From NCBI GenBank assembly GCA_026770705.1, contig JANJGN010000004.1, positions 117,986,001-118,050,000 of the forward strand: 64,000 nucleotides of DNA, written 5' to 3'. A program made the translations under genes and the position numbers. Positions 1-64,000 of this stretch are shown here, piece after piece. Each line of letters begins with the position of its first letter. Positions within the stretch are counted from its first letter, which is position 1. Source of the DNA: Isurus oxyrinchus. Taxonomy: Eukaryota. The notes beneath the pieces are model-generated. The model was given only the letters and a program-made list of their open reading frames with translations, did no database searches and was not told the origin of the DNA.

Positions 1-59
1 GACATGATCTCCCCTGACAAAGACATGCTGACTATCCCTGATTAATCCTGTCCCTCAGA

Positions 60-165
60 ATTTTAGCTCTGAAGATGTCATGCCGACTAGAAATGTTAAC
101 TGTTTTTCTCTCCACAGATGCTGTTGGAACTGCTGAGTTTTTCCAACATTTTGTGTTTTTGTAAC
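60..165 (+). mobile_element. Penelope-like element 3' terminal fragment with degenerate hammerhead motif (65-101)
   Basis: AGCT-CTGAAGA...GAAA-TGTT-AACT followed by the ctccacagatgctg...ctgctgagtttttcc tail seen in the PLE copies at 41.9 kb and 51.4 kb. Confidence 0.75.
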
Positions 166-399
166 ATAATGACTATGTTGCAGTAATTGTACTGTCTCCT
201 ACTTCCTGTGTATCTTACCTCCAATTTTTAGCTAATTCACCACCCCACACCCCTGTGTAAAGAGAAAGACCGACTGGATGAGGGGGTTGGGCTTCTTGTA
301 TGAAGTACCCCTAAACATGGAGTAGTTTAAAAAGTTTGTACTGTAGCAGCTGAATTGTGTCCCTGTACCACCTGCACTTTTTATTCATTTACGGGATGT

Positions 400-680
400 G
401 GGCTTGCCCCCTTGTCCATGTGGTGCCCCCAGTAGCTACCCAATTTGTGTGGTTCCCCCTTGCCTGCGCAGTGTTCCTGCACCCCCTCCCCCAACCATCT
501 GCATGGTCTCCCCCTTGCGTGTGTGGTACCCCCAGCCACCCCCCCCCCCCCCATTTGCACAATTGCCCCCTTGCCCTCAGTGTCCCCTGCCTCTGTGGTG
601 CCCCCAGCGCCCCCTGTCTACACGGTTGCCCCTTGCCCATGTGTTGCACCCCCTCCCCCCACCCCCCAACTCGCACTGCA
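400..680. repeat. Degenerate C-rich minisatellite with G-quadruplex potential on the minus strand
   Basis: Recurrent ttgccccc/ttgc..gtgtggt(g/a)cccccag motifs and many runs of C. Confidence 0.7.
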
Positions 681-699
681 TTTTAACATGCAGTCCTGT

Positions 700-1000
700 A
701 GTTGCTGGGGATGCAGGGCCATCCAGGCGGTGTTTGTTCACAATGCTCGACTGTCAAACGCAACAGTTGTGCACCGCACTGGCTGCTGCCCTGACCCAGC
801 ACCCCCCGACTTACAATAACAGAAAACAGTTGTGTACTTTACGCCTCAATTAACCTACTTTTTGACATTGTTTTCCTTCTCGATTCAGCACAGGAGAGCC
901 CAATGCCCCTGGTTACAAACACGACTTTTTCCGTGTTCTCCAGCACGAAATGGTCGCAAGGCCGGGGCGAATTCGTTAGTGGCCGAGAAGTGAGCAGTAC
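700..1000 (+). promoter_or_regulatory. Putative promoter and non-coding first exon (donor GAA|GTGAGC, GT at 990)
   Basis: Local CpG enrichment in a CpG-poor background, CCAAT at 900-904, an RFX half-site-like GGTTAC at 911-916, and a plausible donor 363 bp upstream of the acceptor at 1352. The transcription start site cannot be determined. Confidence 0.5.
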
Positions 1001-1381
1001 GTGTGTCTTAGATTCATTGTTCCTAATCCTCTTTTACCCATCCTGATTAAAGTGACAGCGGATTAGTGTAGGGACTGGATCATTCACATTTCGGATAGAA
1101 TGCCCTTTTTTTCTTCAACACGCACTGACCTAGAACAAATTCCATGATTGCACTGAGAAACAATTTTTACTTCAAAGAAGAATTTAAGGCCGTGACTAAC
1201 TTTTTTTCCACGGGTTCCTGTGTGTGCGACCGTTTTAGACAGTGTGGCGCATAAGACCTTTTCTCAAGCCGCTGATTTCCCTAGATTGTCGAATAACCTC
1301 TTAGTATCTATTTTTAAATTATGAAACCCTTTTTATTTCTATTTGCTTCAAGGTTTCAAAACATGTAGGGGCAAGGAAATT

Positions 1382-1542
1382 ATGTCTGCTGTAGATTTGC
1401 ACGATTCTCTGCGACGTTCCCTTGAAGGGACGGGTAACGGCTCCCAGATTGTTCAATTGAGAACTAGCACAGATCCAAAGAATCTCAACCCAAGACTGTC
1501 TTCTCAGCAAAGGCGAAATTCTACTGCTAATGAAATTGAGAG
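1382..1542 (+). CDS. CCDC171: CCDC171 first coding exon (exon starts at 1353): MSAVDLHDSLRR...ANEIER
   Basis: Polypyrimidine tract and AG at 1351-1352, ATG at 1382, donor AG|GTAATG. Phase 2 matches the next exon. Sequence similarity to the human N-terminus is weak. Confidence 0.75.
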
Positions 1543-1869
1543 GTAATGTAGCTGTAATAATTCATGGAAATAGGTAATGTTGGCCAGATCATTAATCATT
1601 TATATATAGGAAATAATTTGGCATAATTCTGTATTTTCTGTAATGTTTTTAATATGACTGGAAAATACTCCAGGAATGAAAATGCCTTATCAGTCATGAT
1701 TATAAATTAGAAGTATCTAAGGTTTGTTTTTCAATTTAAGTTGACAATCTTGTTGGACTTTAAACTGAAGCCTGCCTGCCCAATCGGTGTATATACAGAT
1801 CCCAGGGCGGTAATGAAAGAAAAACGGCCGAGGAAGCCTCACTGTGTACTGTTCATTTCCCCTTAAACT

Positions 1870-2048
1870 AAGCTCACTGCAAACATGATCTATTTGTTCA
1901 TATATCTCATTGCTGGTTTTGGGACCTTACTGTGCACAAACTGGCAGCAATGTTTCCTCATGTTACAACTTCAAAGGTTCTTCATTAGCCAGGAAGCATT
2001 TTCAGATGTCCTAAGGTCGTGAAATATGCTATGTAAATGTATTCTTTG
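1870..2048 (+). mobile_element. Deu-domain SINE (SacSINE1-like) 3' fragment
   Basis: Reverse complement resembles the tail part of the SINE at 32640-33090. Confidence 0.6.
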
Positions 2049-2066
2049 AAAGTTTTTTAAACTTAG

Positions 2067-2211
2067 ATTGCAGAGTACCATTAATCAGCTCCAGAGTCAA
2101 ATGAAACAATTGCAACCTGGGGATGATGACTGCAGGTCTACAGATCTCAGGTGGAAGCTGAACAAATTGGAAAAAGAAAAATTGGAACTAAGCAGCAAAT
2201 TTAATGAAGAG
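2067..2211 (+). CDS. CCDC171: CCDC171 coding exon 2: (R)LQSTINQ...DLRWKLNKLEKEKLELSSKFNEE
   Basis: TAG acceptor, GAG|GTAGGC donor, 145 nt, phase 2 to 0. Resembles human [20 protein letters not shown]. Confidence 0.9.
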
Positions 2212-2549
2212 GTAGGCTTGCAGAATTATTTGTAGGCATGTCTAGTTTGTATGAAATTAGTGCCCCTTTGCACCATGCAGACAGCGGTGTGAATTCAGCA
2301 AAATTGTATTTTTGTATAATTATTTTTCTTCATATTTTTCCTTGTTGATCTCTCCAGTTATATTGGTGTCTGGGTGGGCGACCTTTCTAGGTGTTCTACT
2401 TTTGGATATCAGTTATCATCTCCGGATTGTCTCATGGTATTGATTAGCAATGATGTTTTGTATTTATACAGTATGCTTAGCATGGAAAAAATAAGTTCTG
2501 AGACATTTTTAAAGAGGAAAGGCATGAGTGCTGAAACCCGGCAGGGTGA

Positions 2550-3180
2550 TGTTGGCCCCAATTACAAGATAATGGAGTAAAGTACTACGGAAGTCTTGCT
2601 AAAATTGTACAGGGCTTTGATGAGACCATAACTGGAATACTGTGCACAGTTTTGCTCTCCATATTTAAGGAAGGACAATACTTGCAGTGGAGGCGGTACA
2701 GCTAAGGTTCACTAGATTCGTCCCTGGGATGGGTGAGTTATTCTGTGATAAGCTGAGTAAATTGGGTCTGTATTTTTGGAGTTTAGAAGATTGAGAGGTA
2801 ATCCCATTGAAACATAGAAGATTCTGAAGGGACAAGGTAGACAATGAAGTTATTTCCCCTGATTGGGGAATCTAGAACACAGCGGCACAGTCTCAGGATA
2901 AGGGGCTGGTCGTTTAAGACTCAGATGAGGAGAAATTTCTTCACTTAAAGGGTTGTGAATCTTTGGAATTTTCTACCCCAGAGAGTTGTGGTGCTCCATC
3001 ATTGAATGTATTTAAGGCTGAGATAAACACATTTTTAGCATCTCAGCAAATTGGGGGGGTGGGGGTGGTGGGTGTATGGGGAATGTGTCAGAAAGTGAAG
3101 TTGAGGCTTATGATTAGCAATGATTGTATTGAATAGCAGAGCAGGCTTAATGATCCCACGTGGTCCATTCTATTTCTTAG
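2550..3180 (+). mobile_element. CR1 LINE 3' fragment (family A)
   Basis: Degenerate ORF2 C-terminus LYRALMRP*LEYCAQFCSP followed by a CR1-type 3' UTR. Confidence 0.85.
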
Positions 3181-3189
3181 ATGATTAGG

Positions 3190-3520
3190 TGAGATGATTG
3201 GAGTTAAAGAAATAGGTTTTAGGAAGCTTTTTAAAGGTGGTGAGGGATTGATTGGAGAAATTTGAGAAGTTGTAAGGAGTAGAGCTGACATGGCTGAAGT
3301 CTTTGCCCCTGAAAGTGGAGAGATGCACAGGACTCCAAAGTCAAGTGTGTGAGCAGAGGGGTTGGGTGTAAAGCTGCATGCTAGCTGTACAATTTGTTGA
3401 GGGTTTCAAGGATCCATGGGTCAGAGGGAATAAAGATGATAAGCAAGCGGGGCTTAGTAAAGCATAAGATTGGTGTGTGGAATTTTAGACCAATTGAAAT
3501 TCATGGAAGATGGAGGTTGG
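3190..3520 (-). mobile_element. Old L2-like LINE fragment
   Basis: Reverse complement loosely resembles the L2 3' region at 37400-37900. Confidence 0.45.
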
Positions 3521-4107
3521 AATGGATCCAAGTGTTCAATTGGTAAATTTCACTGGAAAAAAAAATCTCCTTTTTGAAGGAACAAATTGCCTTCAGAGTC
3601 AACTTGATGTTCCTGGAATTTAGTGTTATGGTTTGATAATCTGATCTTTAATTTTAATTTTGTAGCCTTGAACAGCCAGTATACAACCTGAAATATTATG
3701 TGCATCCAGTAAGGATAATGAATTGCCCCATTTGAAATTTACCTCTTTTGTTCCATGTTGTGACTTTTAATGATTTAATATTTGGAAGTGATTGACCTGT
3801 AGACCTCTTAGGCATTAAGTTGGAGAAAATGTGCAAATGTGTATTGTATATGAAATGCAAAAAGGTAGAGTAGGAAATGATATAGTTTTTCTTATGCCAC
3901 AGTAGGAATTGTTTACATTTCACTGATTACATTATTCCATCCTGCTGTGTAAGCAAGTTCTGTGATACTGTCCATGCTGTTGCATTGTTGTCGAACCACT
4001 TCCCGAGGCAACACTGAGGTTCAGTATTACCAAATATAAAACTGCAGGAAAAATTGCACTTTAGATTTTTCTAAGTGCAATTTTTATTTTTATTTTTATT
4101 TTCACAG

Positions 4108-4282
4108 CATTCAACATTTGAAAGCCATGTTGCTAGACTGCGGGCACAACTGGAGAAAGGAGAGGCACTGCGACAGACCCTGGAATATGAGCTAGCTGTG
4201 GCCAAGAAGGAAGCCTGTGTTGTGAAATGCACTTCAGAAGACAGAGTAGACTCTATTCATAAAGTAAATGCACAATTGAAAG
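4108..4282 (+). CDS. CCDC171: CCDC171 coding exon 3: HSTFESHVARLRAQLEKGEALRQTLEYELAVAKKEA...
   Basis: Strong polypyrimidine tract and CAG, donor AAG|GTAC, 175 nt, phase 0 to 1. Confidence 0.95.
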
Positions 4283-4857
4283 GTACAAGAAAATCTAATG
4301 TTTCCAGAAGGAAATTATAGCAAAAACTGATAAATAGTCATGAATTAAGTTGTATTGCATTTTGTAAAACCAATAACTTAGTAAATTACAAAAAAAGTGT
4401 TAGGTGCATACCAAATTTCAGATTACATTGCAATCTATATGATTGAATGTTGTCTAAATATGAATACATCAACACCAATTTTAAAAAAAAAGAGAAATCG
4501 ATAGCCGGAAGATTGAACAATTAAATATATAATCCGTGAATAAGCAAGTACAAAAAAATTGATCAATCAATTAGTTCAAACAATTCCTTTGCCAGCTTTG
4601 GCCACCATTTTCTTTCTGTGCTCAGAATGGTGGGTAGAGTTAAAAATAACATGCACATGTATTTAGAGCACATTTTCTGCTCACATCATCATATTCCAAA
4701 GGGTGCATAGTGTAACAACAAGGCCACTTTACATGGGACCCTGAATATCTGAAACCTCTATTAGGTCCCAGCAAACTTTTTTAATAAAAATGAGAAAGAG
4801 AGCCAGGATTGTGATGATTAAAACAATTAAACTTCTGAGTTTTTCAGGTGTTTATAA

Positions 4858-5132
4858 AATCATAAAAAATGGGAGCAGGAGTAATCCAATCACCCCATTG
4901 AGCCTGCTGCACCATTCAAAAGAGCATGGCTGATCCGATTGTGGCCTTAACTGCACTTTCCTGTCTGTTCCCTCTAACCCTTAATTCTCTTGTCAATCAA
5001 AAATCTGCCTAACAGCCTTGAATATATTCAATGACCCATCATCCACTGCTTTCTGAGGGAGAGAATTCCAAAGACTAATGACCCTCTGAGTGAAGAAACT
5101 CCTCACCCCTGTCTTAAATGGGAGACCCCTTT
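4858..5132 (-). mobile_element. CR1 LINE 3' end (family A)
   Basis: Similar to 47782-48050 (gagcctgct.c.ccattcaa...gggagagaattccaaag...gtcttaaatggg). Confidence 0.85.
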
Positions 5133-5249
5133 ATGTATTAAAAGGATACAGCTTCACCTAAGCAGAAAAACATTCCATTGGATATAGAGCCTGTCCTCCT
5201 ACAGCATACCACCTGTAATATCCTGGGAGACAATTAAAAAGAAAATCAT

Positions 5250-5580
5250 TGAAGTGATGTGAATGCCACTGGCTGGGCCAACATTTATTGCCCATCCCTA
5301 GCTGTCCTTGAGAAGCTGGTGGTGAGCTGCCACCTTGAACTGCTGCAGTCCATGTGGTGTAGGTACACCCACAGTGCTGTTAGGGAGGGAGTTGCAGGAT
5401 TTTGACCCAGTGAAAGGAATAGCGATTTATTTCCAAGTCAGGATGGTGAGTGGCTAAGAGGGGAACTTGCAGGTTGTGGTGTTCCCATGTGTCTGCTGCC
5501 CTTGTCCTTCTAGATGGTAGTGGTCGTGGGTTTGGAAGGTACTATCTAAGGAGCCTTGGTGAGTTTCTGCAGTGCATGTC
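5250..5580 (-). mobile_element. CR1-group LINE 3' end (family B)
   Basis: Near-collinear with 44840-45170 and 25820-26130. Confidence 0.9.
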
Positions 5581-6217
5581 TTGTTTGTTGCATTTGAGAT
5601 TTTGTTTTAAAAAACATGAGAAAGTTAATTGTCTAATATATGTACATGAAAAATAAATGCTAGTTTGCCAGTGATGCCTACATGCTATAAATTAATTTTA
5701 AAAAATGATGCTTCAGATCTGGAACTTGTAACTTGGGAATCCTTTCAATCTATAAGGCTCCCTCGCCAAACAGATAATCAACCTCTTACCTGAGGTGGTA
5801 CTTACTCAACAACAATTAGACTTTGAAAGATGCCTTTTTGAGGTCACAATCTGGAAGCAGATTAGTACTTTATACATTACATGGAATAACACTCAGTCTT
5901 TAGAAGATTGTATCATTCATCTCACCTGGAAAAATGCCGCTGGAGACTTGATAATATGTTATATCCAGTATGTTTTGTGCATCATGGTGCATTGTAGTTT
6001 GTACTTGGAAATCCCTTTGCATGCATCTGATTACACTTTCAATAAATGTTTATGATTGACAGCCATTGCAATATGTAATCTAATGTGTGTAGTATATTAC
6101 ACGATTTATGTGAAATTATTTTGTAATTTGTAATACTGTAGATTAACATCGTAAATCAAAACTGCAAATAACTGGTTTCGGCAGCATCTGAATTGCTCTC
6201 TGTTATTGTGTTATCAG

Positions 6218-6408
6218 TACAAAATTCAGAACTTCAGCAGAAAGTGAAGGAATTGGAAAAAACTCTACAAATTTCTAAACATGCAAGGGAAGATGATCAA
6301 CAGAGGTTCAAAAGTGAACAAGAGGATAGGGATAAAATCATTCAGACCTGTAATACAGAAAATGAGTTCCTGATTGCTGAAAGGAATCGAATTGATGCTA
6401 TCCTGCAG
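6218..6408 (+). CDS. CCDC171: CCDC171 coding exon 4: (V)QNSELQQKVKELEK...RIDAILQ
   Basis: CAG acceptor, CAG|GTAC donor, 191 nt, phase 1 to 0. Confidence 0.95.
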
Positions 6409-8967
6409 GTACTAAATAATAACCAAAACTTCTTTCCAAAATTGTGTTTATGTATGTGCGTTTGTCTGTAAACTGTTGTGATCCTGGGCAATCTACAATA
6501 ATGACCAGTAATTGAGCTATGTGAAGACCCTCTTCAATGCCTCATGCCCAGAAACTCTGCCCATCACACAACTGCAACTTCCATAATCCAAATATTCACT
6601 ATGAATTGGTGGTGTTCTCTTTCTCTATCCAAGCTTCTCTGATTTTACCCATGCTGTTAATGCTTTCTTTTTGGAGACTCTTTGATGCCAAATACAGAAA
6701 GTTGGGAGTGTGTATAATAACTGGGTCTCATTGTGTACAAGTGCAGCATCTTTGCCCTTCTGAAAAAAGGGATTTTCTTCTTTGTTTTCTATGCACGTTG
6801 CCTCCCCTCTTCGCAGATGGCATATACACTAAAGGAAAAACCTGTTCATTTTACTGTTGGGGCGTACAATAAAAGAATGTGAGCTGATTGCTATCGCTTC
6901 CATGCACTGCACCTCTGCCCTGGTATGGTTTTTACAGCATCTCATCGTTGTGTTGCTTTAATGATATAAAGGCACCAATCACTCATAAGGGACTGGGTAA
7001 ACACATTGTGGGTTCTTTTATTTAGACTAGGCACATAAGGACAGCTATACATAGGTAGAAAGCTTGAAGATATCAGAAACAGAGCTGTGTGTGTGTGCTC
7101 TCAAAGGCAAAAGTGGAACTTGATCGCATAACACACTTCCTTTCTAACGATGTCATGCTTAAAGACATATTACAACATCTTATAAGGCACATAAGTGTGT
7201 CCTTTTGAGTAGACATTGAGTAAGACTAAGCTGACTTCATCTCTCAAGTCATTCAAGAGAGGTGAAATCCCTTAACTGTTAATCTCATTGTAAAATCATT
7301 GCATGGACTTTGACAGAAGTCAGCTTGCTTTAAACCATAAAATTTCTGACTACATGTTTCCAGTAAAACTGTAAACTGACAACATTGTGAATTTAAAATG
7401 ATCTGTTAGCTGTTTTCTGAAAGGAATTTTTGACTTTGTTTAAGATAAGTGAACCTGACTATGCTGAAAACATGTGTCTTCATTATTTGCTATCTACGCA
7501 CATGCTGTGTTATAGTGCAGAAAATCCAGAAAATTACAGTGTGAATGACTAACACCATTAGTTACGCCATGCCATAACTTGTAAGTCCTACTGCCCTGCT
7601 GCACAGACGCACTTTCAGTCTACAAGTAGATAGGTAGTTATTGTAGCACCATGCCCCATCTATAATCCATGGTAAGGTTGCATTTGCTGAACTAATGTAG
7701 CTGTGATTACACAGCCACTTAGTGTTACATAGGGAGTTGGAGAGCTCAGAATCAGTAAAGTATTCAATTGATCAGTAAGTTGCCTGAGGGTAGTAACATT
7801 TTTACCGATTTTTGTTATAGGAATTTCATTGAAATTTTACACCTCAATTAAGTAATAAATTAAGTGTTTTGACAGCCAGACAGGAATTGATCTTCTCTTG
7901 ACTAATATGCTAAGCTCAAACTACAATTGGTAATGAAACGAGGGTAGATATTATATGCAGTTCAAGAGATAACCTTGTGTATATGAGATCCTCTAACACC
8001 AATTTATATATTTATTCCTTTCTAGTGCAAACTCATCAAGTAGATTGAACTTAACCTGGACACACTGTCTGTCTGTACTACAATGCATCCCCATGTTATT
8101 AGACCTGAGACATGCCTATAACTATATCCCTGTTGTTTTGTGAATCTGCATCAGCCATTGGCCTCTGCTGCAATGTATTTGAGTTATTCTTGTCCTCTGA
8201 ATTTGATCATTGAGGAGCAAAACATGTGCCCTGATTCTACAGTCAGTGGCAAAGTGAAGGCACTCACCACTGACCTCCTAAGAAAGCTAGTGAACTCCGT
8301 GGCATGAATTTCACCTTTCCCAATTGTCAATTTCATCCTGGCTTCAGCTATTGAGGATCTTGGGTGTCTGGCAACAGTAATGTTATGAAACATTCTAAAC
8401 AGCTGAACACATTGAAGAATTCTCACAGGCAACAAACCAGGAAGTAATCCATAAAGCAGTGATCCTTCATTCTGATTAGGAAATAAACATGGCGTTAAGA
8501 TAGAAGCTGAAAAATGATAAACTGTATCTATAGTTATTTTTATCATGATAGAGAAATTTGACATTTCACAGGCATAAAATTAGCTTTTCAGGGCTAGGGA
8601 GGTAGTTTAATAGTGATTTGACTTGGTATACTATTTAAAAACCCATTTACACCTCATTCAACAAGGGTAACTCCATATCGCTATAATGAATTGGATGATA
8701 GCGCAGGAGTGGAAGTTCACATCAATTCAAATGATTTCTGAGATTTCCATTTGCGAGGACTTCAACAGTGTACCAAATGGAGGAGTGGGGAATCATTGAT
8801 GGCAACTTTTTGGATTCCATGTTTAACTGCGCATGCAAGAAGTTTGTCAGTTTCACAGAGTAATGGTGGTGAATGCTGACAGTTTCATTATCGTTATGAT
8901 GACAAAACCTGGGCCATGATGTTTGTTGCCAATGTCCCCATTACAGTGAATCCCGCCCAGTATCTGC

Positions 8968-9080
8968 AGATAAAAGCAAAATACTGCGGATGCTGGAAAC
9001 CTGAAACAAAACCAAAAATTGCTGGAAAAACTCAGCAGGTCTGACAGCATCTGTGGAGAATAAAAGGCAGAGTTAACTCT
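8968..9080 (-). mobile_element. Penelope-like element 3' tail fragment
   Basis: actgcggatgctggaaa...ctggaaaaactcagcaggtctg matches 51424-51485. Confidence 0.85.
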
Positions 9081-12000
9081 GGGGGGGTGGTGAAGCTGGA
9101 TAGAAGGCCAGTGACATCGCTGGCATCCGTCCACTTATGATAGAAGATGCGTGTTGAGAGAGAATCTGGATTATCTTCCAACAAACGTAGTGAAAATTAA
9201 TTTATTTTATCTTGGTGTCAAAAGAAAACTGCCTTCGAGTGGGAATGTGGGGTGGCCTTCACTATTCTTCAGATCCCATTCTTCAGTAGTTTGATTTTAT
9301 GTTGTCTCAGTAAGGTGGAACTCCATGGGCAGAATGCCCACATTATGATCTTCAAAGCCTCATGTAAAAGATTCTGAAAAGTTAGCAAAGATTTTGGATC
9401 ATTTATTTTGAGACAGCAAGGTGTATTGTGCAAATCCAGCATTGCTATTATCTCTTTTGCTTCTCTACAATTTCTTTTTTTAAAATGTGTATGTAAATCT
9501 GATTACCTGTGACTATGCATGGGAGGAGTAGGAGCAAAGGCCTCTGCACAAAATCTTTAGGCATGGACCCAAGTGTGATTTTTATCAAAGCCTTTTACTT
9601 TCCACAGTGGGGAGACAATGGATTGCGTCTAGGCAAAGCATCACTAACACTTGTGATTGGGAAAGAGCACAGGATCTTGTCATTTTGTTTGTTTGTCCAC
9701 AACTTTCACTTCTCATGCCAGCTGCAAGTGGATTTGAGGCCTGACAGCAGAATTGCATCATTAGCCTGGGCAGGCTGCTCTGAGTGTCAAATTATTGCAT
9801 CAATAGGAGTCTTCTGCTATGTCCAGACTTGCTACTTTTACCAGGGACCCAATATATTCCTTGTGATTGGGGAAAAAAGGCATCTCTTGAATAGAACCTG
9901 TCAAGCGCACAACAGTTCAGTAGATAAATCTCCACCTGTGATATATTCATCTATCTCCATTCCGATAGATAACACTGAAGGGCAACGAGGTGCATGGAAG
10001 TAAGATCTGGATCAACCAATCACAGCAGGGCTGGAGAAAGGAATGAAGGCTTACCACTGCAACAACTTCTTTTATCTGAAAGCAAGAGCCATCTCCAAAG
10101 AGTGTAGCCAGCATACATTGTCCTGTACAGATTTCCCTCTTAACATTGCATATATTCTTCTTCTTGGCTGAAAACATTTTTTTTTTTCAAATCCACTTTA
10201 CCCTCATCATTACTTTTTTCTTCCCTGAAAGAGAGACAATCCTTAGAAATACGCACTTCTAGGTTAAAATAACAGTGGTGGGATGCAGTAATACTGTAGT
10301 GAGGAGGCAGTGAACAGAGACCAAAGGGAGAAAAATTCCTCTCTCTGCAATTCCTCCTTGTAAGCCTATTTAAAGAGGGCTTGTGGTTTGATTGTATCTT
10401 AGAAAGAGACCCCATAGAGAGGGGCAAGTTTGGGGAGCTCTCGTACATGGGTAACACATTATCCAGCTAGCTGGCACGCATGTCTCACTAATGTTACAGT
10501 GCAGTGGATCCACGCCACTGGTGTGACTTGAAATTCCACCCCCTCTCCCCCAACCCTGAACCATTTAGAGAACTTGGATCAGAAAGTTGCAAAATAACGT
10601 TTTTCCTCTGCTGTGATGTGACTGAATTTTTGGAGAGATGTTTTTCCAGCTGAAGTATGTGGTCAACAAATTGAGGAAGAGCTCTTTTTTTTTTAAAAGA
10701 AAAAAGCAAGATTTATCACATTGCTTTTAAAAAAAAACAATTACTTGATGGAATCCCACCCTTTGTAAATATGTAGTTTGTATTTTTACCTATTTTATCC
10801 TTGGTGTGCCAGAGTTGTTGGGGGAACAGTACTTCATCTTCGATTAGACACTTTATAACAGGATTCGACATTGAGTTCAATAATCTCAGATCATGAAGTC
10901 TGCCCTCTATTTTGATTTTTTTTTTGCCAAGGGCCAGTCTGTATTTTGTTTTCACGTTGTTGCTTTAAGACAGCTATCCATTATTCTTCTATTAATACCT
11001 CCTCTGGACTAATGCTTGCTTTCTTTACCACATCTTTGTTATTTAATCTCTCCTGCCCTTTAACCTATCCCAGACCGTTCCACTCCTGCAATCCCTTTCA
11101 GATTATGAACTCTCGGTTGCGAGTTGCAACTTTGAAATTGATTTGAAATGATGCCAGCTCTCATGCAGCTAGCCTTGCAATGAGGGGGCAGGTTAAAAAG
11201 TTCAATCCTTCATAGATCTGGGCATATTCTCTAGATTAGTTCAATAACATGCCATGAGTACAAGTTTAAAAATATATCCATGGTTACGTTATTGCATATG
11301 TCACAGTTGCAACATTATTTTAATTGTGGCAATATTTTTGTTCCCACTGTAACCTACCCTCTCTTCCCCACTGAACCACCAAAGTTTACTACTCTCCTGT
11401 TAAGCCTGCTGAAGATTATTCACCGGCATTAAGGTGCCAGCTTTGTGAAGTTATTTTCGCCTATTCCATCTGCATTGTCACATGCAACTGTGTCTTTTGA
11501 GTAAGATTTCACTTTGTAGGTTTTAACTGGTAAAATCTAACCAGATACATTTGTCATAATTCACCAATAATTAGTACTTGGAGCAAGCAAGTTGACATAT
11601 CTGTCTTTGAAGATGTAATGTAACTAGAGCTGCGTGATTGTGGTCCATATAATTGTACCCTTTTTTTTACATGAAATATTTGGTGAATAACAGGATTTTA
11701 AAAAGTTATCAATGCCTTTTGACTGCTGAACTTTACAATTTCATATTTTCTGTAAAACCTTAATCTTGTTAAAGAGGAAAGAATTGGTACAAAAAACAGC
11801 AGAACAACAATGAAGAAAATAATTTGAGGGAGCCACAAATGTTTTTATTTAAGATAGGAAGCTGTTGTACATGAAGTTTGTTATGAAACATTTCCAAATA
11901 CAGATAATGACCTCTCCTGGCCATTTTCTGAAAAGCAGTCTAAAGCACAGGTTGTGTGTATGTGAGAGAAGTGAACAGAGAAATAGGGCAGTGCATTGAA

Positions 12001-12559
12001 TTCACCTTAAGTGTTGAATGTTTTCCATGTTATGAAGTACGTGGTGTAAGTGGATGCCAAATATGCATAAATTATTTTGTAAAATTCCAAAACAAAGGTC
12101 CATTAATCTAATGCAAGCAATATAAGGTGGGTTATTGAGTGGCTGAGGATGGAAGGAGCGGAATGATAAATGAATTGAACTTATCGACATCAAACAAAAG
12201 TTGGTTTTAAGAATAGATTTGCCAGATGGATGCTCCTTCTGTGTTTTGATCTTTGTTTCATCGATTTTTAATTTAGTTTCTTCATTTCTCTCTTCCACAC
12301 CCCTGCCCCCACCCTCACATGTTTTTACTCGCCTTAGTATATATGTGCTTCAGTATCAGTTTTCAATGCTTTTTTAGTCTCCCTGTAAAACTAAATGTAA
12401 AGGGAATACTTTCTTGCTTCAGGTTTTCTGCAGTTTTGTACGGCAAATATACATATTTGAAAATAACTCTCTGTAGTGAATGGAGACTTTTGAGTTGGGT
12501 CTCCTCCTAAAGCACATCCATTGGAAATGGATGCTGTGACATCAGTGGCAGCAAGTTAC

Positions 12560-12930
12560 ACACTACAAAGTCTCAAACACCACTAAAATGCCCAGTCAAT
12601 CTGTTTGGTGGTGGCCTTTAAGGGGGAAGCTTACCACCTCAAGTACTGTGACAGTACTGCATTCCCTCAGGACTGCAATGAAGTGTTGGTCTTTGATTTA
12701 GTGCTCAAGTCCTGCAGTGAGACTTGAAACTGAGAGCTTCAAATTTGGAGGTGAGTGCTACCACTGAGCTAAGTTGACACCAGTAAAAAAAAAACATAAT
12801 TTCTATAGCACCTTTCATGACTACCAGATATCCCAAAACACTTTACATCTAATGAACTACTTTTAAAATGTAGTCACTGTTCCAATGTGGGAAACATGGC
12901 AACCGATTTTTGCCCACAGCCACCTTCCAG
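12560..12930 (-). mobile_element. Deu-domain SINE fragments (head piece followed by tail piece)
   Basis: Matches portions of 32640-33090, including the tRNA-derived head (gacttgaaac...gtgctaccactgagc). Confidence 0.65.
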
Positions 12931-13279
12931 TGTCCAATGACTCCCTTCATAATTGTTTCTATTCAGAATACATTTCTATACTGTAGTTTCTATCAAAATA
13001 CATAATCATGCACTTCTCTGCATTAAGTTGGATCTTCCATCTTTTCTATCCATTGTATTAGCCATGTTCCCAACAATCCACTGCAAAAAAGAATTTATTT
13101 TAATGTCTTCCCTTTGCTGTTGGGAAGAATTTATTACTAACTCCTCAACCAGTTGAAAAAGCCATTTTCCATTAATTCCATGGAAACACTTTGTCTGAGC
13201 ACTTAGCCTTTTCTGCCCTGTGTCTCAAGATTCTCCTCATACCTGTCATTCCTTGACCCTGCTAGCATCACAGTGAATG

Positions 13280-14470
13280 TACACTATCTTCTCTGGCTTT
13301 AATGCCCTTTCTGTAGCTGGTGCCCAAAACTGCACATTGGTTAGCCAACAGTTAATGCTGTTAACAATGTGTTGTGCGAACTCAGAATTACTCTGTACAC
13401 TTGTAGGCTTATGTTCATATTTATAAAATCCAAAATGCTTTTTGCCCTTTAACATGGCTCTTTACCTATTTGCACTTGCACTTTCAGAGAATTGTGTGTT
13501 TGACCCTCTGGGGGCCTCTGCCACTCTTGCCCTTCAGCATCTTTCCGGTGAATATCTTGTTTGATTCTTAGGCTTTTCTCAAAATTAATTACGTCACAAT
13601 TATCTAAATTAAATTGCTTCTTTCACCTAATTTTACTGTCTGTTAGCCTGCCAACATTCCCAAAGTCTTTTATAGTCCTCCATGGACTATAAAGATTGTG
13701 CTCCATACATCCAAGACAAAATCCTATATATCCTGTAAGCACACCAAAAATAGTCATCCAGCACTGATACCTGGATGCCTCATTTGTAAAGAGGAACATC
13801 AATTTACATAACTTCTCATTTCCATCACCCAATGTTCTATTCCTGTTGTTACATTTCCTTTTATACTGTAGGTCTGAATTCTTTTAATTAGCCTCCTTGA
13901 GACATTTTATCAAATACCTTTAAAATCTGCATACTTTACAGCCATTGCATTCCCTTTATCCATACAATCAGGTTGTCATTTCAAAAACTTCAAGGATAGC
14001 CAACACAGATTTGTCAAAGCAAAATTGTGTTTGGCCAAGTCTAAGTTTTTGAAATGACAACCTGATTGTATGGATAAAGGGAATGCAATGGCTGTAAAAT
14101 ATGCAGATTTTAAAGGTATTTGACAACTTTGCTTTGACAAATCTGTGTTGGCTATCCTTGATCAGCTAGCGTAAGCATTTTAAATATTCACTGATTTGAC
14201 CTTGAAAGAGGGGTCCTAAGAATTTTTACATAACTAATATTAGACTAACTGTTTTATAGTTACTCAGTTTATCCTCCTCCCTCCTTTGAGCACTAATGTA
14301 ACATTAGCTACACTTCAGTCTCATGATCTGATTTTAAGAAGATTGAAAAATATTGCCCAGACCCAGACCTCCTTCCATCTGTTCTGTGTTCTTTGGTGCA
14401 TGCCTGCAGAGCCTGCTGACTTATCCACCTCGAGTTTTACTAATTTTTCAGAACCAATTCATTTCCTATA
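13280..14470 (-). mobile_element. Highly decayed CR1 reverse transcriptase remnant containing an internal inverted duplication (13910-14160)
   Basis: The inverted piece reads ggataaagggaatgcaatggctgtaaaatatgcagattttaaaggtatttgac, the CR1 RT 'VD.G..VD..Y.DF.KAFD' region. Confidence 0.65.
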
Positions 14471-17457
14471 GCAATCTCTAGAATTATTCCATATTCTCAT
14501 AGTAAACCTACATCCTCACTTCCAGCATCATTTGTGAAAAATGATGAAAAATATTTAATAACACTGACCCTTTGGTTGTATTCTTATACTTTTTATATTC
14601 TTATAAAACCCTTTTACCATTCCCTTTTTGTCTTTCTAATTTTCATTTTCACTTTGCTCCTCATGATATTTTGACTATAATTTTTATCAGATGACCCTTT
14701 TAAGCTTCAGTTTAATTTTAATCTCTCTGTCTACCCATGGAAGGTGATACTGGAAAATGATGAAGGAAGACAAGTTGAGAAATATGGTAGAAATTTGGAC
14801 AGGTGAAACATAAGCTGGCTTGGTGCAGATATAAAAGGTGATTTTATAGATTGCACTTTTTGAAGAGTATATCTGGTACATCTGAAGTCAGAGGACAAGA
14901 TAAGCAGCTTAGATCTGTGTAAATCATTGTAAATGTGGTATTACTTTGCTTCAAAATAATCTGTCAATTGTTTAGCTATTGACCATTGACATGCATTTAA
15001 GTCAACTGTACATTGAGATTTTAAGATGCCCAGTCACATGTAATCTTTTAATTGTATTTTTACGTGAGCTCTAGTACTAGACAGTAAATTTGCATTGTAA
15101 AATAATGTGAACTGAAAATAACTAATATTACATAGTGTCAGTAAAACACCATAATTATGTTTCTATGTGGCTACATTTGGTTTTGCGCACAAATTGTTGA
15201 TAGCTGCACAGGAGTATTCTGCTAAAAATTGAATAGGAACTGGGAACCCTTTTAAGAACTTGGTAATGTTAATTGTATACAAATTGTGTTTAATCAACTG
15301 CAGGTGCTGGTCATTAACTGGGGATTCACTTGTGCTCCAAAAAAATAAATAGGAACACACTGAAACTGTGTTGTGAATTATGAGGTACATATTTGTATTG
15401 TGTATCTCCGTAAATAAAAGCTCATAAAAGTTGTAAATATAGGCTACAGTTCTATCCTTTACCACCTGCCTTTCTGGACTAGAACAAGTGACATTGTTAA
15501 CGATTGCTTAAAGTTAAAGCAAAGTCCAGGGAAGTACTTTTGGCTGAAGATGCTTTTCCATTGCTCATTTGAAAAAGCTCTAAAAATATTTGTTGACCTT
15601 TTAATATCATTAAATATAAATAGCAAAGTGAAGCACTCCCATCTTCCCTATCTACAGTCTTCCTGACATGATGCTGCTTTAGCGATATTGCTGATCATGT
15701 ATACAAAATGATCCCATTGATTGCAGCAGGAATCTAGTCTTTGGACTGGCCTGGGAGCAGATCTGGAGATAACAAATCCAGAATAAAAAGAAACTCAGAG
15801 TACTAACTGAAATAGTAGGCATCGGACTGCTGAGACTTGTATCCTTTACTGAGCATATGTGATCAATAAGCAATAGTATGCATTTGGAATAGAGCATGGT
15901 GTAGCTATTTTGTGGAATTCCATGTTAACTGAGTTACATGGATAAAACAGCATCTATTTCAGTGGCCACTTCATCTCGTACCTTTTATCGAATTAAGAAT
16001 ACTAGTGAAGATGGGGAAAAAGGGAGGTGCAGTGAATTATATTGAAAATTACTTTAATGACAGGAAATCAAGGATAGTTATAGATGGCTATTATATCAGC
16101 TGTTGCCAAGCCACTAATGGCTTTCTTATGGATAGTGTCCTTTACCCTGTACTTTTCACAATTCTGCATAAGCAGGCTGCATCAAAAGGAGCTATAGTGG
16201 TTTTGCAATTGGAATAAAATCATCTAATACAGACTGTTGCAAAGCATTATGGCATGAGTATAAAATGTTGAGTACGAGTCAAATGATTGTAGCTCAGATG
16301 CTAAGCAAAAATTTTGTAGTGCTTGTCTCAAAATGAAAGTGCATTGTTGGAAGGACCTCTTGAAACATATGATATTTCTGTATAGTTGGTTCCAGCGGTA
16401 TTTTGTATAGTGAATTGCCTAATCCTGGAAAAGCTAATACCAGCATTTATTATAAGAAACCTGTTGCCACTATGTGTTACTATCTCAGACACCTGTTTAT
16501 TGGGATCCAGACCAGTCTGATAGCACTTGTACAAATATGTGGAATCACCCAGGCTGCATGTAAGTCACCTCTATAACATACGTTACAATATATTTTACTG
16601 TACTTATTATTTAAAACTTTTTAAATTCCCCTTTCATACACACAATGACTTTGTTTAAAAAAAAGACAATGCAATTGCTGATGCTGTTTCGTGTACCCTG
16701 CTGACTCTTGTCTTTTTGATAATTCTCAGTGTCATTAATATACAAGATTTGATCAATAGGCAGAAATGTAAAAAGTTACACGAAATGGTTGTGCGCGCCT
16801 CTGTAATTCCCACATGGTAATAAATTCTGATCTCTGCTGTTGTGTTAGAGGCACCAAGCAAAAGTCAATTGCTTTAGTGGAGGTAAGATGAGGGTGAGCA
16901 ATGCGTTCACATACCCTGTGGTTGATTTATAGAGCAGTCTTGATAGAATGTTTGAACCATACACATCATTCCCTAGACGAGGTATCAGAGAGAGATCCAA
17001 AAGAGCAAGAGCCTGGATGATGAAGTTTTAAGTGTATGAAGACTCCAGTTTAAACTGCATAGAAAATGTCTCATAATAATATGTAAGCTGACGTTTCTCA
17101 ATTCTACGTCCCAACTTCAATGCTCAATTTCTGAGGTTTTCATTTCTGTCTACGTTTTTGGCTGCCATTTATATACACGGTCAAAATATAAACACTGGGA
17201 TTTATGGGGCTTTTTTATATTAGATCTAAGGGCATGTTTTTCAAAATTGAGTGCTGCATTGCACTCATCACAAACCTATTTAATGCTAATAATTGAGCGA
17301 TCATGCTAAATACATTCACATAGAAGCCTAAAATCCAGTTATAATATGTGCCTGTTTTACCTCAAGTTGTGATATAAGCTTTGAAGAAAATCGCTATTCA
17401 GTTAGTGGAAATCTCCAATTAAATTGCTGATTCTTGTTAATCTTATTTTTCATAAAG

Positions 17458-17604
17458 GGCCAGGAACAAACATTTGTTGAGCTGCAAAAACGATTAAAGG
17501 AGCTAGAAGCTGAGCGCAACAATCTCAGGGAGACACTGACACGACAGGCAAATGAACTTGAGTATAGTAGTGACCGAGAGGAGCGACTGAAAAAGGAGCT
17601 GGAA
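17458..17604 (+). CDS. CCDC171: CCDC171 coding exon 5: GQEQTFVELQKR...REERLKKELE
   Basis: AAG acceptor, GAA|GTAAGT donor, 147 nt, phase 0 to 0. Confidence 0.93.
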
Positions 17605-17804
17605 GTAAGTGGCTACCTCAGGCCTTTGCTCTTAACGTTCAAACTTGTGTTTTAAAAAGCAACTGATTGATGAAGCCAAATTGTTAATTATCTTTAAGAT
17701 ACATTACTTATTGAAGTTACCTATTCATATGAGAGAAATCACAGTTATGTCTGTCCATTTAAAAGGGGCTTAGGATGGAACAAAATGGTTTACTTACCTG
17801 GCAC

Positions 17805-18175
17805 TATTGAGGTATTTAAAATCATGATGGGCCTGGACAGAATAGGTGAGGGAAAAACGTGTTCTTTTTAGTGGAAAGAATGAGGGCACAGATTTAAGAT
17901 AATTGACCAAAGAAGCATTGGCGATATGAGAAACTTTTACATGCAGTGAGTGACTATGATCTGGAATGCACTGCTTGAGAGTGTGGTGGAGGCAGGATCA
18001 GTTGTGGCTTTCAAAGAGAAATAACAGTTACCTGAAAAGGAAGAATGGCAGGGCTATGAACAGAAGGCAGGGGTTTGCCACTAGGTGAGTTGCTCATTTG
18101 GAGAGCCGGGGCAGATATGATGGGCTGTATGGCTGCCTCCTGTGTTGTACCAATTCTGATATTCTGTGATCATGC
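17805..18175 (+). mobile_element. CR1 LINE 3' fragment
   Basis: attgaggtatttaaaatcatg...atctggaatgcactgcttgagagtgtggtggaggcagg, then a 3' UTR ending caattctgatattctgtgat. Confidence 0.8.
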
Positions 18176-19129
18176 AGCAGAGCCAAGTTCCCTCCCACAC
18201 CCCTGCATTGTTAACAGTGATGTTAAACATACAGTCTGAGTAAAGTGTAACATCCAGCAACAAAACCTGCTTAAAAGTTTTTGACTTAAACTTTGAAGAG
18301 TTTTTTTCGTACATTTTTCGCCAAAGTAATTTTATGTTTGGCAGCAATCTTGGTGTCAAATGAAAAACATATTCTGTTTCTGACAGCCATGCCAGCACAT
18401 CTTTAGTGCTTTGCCTCAGTCGAATCATGTGTGAGATCTGTTCTAGGTAATAGAAAAAGAGAAAGTGGATTTGAAGAATAACATAAAGGGGGTGGTTTTT
18501 ATTTGCCTACCATCCAGTTTTATTTTTGCTGTGGACAGGGCTGCATGAAATTGAATGATAAAGTCTAAACAAATTACATCAGAGGTTTTTGTGTGATTTT
18601 TCAAGATAGGCAGTCAGAGTTCCTACCTAATAAACATTTGTATATTGGAGTCCTGTACTGATTTTAGGGTCTCTCTGTCATTTTGGTTTCCATCTATTTT
18701 GCTGTCAACATTTTGCAACCATGGGTGGAACAAGTCAAGAGGATGCCATTTTTCAGCAATACCTGAAGGAGTTCTCAGCTTCTCTCGGATAAACCACTTT
18801 TGCAAAGTTTTAGGTTGTGAAAGCTTTGTGGTTTGTACTGAGATCCTTCTGCAGCTGCTAGTACTGCGTTTACACTGTTGACCATAGAAAACCTCTCTTG
18901 CCATCATGTGGAACTTACTAAGAATTCTATTCTGGCTCGAGGAGGGGGAGGAGCTACAGCAGTAGGAAGGGGTATCCTGAGCAAGAGAAGGAGAACTCGT
19001 GGTAAGCCTTACCACCTTAGAGTTTACATATCTACAGTTCTCTGAGGTACTGCATATGAAGACTGCATTTCTCCAAGGAGGCAATGATGGTTGTGTTTCC
19101 TCCCCCATCCTGTGAACAATTTCCATAGC

Positions 19130-19930
19130 TTTCACAGCACTACTTGTGGTTGTCTACTGCTTCCTGATTTCACTCCTGAACTGCCTCATTCTAATTTCAA
19201 GATTATGCACTCTTGATCTAGATTCCCCTGTAGAGGAAATAATTTATCTGTTCCTACTTATTAATCCTTTGAAATACCTCCGGTAGATCATTACTCAACC
19301 TACTGAACTGCCGGCTACATTCCTCAAAGCTGAAGCCTCTTTCCTGAGGTTGGCACCAAAACTGAATGCGGTACTTCAGATGGGACCTGGCTAAAGCTCT
19401 GTACAACTGAAGGATAACTTCTACCCCTTTGTATTCCAGCTTCATTGAGATAGAGGAAATGTTGTATAAACCTTCGTGCGTTAGCTTTTAGTGATTTGTG
19501 TATGTGAGCACCAAATCTCTTTGCTCCTCCATAGCTTTTTGTCTCCCAGACTTAACAAAATATTCTGATTAGTCTATCTTGGATCCAAAGTGGATTATCT
19601 CAGATTACCTCATATTGCACTCTACCTGCCACAGTTTTGCCCAGTTACTAATCTATGTCCTTTTGTAACTACTACTCCCATCAACATTGCTAAGGTGGTC
19701 TTATTAAATTCCAAACCCCTCTGAGATGAATGCCAACGTTCCATTAGCCTTTTCAATATTCTTTTGTACCTGTGCACTAACTTTTACTGATGTGTGTACA
19801 TCAACACCTAAATCCCTTTGCTCCTTCACAGCTTCTAGTCTCCATTAAGGAAATATTCCACTTTGTTGGATCCAAAGTTGAATGCCTTCCCACTTCCTGT
19901 GAATCCAGCCTGCCACAGCTGTGCAAAACT
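19130..19930 (-). mobile_element. CR1 LINE fragments
   Basis: ORF 19254-19445 EVILQLYRALARSHLKYRIQFW is the CR1 ORF2 C-terminal motif. Confidence 0.8.
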
Positions 19931-20094
19931 CTTTTCCTATCTTCTCATTTTCCTGCATGGAAGCAGATTTGTATTTGTACTGACTTGCTAAAAGCTCATG
20001 ACAAATAAAAACTATAGATAAATCTCAATCACAGCAATTTGAAAAGAGCAAGTCTTGTACTCAAACAGTACTTCATCATATTTCTCAATTATTT

Positions 20095-20235
20095 TAAATG
20101 GACTGACTGACTTTCCCTTAAAGGCAAATGCCACAGCCAACAACCCACAAACAACAAATGAATGAACAGCCAGTCAATCTGTTTTGATAAGGTCGTTGAG
20201 GGAGCAAGATTAACCAGCATACCCCAAAAAAACCA
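20095..20235 (-). mobile_element. Deu-domain SINE fragment
   Basis: cccacaaacaacaaatg...gttgagggagcaagattaaccag resembles 32770-32860. Confidence 0.55.
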
Positions 20236-20236
20236 A

Positions 20237-20850
20237 GGCAAAATACTGCAGATTCTGGAAAGCTGGAGTAAAGGCACACAGTACAGGAAATACTATACTC
20301 AGCAAGTTAGGCAGCATCAGTGGAGAGAGAAACAATGTTTCAGGTCTGTGAGCCTTGAGAACTGGAAAATGTGTAACTGGTTGAAGTACAAATGTCAGGA
20401 AAGTAGGAAGCAGGCATGAACAAACTGGAAGGACTGTGATAGGCTGCAATGCAAGAGTGATTAAATGAGGAGAAGAATGGAAAACAATGAAAGTGGGCAA
20501 GGTAAAAGAAACAAACAGAAATCCCTTTGGAGAGGAGAGTGGAACTTCCACAAGATGGCCATTCCTGGGAGAAGTTCTGCTCTCCTGCCTGATCGGATTT
20601 CCATTTGTCTCTTCTACATCTTTCACCTTCATTGGTTTCTGTTTCCTTTCTCCTGGCTGCATTTCATCTCTCCAGCCAATCAAAGTGTTTCAGTTTTTTT
20701 AAATCTCCCTCTGTACTTGCTTAAAACCTATTACGTTTCTTAACTTTTCCCAGTTTTGATGAAAGGTCATCAACTTGAAGCATTAGCTCTGTTTGTTCCT
20801 CCACAGATGCTGTCTGATCTACTAAGTATTACCAGCATTTTCTGTTTTGA
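20237..20850. mobile_element. Old head-to-head pair of Penelope-like 3' ends
   Basis: Minus-strand tail at ~20237-20510 and plus-strand tail at ~20620-20850, the latter with a degenerate hammerhead AGTT-TTGATGA-AAGGTC... at 20752. Confidence 0.75.
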
Positions 20851-21914
20851 ACAGTGACATGGAATCTTTAACACCTATATGAATTACAGGAAGAGACAGA
20901 TGGTGATAACATGTCTAATAATAGAGAATTCACTCTGTACTATTTGAGTGTCTGTTTATTTTAATGTACTCCAGTCTTGGAGAGAGAATCTGCTATCAGG
21001 CTTTTTTGTGTGCCTCAGGACTAACTTCCTGATTATTTGGAAACGCTTTGCCAAATTGTGGAGAAATACATCTGGCTGCATTGGAATCACAACTATCGTA
21101 TATCTCAATGCACTTTTCAAAATGTACTTCATTTACTGTAATGTACTATCTGCTCGAATGTGGAAAACGCAGCTGTCAGTTTGCACACAGCAAGCTCCCA
21201 CAAAGCAATGTGAAATTGAAAATTAATTTAATTTAAGAAAAAACGTTTTAAGTTTCAATCTATGGGTGTTGGCATCACTGAAAAAGCTAACTTTTACTGC
21301 CCATTCTGGTTGCCCTTGAAGATGGTGTTAGGCTCCCTCATTGAACCATTGCAGTCCATATGGTGAATGAGCTTTCACAATGCTATGATACTTCTCCTCC
21401 CTGCTATGCATGCATTCTGTTATAGGATGTAATTCATATGTTTGGCACAAATGCTGTAACGAATGTGATAGAGCAATCCATAAAATCATGATTCATCAAA
21501 AATAAATGTGTGCTGAGATTTGCATGCACCTTTTTCTCCCTTTTTTTCTGATTCAAATGTTAATTATTGCTGTAATTCTTGTTTTGTTGCATACACAGCT
21601 AGGCTTCCTTGAATAAAATTGTATGGCAATATTACAGACGCAGTGAATTAATATAGTGGTATTGAAACTCTGTGGGGGCTCTCCCGGTCTTCCACCTTAA
21701 CTCCGGCAGGAGATTGGCAGTACCTCCAGAGGAGTGGTGAAAAAGGCTAAAAACATTTGTTTGCATCATTTCCCTAGGGGTTCTGTTAGTGTGTTACTGA
21801 AGTTAAGGTGATGGGAAAAACACTCTCTCTGTGTTTCAGGCCATTATGTCTAATACATCAGTAGCTGGACTGATCGAAGGCAAACACGGTGGAATCCAAT
21901 GTTACAGTTACTGG

Positions 21915-22757
21915 TGTAATGACCTTTGACCTGGCAGCAGTACAATTATGGAAATTTGTAATTTCCTTAATGTCTGTGGAATCTGTGATTGTTTTTACAA
22001 ATGTTTGAAAAGGACTAGTAAGAGTTGGGATCATTTGTAACTTTCTTGGATAATAAATATTGGTCCATGTGACCTGATTGACCTGGAAATGGTACCAACA
22101 GGAACAAAGTTGAGATATAAAAACGGTGTGACCAGACACACAGAGGAGCTGCAGCAGAGAGAAGAACAGAGAAGGTATATTTAACAGTAGGTGTGTGTGT
22201 CTGTATAGCAAGGATTGTGAATTGGACAATGTTACTGCTGCTGTTTCAGTTTTGCCACTGCTGACCAGACCATTTAATAGGGTTTATTAAAGTGGTAGGG
22301 TAAGGGAGTCTCTGGGGAATCTGTGCCAACAACTAAATCTAGCTAAGGAGGTTCTTCAGGATTGTGCAGTTCGGGTGACTACTTTCTCCGGGGACCTTGG
22401 ATACAGTACGACTGTGTGAGGGCTAAATTGATGGAGTGGGAAATTGAGAGATCCTGCATACCAGAGACTGAGTTAGGGAACTTTGTAACTCCATGTGGTG
22501 CCACACATCTGCAAGGAGTGATGTGGGTGCTTATAGTTGTGTTAAATGTGTCTTCATTGTACCAACTATTTGAAGTGGAACTTGCCTTTTATTTGAAGCA
22601 TCATTTTTCTGTTAATTTATGTTTCATTTGCATTGGGTATGAATTGTGTTAAAGTAAAAGCTGAAAAAAGTGGAATCTTTTTGGTAATCTCTTTCATTTA
22701 GGGGTCATTCAGTCAATATGGTTTCTTTGGTTTGCAGTTTCCCCACGGAGCATAACA
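21915..22757. mobile_element. Solo LTR (843 bp)
   Basis: Termini TGTAATG...CATAACA (6/7 inverted match) with a 4-bp direct repeat CTGG at 21911-21914 and 22758-22761. Confidence 0.65.
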
Positions 22758-22821
22758 CTGGGAAGAAGAGGGGGAAAAAAAGTAGAATTATTTATGAATA
22801 TCAATAGCTTGCAACCCCTGA

Positions 22822-22989
<168 letters not shown>

Positions 22990-24671
22990 TAGCAAATTGT
23001 TTATGCAGCAGGTGCAAACCTTTATATATTATTAAAATTCTTCTCGTTTCATCAAAGCAATATGAAGTTTTGATTCATAAAATATTTCTGTTGAAATACT
23101 TGCACAGAAACTATTTTTGAGTATTTAGTACAGCTGTTTGAAAGTGAAAGTTAATAATGTAGAAACTTCATATACAGGCCACATTTTGTCTCAAAAATAT
23201 TTGGAAAAACATAGATCTAAGTACGCTACAGTCCTTCATTTGGTTTTGGAGCATGAAGTATTTGGCTAAATACCCTCCTAAGGGTCACAGTGCCACAGTA
23301 TAAACCTCTGAACATTAGTTTTAATGAAATTGCTTTTAATCTCATCCCTCCTCTTCTGCAGAAACTATGTTGGAATGTTCACAAAACAAATATACAGATT
23401 TCAGCCTCTACCAGGATCTATTATGGTGACCCTTCAGATTTTGACAGATTTTCCTTACTGGTGGAGAATACATTAGAGTCCTGTGCTGTCTGTTGACTCT
23501 GAACGCTTGGTTGTAACATTAGACCCTGTGTGGTAAATGTTAAGTACACGTATCTCTGTGAAATATTGTGTCATGTGTTTCCTGCTAAAACCTATGCATG
23601 TGTCACCATAGCTATCCCTGTGGGTAGTCAATTTCCATTGGACAACACTGCTGTGCATTATGGAATGTTGACGTGCACTTTGGATGCTAATTTCACAGGT
23701 GTGACAGAGTTCAAATCACCTTTATCCATTGCTTAATTGCCAGTCTTGTGGATCATGTCATTTGACCCTTATTTTTAGGACTTATAATGCACTCCAAAAT
23801 GACTCAATCTATATTACGGATATTGTGGCACATTAAGTAGAAAGATCTCCACCTTGAACTTAATCAGTGTGATGCCTAGCGTTAGTTCACACATTTACTA
23901 GAGGCAAAATTGAAAAGCTATCCCAAACATCTCAAAAATATTTCTTCCAAAAGTATAATCTGCATAGTTAGCATGAGTGACAGTAAGCAGCTGTTAATGG
24001 ATCACTTGTGCCTATTGAAATGTTTGGTAGAAATAATTTTAGGTTGTAAAACAATAAAACCAGCCAAATCTTAGAACCTTTTGATACTATAAAAGCTAAT
24101 TTGTATTTAATATATAATAATTTATTTTCCAATAATTTTTTTTTAAAGGTAGCGTATTTCACAAATTTAAGAAATACAATGGGGTTGAAGGTGGCCTCCA
24201 CTAGTAGCGTGGAATGGGCTTGTGAATTGACAGCCAATTTTTACCTTGCCAGTTTTGATTTTCCATTTATTTGGAAAATATTATTGCCAGGATTTTTAAT
24301 TTCAAACCAAGTTAGACTTTTGAACTATTGGTCTGTGAGCTTCTGTGGAAACTGGCTGCCAATTTGCTATGAGCCTATTTTGGCATAGATCATTTTCATC
24401 CCCTGTGTCTCATTTACACATGCAGGAAATATTCACCTGTTATAAAGTCACCAGAAGTTAATTTTATTTTCAGTTTTTGAGGTAAGAGTTTATATAGATG
24501 ATTATATGCCTAATATGCAGAATGCTAATTTTCTTGGGATTATGCTTGTGGATGGTGTGCACATCAAAAACTAGAATTTCTGAGACTTGATCAAATGATT
24601 TATTACTGTTGGTAGCATCCATTATGGTTGGCCTAATTTTTGAACCGTTTGTCATCTTTTTCCTGTTATAG

Positions 24672-24832
24672 TTGCGCATCCGTGACCTTGAAAATATGTT
24701 GCAAGTGGAAAAGTCAAGCCATGCAGATGCAGCATTAAATTTGGACTTGATCAAGCAGCAGTTCAGAGATGTAGAACTCTCATATGAAAGGGAGAAATCA
24801 AAAGCTATAGAAACGACTAATCAGTTACAGCG
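24672..24832 (+). CDS. CCDC171: CCDC171 coding exon 7: LRIRDLENMLQVEKSSHADA...TNQLQ(R)
   Basis: TAG acceptor, CG|GTAAGA donor, 161 nt, phase 0 to 2. Confidence 0.95.
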
Positions 24833-25053
24833 GTAAGAGTTTATATAAATAATTATACCCTATAATGTGCAGATTGCTCTGTTTCTTTTGAATTATGTTT
24901 TGAGGATGGTGTCAGAAATAAGCGATGCATTGCTAAATTACACAAGCTAACAATTAAGCAAATTCGGTAACTTGTTAAATTATGGAAGTGGAATTTTTAT
25001 AAGTTGGCTTTAAATTTACAAATGTTAATTTAACCTGCCATTTTCTCCTTAAG

Positions 25054-25192
25054 ATTACAAAAGGAATGTGCAGTAACAAAAACACAGTTGAAAGCAGAAA
25101 TTGGAGAAAAGAATAATATAATTGCTGACCTTTCAAAACGCCTGCAAGGACATGAGGAAGACTGTGAAAATCTTCAGGATGAACTAACAAAA
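25054..25192 (+). CDS. CCDC171: CCDC171 coding exon 8: LQKECAVTK...IIADLSKRLQ...LQDELTK
   Basis: AAG acceptor, AAA|GTAAGA donor, 139 nt, phase 2 to 0. Confidence 0.94.
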
Positions 25193-25809
25193 GTAAGAAT
25201 GAATTTTGCAGAATATGGAGCTGAACAGTATCCACAGTTTTGGCACAGTAGGTCTGTTTACTTGCAAGGTTACAATGGCTGCATTTATAATAAGTGCTGG
25301 AAAAATATAAGTGGATGGTGCACTGTAGTATTTACCTGTGGACACTTGAGTTTGTATATGTCTGTTTCTGCTGATGAAGATAGTAAATGAAGTTCAACTA
25401 GTCTTGAGTGAACCCCTTTTGGTTCGAATTTGCTTTTAAACAGCACCCTAGTGCCAAATTTTATGAGTTTTGCTTTTGAAGTTTAACTACCTGCGCGCAC
25501 ATCTTTCAGCTAGCATTGGTTCTCTTTTTCAATCCTGGTAAAGAGTACGAGTTATCATTTACATTACTGCAGAAATTACATTTCAAACTTTTATGGAACA
25601 AAAACCGAAATTGTTAGAAACTTTCCGCAGTTCACTTGGCTGCTGTGACGAAAATGGACAAGTTTACATTTTATATGTGTGTCTTCCTTAACTGAACCAT
25701 AAGAGATCAATACATTATAATCAGAAAAAGGGAAAGGGATGGCTATATATTATAACAACCAGGTGAATATGGGTGAACTGACACCTCTTGTCCCACTCCT
25801 GAGTTTATC

Positions 25810-26140
25810 TTTTTCTATTCAGTCACGGGATGAGGGTGTCACTGGCTGGGCCAGCGTTTTTTACCCATCCCTAGTTGCCCTTGAGAAGGTGGTGGTGAGC
25901 TGCTTTCTTGAACCGCTGCAGTCCATGTGGTGCAGGTATACCCGCAATGCTGTTAGGAAGGGAGTTCCAGGGTTTTGACCCAGTGACAGTGAAGGAACTG
26001 TGATATATTTCCAAGTCAGGATGGTGAGAGACTTGGAGGGGAACTTGCAGGTCGTGGTGTTCCCATGTGTCTGCTGCCTTTGTCCTTCTAGATGATAGTG
26101 GTCATGGGTTTGGAAGGTGCTATTGAAGTAGTCTTAGTGA
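25810..26140 (-). mobile_element. CR1-group LINE 3' end (family B)
   Basis: Collinear with 44830-45150. Confidence 0.9.
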
Positions 26141-26706
26141 ATTTATAAGAGTTTGAATTTAAAAAGGAGGTCATATTGCCAATTTAATATGTTTAACTGT
26201 GTATAGCTCAGTGCAATAAATAAGCCAGCCAGATTCCATACTTTAACAAGTAAAGAGTTTGTTTTATTGCTAAAACCCACTTGGGTAAAGATGCAGAACT
26301 CATTAACAAAAGGTTTAAAGTCTACAAATATGTTCAACTACCCACTAATGCAAAATCAACACACATGCAACTCCCCCAAGCATGCAAAAATAAAGTACTG
26401 CAGGATATGAGATATTAAAAACTTGGCCAAGTAACAAAGTCAGGAAAAAAACTATTCGCAGATTGTCCAGTTGCTTGTTCACAGCTGAAGGGTGCTGCTC
26501 TACAGTAGTGCTGGTGCTTGGGTTTTCTCACTGAAGACAGTGGTGCTGATTCGGAATTCTCTTTTAAGAACTCTTGGCTTGTAGCAATGAAGTCTTCTGG
26601 TGGGTTTTTCAAATCACAAACTGCTCAGCTTTCAGAGAGGCTTCAGAAGAAAGAAGGATGGAGCTATTGCCCCTGTGGCAGTCTCTGTTCAAAAATCCAC
26701 TACTTT

Positions 26707-27335
26707 GGGCAGAATTTTGCCATTGGCGAGCAGAGGACAGGGCCTGCTCGCTGACGGGTAAAATGACGTGGGGTGATGTCGGGCGGAACCCCAACCTCAT
26801 CCGGCCCCATTTAAATTTTCAGGAAGGCGGGGGCGCAGCAAACTCAATTGGCCATTGACAGGATCATTTAAACAATTAAAGGACCTGCCCGTCCAAACTT
26901 AATGTTGGTGGGTCGGCCCCAGCGGGCAATAGAAAAAACATGAAACCTCATCCACCGGCGGGATGAGGTTTCATGCAGGGTTTTAGAAAGTTTCATAAAG
27001 TTATAGTGTAAATTATGAACATGCCCCATCTCATGTGATAAGGGGGACATGTTAAGAATTTTTTTTATATTTTTAATCTTTTTCAAAGTGGAAGTGATCT
27101 TCCTGAGGCAGCACTTAGCTTCAGGGAGATGTGCGCGTGTGCGAAAGAGCGCAGTCTCGCTTTTGGGGAATACCCCCGCCCGCACAGGAAGCGCATAACA
27201 AGTCACGCTGGATGGGCCTTAATTGGCCCACCCACGTAAAATGGCAGTGTGGCCCACTTCCCTGGCGGGGATCGGCTCCCCGCCCACCGGAGATTGGGTC
27301 GGACCCGCCCGCCCAAGAGGCAGAAAATTCTGCCC
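26707..27335. mobile_element. Non-autonomous DNA transposon (PIF/Harbinger-like MITE)
   Basis: Perfect 12-bp terminal inverted repeats GGGCAGAATTTT / AAAATTCTGCCC, T/A-rich 3-bp flanks (TTT, TAT), CpG-rich body related to 44141-44775. Confidence 0.85.
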
Positions 27336-28580
27336 TATATCTTTTTTTACACTTGAGCTGGATCACATGACTTCTCTCTGTGAGCTCTGTACACTCTGCC
27401 TCTCCATAAAAGCAGCTTGTGCCCTTTGCAAACACAACATAGCTGCAGTAAGTTCTTTGCTCAGGAAAAGTGTTCTTAAAAAAAAAAGTTCAGTGCCTAG
27501 CTATGTCCAGTTGATGTCATAAATTAATATTTTATGTAATACACCTTCATAACATATAATGAAAATGTAAGTGAATAAATACTTGAGATTTGGTTGGCTT
27601 GGCAGGAAGGAGATGAAGCCCGGAATTAACTATTGGGAAGACTGAAACCATTAAATGAATGCAGGATCTGTTAGTACTTTGTGGCCCAAGCAGATCTGGC
27701 GGTGAATGGCTAAAGCAGTTTTCCGCCATATCCATTCAAGTCTGCACCCCCTGACTCTTTGAGCAGCAAACCGGATTACTTGCTATGGGAGGAGAATATT
27801 TGCAAAGGTCACCTGCCCAGTAAAAATGTATCTCCTATTGGAAATGAGTCACAGAACTGTGCAGTTTGCTCACCTGTGCTCCCAGCTGTGAAAAGCTGTC
27901 TTGAGTCTTTATAGGTTCAATTTTTCACCATTTAACAAGTAAATATATTTCACAATAAGGATGATTTTATTTTAATGTGGTTGATTTGTTATGGGATACT
28001 GGAATCTCCACCTTTTAACAATGAAGGGTGCTTTTTAATAAAAAAGGCAAGCAGAATAGTACAAGATTGCTATGCCCATATATATTTTGACACACGGCCA
28101 TCGTAATGGCCTCTGTAACTTAAATCTCACCAAAAAAATACATAACTTTTTAAGTAAAGTGGTGCTTTTGAAATATTATACCAGAACAATAGATTTAATT
28201 ATTTCATTTCCAGTGGAAGCAAATATTTCTGCAGGTATTTTCAGCCGCTGATGCGGCTACTTGATGTTGAAGTTAAATGTCCACACTGTTCCACATGCTG
28301 TAACTAAAGATTAATGTACAGAACTATTTCTGGGCTGCATTGTGATAAATTATTAAATATTTTAATGGTTACACTGCACAGATTTTAAAAAATGTATACT
28401 TACCCTAACCAAACGAACATATGTAACAAAGTAAGGTCTTGCATATGAGAGAATTTATTTTCCAGATAAGTGCTTTCAAATGTGAACATTTTTGGTTGTG
28501 TTTTAATCAGTGAATACTATTCAATCCTTAAGTGCAGAGGCATATTTATTGCAGTAATGTTTTAATTATCTTCTTATTAG

Positions 28581-28683
28581 GCAAAGAAACGGCAGGCTTT
28601 CCTGGAAGAGACATACGGGGGCAGCATGAGAGAGCTAGAACTCCTTTTGGACAATTTTGCTGTGTCAGGCCTACGGACGTCAG
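28581..28683 (+). CDS. CCDC171: CCDC171 coding exon 9: AKKRQAFLEETYGGSMRELELLLDNFAVSGLRTS(G)
   Basis: TAG acceptor, CAG|GTTAGT donor, 103 nt, phase 0 to 1. Confidence 0.95.
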
Positions 28684-31600
28684 GTTAGTTGATGGTATGA
28701 AATGACAGATGCAGCTGTCAGTGTTCCAAGAGCCACTGCATTGTGGGAATTCTGCAGATGCCGCTGTAATCCCTCTTCTCAACATGCAATGATCTGATGA
28801 CAAGATAAGAGTGGTCCTCACAGCAGTGCAGTGGCCAAGCAGGCTGAGAAAAGGTGACAGAATGTAGGTCTGGTGCTGTAGAGCCAGAGCTTGATTTACA
28901 AGTGCTAGGGTCAGCTTGACAGGCAGTAAAGAGTGAGCTTGCTGGCTTATAATTCCTGCAGGGAACAGAGGCCCTCATAGATTTCTAAGTAAAATACATG
29001 GAAAGGAACCAGATGTTTTTTATGTAACTCGAGCCAAAATATTGCAGCATCTCGAGCAACTTAGTAGTTGCCAATTTAGGAAGGTTATTTAGGACAACAA
29101 TGAGTGTTGTTACCTCAGCATTTAAAAGAATAGAAGTGAATATTGTATGTGAGGCATTGGAAAACTTTTCCACTATGGGTCATGTGTGAAATTCTTTTAG
29201 TGTACTGGTTAATGTTTACATTTCAGTAGATAATCCATGGTTTAGTGCGGTTTGCATTTTTTTTTGGATTTGTGGCCTTAAGATTCTTTTGAAAGCAACC
29301 TGTGTTGCATTAAATAGACTTTTTAAATAGTCACTGCATGTGGTTAGATATAGCGAGCATTTTTGCAGCAAAGGACATACTTTTATTCCATACTCAGAGG
29401 AGTCAGTGGGACACTGCTGCAGTGAAAAGGTATTCTACAATGAGGAATCTAGTAAAATTTCTGTCTTTGCCACATTTACTGAGAGTTTGTCTCAATCAGC
29501 ATTCTTTGTGTCGATGCAGTTGTTAAAGGAATGTTCCAGGAAAGCTGTTGCATTCATCAGTAAAATACCAACCCAATAATATGTGATTTTAAAAAAAAAA
29601 ACATTATAAATCCAGCATAAGGTGGTTGGGAGGCCTACTGATTGGGAGCTCCACTTTAATTACATTTCCGGGGCTAGGTGCAGAAGTGTGATGTTTTGTC
29701 ATTTAACCTTGGCTCTCCGCCTCCCTCATTGCTTGCATTGCCTCAGACATGAAGTCAAGGTGAATTCTTCTTCAGAGAGGCCAGACACCTGAAGGTGAAT
29801 TATAACATATTTTTGTAAAATTGTCTGCAGTATATGATATACCACATGAATATTCAAGGTTAGTGATTTTGGTGTTGCCAAATGAAGTATTCCTAATGTT
29901 ATAATTTTTATTGGTGATTTTTAAAGACTAAATCCTTTTTTTTAAGGAGCCATTCATTTATTTTGAACTCTGATTTGCTGAAACCAGCATATTCCTATCT
30001 TTCAGAGCTAATAGTTTATGGTCAGGTTACATTATTGATATAATTATAAGACAGTGCTATGGACAGGAGGGGGTTTAATTTAGAACAGCATTGATTTCTC
30101 CATTCATTACCTGTCCGTAAACAGAAAGGTGTTTTTGATTTTTGAATTCCACCTTTTATAAGAGGTGGCATATGTTCCCCAACCCTTCGGTTTAGAGTGA
30201 TCAAATCCTCTATTAATAACCCCACAGCAAACCCAAGATAAGGTAAAATAAGAGGGTTGGTTTATTTTATACACACAGAAACACACACACGCCCATTTTT
30301 GCATTCCTGCAATATAAGAGGGATGAAGGAAATATAGTTCAAGGCAGACACCATGATAAAAATGAGAATTATGGTTTCACGTGAGTCCAGAATCAAAATC
30401 CAATGAGGAATTCTTTTGCAGAGTTCGGCTGGCTGACAACCAGTGGTGTAAGATTTGCTTTTCTGGTGGTGTTGATGTCCTAAGATGAAGTAGGCATGCA
30501 GAGATTGACTCAGTTCTGTAGGCAATAGTACAAAATCTTCCCAGCAGAGTCAGGTTAGATGGGGGCCAGTTGTCCAACCTGGCCAGAGCTTGCTGCTGTG
30601 TGGCCTGCCTGTCATGTTGAACAGCAGGCTGAAGATGGAATCTAAAAGCTATATAATTAAAGTAATTCAAACAGCTCAAATCTCAGTCACGCGATAGGGT
30701 GGTTTCAGGTCAAGCCATTCAGTGAACAAGGCCTCTTGTTAAAATCCATTGTGTTTTGAGCAGGTAACTGTTGAACCATAAGCACATCGTTGGAGATGAG
30801 TCACAAATGGCTCTGCCTTTGTCCGTAGCTGGCTTGTGCAGACATCTCGTCTACCATCCTTTGTGCTGGCTTGGCTGAAATGTTTATACAATGCAAGGAG
30901 TGTTACTTTCCAGGAGTTTGATGTGTTAGCCTTTGTCCATGTTTAAACTGCTCAGAAACTTCCAGAACTGTCATCAAGTGGTCAATGGTGGCCATTTTAA
31001 GCTCAGCCAGTTGTTCATTATAAAATGATCATTTTTTTAAAAAGTAGTTAGGATGATATAGACATATATATTTTCCTCCCTGTGTTCTGGAAGCGACAAG
31101 AGCAATAGCAGAATAATTATACATGTTACTTAAATCTGGTACTGCAGCAGTTAATGCCATTGATTTTACCATGTTGTCTGCTAATATTAGAATTGCCCAA
31201 AACTTTGAATTAAATGTTAATAATACAACAAAGTGGAAATTTATTGTTTTTTTTAGTTCAGGCCTGTCCAGTAACACAACCACTGTACCACAGCAGTCAA
31301 CTAATTTAAATTAAGCAGTTAAAATAGAGTTAAAAATAGGCTACAATAATAACTCAAATGTTAAGTTTCACATAACCAAATCCCATCCTAATATTATGCA
31401 AGGACCTGTTGCCAGTGATGAGCAATCATTTGAGAAAATTCAATTTGAAGTCAAGCTCAATAGCTAACTAAGCTCTGAAGTATTTTTATTCACCAAGAAA
31501 CCGCAAAACATCAATTGTTTTTAATGTTTTGTATCTAAAGTGGTTTCTGCTTGATAATTACATGTGATAGGTTTTTAAGAAAAGATGTGATGGGCCAAAT

Positions 31601-32639
31601 GGCTTCTAACATGCATACTTATCCTTGCGATGTCTATACCAAGTTAGATGAGTATGAATAGACAGTGGGAATTGCAGTACAGTCAGGTCTTCCCATCTTT
31701 TAGGAACCATTTCCTAGTGAATTTTGATAAATCTTAACTTGAACTGTTGCAAGATCTCATGCTTATACATGCCACTTTTGAAAGCCTTGGGATCATTCCA
31801 ACAGAGCCTCTTTGTGCTTCAAAGCTATGGGCTCTCTGTTAAAGAGGAATGGAAAAATTAGACCAGAATGTTACGCATTCTTCTTTATTAGAAGGTTGGA
31901 ATATCTGTTCAAAGTGCTCCTTAAAAAAATTGATACAGTCCATGCAGTAAAGCCCAGGACAGCAGCTACATTTATTAATGCCTGATGATGTTATGAAGTC
32001 ACTGTGCTCTTCTATTTGGCAGGTCAGCTCAATAAGTAAATATTGTATTCAAATTGTCTCCTTCAATTGTTTTTGTTTCGCATGAGGCTGGAAGGATGGT
32101 TAGTGTTTTCAAAAATGTCCCGTATCTGATAAAAGAGGATAATTTTGATTTAAATATTTTTTCTTTGTTAATTGTATGTTAAGTAAAGCTATTATGTTAA
32201 TTCATTTGGAAAGATTTTTTGCACCTTGTCCACTTAAGATTTAAACCAGTAGGTTAAGTTTGTAATTACAGATAAAGCTGCCCTATCATTTCAGGCATCA
32301 GTAGTATCCCTCCTCTTAGTAATTATTAATGATACTTTTTATTGTTGCAAGGCCGTTCCTAATGTTCTGTGCAAGATTACTGCAAATGCTGACAGGAAAT
32401 AAATAAGTTGCATTATAAGAGAAAGCATTGTCTGTATACATCGTGATTTCCCTTTCATCCTACCCCAACAGAGTTTCTGTTTTTAAGGCTCAACCCTGCT
32501 AGATTCAAAGCAAAGAAAACAGCTTGTAACTTGAAAGCTATAACCATTCTGAATAGATTCATTGGATTTAAGGAAGAAAGAATTCACATTCAACTGTGTT
32601 TATCAGATCCCCATGATAGAGAAGCTGCATTTACTTAAA

Positions 32640-33090
32640 GGAAGAAAGACCTGCATTTATGTAGTGCTTCTCATGAGCACTGGACATCACAAAGTGCTTT
32701 ACACTCAATGAAGTATAGAAGTGAAGTCACCGTAACAATGTAGAAAACATGGCCACTAATCTGTACTCAGCAAACTCCTACAAACAGCAATGTGGTAGTT
32801 ACCAAATGATCTGTATTTTTTATGATGTTGATTGAGGGATAAATATTGGCCAGGACACCAGGATTAAATGCCCTGCTCTTCTTCAAAATAGTGCCATGGT
32901 ATCTTTTTTGTCAACCCAAACAGGCAGATGGGGTCTTGGTTTAACGTCCCATCTGAAAGACAGCACCTTTAACGGCCCCTCAGTCCTGTACTGGAGTGTT
33001 AGCCTTGGTTTTTGTGAAGTCCTGGCATCAGATTTGAACCCAGAATTTTTTTCAGAGGCAAATTGCTACCAATTGATCCATGGCTAACAC
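32640..33090 (-). mobile_element. Near full-length Deu-domain SINE (SacSINE1/AmnSINE1-like)
   Basis: Deu core aaatattggccaggacacc...ctgctcttcttc...gtgccatgg...ggtttaacgtcccatctgaaagacagcacc, tRNA-derived head near 33030-33090, L2-like tail. Confidence 0.8.
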
Positions 33091-33114
33091 ACCATTTAGG
33101 ATCTTTAACTTAGA

Positions 33115-33275
33115 AAAAGGGTTGATTCGGGCAGGTGGCCAAAAGCTTGACCAAAGAGATGGATGGGAAGAAGAGTCTTAAAGAAAGAGAGAGAGACATG
33201 AAGTGTGGTCGTGGAGGTGTTTGGGGCCTCGGCAACTGAAGGTACAGGTGCTGCTGCTGGTGCAATGAGAGGAGG
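33115..33275 (-). mobile_element. L2 LINE 3' fragment
   Basis: Reverse complement resembles 37710-37860. Confidence 0.55.
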
Positions 33276-33324
33276 GTGGGGGGGGGGGGTAGACACATAA
33301 AGATCTGGAGTCAAAGTAATGGAA

Positions 33325-35307
33325 AGACCAAAGCCCGCCCCTCTGTCCCCACCCCGTCTTCTAATCCAAGTCCCGGCCGTGTATTCACCATATCCCCTGA
33401 CCTTCCCCTCTCTGATGCTGAATGTTCAGTGCTCAGCAAAGGACTCAGTTTCATACCCTTACGCCCTCATCTCAATGAATTTTGGGCTCAGCATGATGCT
33501 GAACTCTTCTTCTGCCACCTTCGTCTCTGTGCTCACTTCTTTGGGCAGGAGTCCTCTCCCCGTCCTCTTCTCTAATGTTCTCCCTCCACCTGGACCCCGC
33601 CCTCTGGATTCTTACCTTCTCTTGATCCTTTCATTGAGAACTGTCGATGTGACATCAGTCATTTCAATTTCTCTGCTCCCCTCACACACTCTAACCTGTC
33701 TCTGAATTTGCTGCACTCCGTTCTCTCAGGTCCAACCCTGACATTGTCATCAAACCTGCTGACAAGGGTGGTGCTGTTGTTGTCTGGCGCACTGACCTCT
33801 ACCTCGCAAAGGCTGAGCATCAATTTGCAGACACTTCCTCCCACCTCCCCCTGGACCATGACCCCACCACTGAGCATCAAGCCAGTGTTTCCAGGACTGT
33901 TACTGACCTCATCTCCTCTTGGAGATCTTCCTTCCACAGCTTTCAATCTCATAGTCTTCCAACCTCTACCTCCTACCCAAAATCCACAAATAGGACTGTC
34001 CCAACAGACCGATCGTGTCAACCTGTTCCTGCCCCATGGAACTCATTTCTTGCTAATTTGACTCCATTCTCTCTCCCCTTGTTCAGTCCCTACCCAGCTA
34101 CATCCACAATTCCTCTGACACCCTACATCATTATCAACAATTTCCAATTCCCTGGTCCCAACCGCCTCCTGTTCACCATGGACGTCCAATTCCTCTACAC
34201 CTCCATCCCCCACCGGGATGGTCTGATGGCTCTCTGCTTCTTCCTCGAACAGAGGCCCGAACAATCCCCATCCACCACTACTCTCCTCCGTCTGGCTGAA
34301 CTTGTACTCTCACTGAACAATTTCTCCTTAAACTCTTCTCACTTCCTCCAAATAAAAGGTGTGGCTATGGGTACCTGCATGGGCCCCAGTTATGCCTGTC
34401 TCTTTATGGAGTACGTGCAACATTCCTTGTTCTAGTCCTACTCCAGCCCCCTCCCACAACTCTTTCTCTGGTACATCGATGACTGCTTCGGTGCTGCTTC
34501 ATGCTCTCGTCTGGACCTGGAAAAATTTTATTAATTTTGCTTCCAATTTCCACCCCTCCATTATTTTCACATGGTTCATCTCTGACACTTCCCTTCCCTT
34601 CCTTGACCTCTCTGTCTCAATTTCTCGTGATAGACTGTACACCAGTATTCATTATAAGCCTACCAACTCCCACAGCTACCTCGACTGCAGCTCCTCACAC
34701 CCCGCTTCCTGTAAGGAGTCTATCCCATTCTCTCAGTTTCTTCGCCTCCGTCGCATCTGTTCTGATGATGCCACGTTCAAAAACAGTTCCTCTGACATGT
34801 CTTCCTTCTTCCTTAACTGAGGTTTTCCACGCACGGTGGTTGACAGAACCATGATAGGGTCCCCCTTGTCCTCACTTATCACCCCACCAGCCTCTGCATT
34901 CAAAGGATCACCCTCCACCATTTCCAGCATGATGCCACTACCAAACACATCTTCCCTTCACCCCCACGGCGGCATTCCGCAGGGATCATTCCCTCCAGGA
35001 CACCCTGGTCCACTCCTCCATTAGCCCCTACACATCAACCCCTCCCATGGTGCCTTCCCATGCAACCGCAGAAGGTGTAACACCTGCCCCTTTACTTCCT
35101 CTCTCCTCACTGTCAAGGGCCCAAACACTCCTTTCAAGTGAAGCAGCATTTCACTTGCACTTCCCTCAATTTAGTCTACTGCATTCACTACTTCCAATGC
35201 TGATTCCTGTACTTTGAAGAGACCAAACGCAGGCTGGGTGACCACTTTGCGGAACACCTTCAGTCTGTTTTTGAAAGTGGCATCATCAGAACAGATGCGA
35301 TGGAGGC
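33325..35307 (+). mobile_element. Penelope-like retroelement, degenerate (reverse transcriptase plus GIY-YIG endonuclease)
   Basis: RT motifs FTMDVQFLYTSIP, QIKGVAMGTCMGPSYACLFM and YIDD; thumb SIHYKPTNSHSYLDCSSSHP...SIPFSQFLRLRRICS; GIY-YIG region FTCTSLNLVYCI...LYFEETKRRLGDHFAEH at ~35150-35260. Multiple stops and frameshifts. Confidence 0.93.
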
Positions 35308-35339
35308 TGATATAATTTTAACTTCACATTCCTTCCTAT

Positions 35340-35730
35340 TCATGTTAACTTTTCGCCTCCTGGCTTATCAAGAAGCTATCTATTTCTGTCTTAAGGATGT
35401 TCAAAGACTCTATCTCAACCACCTTTTGGGGAAGGAAATTCCAAAGTGACTCAGCCCTCTGAGAGATGAAATTTTTCTTTATCTGTCTTAAATGGGTGAC
35501 CCCTTATTTTAAACAGTGACCCCTAGTTCTAGATCCTTCCACAAGAGGAAACATCCTTTCCACATCTACCCTGTCAAGTCCTTCAGGATCTTATATGTTT
35601 CAACCAAGTTGCCTCTTGCTCTTCTAAACCCCAGTCAATACAAGCCAAGCCTGTCCAGCCTTTCCTCATGAGGCAACCCACCCTTTCCAGGTATTAATCT
35701 AGTAAACGTTCTCTGAACAGCTTCCAATAC
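35340..35730 (-). mobile_element. CR1 LINE fragment (family A)
   Basis: Collinear with 47900-48250. Confidence 0.85.
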
Positions 35731-36198
35731 GCAGGACAACTCTGACAATAGCTTTCTGATTTTTGCATTTAACTGCTCATGTAGGCACTGGGTGTTACTG
35801 CTCAATAAATAAGAGTGCTGATAGCCTCACCATTACTTGCTTCTAAAGCAAAATACGAGCCTTAAACTTATCAAATAGATGTTTGTGAAGACTGAGGAAG
35901 GGTTTCAAAGGAATGATTTTCTAGTACAATTGGAGATTGTTCATACCAAATTTTTGTCCCTCTGGTGCAGGTGGTACTCTTAGACATTGGTACCCATTTC
36001 AGATTTTTTTTTTGTCATGCTTAGTGGGATAATAAAACTTTAGGTGTTTTCTTGAACTTTTTGATGCAGATGAAAGTTCAAGTGATAGCACAATTAATTT
36101 GGAACATCCAGAAAATTTGCTGATATTTGCTTAACATATACAAAAGAGTGAGGGATTCATTGCCTTATCTGGTGACATTTGCAATTTAACTGTTAACA

Positions 36199-36651
36199 CA
36201 GTGCTTCCCAAACTTTTTCCCAGTGTGACCCCATTTAATGCCTCAGATTTTGTGACCCCAGAGTAAAAATTTTGGGGAGTACAAAATTGTTTCGGGTGGC
36301 AGGCGGAAGGGGAGGCTTCAGTTGTTGGTGGGGATGGCTTTAGCTCTTGACCGGGGTTGGGGGAACAGGAGTTGAGCTTGAGGGGAGTTGATGAAAAGGC
36401 AAGCTTTTTTTTAAAAAGAATGACCACCTATCTTTTTACAGGCTTTTTTTTTTTGCAGCAGCATTCGGGCCTCAGATCAGTCCATTAGGCCTTGCCCACC
36501 AACAAAAAAAATGCAAGGATTTAAATCCCTGACTTGCATCAGTCAGAAATCAGTCCAAGCTCAGCAGCCATTGCTGCCTCTGAACTCATGACCCTAAAAT
36601 CTCATCTCACAATCCCACTGGGGATCGCAACCCACAGTTTGAGAATCCCTG
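36199..36651. mobile_element. hAT (Charlie-like) MITE
   Basis: Terminal inverted repeats CAGTGCTTCCCAAACT / AGTTTGAGAATCCCTG and 8-bp flanks TGTTAACA / TATTAACG (6/8 match). Confidence 0.8.
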
Positions 36652-37119
36652 TATTAACGTGCTTGTTTTAAATCCCTTTGTTTTCAACTTTCCACCTGTG
36701 CTCCTCCTGGCTCATAATTGAGATGTGATTTGGAACAAACTTGTAAACTACCAAGATGACTGGTGCTAAACGATGTCAGAATGGTTAGTTTTATGAGGAG
36801 GTTAAACTACATTCAAAGAATGAGGATGATAATACTTAAAGTAGGCAATTTAATATATGTGCTTAAAGTTATAATGTATTTTCCCAATAATCTCAAACCT
36901 TTTAAACACTGAAAAATACTGTTGCATCTATGGTGTAGCAATAGATTTATTTCTTCCCTCCAGTCACATGAATATAACTGGGAAAAAAACAATGATTAAA
37001 TTCTGCTTATTCTGAAATCTCAACTGATAGGCAAAACTACTGCTTCCTGAAATCACACCTGTGCATTATAATGCATTCCACTCTTGCATACAGATTTGGG
37101 AGCTGAAATTTAATCAAAC

Positions 37120-37965
37120 TAAATATTGGGAAGACTAAAATCATTGTATTTGGTCCCTATCACAAACTCCATTCCCTAGCTGCTCACTCCATCCCTTCTC
37201 CCTGGCAATCTTCTGAGGCTGAACCAAACTGTCACAATGGAGGTGTTGTATTTGGCCCTGAGATGTGAGCTTCTGACCACATATCCATAGCATTACTAAA
37301 AAATCTATTTCCAAAACTGAAGCGTAGTGCTGCAGTTGGGCAGTCTCAGCACATCTGCTACTGAAACCATCATCCATGCTTTTGTTACCTCTAAATTTGA
37401 CTATTCCAACACGCTCCTGGCCACTTCTATCTTCTACCCTCCATAAACTTGTGATCATCCAAAACTCTGCTGCTGATATCCTAACTCCCGTCAAATCTTG
37501 TTCAGCCATCACCCCTGTGTTCACTGACGTACATTGGCTCCTGAGCAACATTTCAAATTTTAAAATTCTCAGCCTTTTTTCCATGACTATTCCTCCCTAT
37601 CTCTGTAGTCTACTACCTTACAACCATGTGCGTTTCTCCAATTCTGGACTCTTGTGAAACACCCCCCCCCCCCCCCCCCCCCCAACCCCCACCACCAAGT
37701 TTTTTTATTTTTCCACCACTGGCTGCTGTGTCTCAGCTGCCGAGGACTCAACCTCTTGAAGTGCCTCCCTAAAATCCTCTGGCCTCCCTACCTCATTTTC
37801 CTCCTTTAAGGTACTCCCTTAAAACCTACCCCTTTGACCAAGCTTTTAGCCATGTGCCATAATATCTCTTTACATGCCTTGTGTCATATTTTGTTTGCAA
37901 ACCTGCATATACAAGCCCTCTGGATATTTTACTTTGTTAAAAGCATTATTAAAATACAAGTTGTT
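37120..37965 (+). mobile_element. L2 LINE 3' fragment with internal poly-C tract
   Basis: IHAFVTSKFDYSNTLLA...KLVIIQNSAA...ITPVFTDVHWL is the L2 ORF2 C-terminus. Confidence 0.85.
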
Positions 37966-38621
37966 GTGGAAAAAGGTTGCCTTTGCATTTTTTTCAAACT
38001 TGTTCAAGTGCCATATTGTTTCCATAAATTTCCTCAATATAACAGGATCAGGAAAAGACCATGTGTTTGATAAAAATTGGGTTCACGCCAAATTTACACA
38101 CCGTTGTAATTTCCTCTGACCATCTGTCCTTTGGAATTGTAGAAACAATTTTTTTCTTGTCCCATTCATGAAAAGTAACTGTTGCTCATCAGGTTAGTTT
38201 GACTAAACAGATTAGCAATGCCAAGTTTTTAACATTGCAAATCAGAGATGCAGTATCATAATGCATACCTGATCCAATTGATACAAATTAGAAGAATATA
38301 ATTAGAATTATATCATTTATAGCAGTTTCAGGGTGACATTAACATAGAAATCTTACATTTTGGTGAATAGCTGCAAGGAGGAAATGAGATCAATGCATCA
38401 TTTACCAGATTGGTTTATTGAAACATGACAATAAAAAATTAGCTCTATTTCTATGTTTTGCTTGTTGTGCAATTCTTGTTATACTGTAAGCTCTTCATAA
38501 CTTCAGACCTCATTAAGCATGCAATATCTCCCTGTTCAGTAAATCTATAAATGCACTGATAGGGACTGATATTGACTCATTCTGTAAGTTGTTTGTGAAA
38601 TTTAGTGGTTTTTAGACATAG

Positions 38622-38825
<204 letters not shown>

Positions 38826-41410
38826 TAAGATACAGCCCTTGGCCTGCAGCAGTATGTGCTACCCACTCATTACAAAGGTCATGAGAGATTTCAGTGACCA
38901 CAGGGAGTCTAGGATTGACAGCTTTGCAGATACCTATGGTGTCTGAGGAAACAACATAAAATGTGGCCATAGTGTTTAATCCAAGAAAAGCAAACATTAT
39001 TGCAGGGCCACACCATCAATTTAGAAGAGCTTTTAAGAACATCTCACTGGATTCTAATGCTTATTTTGTGAAATAGGGTGCAGAAGAAATATTTTGAGGC
39101 TTCATTGCCCATTTGCTCAACAGGCTGTATACATGATTGTAACTGCATGTTTATCAACAGAATATCTGGCAATTCACACTCTCTTTAAATACTTATTGTA
39201 AAATGACAGTTACCACATTAGTGTATAAAGTGACCCATTGTCTTTCTGAATGTTATTAATCAAGCAGCTCAAAATGTTGCACTTGTGTCTTTGTTTCAAA
39301 AAGTAAAATTAGGGAGTTTTTGGCCATGTGAGAATTTCGAGGGATATTGCAAACTGTTAGATAACTGAGAAAATAATTACATTTCTAACTGCTCCAGAAA
39401 CCTTTTGATCCTTCTGCATCAAGAGTGTGAAATAGTATAGTGAATACTTTATGAAAATTCTGCCGACGCCGAACAAGAGACTTCAAAGTAACTAGGAACA
39501 TGTAACCCATGGTGAATTGTTACCAATGAAGATAAATGTCACATGATCCCCAGCAGTGTGGAGGGATTGACACAGCAGGCTCTGGCTCAGAAATGTTCTT
39601 AGTTGTGAAACAGTGCCAGAGTTAGCAGAGAGGAGACTAGGAGGGTGGCTCTAGTGAAAGCAAAAGGGAATAGTTTGACAGAAAGAAGAATGAACTGTCA
39701 GAGAAAATAAATCGCAAGCTGTGGTGTCTAACTGATGATCTGCCACTCGACATCCATGTACAGCAGCATGTGACTGACCCTGCAGTTGTGTCGCAGTAAA
39801 GTAGGGACTGGCTCATATTGCAGTTGGATTAAAAAGACACTGGTATCAGCTATTATTGCAATAGATGCATTTTAAAAAAATAAAAATAGCCTTTTTGAAT
39901 ATTTTTTGATTACTGTTCTTGCATTATCCAATAGGGATAATTTTAACTTTCGAGGGTTCTGTAAAACGGGCAAAATTGGATGGGCAGCCCACTGCAGCCC
40001 TCCCCACTGTTGCTATCCATTGGACTCAATGCCCCAAGCTACAACATACCATTGTCAGTTGTATTGGTTGGGTTTTGTCTTAGCTTCAGTGAAATATTTC
40101 CCAACTCCTGTGGAATCGCCAAGCAAACTTTTGGCAGCTGATGATAAAGTAATCGATACCACACTAAGGACGCACTCTGGACACAGCCCAATTGAAGTCC
40201 GGACAATTCTTATTTCTGTATATGTGATCTGTTTATCTTGCTATTGTGTACCACACCAGTTCTCCCCTTTGATATGCTGCATTGTCTAAGTGCCATTTTG
40301 GCAACTTAAGGCTCTATCTGCTTTTCTGCACGTGTGCAATCATCAGTGGATTGCAGCAAAACAGTACTAATGCATTGTTATTTGAGAGCTAAACAATAAC
40401 ATTTGAGGCCATTCTTGTTCCTGCAAGTTGACATCATCTCAACATAATCTGCCAGATTGCAAAACTGGTAGCAGTGAGATTAGTGAAACTCCTAAAAACA
40501 GCTCTCACCATGCAGTCTCCAAGCCTGTTCAAGGAGGAAGAGACATTAAAGAGCAAGGACTTTATGCTTGTAGTCTGAGCATTCATAATTGCCAAAACAA
40601 TTGGCTTTATGCTTTTGCCATGGAAAATTCTGCTGAAAATACCCTTGGGGTTTCCACACTCTTCATGGTTTGATTCCATGCTTAGGCACAACACGTGTAC
40701 AGGTTGTGGTGTTCTGCACCTTAGACAACATGTTCACAAGCACACTCTCCAATGGCCCCAGAGACTTTGATGTTCAGAAAGCATTGCTCTTTGAAAGTAG
40801 ATTGAGATCCCTCTCAGGTGAGCAATTTGGCTCTCCATTTAAAAAATTGCTTTTTCTCCTTTTCTGTTTGTGTTCTATCACCCACTCCACTCTTCTCAAT
40901 TTTGCCATTGAAATCCCCTCCGACTGAGGTACCTGTGTTACTATTGCACAGAAGTGGATCCTTGCTGGTCATGAGGTGGAAAGTTTTGAGTAGTGTACAA
41001 CTGGGTAGTGGGTAACTGTTCATGCCATGCGTAATTAATGTATTACAAAAATACGGGGTTAGAGCAGGATTTCCTACCTTGCCATCAGAAAATCAAGGTA
41101 CACTGTGCTTGCATGATATATAATTGACATTGCTGAAGTTTATATATTTATTACCTTGTATTCCTTTTTCATTTTGAACAAACGCATCATTGCTCCTTTA
41201 TACTGTGGCAGGTCATGCCTTTAAGGTAATCTTTTGGCCAGTATGACAAAAAGCCCAATAAGGAATATTACACATGATCGGGCTTGCTCATAAAATTCTA
41301 AATGTGATGAACCCTGAAAATAGTGTTCTGCATACTTGCTATCAGGGCTCGTGCTAAGGTTACACTTACCAATATACATTCAAATAGAAGGCAAACACCA
41401 AAGTTATTTA

Positions 41411-42038
41411 AAACAAACACAGAATTACCTGGAAAAACTCAGCAGGTCTGGCAGCATTGGCGGAGAAGAAAAGAGTTGACATTTCGAGTCCTCATGACCC
41501 TTTGACAGAACTAGGTGAATCCCAGTGAGGGTTGAAATATAAGCTTATATTTCAACCCTCCCTGGGATTCACCTAGTTCTGTCGAAGGGTCATGAGGACT
41601 CGAAACGTCAACTCTTTTCTTCTCCGCCGATGTTGCCAGACCTGCACCAGCTTATATTTCAACCCTCCCTGGGATTCACCTAGTTCTGTTGAAGGGTCAT
41701 GAGGACTCGAAACGCCAACTCTTTTCTTCTCCGCCGATGCTGCCAGACCTGCACCAGCTTATATTTCAACCCTCCCTGGGATTCACCTAGTTCTGTCGAA
41801 GGGTCATGAGGACTCGAAACGTCAACTCTTTTTTTTTCTCCGCCGCTGCTGCCAGACCTGCACCAGCTTATATTTCAACCCTCCCTGGGATTCACCTAGT
41901 TCTGTCAAAGGGTCATGAGGACTCGAAACGTCAACTCTTTGCTTCTCTGCCGATGCTGCCAGACCTGCTGAGTTTTTCCAGGTAATTCTGTTTTTGTTTT
42001 GTATTTCCAGCATCCGCAGTTTTTTGTTTTTTGTTTTT
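41411..42038. mobile_element. Non-autonomous Penelope-derived insertion: one inverted arm plus four tandem ~107-nt units, 14-bp TSD
   Basis: TSD ACCAAAGTTATTTA at 41397-41410 and 42039-42052. Palindrome centre AAGCTT at 41541-41546. Units start at 41542, 41649, 41756 and 41865. Confidence 0.92.
41575..41613 (+). ncRNA. Minimal type I hammerhead ribozyme-like motif, repeated in each tandem unit
   Basis: Stem I AGUU/AACU, core CUGUCGA(A), stem II GGGUC/GACUC, GAAA, palindromic stem III ACGU, GUC cleavage triplet. Activity is not demonstrated. Confidence 0.7.
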
Positions 42039-42269
42039 ACCAAAGTTATTTACATTGTTATAACAAACAATACAATCTAAGGGTGAATGGCTTCTGTCTA
42101 ATATATGTTATATCTCCCAAATTAAATGGTCCTGGTGGTGGCAGATAGTATTTTGTAATTAAGTTCTATCTGTGCCAATCAATCTCTTGTCCTGTTTCAA
42201 GTTAACTTTCCTGATAACTCTGCTTCTTTCCTGTCTATCACTGTCTATGTCTTCTTGTTAAGTTTTTGG

Positions 42270-42490
42270 GTCTTTTTAAGCTACCAAATTTAAAATTCTC
42301 CTAATCTCCAACATCCTGTAGCTTTGAAGCACAACAAGAATTCTGCGTTCCTCCAAATCTGGTCTCCTGTGCATCCGTCAATCCCTTCACTGCACTCTTG
42401 ACAGCTGTGCCCTTGGTGACCTAAGCTCCTTACTCTGGAGATCCCTCCTTAAATCCCCTTGTTTCTCTACCATCCTTTCCTCTGAGATCT
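42270..42490 (+). mobile_element. L2 LINE 3' fragment
   Basis: aaatttaaaattctc...ctgcgttcctccaaatctggtctcctgtgcatcc resembles 37555-37800. Confidence 0.6.
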
Positions 42491-42772
42491 AAGGTCATAA
42501 ATATCAGTTTGTTACAAATAAATCCAATCAGAATTCTGGAGAAACTTGTTTACCTAGAGAGTGGTGAGAATACGGAACTTGATACCGCAGGGAGTGGTTG
42601 AGGGGAATAGCACATATACATTTAAGTAGAAGCTAGATAAACATATGATGAAGAAAGGAATAGAAAGATTAGCTGATTAGGATTTTATGAAGCAAGGTGG
42701 GAGGAGGCTTGTGGGGAGCTGGAACACCATTTTCAACTTTTTAGGCTGGATAGTCTGTTTCTGTGCTATACC
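42490..42772 (+). mobile_element. CR1 LINE 3' end
   Basis: ggagaaacttgtttacctagagagtggtgagaat... followed by a 3' UTR ending ctgtttctgtgcta. Confidence 0.75.
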
Positions 42773-44140
42773 ACCTTGCCCTAAGTTATTGTGATTCTCA
42801 TATTTTTGATTCTTCTCGTTGGTGAATGCCAGCCTGCCATACCTTTGTGAAAGAGTTTTTCCTTCCCTTCAGATCGAGGCAAGCTGGGTAGCTGCTGGAA
42901 AACCTTGCCTGGCACATTGCTCTTAGTTACTAAATTTACCCAATGGCTCTGGTCATTGAAAGTAATAAAGTATCACCTTAAATCTTATTTTCAGTTTAAA
43001 TTAACAAAGAGCTATTTTTGGAAAAAATGAATAAGCATGTAAGTAATTGCATGTATTTATGGCAGCAAATATTTGTACCACAACACCAGGTACACTTTCT
43101 ACATGGAGGCAGTGTCAGAGTGTCAGTTGGCCATAATAGACTAGCAAAGTTCAAGTTACCCATTTTTAGGTCAATGCAGCACTTAACCAATTGCAAGATC
43201 TTGCATCTAATTTATCCATCACTTATCAACTGTCGCCTGTGTAAAACATGCTTCTGATAATTCAGAAAATAATGAAGAGATATATTTGGGAAATTTCAGT
43301 AAAATTTCAGAGATTCCCAACTTCCAATAAACTCCAAGACTGTGGAGAATTGATTGTAACATGTTGATAAAAAAAAATCAATGTTTAAAAAAAAATTGAA
43401 TAAAATATTTAAGAAAAAATTAATTGCTTCATGTAGGTTTCAAAACAATGACCCTGGAATTAATAGTCCCATTGAACTACCCAGGCTGTGTTGAAACTCT
43501 CTGCACAAAACCTTAGAATGCTGGGGGAAAATAGCGTTCAAAAATTTTAAATAACCCATTTATTTTGTTAATTTTCATGGTCTGATTTATTATGGATTGA
43601 GACAAGTTGATTGGTGTTCAGTGTGGGGGTTTAACCCCTCTGTAGATGCAGCCGCTTGTTTCTCTTTCAAAGCCTCTGGGTGTCTTTTTGGACCTAGAGC
43701 GGAATGGGTCTGAGGCATGAAGTATCTGTTCACTTTCAGTTCCTGATTTTAAACACTTTCAAAATCAAGGTAGTTGCCCAGGAGTTGGGCACAAATTTCA
43801 TCCTGCTGCCAACCGGAATGTCATCAGAAGCATTTGCACATGGCACCAGTGGCTGCAGTGTGGATTGAGTGAATGCACAATTGTCCCTGATCCCTTTCCA
43901 GTCAGCAGCAGGCGTTAACGTATATTTATAGTTACCAACATTCCACCTAACCCGAGTGGGCAAAATAATAAGTTTACAACTCTTAAGAGAGAGATAATTG
44001 ATTGGGATTCTGTTCCTTGACTTTCTTACCACAGTGGAAGCTTAATTAATCTACACTGATTTTTGGAAATTAAAACTGATTTTTCTCTCTCAGGAGTTTC
44101 AAATGATTTAACTTGAAACTGCTTCTGGGTTGGTAACTTA

Positions 44141-44775
44141 GGGCAGAATTTTGTTCGGCGTGCGGGTGCGGGCCAGACAGGCCCAAGCGTAATATTACAT
44201 CGGGTGTGCATCCGGACATCACGAACTCGCGCGATATTTCGTTAGGCAGGCGCGCACTGGAGTTGGCTGCGTGCCTGCCGATAATTGAAAGGCCTATTAA
44301 AACCATTAACAAGCTAATTAAAATCAAATTAGTGCTGCCCGTCCAGCCTTATGGTTGGCGGGCAGGCAAAAAAGCCAAGTGGCCTTTGCATTTTTTTAGG
44401 AAACCACATCCACAAACGGGGTGACGTTTCCTAAAGCAAATAAACATTAACTGAAATCTTGATTTTTGAATTAAAAACACGTCCCAGCTCATTTGACAGA
44501 GTCGCAGGAGGGGACATGTTTTTAAAAATTTTTTACTGTCTATAAAAAGTGCTTCAATCAAAGCGCTCTTTGCGTGCATGCACGAACTGCGTGCTAGGCC
44601 CGCTGTCCCTCCTTCTCTCGCCCACACAGGTAGCGTTGAGCACTGTAGCTCGCAATCCACGCAGGGCAGGCCTTATTTGCCCTGCCCGCATTAATTCGCG
44701 GTGTGGACCCGATCGCAAGTGGCGGTCGGCTTCCCGATCGTCCCAGCCCTGCCCGATGAGGGAAAAATTCTGGCC
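44141..44775. mobile_element. PIF/Harbinger-like MITE related to 26707-27335
   Basis: Terminal inverted repeats GGGCAGAATTTT / AAAATTCTGGCC with flanks TTA and TTC. Confidence 0.85.
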
Positions 44776-44826
44776 TTCATTGTGGATCTGAGTTTACTGC
44801 TTGTCGGTGAAAGTTTAAAATCTATC

Positions 44827-46685
44827 TTTTAATTCATTCATGGGATGTGGGCATCGCTGGGTGGGTCAGCATTTATTGCCAATCCCCAGTTGCACTTGAG
44901 AAGGTGGTGGTGAGCTGCTGCCTTGAACCGCTGCAGTCCATGTGGTGTAGGTACACCCACAGTGCTGTTAGGAAGGCAATTCCAGGATTTTGACTCAGTG
45001 ACAGTGAAGGAACGGCAATGTATTTCCAAGTCAGCATGATGTGTGGCTTGGAGGGGAACTTGCAGGTGGTGTTCCCATGCATTTGCTGCCCTTGTCCTTC
45101 TAGGTTGCTGAGGTTGTGGGTTTGCAAGGTGCTGTTGAAGGAGGTTTCGTGATCTTCTGCAGTGCATCTTATAGACCGTACACACTGCTGCCACTGTGTG
45201 TTGGTGGTGGAGGGAGTGAATGTTGAAGACGATGGATGGGGTGCCAATCAAGCGGGCTGCTTTGTCCTGGATGGTGTCGAGCTACTCCAGTGTTGTTGGA
45301 GCTGCACCCATCCAGGCAAGTAGAGAGTATTCCATCACACTCTTAACCTGTGCCTTGTAGATGGTGCACAAACCTTGGGGAGTCAGGAGGTGAGTTACTC
45401 GCCACACAATTCCCAGTCCCTGACCTGCTCTTGTAGCCACATTAATTATATGGCTGGTCCAGTTCAATTTCTGATCAGTGGTAACCCCCAGGATGTTGAT
45501 AGTGGAGAATGGTGCTAAATGTTGTGCAATCATTAGAGATCATCCCCACTTCTGACCTTATGATGGAAAGTCATTGATGAAGCAGCTGAAGATGTTTGGG
45601 CCTAGGACACTACCCTGATGACCTCCTGCAGCGATGTCCCAGGACCAAGCTGATTGACCTCCAACAACCACAACCATCTTCCTTTGTGCTAGGTAAGACT
45701 CCAACCAGTGGAGCATTTTCCCCCTGATTCCCATTGACTCTAGCTTTGATGTCAGGGCAGTCACTCTCATCTCATCACTGGAGTTCAGCTCTTTTGTCCA
45801 TATTTGGACAAAGGCTGTAATGAGGTCAGGAGCTGAGTGACCCTGGTGGAATCCAAATTGAGCATCAATGAGCAGGTTATTGCTAAGCAAGTGCCATTTG
45901 ATAACACTGTCAATGATACCTTTCATCACTTTACTGATGACTGAGAGTAGACTGATGGGGTGATAATTAGCTGGGTTGGATTTCTCCTTTTTGTGGACAG
46001 GACACATCTGGGCAATTTTCCAGTTGCCAGGTAGATGCCAGTGCTGTAGCTGTAATGGAACAGCTTGGCTAGGGGTGGAGCTGGTTCTGGAGCCAAAGTC
46101 TTCAGCACTATTGTCAGAATATTGTCAGGGCTCATTGCCTTTGTAGTATCCAGTGCCTTCATCTGTTTCTTGATATCACGTGGAGAAAATCGAATTGGCT
46201 GAAGACTGGCATCTGTGATGCTGGGGACCTCTGGAGGAGACGAGATTGAGCATCCACTCGGCACTTCTGGCTGAAGATGGTCGCTAATGCCTTGTCTTTT
46301 GCACTGATGTGCTGGGCTCCCTCCATCATTGAGGATGGGGATTCTTGTGGAGCCTGCTCCTCCAGTGAGTTATTTAATTGTCCACCACCATTCACAACTG
46401 GATGTGGCAGGGCTGCAGAGCTTAGATCGGAACCATTGGTTGTGGGATTGCTTAGCTCTGTCCTTCACGTGCTGCATCCGCTGTTTGGCCCACAAGTAGT
46501 CCTGCGTTGTAACTTCACTTGGTTCTCACCTCATTTTTAGGTATGCCTGGTGCTGCTTCTGGCATGCAGTCCTGCAATCTTCATTGAACCAAGGTTGATC
46601 CTCTGGCTTGATGGTAACGGTAGAGTGGGGGATATGCCAGGCCATGAGATTACAGATTGTGGTTGTATACAATTCTGCTGCTTAT
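44827..46685 (-). mobile_element. CR1-group LINE (family B), ~1.9 kb, internally deleted RT pseudogene
   Basis: NPANYHPISLLSVISKVM, QFGFHQGHSAPD, QGSVLGPNIFSCFINDF and IYKAQVKSVMEYS; 3' tail at ~44830. Confidence 0.92.
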
Positions 46686-46689
46686 GACC

Positions 46690-46772
46690 TACAGTTTGAA
46701 CCCCTGTGCCTTGAGCAATTAGCCTCTGGATTATTGGTCCAGTGACATTACTGCTATGCCACTGCTTCCCCT
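46690..46772 (-). mobile_element. tRNA-derived SINE head
   Basis: Minus strand reads gtggcatagcagtaatgtcactggacc...ggggttcaaac (A and B box-like); same family as 60958-61075. Confidence 0.55.
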
Positions 46773-47054
46773 TTTGATTTCAGCGGAACAGCTCTTTTTG
46801 TATCCTAAACAGAGTTACTGGGACCTACTGGATTTGGAACATCCAAATTGCTTATCAGATTTAACAACAAGCTGAACCAGTTACAGTGCATTGTTCAACC
46901 TCGATCTCTTCCCGTTTGTACCATACTTACTTTTGATATCTACAGTCCGTAGCATATTAAAGTTCCTCTTGCATGGTACTTTCAGACAAACTCTCTGGAA
47001 GCCCAGATACGCTAGACCAAATAATTTTCTCATCACTTTAACATGAGAGAATCT

Positions 47055-47770
47055 AACCATCACCCCTTGATGTTCAATGGCATTACCATCACTGAATCCC
47101 CCACTATCAACATCCTGGGGGGTTACCATTGACCAGAAACTGAACAGGACTAGCCATATAAATACTGTGGCTACAAGAGGAGGTCAGAGGCTAGGAAAAG
47201 TTTGACGAGTAACTCCTCACCTGACTCGCCTGTCCAGCATCTACAAGGCACAAGTCAGGAGTGTGATGGAATACTCCCCACTTGCCTGGATGAGTGAAGC
47301 TCCCACAACACTCAAGGAGCTTGACATCAGCCAGGAAAATGCAGCCCGCTTGATTGTCACCGCATCCACAAACATTCACTCCTTCCACCACTGACATACA
47401 GTAAGCAGCTGTCTCTACAAGTTGCACTGCAGGAATTTACCAAGGCTCCTTCGACAGCACCTTCCAAACCTATGACCGCTACCAACTAGAAGGACAAGGA
47501 CAGTAGATAGATGGGAGCACCACCACCTAGAAGTTCCCCTCCATGTCACTCACCATCCTGACTTGGAAATATATCACTGTTCCTTCACAATCGCTGGGTC
47601 AAAATCCTCGAACTCCCACCCTAACAGCACTATGGGTATATCCACACAACATGGACTTGCAGTGGCTCAAGAAGGCAGCTCACCAACACCTTCTCAAGGG
47701 CAAATAGGGATGGGCAATAAATGCTGGCCCAGCCAGTGACGTCCACATACCATGAATGAATAAAAAAAAT
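47055..47770 (+). mobile_element. CR1-group LINE (family B) 3' fragment
   Basis: Reverse-complement homologue of 44830-45505, ending catgaatgaataaaaaaaa. Confidence 0.92.
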
Positions 47771-47781
47771 ATATCTGCAGT

Positions 47782-49008
47782 ACATATGAACATACGAATT
47801 TGGAGTCTGAGTAGGCTACTCGGTCCTTCAAGCCTGCTCCGCCATTCAATAAGATCATTGTTGATCTGGCTGTAACCTGTCACCTATCCCCAGTAACGTT
47901 TCACCCCATTGCACTACCTGTGCTTTGAAAACATCCAAGACTCTTTTTCCACTGCCTTTGAGGAAAGGATTTCCAAAGATTCATGACCCACTGAGAGAAA
48001 AAAATTCTTATCTCTGTCTTAACTGGGTGACCCTTTATTTTTAAACAGTGACCCCTAGTTTTAAATTCCCCACAAGAGGAAGCATCCTTTCCACATCCAC
48101 CCCGTCAAGACCCCTCAGGATCTTAAAGGCTTTAATCAAGTTGCTTCTTTTCTAAACTCCAGTGGGTACAAGCCTAGCCTGTCCAACCTTTCCTCATAAG
48201 ACAACCTACCCATTCCATGTACTTAATAAACCTTCTCTGAACTGTTTCCAATGCATTTACATCCTTCCTTAAATAAGGAGACCAATACTGAATGCAGTAT
48301 TCTAAATATGGCCTCCCCAGTGTCCTGTACAACTGAAGCATAACCTCCCTAGTTTTGTATTCAATTCCCCTGAATAAAAAATAACATTCTATTAGCTTTC
48401 CTAATTACTTGCTGTACCTGATACTCGTCTTTTATAATTCATGCACTAGGACACTCAGACCCCTGTGCATCTCAGAGCTTTGCAATCTCTCACCATTTAG
48501 ATAGTATGCTTCTTTTTATCCTTCCTGCCAAATTGGGCAATTTCACACATTTTCCTGCATTATACTCCATTTGCCAGATCTTTGCCCACTTGCATAACCT
48601 CTCTGTCCCCATGTAGTTTCCTTATGTCCTCTTCACAGCTTACTTTCCTACCTATCTTTGTATCATCAGCAAGTTTAGCAATCATCCCTTCATTCAAGTC
48701 ATTTATATAAGTTGTAAAAAGCTGAGGCCGCAGCGCTGATCCCTGTGGCACACCATTCGTCGCATCCCGCCAACCAGAAAAAGATCCATTTATGCTAACT
48801 CTCTCTTCCTGTTAGCCAGCCAATCTTCTGTCTACACCTATATGTTACCCCCTACTCCATGAGCTTTTATTTTCGATAATAACCTTTGATGTGGCACTTT
48901 ATCAGATGCCTTCTAGGGATCTTAAGTACAGTACATCCACTGGTTCCCCTTTATCCACAGCACATGTAACTCCTTCAAAGAATTCCAATAAATCAGTTAA
49001 ACATTATT
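47782..49008 (-). mobile_element. CR1 LINE (family A), 3' 1.2 kb
   Basis: RT motif PQGSALRPQLFTTYINDL...KLADDTKIG (48560-48751) and a CR1 tail at 47782. Confidence 0.92.
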
Positions 49009-49169
49009 TTGGTCAAAAAATTCTACCCTTTCTAAAGGTATATTGGCTGTCATTTATCAGATTATTTTCATTTAGGTACTATTCCAGTTCTACTTTTAAT
49101 CATTCTTTCCATTAGTTTCCTAATTCTTTAGAGGGAACCATAGACTTATAGTTTTCCGTGAGTATAGGA

Positions 49170-49355
49170 ATGACACTGTCCCTGGGTCAAAATCCTGGAA
49201 CTCCCTCCCTAACGGCATTGTAGGTGTGCCTACACCACAGGGACTGCAGCGGTTCAAGAAAGCAGCTCACCATCACCTTAAGGGCAATTAGGGATGGACA
49301 ATAAATGCTGGCCTAGCCAACAAAGCCCACATCCCATGAAAGAATTTTAAAAAAA
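49170..49355 (+). mobile_element. CR1-group LINE (family B) short 3' end
   Basis: Collinear with 47590-47765. Confidence 0.9.
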
Positions 49356-51411
49356 CATTTGCCTGGTTTCAGTTTATTATTCATCAAATCTGTCAATTTC
49401 ACACATCATATTTTGTTGAGATATAATCCATTTTCTAAGGGAATTTCAGTTCCTTCAGCCGATTAAGAGTCTCTGCTTCAGAGTCCTGAAATAAACACCA
49501 ATTTTTTTTTGCTTTTCCTGTTGAAAAACCCTCCAACCCATTTAACATGTTTAGTATCTTCTGTTAATTTTCATTTTAAATCATGTGAATATCTCTGGGC
49601 TTAGATTTCCTCCTGGAATCGTCCTTTTATTTTATTAAAAGTATTGAAGGAATTTTTTAAAGTCTTTTTTAGTACAGTATATTCCTCTCCAATTCTCCCT
49701 TGATAACCCCATTTCTAATATAGACCTGCTTATTTATAGTTCTGTTGTGTCCTGTGGTTATCTATCTCTCTACATGCTTTGCAAGCTTCCTGTTTTAATT
49801 GTCCCATTCTAGCATTTCAGAGCTGTTTTTGTTCAGCCCTGACAAAAAGTTTATTCCTGATATCGAGACCCTGCATAATATTTTCAGAGGATGTCCATTT
49901 ATTCTAGAACAGTTTATCCTCAAGTCAATGTTGTTAAACTTTGCCCTTGTATCCCAGAACATTTTTGTGTTAAATTGTATGCTAAGATTTGTGCCTGCAC
50001 TTATTCCCAATCAGATTGAATGTTGAAGCTTAACAATTCAATTTCTTCCACTCCCCAAATAGTATCTAGCCACTTGGGGGGGAAAAAACAAATTTAGAAG
50101 ACGACCTGCTCTTCAGGAGAGGTTCGTGATGCAGTCAGGAGACAGTGTGAACAATGTTGACATATTCAGTCCCTTCTCCTGGAACATTTCTGATTTTGGT
50201 ATTGTTGAAGTTACCAATTGTTATCATCAGCCTTTTGTTCACACTTCAAGTTTTGTCATAAAATAACAAGTCATTCCATTTCTTTTGATCAAACTATCTA
50301 GGAAAACTTCATATTTTGTCTGGCTTTTTTCTTGCTACACATGTAGCTAGAGAATTTCGCACAATAGCTTTTCCAGTGGCACCGCCTTAACTTCCCATGT
50401 GTATATAAGACAACCCCCTCTTTTCCTTCTTCCTAAATACCCTGAATCAGATTGTCAGATACTTAAACATCACCCTAGATTAGTCATATCTCTGTGATTC
50501 ATGTTAAAACATAATTATCAGCCATGATCCATGCCTCTAGTTTTAAAGGCTCTGGCATTTATGTACATGAATCCAATTTTGGCTCTTGACCCTAACTCAA
50601 GTTATCCAAGTAACCTGATCCTCCTGATGATGCTATATTCTTGGCCTTGTCCTTATCAATTATAGTATCTTCTTTCTTATACATACAGGCCATACTCAGT
50701 CCTCCAGCAAAGGTCACCAGTTAGCTATCAGTAGTGGGAAACCTGAGAGATTTTTCCCTGCCTTCCTGCAGCGATGCCTAGATTAATGTTGAATGCCCCC
50801 AATGGCTGGTCTAACTGTGATTATCCAATTTGAAACAGACTGTAAATTGAACCCAAGGCTGTCTGACCTGTATGGCATTGGATCACACCATAGATTGCAT
50901 TTACTGAGAGTCCATCGTGGAGGTATGTATTGCCTCTACAAGACTTGAAGTTTTATATAGCTTTGATTGATTAATTCTGATCTCTGTTAGTTATCTTCGA
51001 CTGGCTAATACATAATTATTCAACTATTTTTTGACATCAGGCATTTTATGTCTGAACTTGGAGTTTTTGCCAATGATCAGAAATAAGTACATGCATGCAG
51101 CCAGCCCAGAAAAAGGAGCTTGGATGTCATTTTTTAAAAAGCTGTCTCCAATTACAAAGCAAGTAAATGCTTCAAACAATTTTACTTAGATATAAATATT
51201 GAGTGAATTACAAATATTGTTCGTTTGACCTGCATTGTGGAATGCTCATTTAAACATTAAGTTCTGTGGGTGGGCAATAGTAAGTAGGTGTGAAGAGTAG
51301 GCGTTACTTGGTGTTAATGAGGCAGTTAGCTGGCTGCCCTTTTTAAATTAGCCCAAGGTCATTGTTCAAAGTTAGAAATATTGTCTTGGGAAACAACACT
51401 GTTTTATCTTG

Positions 51412-52649
51412 AAAACAAAGAAAACTGCGGATGCTGGAAATCCAAAACAAAAACAGAATTACCTGGAAAAACTCAGCAGGTCTGGCAGCATTGGCGGAGA
51501 AGAAAAGAGTTGACGTTTCGAGTCCTCATGACCCTTCGACAGAACTTGATTTCGAGTCCAAGAAAGAGTTGAAATATAAGCTGGTTTAAGGTGTGTGTGT
51601 GGGGGGGGAGGAGAGAGAGAGAGAGACAGAGGTGCTTGTGTAGACAAACAAGCAGTGATAGAAGCAGATCATCAAAAGATGTCAGTGACAATGGTGCAAA
51701 AGAACACATAGGTGTTAAAGTTAAAGTTGGTGATATTATCTAAATGAATGTGCTAATTAAGAATAGATGGTAGTGCTCAGCAAAGGACTTAGTTTCATAC
51801 CCTTATGAATTTCGGGCTCGGCATGATGCTGAACTCTTCTTTCGCCGTCTTCGTCTCCGGGCTCACTTCTTTGGGCAGGAGTCCTCTCCCAGTTCAACAG
51901 ATCCTTTTACTCATCTCCAATATTCTCCCTCCACCTGGACCCCTCCCTCTGGATTCTTACCTTCTCTTGATCTTTTCATTGAGAACTGTCGGCGCGACAT
52001 TAGTCGTCTCAATTTCTCTGCTCCTCTCACCCATTCTAACCTGTCTCTCTCTGAACTTACTGCACTCCATTCTCTCAGGTCCAACCCTGACATTGTCATC
52101 AAACCCGCTGACAAGGTTGGTGCTGTTGTTGTCTGGCGCACTGACCTCTACCTCGCGGAGGCTGAGCGTCAACTCGCAGACACTTCCTCCTACCTCTCCC
52201 TGGAATAACTTTAGGTCGTGAGCTCCCTCCCCCATCCCCACCCCCTTTCTGTTTCCCCCTTTTTTCCCCTTTTTTTCCCTATAAATTTTATAGATTTTTC
52301 TTTTCCCACCTATTTCCATTATTTTTTAAATATTTTAAAATCTTTTATGCTCCCCCCACCCCCACTAGAGCTGTACCTTGAGTGCCCTACCATCTATTCT
52401 TAATTAGCACATTCGTTTAGATAATATCACCAACTTTAACTTTAACACCTATGTGTTCTTTTGCACCATTGTCACTGACATCTTTTGATGATCTGCTTCT
52501 ATCACTGCTTGTTTGTCTACACAAGCACCTCTGTCTCTCTCTCTCTCTCCTCCCCCCCCACACACACACCTTAAACCAGCTTATATTTCAACTCTTTCTT
52601 GGACTCGAAATCAAGTTCTGTCGAAGGGTCATGAGGACTCGAAACTTCA
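51412..52649. mobile_element. Palindromic, internally deleted Penelope-like element with 14-bp TSD
   Basis: TSD ACTGTTTTATCTTG at 51398-51411 and 52650-52663. Inverted arms of 266 bp at 51508-51773 and 52387-52652. The spacer contains PLE ORF sequence homologous to 33428-33855. Confidence 0.93.
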
Positions 52650-53368
52650 ACTGTTTTATCTTGGTGCATTAGTCTTATTTGGCTGGCTATCTATGTATAT
52701 TTTCATTGATGGGTATAAATACCTGCATTTGATTGATGAACTATATTTCTACTACTGACCCTGGAATTTCCCATTAATACCACATTTGATTGATGACATG
52801 ATGTTTTAATAAATTTGTCCTAGATCTGAGTTTGCAAATCCAAAATCAAAACAGTGAAGCTGTGGCTGTGAATAGGGAAATGGTTTTCTTGGAAAGGCAG
52901 TAATTGGGGCACTTCAAAGTTATTTACAGCATTGAATTATTTTATTCTGTTAAAATGGATGGGTGTGAACATCACTGTTAAGAGTTGGAGTGAAACCACA
53001 GTAAAGGATTGGATGGGAACATAATCTGGCATAAGGTTACTCAGTGCCTTCTCCCTTAAACTACTGGGTTTGGATGGATGTGTTTGCACCATGAACCGTA
53101 CAATACTACCCTAGTTGCTGCTACTGAAATGGATGAATAAAAACATAAAGGAAAGATTGAGGATAGGCAGGGGCACACAGTGAGTACATGGACAGCAGAG
53201 GAGAGCATGACAAGGGAGAATACATTGAGAAATATAAAAAAAACTACAAATTAACCTGCAGAATAGGCAGATAATTAGCAAATGAGTTTCAACACAAATA
53301 AGGTTGAGGTGTTGTATTTTTTTTTAAAAAACAAGGAAACTTGGAAATTAAGGGCAGGATTGCACCTT

Positions 53369-53676
53369 TGTTGGACCCTGGTCACTAATTTAGTTGGACT
53401 GATGGATCCAGGTTGCAGTTTGTTTCGGGAGGGCCGAGTTGGTACCATAGACAGAGTAGATCAGCAGACAGTTCTTATGTAGATCACATTATTTATTTAC
53501 AAAGGAACTCAGCAGCTACACTTGTGTGCTTACAACTCAAACCCTCTCTCTACATTACAGACTCTAACTCTACTCCTACTGACTACTATGGTAACCTGCG
53601 CTACTCTGCTCTTGGAAGATCATATGAACTTCCATTATAATCTTCTTAAAGGTATATTACACATCAGATTACCACA
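53369..53676 (-). mobile_element. Solo LTR (308 bp)
   Basis: TG...CA termini, 5-bp TSD ACCTT at 53364-53368 and 53677-53681, and AATAAA on the minus strand near 53495. Confidence 0.7.
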
Positions 53677-55751
53677 ACCTTTCAGGGCAGGGACCTGACG
53701 TCTGATGTGAGTCCAGGTCTCAAATGCACTTGGAAGACCATGGGACTTCCACCTCAATTTTTACTAGTGGCAGCTCATGAATAAGCTGCAACTGGGTTTG
53801 CTGCCCTGTGCAGGTTGGCTACCCAACTAGAGCTGCCGGACCAATCAGAGGGCCAGCAGCTCAGCAGCACCACCAAGAACAGCGGTTACTGCTCAGGCAT
53901 GCAGGGGCTCTGAAGACTGGATGAGGTAGCCTGATATCTATGGAGGGGAAACTCTTGTGAATTAATCTCAGGCTGTCTTCACTGCCTGCCACCCCCTCTT
54001 TGAATGAAAAGTACCACCCCCACCCCACTCTCCCTTCAGCTTTTTGAATAGAAATTGACTTTGAAATAACTCCCAAATGTCTTGCACTTGCCAAAATTAA
54101 GTGTTGTACTGTTCAATTCACTCAAAAACAAAATTTTGATATCAAAATAATAGGTCAAGCAAATCTCAGAACAGCACAGTTATGTCTTGTGGTTCCCAGA
54201 AGTTCGAAATAATCACATTTTCAGACGCTATTACTGGAGCTAACACCAAATGTATTTTTTTCCAGATCTCTAAGTGCTGCAGAATAATACGTTGTCAGTT
54301 CAGAGCATAGACTGTAGTGCAGTATTGAATGATGTGGCATCCTGAATATTTGTGTATACATGCACATAGGAATATAGTCCCTGACTTTTTTTGACCAATC
54401 TAACAAGGACCCTGAAGTTTTGAGGTGTTTGGGAATTTAACATGATTCTGATTCCTAATTGGCTACCATCACAGTAGTTTTCTCATTAGAATTTACTAAA
54501 TGATTATTGAACTAATGAAAGCAGCAGGGTGGTGGACTTTAGGCAAGAGAAACAAAAGTCCTTGTGGTGTATGATTTAAGCAGCAGCCTTGGGCATGGAG
54601 GAGCCCTTGGGTATAAAACTTGCAGCCCCTGAATCCTGCGGTCAGAATTGTGAATGATGTACTGTCCAACTGCTTTTTGTCCCGGAAAAAAAAATTCTGT
54701 CGTTAAGAAAAGCTATTACAACAAATAGTCTGATACAATCTTATTTTCAATTCACTTTTCCTTTAACACGATAAGTTTTTAAAAAAAAACTTATGCATCA
54801 GCTGTCCAAGATGCATGCATGCAGGAAGCTGGCCATGTGTCATTTAACTAATTAAAGATATGCAAGGGTGTAATCTGGGCAAAATGGACTTAAAGTTAGG
54901 ACCTTGCATCTAAATGCTTTTTAACTAGATCAGCTGTATTACACATTGATGAAAAGTTGCTTTCTATAGTAATGAGGGAGGTTGTCTGCCAAAATTCGTG
55001 TTTATAGCAATTTGAAAAATAAATGTTGCTTACCATTACATTGTTGTTTAAAGCTCTCTGATGAATGTTATGTTCAAATCTGCTTATTAAATATTGCTAA
55101 ACTGGTTTGCTTTAAATGCATACTTTTTGTTTTTGAACTGTCATAAGTTTTAACTTGTTTGCCTAATTTAATTTCAGGAAAAGATTACAAGATTAATTTT
55201 CCGTAAGCTTTATTGGACCTCATTACATGTTGGGCTGTTTGGATTCTTAGAGCAAATAGTGCTACCCAGCAATGCTTTTTCTGCTGTTCACTAGTATTTT
55301 TATATTTTATGCAGTCCAACCCTCAATGTAGTTTCATTTCAGTCTTCTCTCTCTTATTCACTTTTGCCTTCTCCCTATCCAATGAATAATTACTGAAGTG
55401 TCATTTTTGTAAATTAGAGATTTCTTCACTTAAGCAATTACATTTGATAATATGGCATTAACTTTTTTCAGCTTGTTAAAACATCATATAATGAAATTAC
55501 GATGAACAGATAAAAAAAATTGTTTTATTCTATTGGAAGCCTACTGAGAAGAGAAATTGCTTTTCCAAATAAGACCCATTTAAAAAGTCTTGTGGGCTTG
55601 GGGGGATGGTGGGAGAATGGAAACAAAGTCAGAGTAAGTACAAAAACACACTCAAAGCAATAGAAACATTGTAGGAATTCAGTAACAGACGCAACAACTA
55701 ATTGTGTTTACAGTGATTAATATCAAAATGAATTTTATTGACAAACACCTT

Positions 55752-56432
55752 GGCCGGAGTTTCCCCCTCTGACATTTGGGATGGAATGGAGGTGGGGTAG
55801 CAAAAAAAATGGCCACCAAGCAACGCAACTGGAAATCCTATCTCCATTTCTGCCCTTTGCTGTTTTCCAAAGGTGGGGAAGGGAGCTAGCCTCTAAATTG
55901 GTCTGTTTCTATTTATATTGTTGTCGGCTCATTAAGAGTGCGTCCCTGGTAAGTTTTCCAATTTTCCGTGAGGTGGCCAATGATCAACAGCTGTCCGGAA
56001 TCAGACCAGCCTAGTGGAGGTGGGGAGGGGACAGGGTCGGCTATAAACCCATGCGAGAAGATGCAGTTCGAAATTGCATTGAAGAGCCTGAGCATGGCTG
56101 GGGCAGGGGGGCGGAGTCATGGTCTTACCCCATTTTAAAAAATGTGCCACCAGCCTCGCCTGTCCCAGGTTCCAGGCCTCCAACTGTCCTCCAAAAGTGG
56201 GAAATTTGTACTTTGAAAATTTTATCTGGAAATATTAATTTATGTGGTATGTTTCCCTTGTTTCCTGCCTCCATTTCTGCCCCCTTGCCTTTGGCACTAC
56301 ACCCGCCTCTAAGGTTATTGAAGCCCCGACCCCTGGAAAATCCTGCTTCCTGGAAGGCTGCTGACAGAGGCAGGTTAATGACCTGAATCGAAGCCGCCTC
56401 CCAATTCGTACTTCGGAGGGAAAAGTCCGGCC
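55752..56432. mobile_element. Harbinger-like MITE (second family)
   Basis: Imperfect inverted termini GGCCGGAGTTTCCC / GGGAAAAGTCCGGCC with the 3-bp direct repeat CTT on both sides. Confidence 0.65.
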
Positions 56433-57621
56433 CTTGTTTTTGTAAGAAAGGGGAGCACAGGAGCACGTGATGTGATTGCAAAAGGTTGAAAAATTTAGCA
56501 GCAGAAGGTGTAATATTATTTTTGACTTTGCTTTCTCTGGCAGTGTGTGTGTAAGGAGATGTAATTGCAGGCTTGTTTTTTAAAAAAAGGATTTGTTTAG
56601 TTTTAAGCCATCAGTTACAGGAGGACAATGGCAATAATTCGTTCAGCTGTTTTGATTGGCACACAGATTGAACGATGATTTGAAATATTTGGGCTGCTGG
56701 GAGCCATGTGCTTTGATTGTTTTTTCTCTCCTTGTGATACTGAGCTGTATTATGTGTGGGGCAATTTTACTAGTAGGAGGCAAAACTGCAGAAGTACAGA
56801 GCTTTTTTTTTTGAGCATGGCTTTGTATTATAAATGAGATCTGAATCAGTTTTGGCCTGAAGTAAACCACTGCAGGGACCAGGCCTGTACTGGGACCAAT
56901 TTGGAGGCGCAAAAGTGCAAACTGCAGATTTGCTGCCACATCAGTTTGATTCCACTTGGTGTACAAACTCACATACTGTTTGCACAAAAGGAGAGGGGAG
57001 AAGTTGAGTTTTTTGCTGATCGGTTACTTCATATGAACACCACTTTGAGTCAGAAATGTTAACAATCAACAGTTTGAATTGAACAATGGAACTTGGTTAA
57101 AGTAGGAGGACTCAATGAAAGCAAGATATAAATACAATAATGGATTTGTACTGCTCAAATCTGATCCAGACAATTGCAATCCAGCTGCTAGCAAAAATGT
57201 GAAAAATTCTAGGCTCTAAGTTAATATCAGCATAAGATGACCGATCTTTAGGGAAGATTTTATGATAAGACCAATTCAGAAACATCATAAAAGGAGAAAT
57301 TTTACTAGCCCAAAAGCGAATTTATTTTGACAAGGCTTTTTTTTTATATCTCAGTAGCTCATTGTAAATGACGGTAGATTTTCTGTCACATTTGACAGCT
57401 ATGGAAGTGACAATATAAAAACCCATGAACGAAAAAGCCCATTATGAATAAAACGGAAACACAAGAATTTTGAGCATGCGCAATGATATTCTCATGTGGA
57501 CAAATATAAAAGTATTAGTTTTGCATGTCCCTATCTAAATGAAACTGGCTGTGCATTTAGAAAATGACTTATGATGAAATTAGCTGTAAAACTTATCCAC
57601 TTATATTTATATTTGTTTCAG

Positions 57622-57711
57622 CTTAACAAAATGAAGGATTTATATGAGAAGATAAATGAACAGTGTGTGGCTTACAAAGAGTTAATCTGGTCACAAAATG
57701 CCAATCATGAG
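57622..57711 (+). CDS. CCDC171: CCDC171 coding exon 11: LNKMKDLYEKINEQCVAYKELIWSQNANHE
   Basis: CAG acceptor, GAG|GTAGGA donor, 90 nt, phase 0 to 0. Confidence 0.88.
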
Positions 57712-58659
57712 GTAGGAATTTAATTGATGTGTTAAACAGCTGTTCAGTTATTTAAAATAAATATTTGTTTTATACATAGCCTTTGAGTCTGACCCTCTGT
57801 GTCTGGCCTGCTACCTTCATTTAGCAAATATGATTTCTATATCATATTTTTGCTCTAAACGAAGTTAAGTTATGTTTTGGAAACTATTTGCATATTACCA
57901 ATGTTAAATTTAAGCAATTGTACCTAATCTCATTGTTGTTTTCGGGTTGGATTTATGCATGATAAAGATGCAGCAATTTATTTCCCTTAAGTTGCAATGA
58001 CAACTTTGAACTTGTGCAAGCAGAAAATCAAATTTTAAATCGGATTAGAGTGAGCACTGCAGTCTCTGATGATAGCTGTGGATGTATCCTTGACAGGCTC
58101 ACAATTAAAATGCTGAGTGCCAACAGATTCCATAAGACAGCGATCTTCACTATTTTTCAAGCAAGGGTCACTTTAGCAAAAAACCTGTAATGTGAGAGTC
58201 ACATTGACTACTATAATAGAAGCCATTGCCTGATTCGCCCCTGCTTGCAATAACACAAAGAAAGAAAGGACATTAATTGAACAGCAGAATACATTGTTCT
58301 TTCTAAGAAAATGCCTCCTACGCCGGCGCCCTCACACTTGCCCCCAGCTTCTCCTCCCCAGGACCCCACTCTATTGCACTCTGCTCTCTGGGCCCTGGTT
58401 GGAGGTGCTGGAGCTCTAGTTCCAGCAGCACTACATCACAGGTTGGGGAGCCACACTTAACATCAATGTGAGCCAGCAGTGGCTCATGGGTTTTGCAATG
58501 AAGACCACTGCCATTAGGGCACAAACAGGATTGAACTTCAAGTGGTGCACTTCACATTATTAATCTAAAGTTTTTGATCCAAGCCCAATAAGTAATTCTC
58601 TGTCTTTGGTGAATTATACCAAAGGCTTCACCGACAAATACTGGACTCCATCCAATTGC

Positions 58660-58928
58660 TAATAAAAATGGCAAGTGCTGGAAATACTCAGCAGGTCTGA
58701 CAGCATCTGTGGAGAGAGAAATAGAGTTAACGTTTCAAGTCAAATATTACTTCAGAATTGAAAGAAGGTAGAAATGTGATGGGTTTTATGTTGGTGGAAT
58801 GGGGAGGGGAAGGAAGAACAAAAGGGAAGCTCTGGGGCAGGGTAGAGGGCAGGTGTGATTACATGACAAAGATGTCATGGAACATAAGGCAAAGTATGTG
58901 GTAATGGTTGTAGTAAAGAAACAAAAGA
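58660..58928 (-). mobile_element. Penelope-like element 3' end
   Basis: gctggaaatactcagcaggtctgacagcatctgtggagagagaaatagagttaacgtttc tail with a hammerhead remnant (GAAACGTT-AACT on the minus strand). Confidence 0.85.
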
Positions 58929-59766
58929 GGGCTAGTTAGCTCAGTTGGCTAGATGGCTAGCATGTGATTCAGAATGACACCAATGTCTGTTCATTCAAAT
59001 CCAAGAAGCTTATCTTTGATGACTTGGCCCTTAATCGAGAAATAATCAAATATTGGGCTAACAGCCACTTCTGTGGACTCTCTGCTGTCTTGCACAATTT
59101 CTGTAACTAAATTTTAGACTTAAAATGGAAATATTTTATACTTTTTATAGTTTTGTATCCCCTTTTCATGGAATACTCAACATATGGTGGACTATTTAAA
59201 CCATTCAGCATTGCTAAGATGATAGAACTGGCAATCAGGAAGCATATTGCAGCCATATATGATTTTTCATAGATCTTGTTTCATGGTGAGCATTACATTT
59301 CCAAGCTTCATTATAAGAGGCTTGGAAATCCAAATCCGTTTCATCTGCCTCCAGCTTTACCCATTCTTTTTTGAGTTATCTTACATACTCTGCGTTTAGG
59401 AAAGCATTCTTGTGAACTGAAGTTAATGTCATGGAAAATGGCTCTGGTTTCTTCCAGAAGAATTAATGAGCTGCAGGTACTGGTAATAGAATAGCCCTTC
59501 GTTAGGTTGTGTACTAAGTTTCCACTTGAGGTGGCCTCAGAATTTCATCAGCATTAAGAAATTACCATCGCTTGTCTCGATCCTCTTCCCCCTAAAGTTT
59601 GAATTAAAGCACCAGTTTTGTTTTCTCTTTTTGCTAAAGGAGATGAAATGCTGGGATGGCAACATAAAAGTTTGATTTGATAACAAGTGCTGAAGATTTT
59701 TCAATTAGTGTTAAAGGTAGCCAAGAAGATCCCTGCTTCGAATTAATATAAACTCTTGTTCTTCAG

Positions 59767-59967
59767 AAAGTTCATGAAGACCTGACATCTGCTAATAAAA
59801 AGTTAAATCATTGGCGCAGTGAATGTTCTGAAAAAGATGCACTGATTGACACTATGAACATAGAGCTACAAAATGTGAAACATAACTTTGAGAGGGAGAA
59901 AAATTCCGTTGCTGAAGCGAAAAATGAAATTCAAAAACTTACAAGAGCTCATCAAAAGGATACAGAG
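59767..59967 (+). CDS. CCDC171: CCDC171 coding exon 12: KVHEDLTSANKKLNHWRSECSEKDALIDTMNIELQNV...AHQKDTE
   Basis: CAG acceptor, GAG|GTATTG donor, 201 nt. Matches human ...ELQNVLHCWEKEK...AFHKDAE as recalled. Confidence 0.94.
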
Positions 59968-60957
59968 GTATTGTGATGGATTGTAAAATAATCTCTTAAA
60001 TTGAATATTTGTTATTGCTTTGATGTGTGAAGCACCAATGTATATGGCCCATCCTCTTATTTATCGTTGCATGTGACAGCTCTCTCACTAAGTTAATTTA
60101 GCATTTGTGAGAAGTGCATTACACTCATTCACTTATATAATGATTAGTCTTTAGTTTTTGTTACTGTATAGGTAACAGACCTGATCTGAGGACTCATCGT
60201 TATGAAACATTTAATCTCCACAGAATTGAATGTGAGAATTTAAATTTTCTGATAGTTTGCTAGCAATACACTGTTTATCACTTGATAAACTTGTAGTCTT
60301 TATATTGCAATCATTAATATTTCATTGCAAATATGATCATGAATGTCCCCTGAGACCTGTCATAAACAAAAAAGAATAATATTGCCCTCATTTAGTTCAC
60401 TAAATATTATTTACACGCAGTCATTTCAGTCATATGAGAGCTCAAATGATGTTTAAACACCTCGAGTTTTGCTCTTCGAGGTCATGATGTTATCTAAAGT
60501 AAATAAGTTTTTGTCTTGTAATTACTCCTATGCTTAACTCTCTTGGCATGATTTAGCTGCCTGAAATATTTTTTCCAGCAAGCTGGGGAACTCTCCATTT
60601 ATTCACGTAACGGTTACTCTGAAATTGAGTGGCAAGCACAATGTCATGCAGAAATAAAGGAAAATTAACACCATTAGTAACATTACCACATTAAAAAATA
60701 ATTTTATAATCTAGAACAGAACTCTGTTTGTAAAACATAATTTTGAAATATGGCTAAAAGAACTGTGATTAGGGCTTTATGGGTGTAAAGTGCAATTGAA
60801 AGCCTGCATTTAATATTTTCAGATTGAATACATGTGAATATTGTCACCATTTAGAGACTTTCATGTTTTTGAGAAGAATAAATGTTGACTTTTACATGCA
60901 AAATTTGGGGAGATTTTTGTTGCATACATCAGACCGAAAAACAGTATGATTGGCTTA

Positions 60958-61078
60958 CAGTGGTGTGGTGGAGTAGTAGTAATGCTACTGGACTAAGGAT
61001 CCAGAGGCCCAGACTAATCTCTGGGGTCTTGAGTTCAAATCCCACGATAACAGCTGGTAGGATTTAAATTCAATTGAT
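60958..61078 (+). mobile_element. tRNA-derived SINE head
   Basis: A box-like start and B box GAGTTCAAATCC at ~61031. Confidence 0.6.
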
Positions 61079-61129
61079 AAGCATTAAATAAAAAATTATA
61101 TTTTAGAAATGTCTATTTTTGAAAATTCA

Positions 61130-61285
61130 AAAAGAAAGACTTGTATTTATATAGTGCTTTTCTTACATGGTGCTTTTCATGGCCACTCGTGTCAAAGCAC
61201 TTTATAGCCAATGAAGTACTTTTGGAGCGAAGTTGTTGTTGTAATGTAGGAGACATAGTCGAACAATGATTAAGATAACCAGAAA
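61130..61285 (-). mobile_element. Deu-domain SINE / L2-type tail fragment
   Basis: aaagacttgtatttatatagtgc...caaagcactttatagccaatgaagtactttt matches 32645-32750. Confidence 0.7.
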
Positions 61286-61505
61286 TGTACATCAGTTTGT
61301 TTCAGAATCACAGAATTGTTACAGCGCAGAAGGGAGCCATTTGGCCCATTGTGTCTGCATCGGCTCTCCAAATGAGCAATTCCCCTTCAAAATGACAAAA
61401 TTGCAACTATATTCTTTCTAGAGTTTTTTTTTCCAATTGAACTTATTTTTTCTACCCATATCCAATTGTTTAAGATGTTAGGCAGGTGATTTGGCTGTGC
61501 AGCTC

Positions 61506-61853
61506 TGCAGACTGGCACATTCCAAGGTCCAGGACTACATGCTGGTCACTGTCTAAGACCTTTCTGCCATAGTGCACCAAGGGGCTGGGAATCGTAGAGA
61601 CCCCCTTAGGCTGTATGACTTACATTTAGTAGTCACTGCATTCATTCAATGTATCACAATTGTAGTGAAGCACCTCAGAGTGGAACATGATCCATGTCGA
61701 TAGCTTGAATACCATTGCACTGTCTGGCTGTCTGCAATGATCATGTCGAAATGTCTATAATGTTCATTGATTGTATTGAATGATCAATTCAGCATCACAG
61801 GATGATCTATGATCTATGCAGAAAACTGGAATATGATTGCACATTTTGTGATG
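61506..61853 (+). mobile_element. Tx1/L1-clade LINE 3' fragment
   Basis: Reverse-complement homologue of 61939-62271. Confidence 0.85.
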
Positions 61854-61870
61854 TTTTTATGCCACTACTT

Positions 61871-63533
61871 TTTATTGGCAAAAATATACTTTATTCATAA
61901 AATATCTGAAAGAACATTACAAAACATTTCAAAATGGCCATCACAAAAGGTGCAATCATATTCCAGTTTTCATCCTATGGATGCTGAATTGATCATTCAA
62001 TACAATCAATGAACATTATAGACATTTCAACATGATCGTTACAGAGAGCCAGACAGCGCAATGGTATTCAAGCTGTCGACATGGATCATGTTCCACTCTG
62101 AGGTGCTTCACTACAATTGTCATACATTTAGTAGTCACTGCATACATTCAATGTAAGTCATACAGCCTGAGGGGGGTCTCTTCAATTCCCAGCCCCTTGG
62201 TGCACTATGGCAGAAAGGTCTTAGACAGCGACCAGCATATAGTCCTGGACCTTGGAATGTGCTAGTCTGCAACACTCACTCGGGGACAACTCTTTGCACT
62301 GGCAGGTCAACAAGTTTCGGGCAGACCAAAGAGCGTCTTTCACCGAGTTGATGATCCTCCAGCTGCAGTTGATGTCTGTCTTGGTGTGTGTCCCTAGGAA
62401 CAGCCTGAAGAGCACAGAGTCCTGAGTCACGGAACTGCTCGGGAAGAACCTCGACAAAAACCACTGCATCTCTCTCCAGACCTTCTTTCCAAAGTCACAT
62501 TCCACAAGGAGGTGAACAACGGTCTCTTCTGCACCACAGCCATCTCGAGGGCAGCGTGTGGAGGGGGTGAGACTCCTGACGTATAGGAAGATCTGATGGG
62601 GTGGGCCTTTCTCACCACCAGCTTGGTGCTTGTTGGAAAGTTCTGGCGATGAGGTATTCTGCCAAATGACTTTGATAGACTAATCGGGAAACCAATCCAA
62701 CAGGATTCACCATCTCCTTTGACCCTCAGGGCCTCTAGAACATTGCGTGCCAACTACTGCCTGATGGACTTGTGGTCAAAGATGTTTCTCTGCATAAATC
62801 TTTCCACAGGTAGTACAGCACGGTCCAAATACTTGGGGTACATGGATGATGTCACCGTCTTCTGCTTGGATCCGCTGTCGGTGTGCAGACTAGCAACATC
62901 TGCAACCAGTTTGAGTTGACCTCTGGAGCCAAGGTAAATCGTGGCAAGAGCAAGGCCATGTACTTTAGGAACTGGGCTGACCGATCCTTTGACCTGACGG
63001 TGAAGGGGACAGACTGCCTGAAGGTGCTGGGATATGGTTCAGAGGGACCAGGGCATGCATAAGAAACTGGAAGGAGCGAGTGGCTATGGTGAAAAGAAAA
63101 CTGGACATGTGGGAGCGACGCTCCCTCTCCATTGTGGGTGAAAACTTGGTATCAGGTGTGAGGCATTCTTGGTGTCGCTGTACGTGGCGCAGGTCTGGCT
63201 CATTCCTCACTCCTGCGTGATGGCAATCACTTGAGCCATCTTTCGCTTTATCGGGAGGTCAAAAATGGTTTGTCTTCGCCTGGACACAATGTACAAGCCT
63301 CTAGATAAAGGGGGAAAAAGCGTGTCGAACATCGCCCTCATCCTGATGGCTACCTTTGTGTGTGGCTGCATCAAGCTGTGCGTAGACCCTCGGTACGCAA
63401 ACACCAAGTGTCACTGCGTGCTGAGGTTCTACCTGTCCCTGGTGTTGCGAAGGATGGGTCTGGCCATGCTGCTGTGGAACACTGTAAGTAGTTGGACCGT
63501 GTCCCACCTGTCCCTTGTGGAAAAATTTATGCA
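61871..63533 (-). mobile_element. Tx1/L1-clade LINE with 5' inversion and 17-bp TSD
   Basis: Minus-strand 3' part (AATAAA tail; ECDFGKKVWREMQWFLSR...KDALWSARN) to ~62835, then a plus-strand RT part (YMDDVTVF, GAKVNRGKS, LKVLGIWF, KPLDKGG). TSD TTTTTATGC(C/A)ACTACTT at 61854-61870 and 63534-63550. Confidence 0.88.
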
Positions 63534-64000
63534 TTTTTATGCAACTACTTGGCAATATACAAGATTCTGTTTGGCCTGAAAGAGGGAAGATTCTAAACGC
63601 ACTGTTGAAGTTTGGATGTTTCTGACCAAATTATAGCACAACATGCTGGCACTTTAGTGCTGCAATTTTTCCTGCAGTGAACTTCAGGATCTCATTTTCT
63701 TTCCTTTTTATATTTCATCCTTCATGTCTTGCAGGACTCAGTGAGAAGGAAGATATAGCTTCAGATTTTGTCTCTAAATGCATACATTAAAAATTACATG
63801 TTGCACTTTGGGAAAGGGCTGCCTCATAACTCCCAGTGTCCTGAGACATGGGCACTCTATTGCTAGTTACATCTGCAGACACTAATATGTCGGTCAGAAA
63901 TGGAATCTAGAAGTAAACTGTTATTCATTGCTAAAAAGTGTAGTCTGTAAAGTTTCTTGAACAGTACTGCAGCACTGAATTGATAATTGGTAATTAACAG

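What the first reader, a model, noticed from the sequence alone, without database searches (positions are those of the whole stretch)
41397..42052. Retrozyme-like array: four tandem ~107-nt hammerhead units plus an inverted arm, mobilised as one TSD-bounded insert
Seen: a perfect 14-bp TSD encloses a non-coding 628-bp insert. It consists of a minus-strand arm folding back at AAGCTT with no spacer, then four near-identical units (107, 107, 109 nt, and a last one running into the full PLE tail). Each unit carries AGUU-CUGUCGA-A-GGGUC/GACUC-GAAACGUC-AACU. Units 1 and 3 are intact; unit 2 has CUGUUGA and a GCC triplet; unit 4 has G8A. Established: Penelope-like elements carry minimal type I hammerheads with palindromic stem III thought to cleave as dimers, and tandem hammerhead repeats in animals (non-LTR retrozymes) produce small circular RNAs. 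Inference: this could be a very small shark retrozyme-like parasite of PLE machinery. It lies in sense orientation in the CCDC171 pre-mRNA and could cut the intron or release 107/214-nt linear or circular RNAs. The antisense arm could mask one unit. Caveat: the unit junction (GACCTGC|ACCAGCTT) is not at the cleavage site, so local slippage or RT template jumping is an alternative origin.
Basis: partly seen in the sequence, partly recalled or inferred. Interest (0 to 1): 0.85.

Follow-up and report, generated by a model that had tools for sequence, protein, structure and literature searches.

The report
Stuttered end of shark Penelope retrotransposon
The insert is a real, heavily shortened copy of the end of a very common shark jumping gene whose ribozyme-like segment is repeated four times, likely through a copying stutter at insertion; this array has not spread, although similar arrays elsewhere in the genome have.

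Summary
Observation confirmed: 14-bp TSD, 135-nt antisense arm, four units (period 107/107/109), tail, sense in a CCDC171 intron. The sequence is the terminal repeat (pLTR) of a Penelope-like element (PLE) with an intact RT plus GIY-YIG parent and 127,339 exact copies of its hammerhead stem. Arm, fold-back and one-sided tail are the family's ordinary insertion form (122 identical centres; 5,608 at a neighbouring hotspot). The array's junction occurs only here (3 hits with up to 2 mismatches), so this is not a propagating retrozyme. Short tandems recur at 66 other loci, mostly with private junctions. The junction bases and the even divergence of the units point to formation at or soon after insertion. 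No unit has the canonical core: the family carries U for A6 (95,651 versus 180), and the arm is predicted to mask one unit, so self-cleavage and circles are doubtful and untested. More interesting, and elsewhere: a 55-nt-unit array re-inserted at five sites on one contig with separate flanks and mutated cores. The scan noted the same ordinary PLE anatomy earlier in three other genomes.

The parts
41397..41410 (+). Left target-site duplication ACCAAAGTTATTTA
   Evidence: 14/14 identical to 42039-42052
41411..41545 (-). Inverted, 5'-truncated pLTR copy lacking the 3' tail. It continues into native pLTR sequence after GACCTGC and does not contain the array junction. Its hammerhead-like motif is at 41512-41474 (A6U, G8A).
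41541..41546 (.). Fold-back centre AAGCTT (self-complementary, no spacer); 122 exact 20-mer centres genome-wide
41542..41645 (+). Unit 1 (104 nt, lacks the ACC); motif 41575-41613, core CUGUCGA, predicted cut after 41609; predicted to be paired with the arm during transcription
41646..41752 (+). Unit 2 (107 nt); core CUGUUGA, ACGC instead of the ACGU palindrome, GCC triplet
41753..41861 (+). Unit 3 (109 nt); family-consensus motif 41789-41827, predicted cut after 41823
41862..42000 (+). Unit 4 running into native pLTR sequence; core CUGUCAA (G8A); splice-donor-like CAG/GTAATT at 41979-41987
42001..42038 (+). PLE 'tail' extension, present on this side only
   Evidence: defined in PMC3846280, PMC8557442, PMC11167929
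42039..42052 (+). Right target-site duplication
38805..57618 (+). Host CCDC171 intron that contains the insert
   Evidence: tblastn of P0003: residues 439-475 at 38694-38804, 474-504 at 57619-57711

Best explanation
The insert is a severely 5'-truncated insertion of the terminal repeat of an abundant Penelope-like retrotransposon, in the family's usual head-to-head form with a tail on one side, and its four-fold repeat is likely a one-off copying stutter made during or soon after insertion. Shown: parentage, anatomy, uniqueness of the junction, recurrence of comparable arrays with other junctions, and the A6U core. Inferred: the PLE protein cut the target with a 14-nt stagger and reverse-transcribed pLTR RNA from the outer (tail) start site. 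On reaching ACCAGC it jumped back to GACCTGC, and the resulting junction was reiterated by the RT or by DNA slippage shortly afterwards. The untailed arm was built in the same event from native pLTR sequence (second priming, or fold-back with a template switch) and joined at the self-complementary AGCT. The ribozyme-like motifs are probably passengers: predicted weak or silent, one unit masked by the arm, with no circular intermediate needed.
For: Parent: unit 4 aligns at 88.5% over 169 nt to the pLTR of a 3.35-kb tandem element with an open 926-aa frame: RVT_1 E 7e-08, above cut-off; GIY-YIG E 9e-04, below cut-off. Abundance: 127,339 exact stem-II hits against 26 for the control. Anatomy is ordinary: 18 of 18 single-unit relatives examined have arm plus tailed copy, and 17 of 18 have a TSD-like repeat of 8-14 nt; 122 exact AAGCTT centres; 5,608 fold-backs at the AGTTC hotspot with varied centres. 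Junction unique. Tandems recur: 93 matches at 67 loci including this one; 53 of 67 have an arm, 49 of those 53 have the tail on exactly one side, 29 of 67 have 3 or more motifs and 18 of 67 have 4 or more; periods 34-124 nt; unit ends are scattered, and 1 of 64 direct arrays ends at the cleavage site. ACC at the junction is native element sequence (TTAA or a close variant precedes ACCAGCTT in all 30 loci printed) and is absent from this locus' own centre, so it was not duplicated from the finished insert. The four units share no change; they are 3-5 apart per 104-107 nt, arm versus unit 4 is 6/135, and the family mean arm versus own sense copy is 3.9%, so the array is about as old as the insertion. 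Core: 95,651 U6 versus 180 A6. Arm pairing with unit 1 is 0.96-0.97 in partial transcripts and with unit 4 is 0.94 in the full one. Literature: tandem/inverted PLE insertions with a tail (PMC8557442, PMC3846280, passages); two internal RT start sites and insertion independent of ribozyme cleavage in vitro (PMC11167929, main text); low min-HHR activity (PMC4209133, main text); 1 of 9 Xenopus dimers cleaved (10.64898/2026.07.22.740005, main text).
Against: The junction is blunt (no shared microhomology; 3 extra native bases) yet identical three times, which a small circular or pseudo-circular template would also give. The dating test is weak: about 2-3 changes per unit cannot exclude expansion some time after insertion. 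Arm and unit 4 share G8A; this is a CpG site also changed in L014 and L058, but it could mean units 1-3 came from a second template. Other arrays did re-insert (C31, C30, C9), so a lost or unassembled source for this one is possible. Longer arrays show shared changes between units (4 of 4 arrays with 7 or more motifs, 0 of 12 shorter ones, over a 23-nt segment), so DNA-level expansion also operates. A6U sits in an intact, young parent, so it may be tolerated with protein help. Nothing about cleavage or expression was tested.
Confidence: 0.68

Rival explanations
1. A single-unit palindromic PLE insertion, or a dimer, was expanded later at the DNA level by slippage, unequal crossover or repair from an ectopic pLTR copy, as an ordinary minisatellite.
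For: A 136-bp spacerless palindrome is an unstable structure (general knowledge). Longer arrays of the family show shared changes and higher-order duplication (L106, L147, L151, L153). The Li preprint proposes local amplification after insertion.
Against: The junction's ACC is not in this locus' centre, so simple local duplication cannot make the first junction. The four units share no change and are as far apart as arm and sense copies of single-unit relatives.
Confidence: 0.17
2. The insert is a retrocopy of a genuine 107-nt retrozyme: a tandem source was transcribed, cut by its hammerheads, circularised and reverse-transcribed by rolling circle using the PLE enzyme.
For: Three identical blunt junctions; one TSD around the whole insert; other arrays of this family re-inserted at new sites (five C31 loci); animal non-LTR retrozymes derive from pLTRs (10.64898/2026.07.22.740005).
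Against: No source or sibling carries the junction. The insert ends in the native tail and distal pLTR, which a 107-nt circle would lack. The array is not permuted at the cleavage site. The core has A6U; a change at A6 gave kobs below 0.1 per min in PMC3088659 (A6C, passage read). If the arm masks unit 1, only unit 3 is left as a plausible cutter, and one cut releases no circle (inference).
Confidence: 0.11
3. The tandem is an assembly artefact around an ordinary single-unit palindromic insertion.
For: Palindromes and high-copy repeats are hard to assemble; the tandem was not checked against reads.
Against: Each unit has private substitutions and one has a 2-nt insertion; 28 other loci show arrays of 3 or more motifs with orderly anatomy.
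Confidence: 0.04

Closest known systems
Endonuclease-positive Penelope-like elements: 5'-truncated partial-tandem and inverted insertions with a 30-40-bp tail (PMC8557442, PMC3846280, PMC11167929)
   Same: pLTR sequence of an RT plus C-terminal GIY-YIG parent; head-to-head inverted copy with a palindromic junction; tail on one end only; TSD of about 8-18 bp in this family; hammerhead-like motif in the pLTR.
   Different: Here the tandem unit is a 107-nt internal piece of the pLTR repeated four times, not a partial tandem of the element. The family core is CUGUNGA.
Minimal type I hammerheads of metazoan PLEs (Cervera and de la Pena 2014, PMC4209133)
   Same: 4-bp helix I, a bulged nucleotide after A9, G10.1-C11.1 pair, palindromic ACGU without loop 3; that paper already notes paired motifs 100-700 bp apart on opposite strands.
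   Different: U instead of A at core position 6 in 95,651 of 95,831 matches; helix II is 5 bp. Older relatives in this genome (L067, L071, duplicated set L072-L079) keep CUGA(U/G)GA.
Animal non-LTR retrozymes (Cervera and de la Pena 2020, PMC7229834; Li, Clavereau and Pollet 2026, 10.64898/2026.07.22.740005)
   Same: Tandem units each with a type I motif, pLTR-derived, non-coding, TSD longer than 4 bp; unit length and copy number fall in the preprint's ranges (51-972 bp; most families up to 7 units; one chondrichthyan sampled).
   Different: Single locus, no family; minimal and non-canonical motif rather than the canonical one of the 2020 retrozymes (150-450 bp units); array embedded in a tailed PLE insertion; no cleavage or circular RNA shown.
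Non-autonomous Chlamys-type PLE derivatives such as MRC1 (PMC8557442, passage)
   Same: [quoted passage not shown]
   Different: Those are spreading families; this array is not. The C31 array group in this genome is the nearer parallel.

Membership tests
EN+ Penelope-like element insertion | Sequence belongs to the pLTR of an element encoding RT plus GIY-YIG endonuclease in one ORF | tested here: met
   Unit 4 aligns at 88.5% to the pLTR flanking a 926-aa ORF; RVT_1 E 7e-08 above cut-off, GIY-YIG E 9e-04 below cut-off
EN+ Penelope-like element insertion | Inverted 5'-truncated copy adjacent at the 5' end | tested here: met
EN+ Penelope-like element insertion | 30-40-bp tail on one end only, with TSD | tested here: met
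   Tail 42001-42038, absent from the arm; 14-bp TSD; 49 of 53 armed tandem loci have a one-sided tail
Neptune clade of PLEs | Zn-finger-like linker between RT and EN, and RT phylogeny | tested here: inconclusive
   Cys motif CPRKRCNTC lies between RT and EN in the parent ORF, as described for Neptune/Nematis (PMC8557442); no tree was built
Minimal type I hammerhead (min-HHR) | Helices I and II, bulged base after A9, GAAA, palindromic helix III, NUH triplet | tested here: met
   Units 1, 3, 4 and the family. Not unit 2 (ACGC, GCC). The monomer fold is not the MFE and no fold beats shuffles (z +0.9 to +1.8).
Minimal type I hammerhead (min-HHR) | Conserved core CUGANGA | tested here: not met
   All five copies have U6; genome-wide 95,651 U6 versus 180 A6
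Minimal type I hammerhead (min-HHR) | Self-cleavage as a dimer or with protein help | not testable with these tools
   needs an in vitro assay
Non-LTR retrozyme | Tandem repeats with a type I motif in consecutive units | tested here: inconclusive
   Tandem confirmed, but no two consecutive units are both family-consensus and none has the canonical core; the preprint's exact descriptor was not seen
Non-LTR retrozyme | Family of dispersed copies of the same unit (mobility) | tested here: not met
   Junction only at this locus
Non-LTR retrozyme | Expressed monomeric linear and circular RNAs | not testable with these tools
   needs RNA data from this species

The most novel reading that the evidence does not exclude
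This shark PLE family shows retrozyme-like arrays being born without a working ribozyme. The telomerase-related RT re-copies the 5' end of short pLTR-initiated RNAs during insertion, producing dozens of locus-specific arrays of 37-120-nt hammerhead-shaped units. Some arrays then become templates and hop locally along their own chromosome, changing unit number, even though their cores are mutated (A6U family-wide, plus U4G/U4A in the C31 group). The window's array would be one such birth that never left. Animal non-LTR retrozymes would then start as RT stutters, with cleavage and circles selected later.
Probability: 0.3. Interest if true: 0.6.

Novelty: new member of a known kind. Interest (0 to 1): 0.3.

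Why it matters
The locus itself matters little: it is one of more than 100,000 pLTR copies, and nothing shows an effect on CCDC171. Its value is as a pointer. The PLE transposition cycle is unsolved (how tandem and inverted ends form, what the hammerhead does), and the origin of animal retrozymes from pLTRs rests on co-occurrence and trees in a 2026 preprint. This genome holds a natural series of young insertions: thousands of fold-backs, dozens of arrays and a few locally spreading array groups. It also has an intact parent whose hammerhead carries a non-canonical core, so the role of cleavage and the stutter mechanism can be tested directly.

Tried and rejected
Rfam scan of the window: 0 hits at gathering score, so it is uninformative for minimal motifs. 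Single-strand folds of the units do not favour the hammerhead and do not beat shuffles. The palindrome as a fixed MITE-like unit moved whole: disfavoured, because centres vary widely, the tail switches sides and arms often share subfamily marks with their own sense copy (3.9% within versus 5.6% between), although the own copy was nearest in only 5 of 18; L007 and L011 share an asymmetric mark and may be an exception. A nine-locus recurring junction was not a family: L072-L079 are one duplicated segment (92-99% identical over about 3 kb) and, with L067 and L071, are young inversions nested in older elements. Unit boundaries set by ribozyme cleavage: 1 of 64 direct arrays (L147) ends at the site, about what chance gives (estimate by hand). 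Pure fold-back copying of the finished array to make the arm: rejected, because the arm lacks the junction. Sequencing runs: no RNA holder listed, which is no evidence on expression. Read-level support for the tandem was not obtained, so it stays open. Literature searches for A6U data, shark PLE clades, local hopping of PLEs and twin priming in PLEs returned only listings with nothing directly on these points, apart from the A6C passage; that is not proof of absence from print. In one search, large negative microhomology values come from point mutations or indels breaking my extension rule and were not used. Some of the 67 loci are duplicates (L156/L158, L159/L160) or internal inversions (L089, L101, L155), not direct arrays. 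No control was run for whether tandems are enriched at the hammerhead relative to other parts of the element; the search anchor was itself in the hammerhead.

Full report
Observation. The stretch is as described. A 14-bp direct repeat (41397-41410, 42039-42052) encloses 628 bp. A minus-strand arm (41410-41545) is 96% complementary to 41865-42000 and folds back without spacer at AAGCTT. Four units follow at spacings of 107, 107 and 109, and the last runs into a 38-nt tail. An exon at 24672-24830 matches shark CCDC171 proteins (best identity 98%, Cetorhinus maximus). tblastn places consecutive exons at 38694-38804 and 57619-57711 on the + strand, so the units are sense in an intron. Rfam finds nothing in the window.

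What the sequence is. Unit 4 aligns at 88.5% over 169 nt to the repeat flanking a 3.35-kb tandem element with an open 926-aa frame. [quoted passage not shown] The family is huge: 127,339 exact hits of the stem-II 14-mer against 26 for the reversed control, and 21,642 of an upstream 21-mer.

The arm is ordinary. A DNA search with the insert gave 4,640 candidates, of which 40 were scored. I examined the 18 distinct other loci among the 30 fetched. All 18 are a single tailed unit plus an untailed inverted arm, and 17 have a TSD-like repeat of 8-14 nt. The exact 20-nt AAGCTT centre occurs 122 times. A neighbouring hotspot at AGTTC, the 5' edge of the hammerhead, has 5,608 fold-backs with varied centres. 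This matches the published PLE form: inverted 5'-truncated copy, palindromic junction and a 30-40-bp tail on one end (PMC3846280 and PMC8557442, passages read). In the anole element the tail lies between two internal RT start sites, both target strands are cut and extended, and ribozyme mutants still insert in vitro (PMC11167929, parts 1-2 of 4 read).

The array has not spread. The junction pattern gives 3 hits, all at this locus, both exactly and with up to 2 mismatches. A gapped pattern gave 16 hits: 2 here, 2 pLTR dimers with other junctions, and the rest nested or duplicated elements. This is one assembly, so a lost source cannot be excluded.

Arrays like it recur. Two stem-II anchors 94-124 nt apart occur 93 times at 67 loci including this one (a lower bound, since other spacings were not searched). 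I fetched and parsed all 67 (part's printout was cut, but one search covers all). Of these, 53 have an inverted arm, 49 of the 53 have the tail on one side only, 45 have a TSD-like repeat of 9 nt or more, 29 have three or more motifs and 18 have four or more. Periods run from 34 to 124 nt. Unit ends are scattered, and 1 of 64 direct arrays ends at the predicted cleavage site. Most unit starts lie within 20 nt upstream of stem II. The window's array starts further up, at ACCAGC, and is the only one with four units of about 100 nt.

When and how it formed. In the parent, ACCAGCTT follows TTAA or a close variant (30 of 30 loci printed). The ACC at each junction is therefore element sequence, but this locus' own centre reads TATAAGCTT, so the first junction was not made by duplicating the finished insert. 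The arm runs on into native sequence after GACCTGC, so it is not a plain fold-back copy of the array. Against their subfamily the four units carry 1, 2, 3 and 3 changes and share none; the arm carries 5 and shares one CpG transition (G8A) with unit 4. Unit-to-unit distances (3-5 per 104-107 nt) resemble arm to unit 4 (6/135) and the family's arm-to-sense mean of 3.9%. The array is thus about as old as the insertion, though the test has little power. I infer a template jump by the RT during insertion, reiterated by the RT or by slippage soon afterwards. Contigs from three runs of a related species (10 differences in about 530 nt) run 20-22 nt past the TSD into the arm and end there. That hints that the insertion predates the species split, but it is below the tool's 31-letter bridging rule.

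The ribozyme. The motif has min-HHR architecture as defined in PMC4209133 (parts 1-2 of 4 read): short helix I, bulged base after A9, ACGU palindrome. But the core is CUGUNGA, not CUGANGA, in all five copies, in the intact parent and in 95,651 versus 180 genome-wide matches. Older relatives keep A6 (few independent loci). An A6C natural variant cleaves at under 0.1 per min, in line with earlier mutagenesis of that position (PMC3088659, passage read); I found no A6U data. Min-HHRs are weak even when canonical (PMC4209133), the anole one needs its protein (PMC11167929), and 1 of 9 Xenopus dimers cleaved (10.64898/2026.07.22.740005, parts 1-3 of 5 read; its supplements were not seen and may list shark arrays and the exact descriptor). 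Folding predicts that the arm pairs with unit 1 while transcription proceeds (0.96-0.97) and with unit 4 at full-length equilibrium (0.94). In the first case only unit 3 is a plausible cutter and no 107- or 214-nt piece is released. In the second, units 1 and 3 could in principle release 214 nt. None of this was tested, and an effect on CCDC171 is unsupported.

One 55-nt junction gives 17 hits at 8 loci. One is a false match in an older element, one is on C28, and six are on the 25-Mb contig C31. Five of those six (17.2-22.8 Mb) share diagnostic core changes and have unrelated flanks and 2-7 units; four show their own TSDs, and the tail switches sides. Similar same-contig groups are on C30 (2 loci, 51-nt unit) and C9 (3 loci, 53/55-nt units). 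So arrays can be re-inserted by PLE machinery, apparently near their source and with damaged cores. Searches for local hopping or twin priming in PLEs returned nothing on the point (listings only).

Comparison and verdict. The locus works like, and is, a truncated tandem/inverted PLE insertion. It resembles animal non-LTR retrozymes (PMC7229834, passages read; Li preprint) in being a pLTR-derived tandem, but fails the mobility and canonical-core tests, and its RNA products are untested. Three earlier scan notes from other genomes reached the same ordinary reading; I saw them after forming mine, and they are not independent evidence. Novelty: new member of a known kind. Interest 0.3, mostly for the family-level leads.

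Noticed in passing
G000 C31:17.16-22.83 Mb (L152, L153, L154, L195, L196; also L197): A 55-nt hammerhead-unit array re-inserted at five sites of one contig with shared diagnostic core changes (U4G/U4A), 2-7 units, unrelated flanks, separate TSDs and the tail on either side. Six of 8 junction hits lie on 0.5% of the genome. Looks like local re-mobilisation of a retrozyme-like array with a damaged ribozyme. The arm matches the first unit, not the last, at the diagnostic site.
   Followed up: partly
L150, L151 (C30, 0.9 Mb apart); L120, L121, L122 (C9, within 0.8 Mb): Two more same-contig groups sharing a junction (51-nt and 53/55-nt units) with different flanks; genome-wide junction counts were not run for these.
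   Followed up: partly
genome-wide; L194: The dominant young PLE family, including an element with an intact 926-aa ORF, has U instead of A at hammerhead core position 6 (95,651 versus 180); older relatives are canonical. It is either a tolerated, protein-assisted variant or a structure kept for another role.
   Followed up: partly
window 41546-41581; family-wide: TATATTT lies 29 nt upstream of an initiator-like AGTTC at the hammerhead's 5' edge, where 5,608 fold-backs and most array starts cluster. This may be the transcription start of short pLTR RNAs (inference).
   Followed up: partly
L194:3772-3940; window 41979-41987: In the intact parent a donor-like CAG/GTAATT after the hammerhead and an acceptor-like TTCAAG just before the ORF's first ATG suggest a 5'-UTR intron that contains the tail. 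The donor is present, sense, inside the CCDC171 intron.
   Followed up: no
L089, L101, L155, L097, L068: Arrays with alternating sense and antisense segments, or with dimers on both arms (L068 joins two subfamilies), pointing to repeated template switching during insertion.
   Followed up: no
L147 (C24:5015404): Nine-motif array of 40-nt units whose unit end coincides with the predicted cleavage site; 1 of 64, possibly chance.
   Followed up: no
L072-L079 (C26, C38 x5, C42, C100): A segment of at least 3 kb duplicated at eight places (92-99% identical) that contains a young inverted PLE end nested in an older one; L067 and L071 are similar nestings, suggesting insertion into older pLTRs.
   Followed up: partly
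window 51412-51585 (-), 52575-52656 (+), also 77-162, 8972-9066, 20749-20848, 58678-58741: Further pLTR copies of this or older families in CCDC171 introns; the first two look like a divergent pair about 1 kb apart.
   Followed up: no
L029, L030: The same 11-nt templated insertion at the fold-back centre in two different subfamilies on different contigs; unexplained.
   Followed up: no
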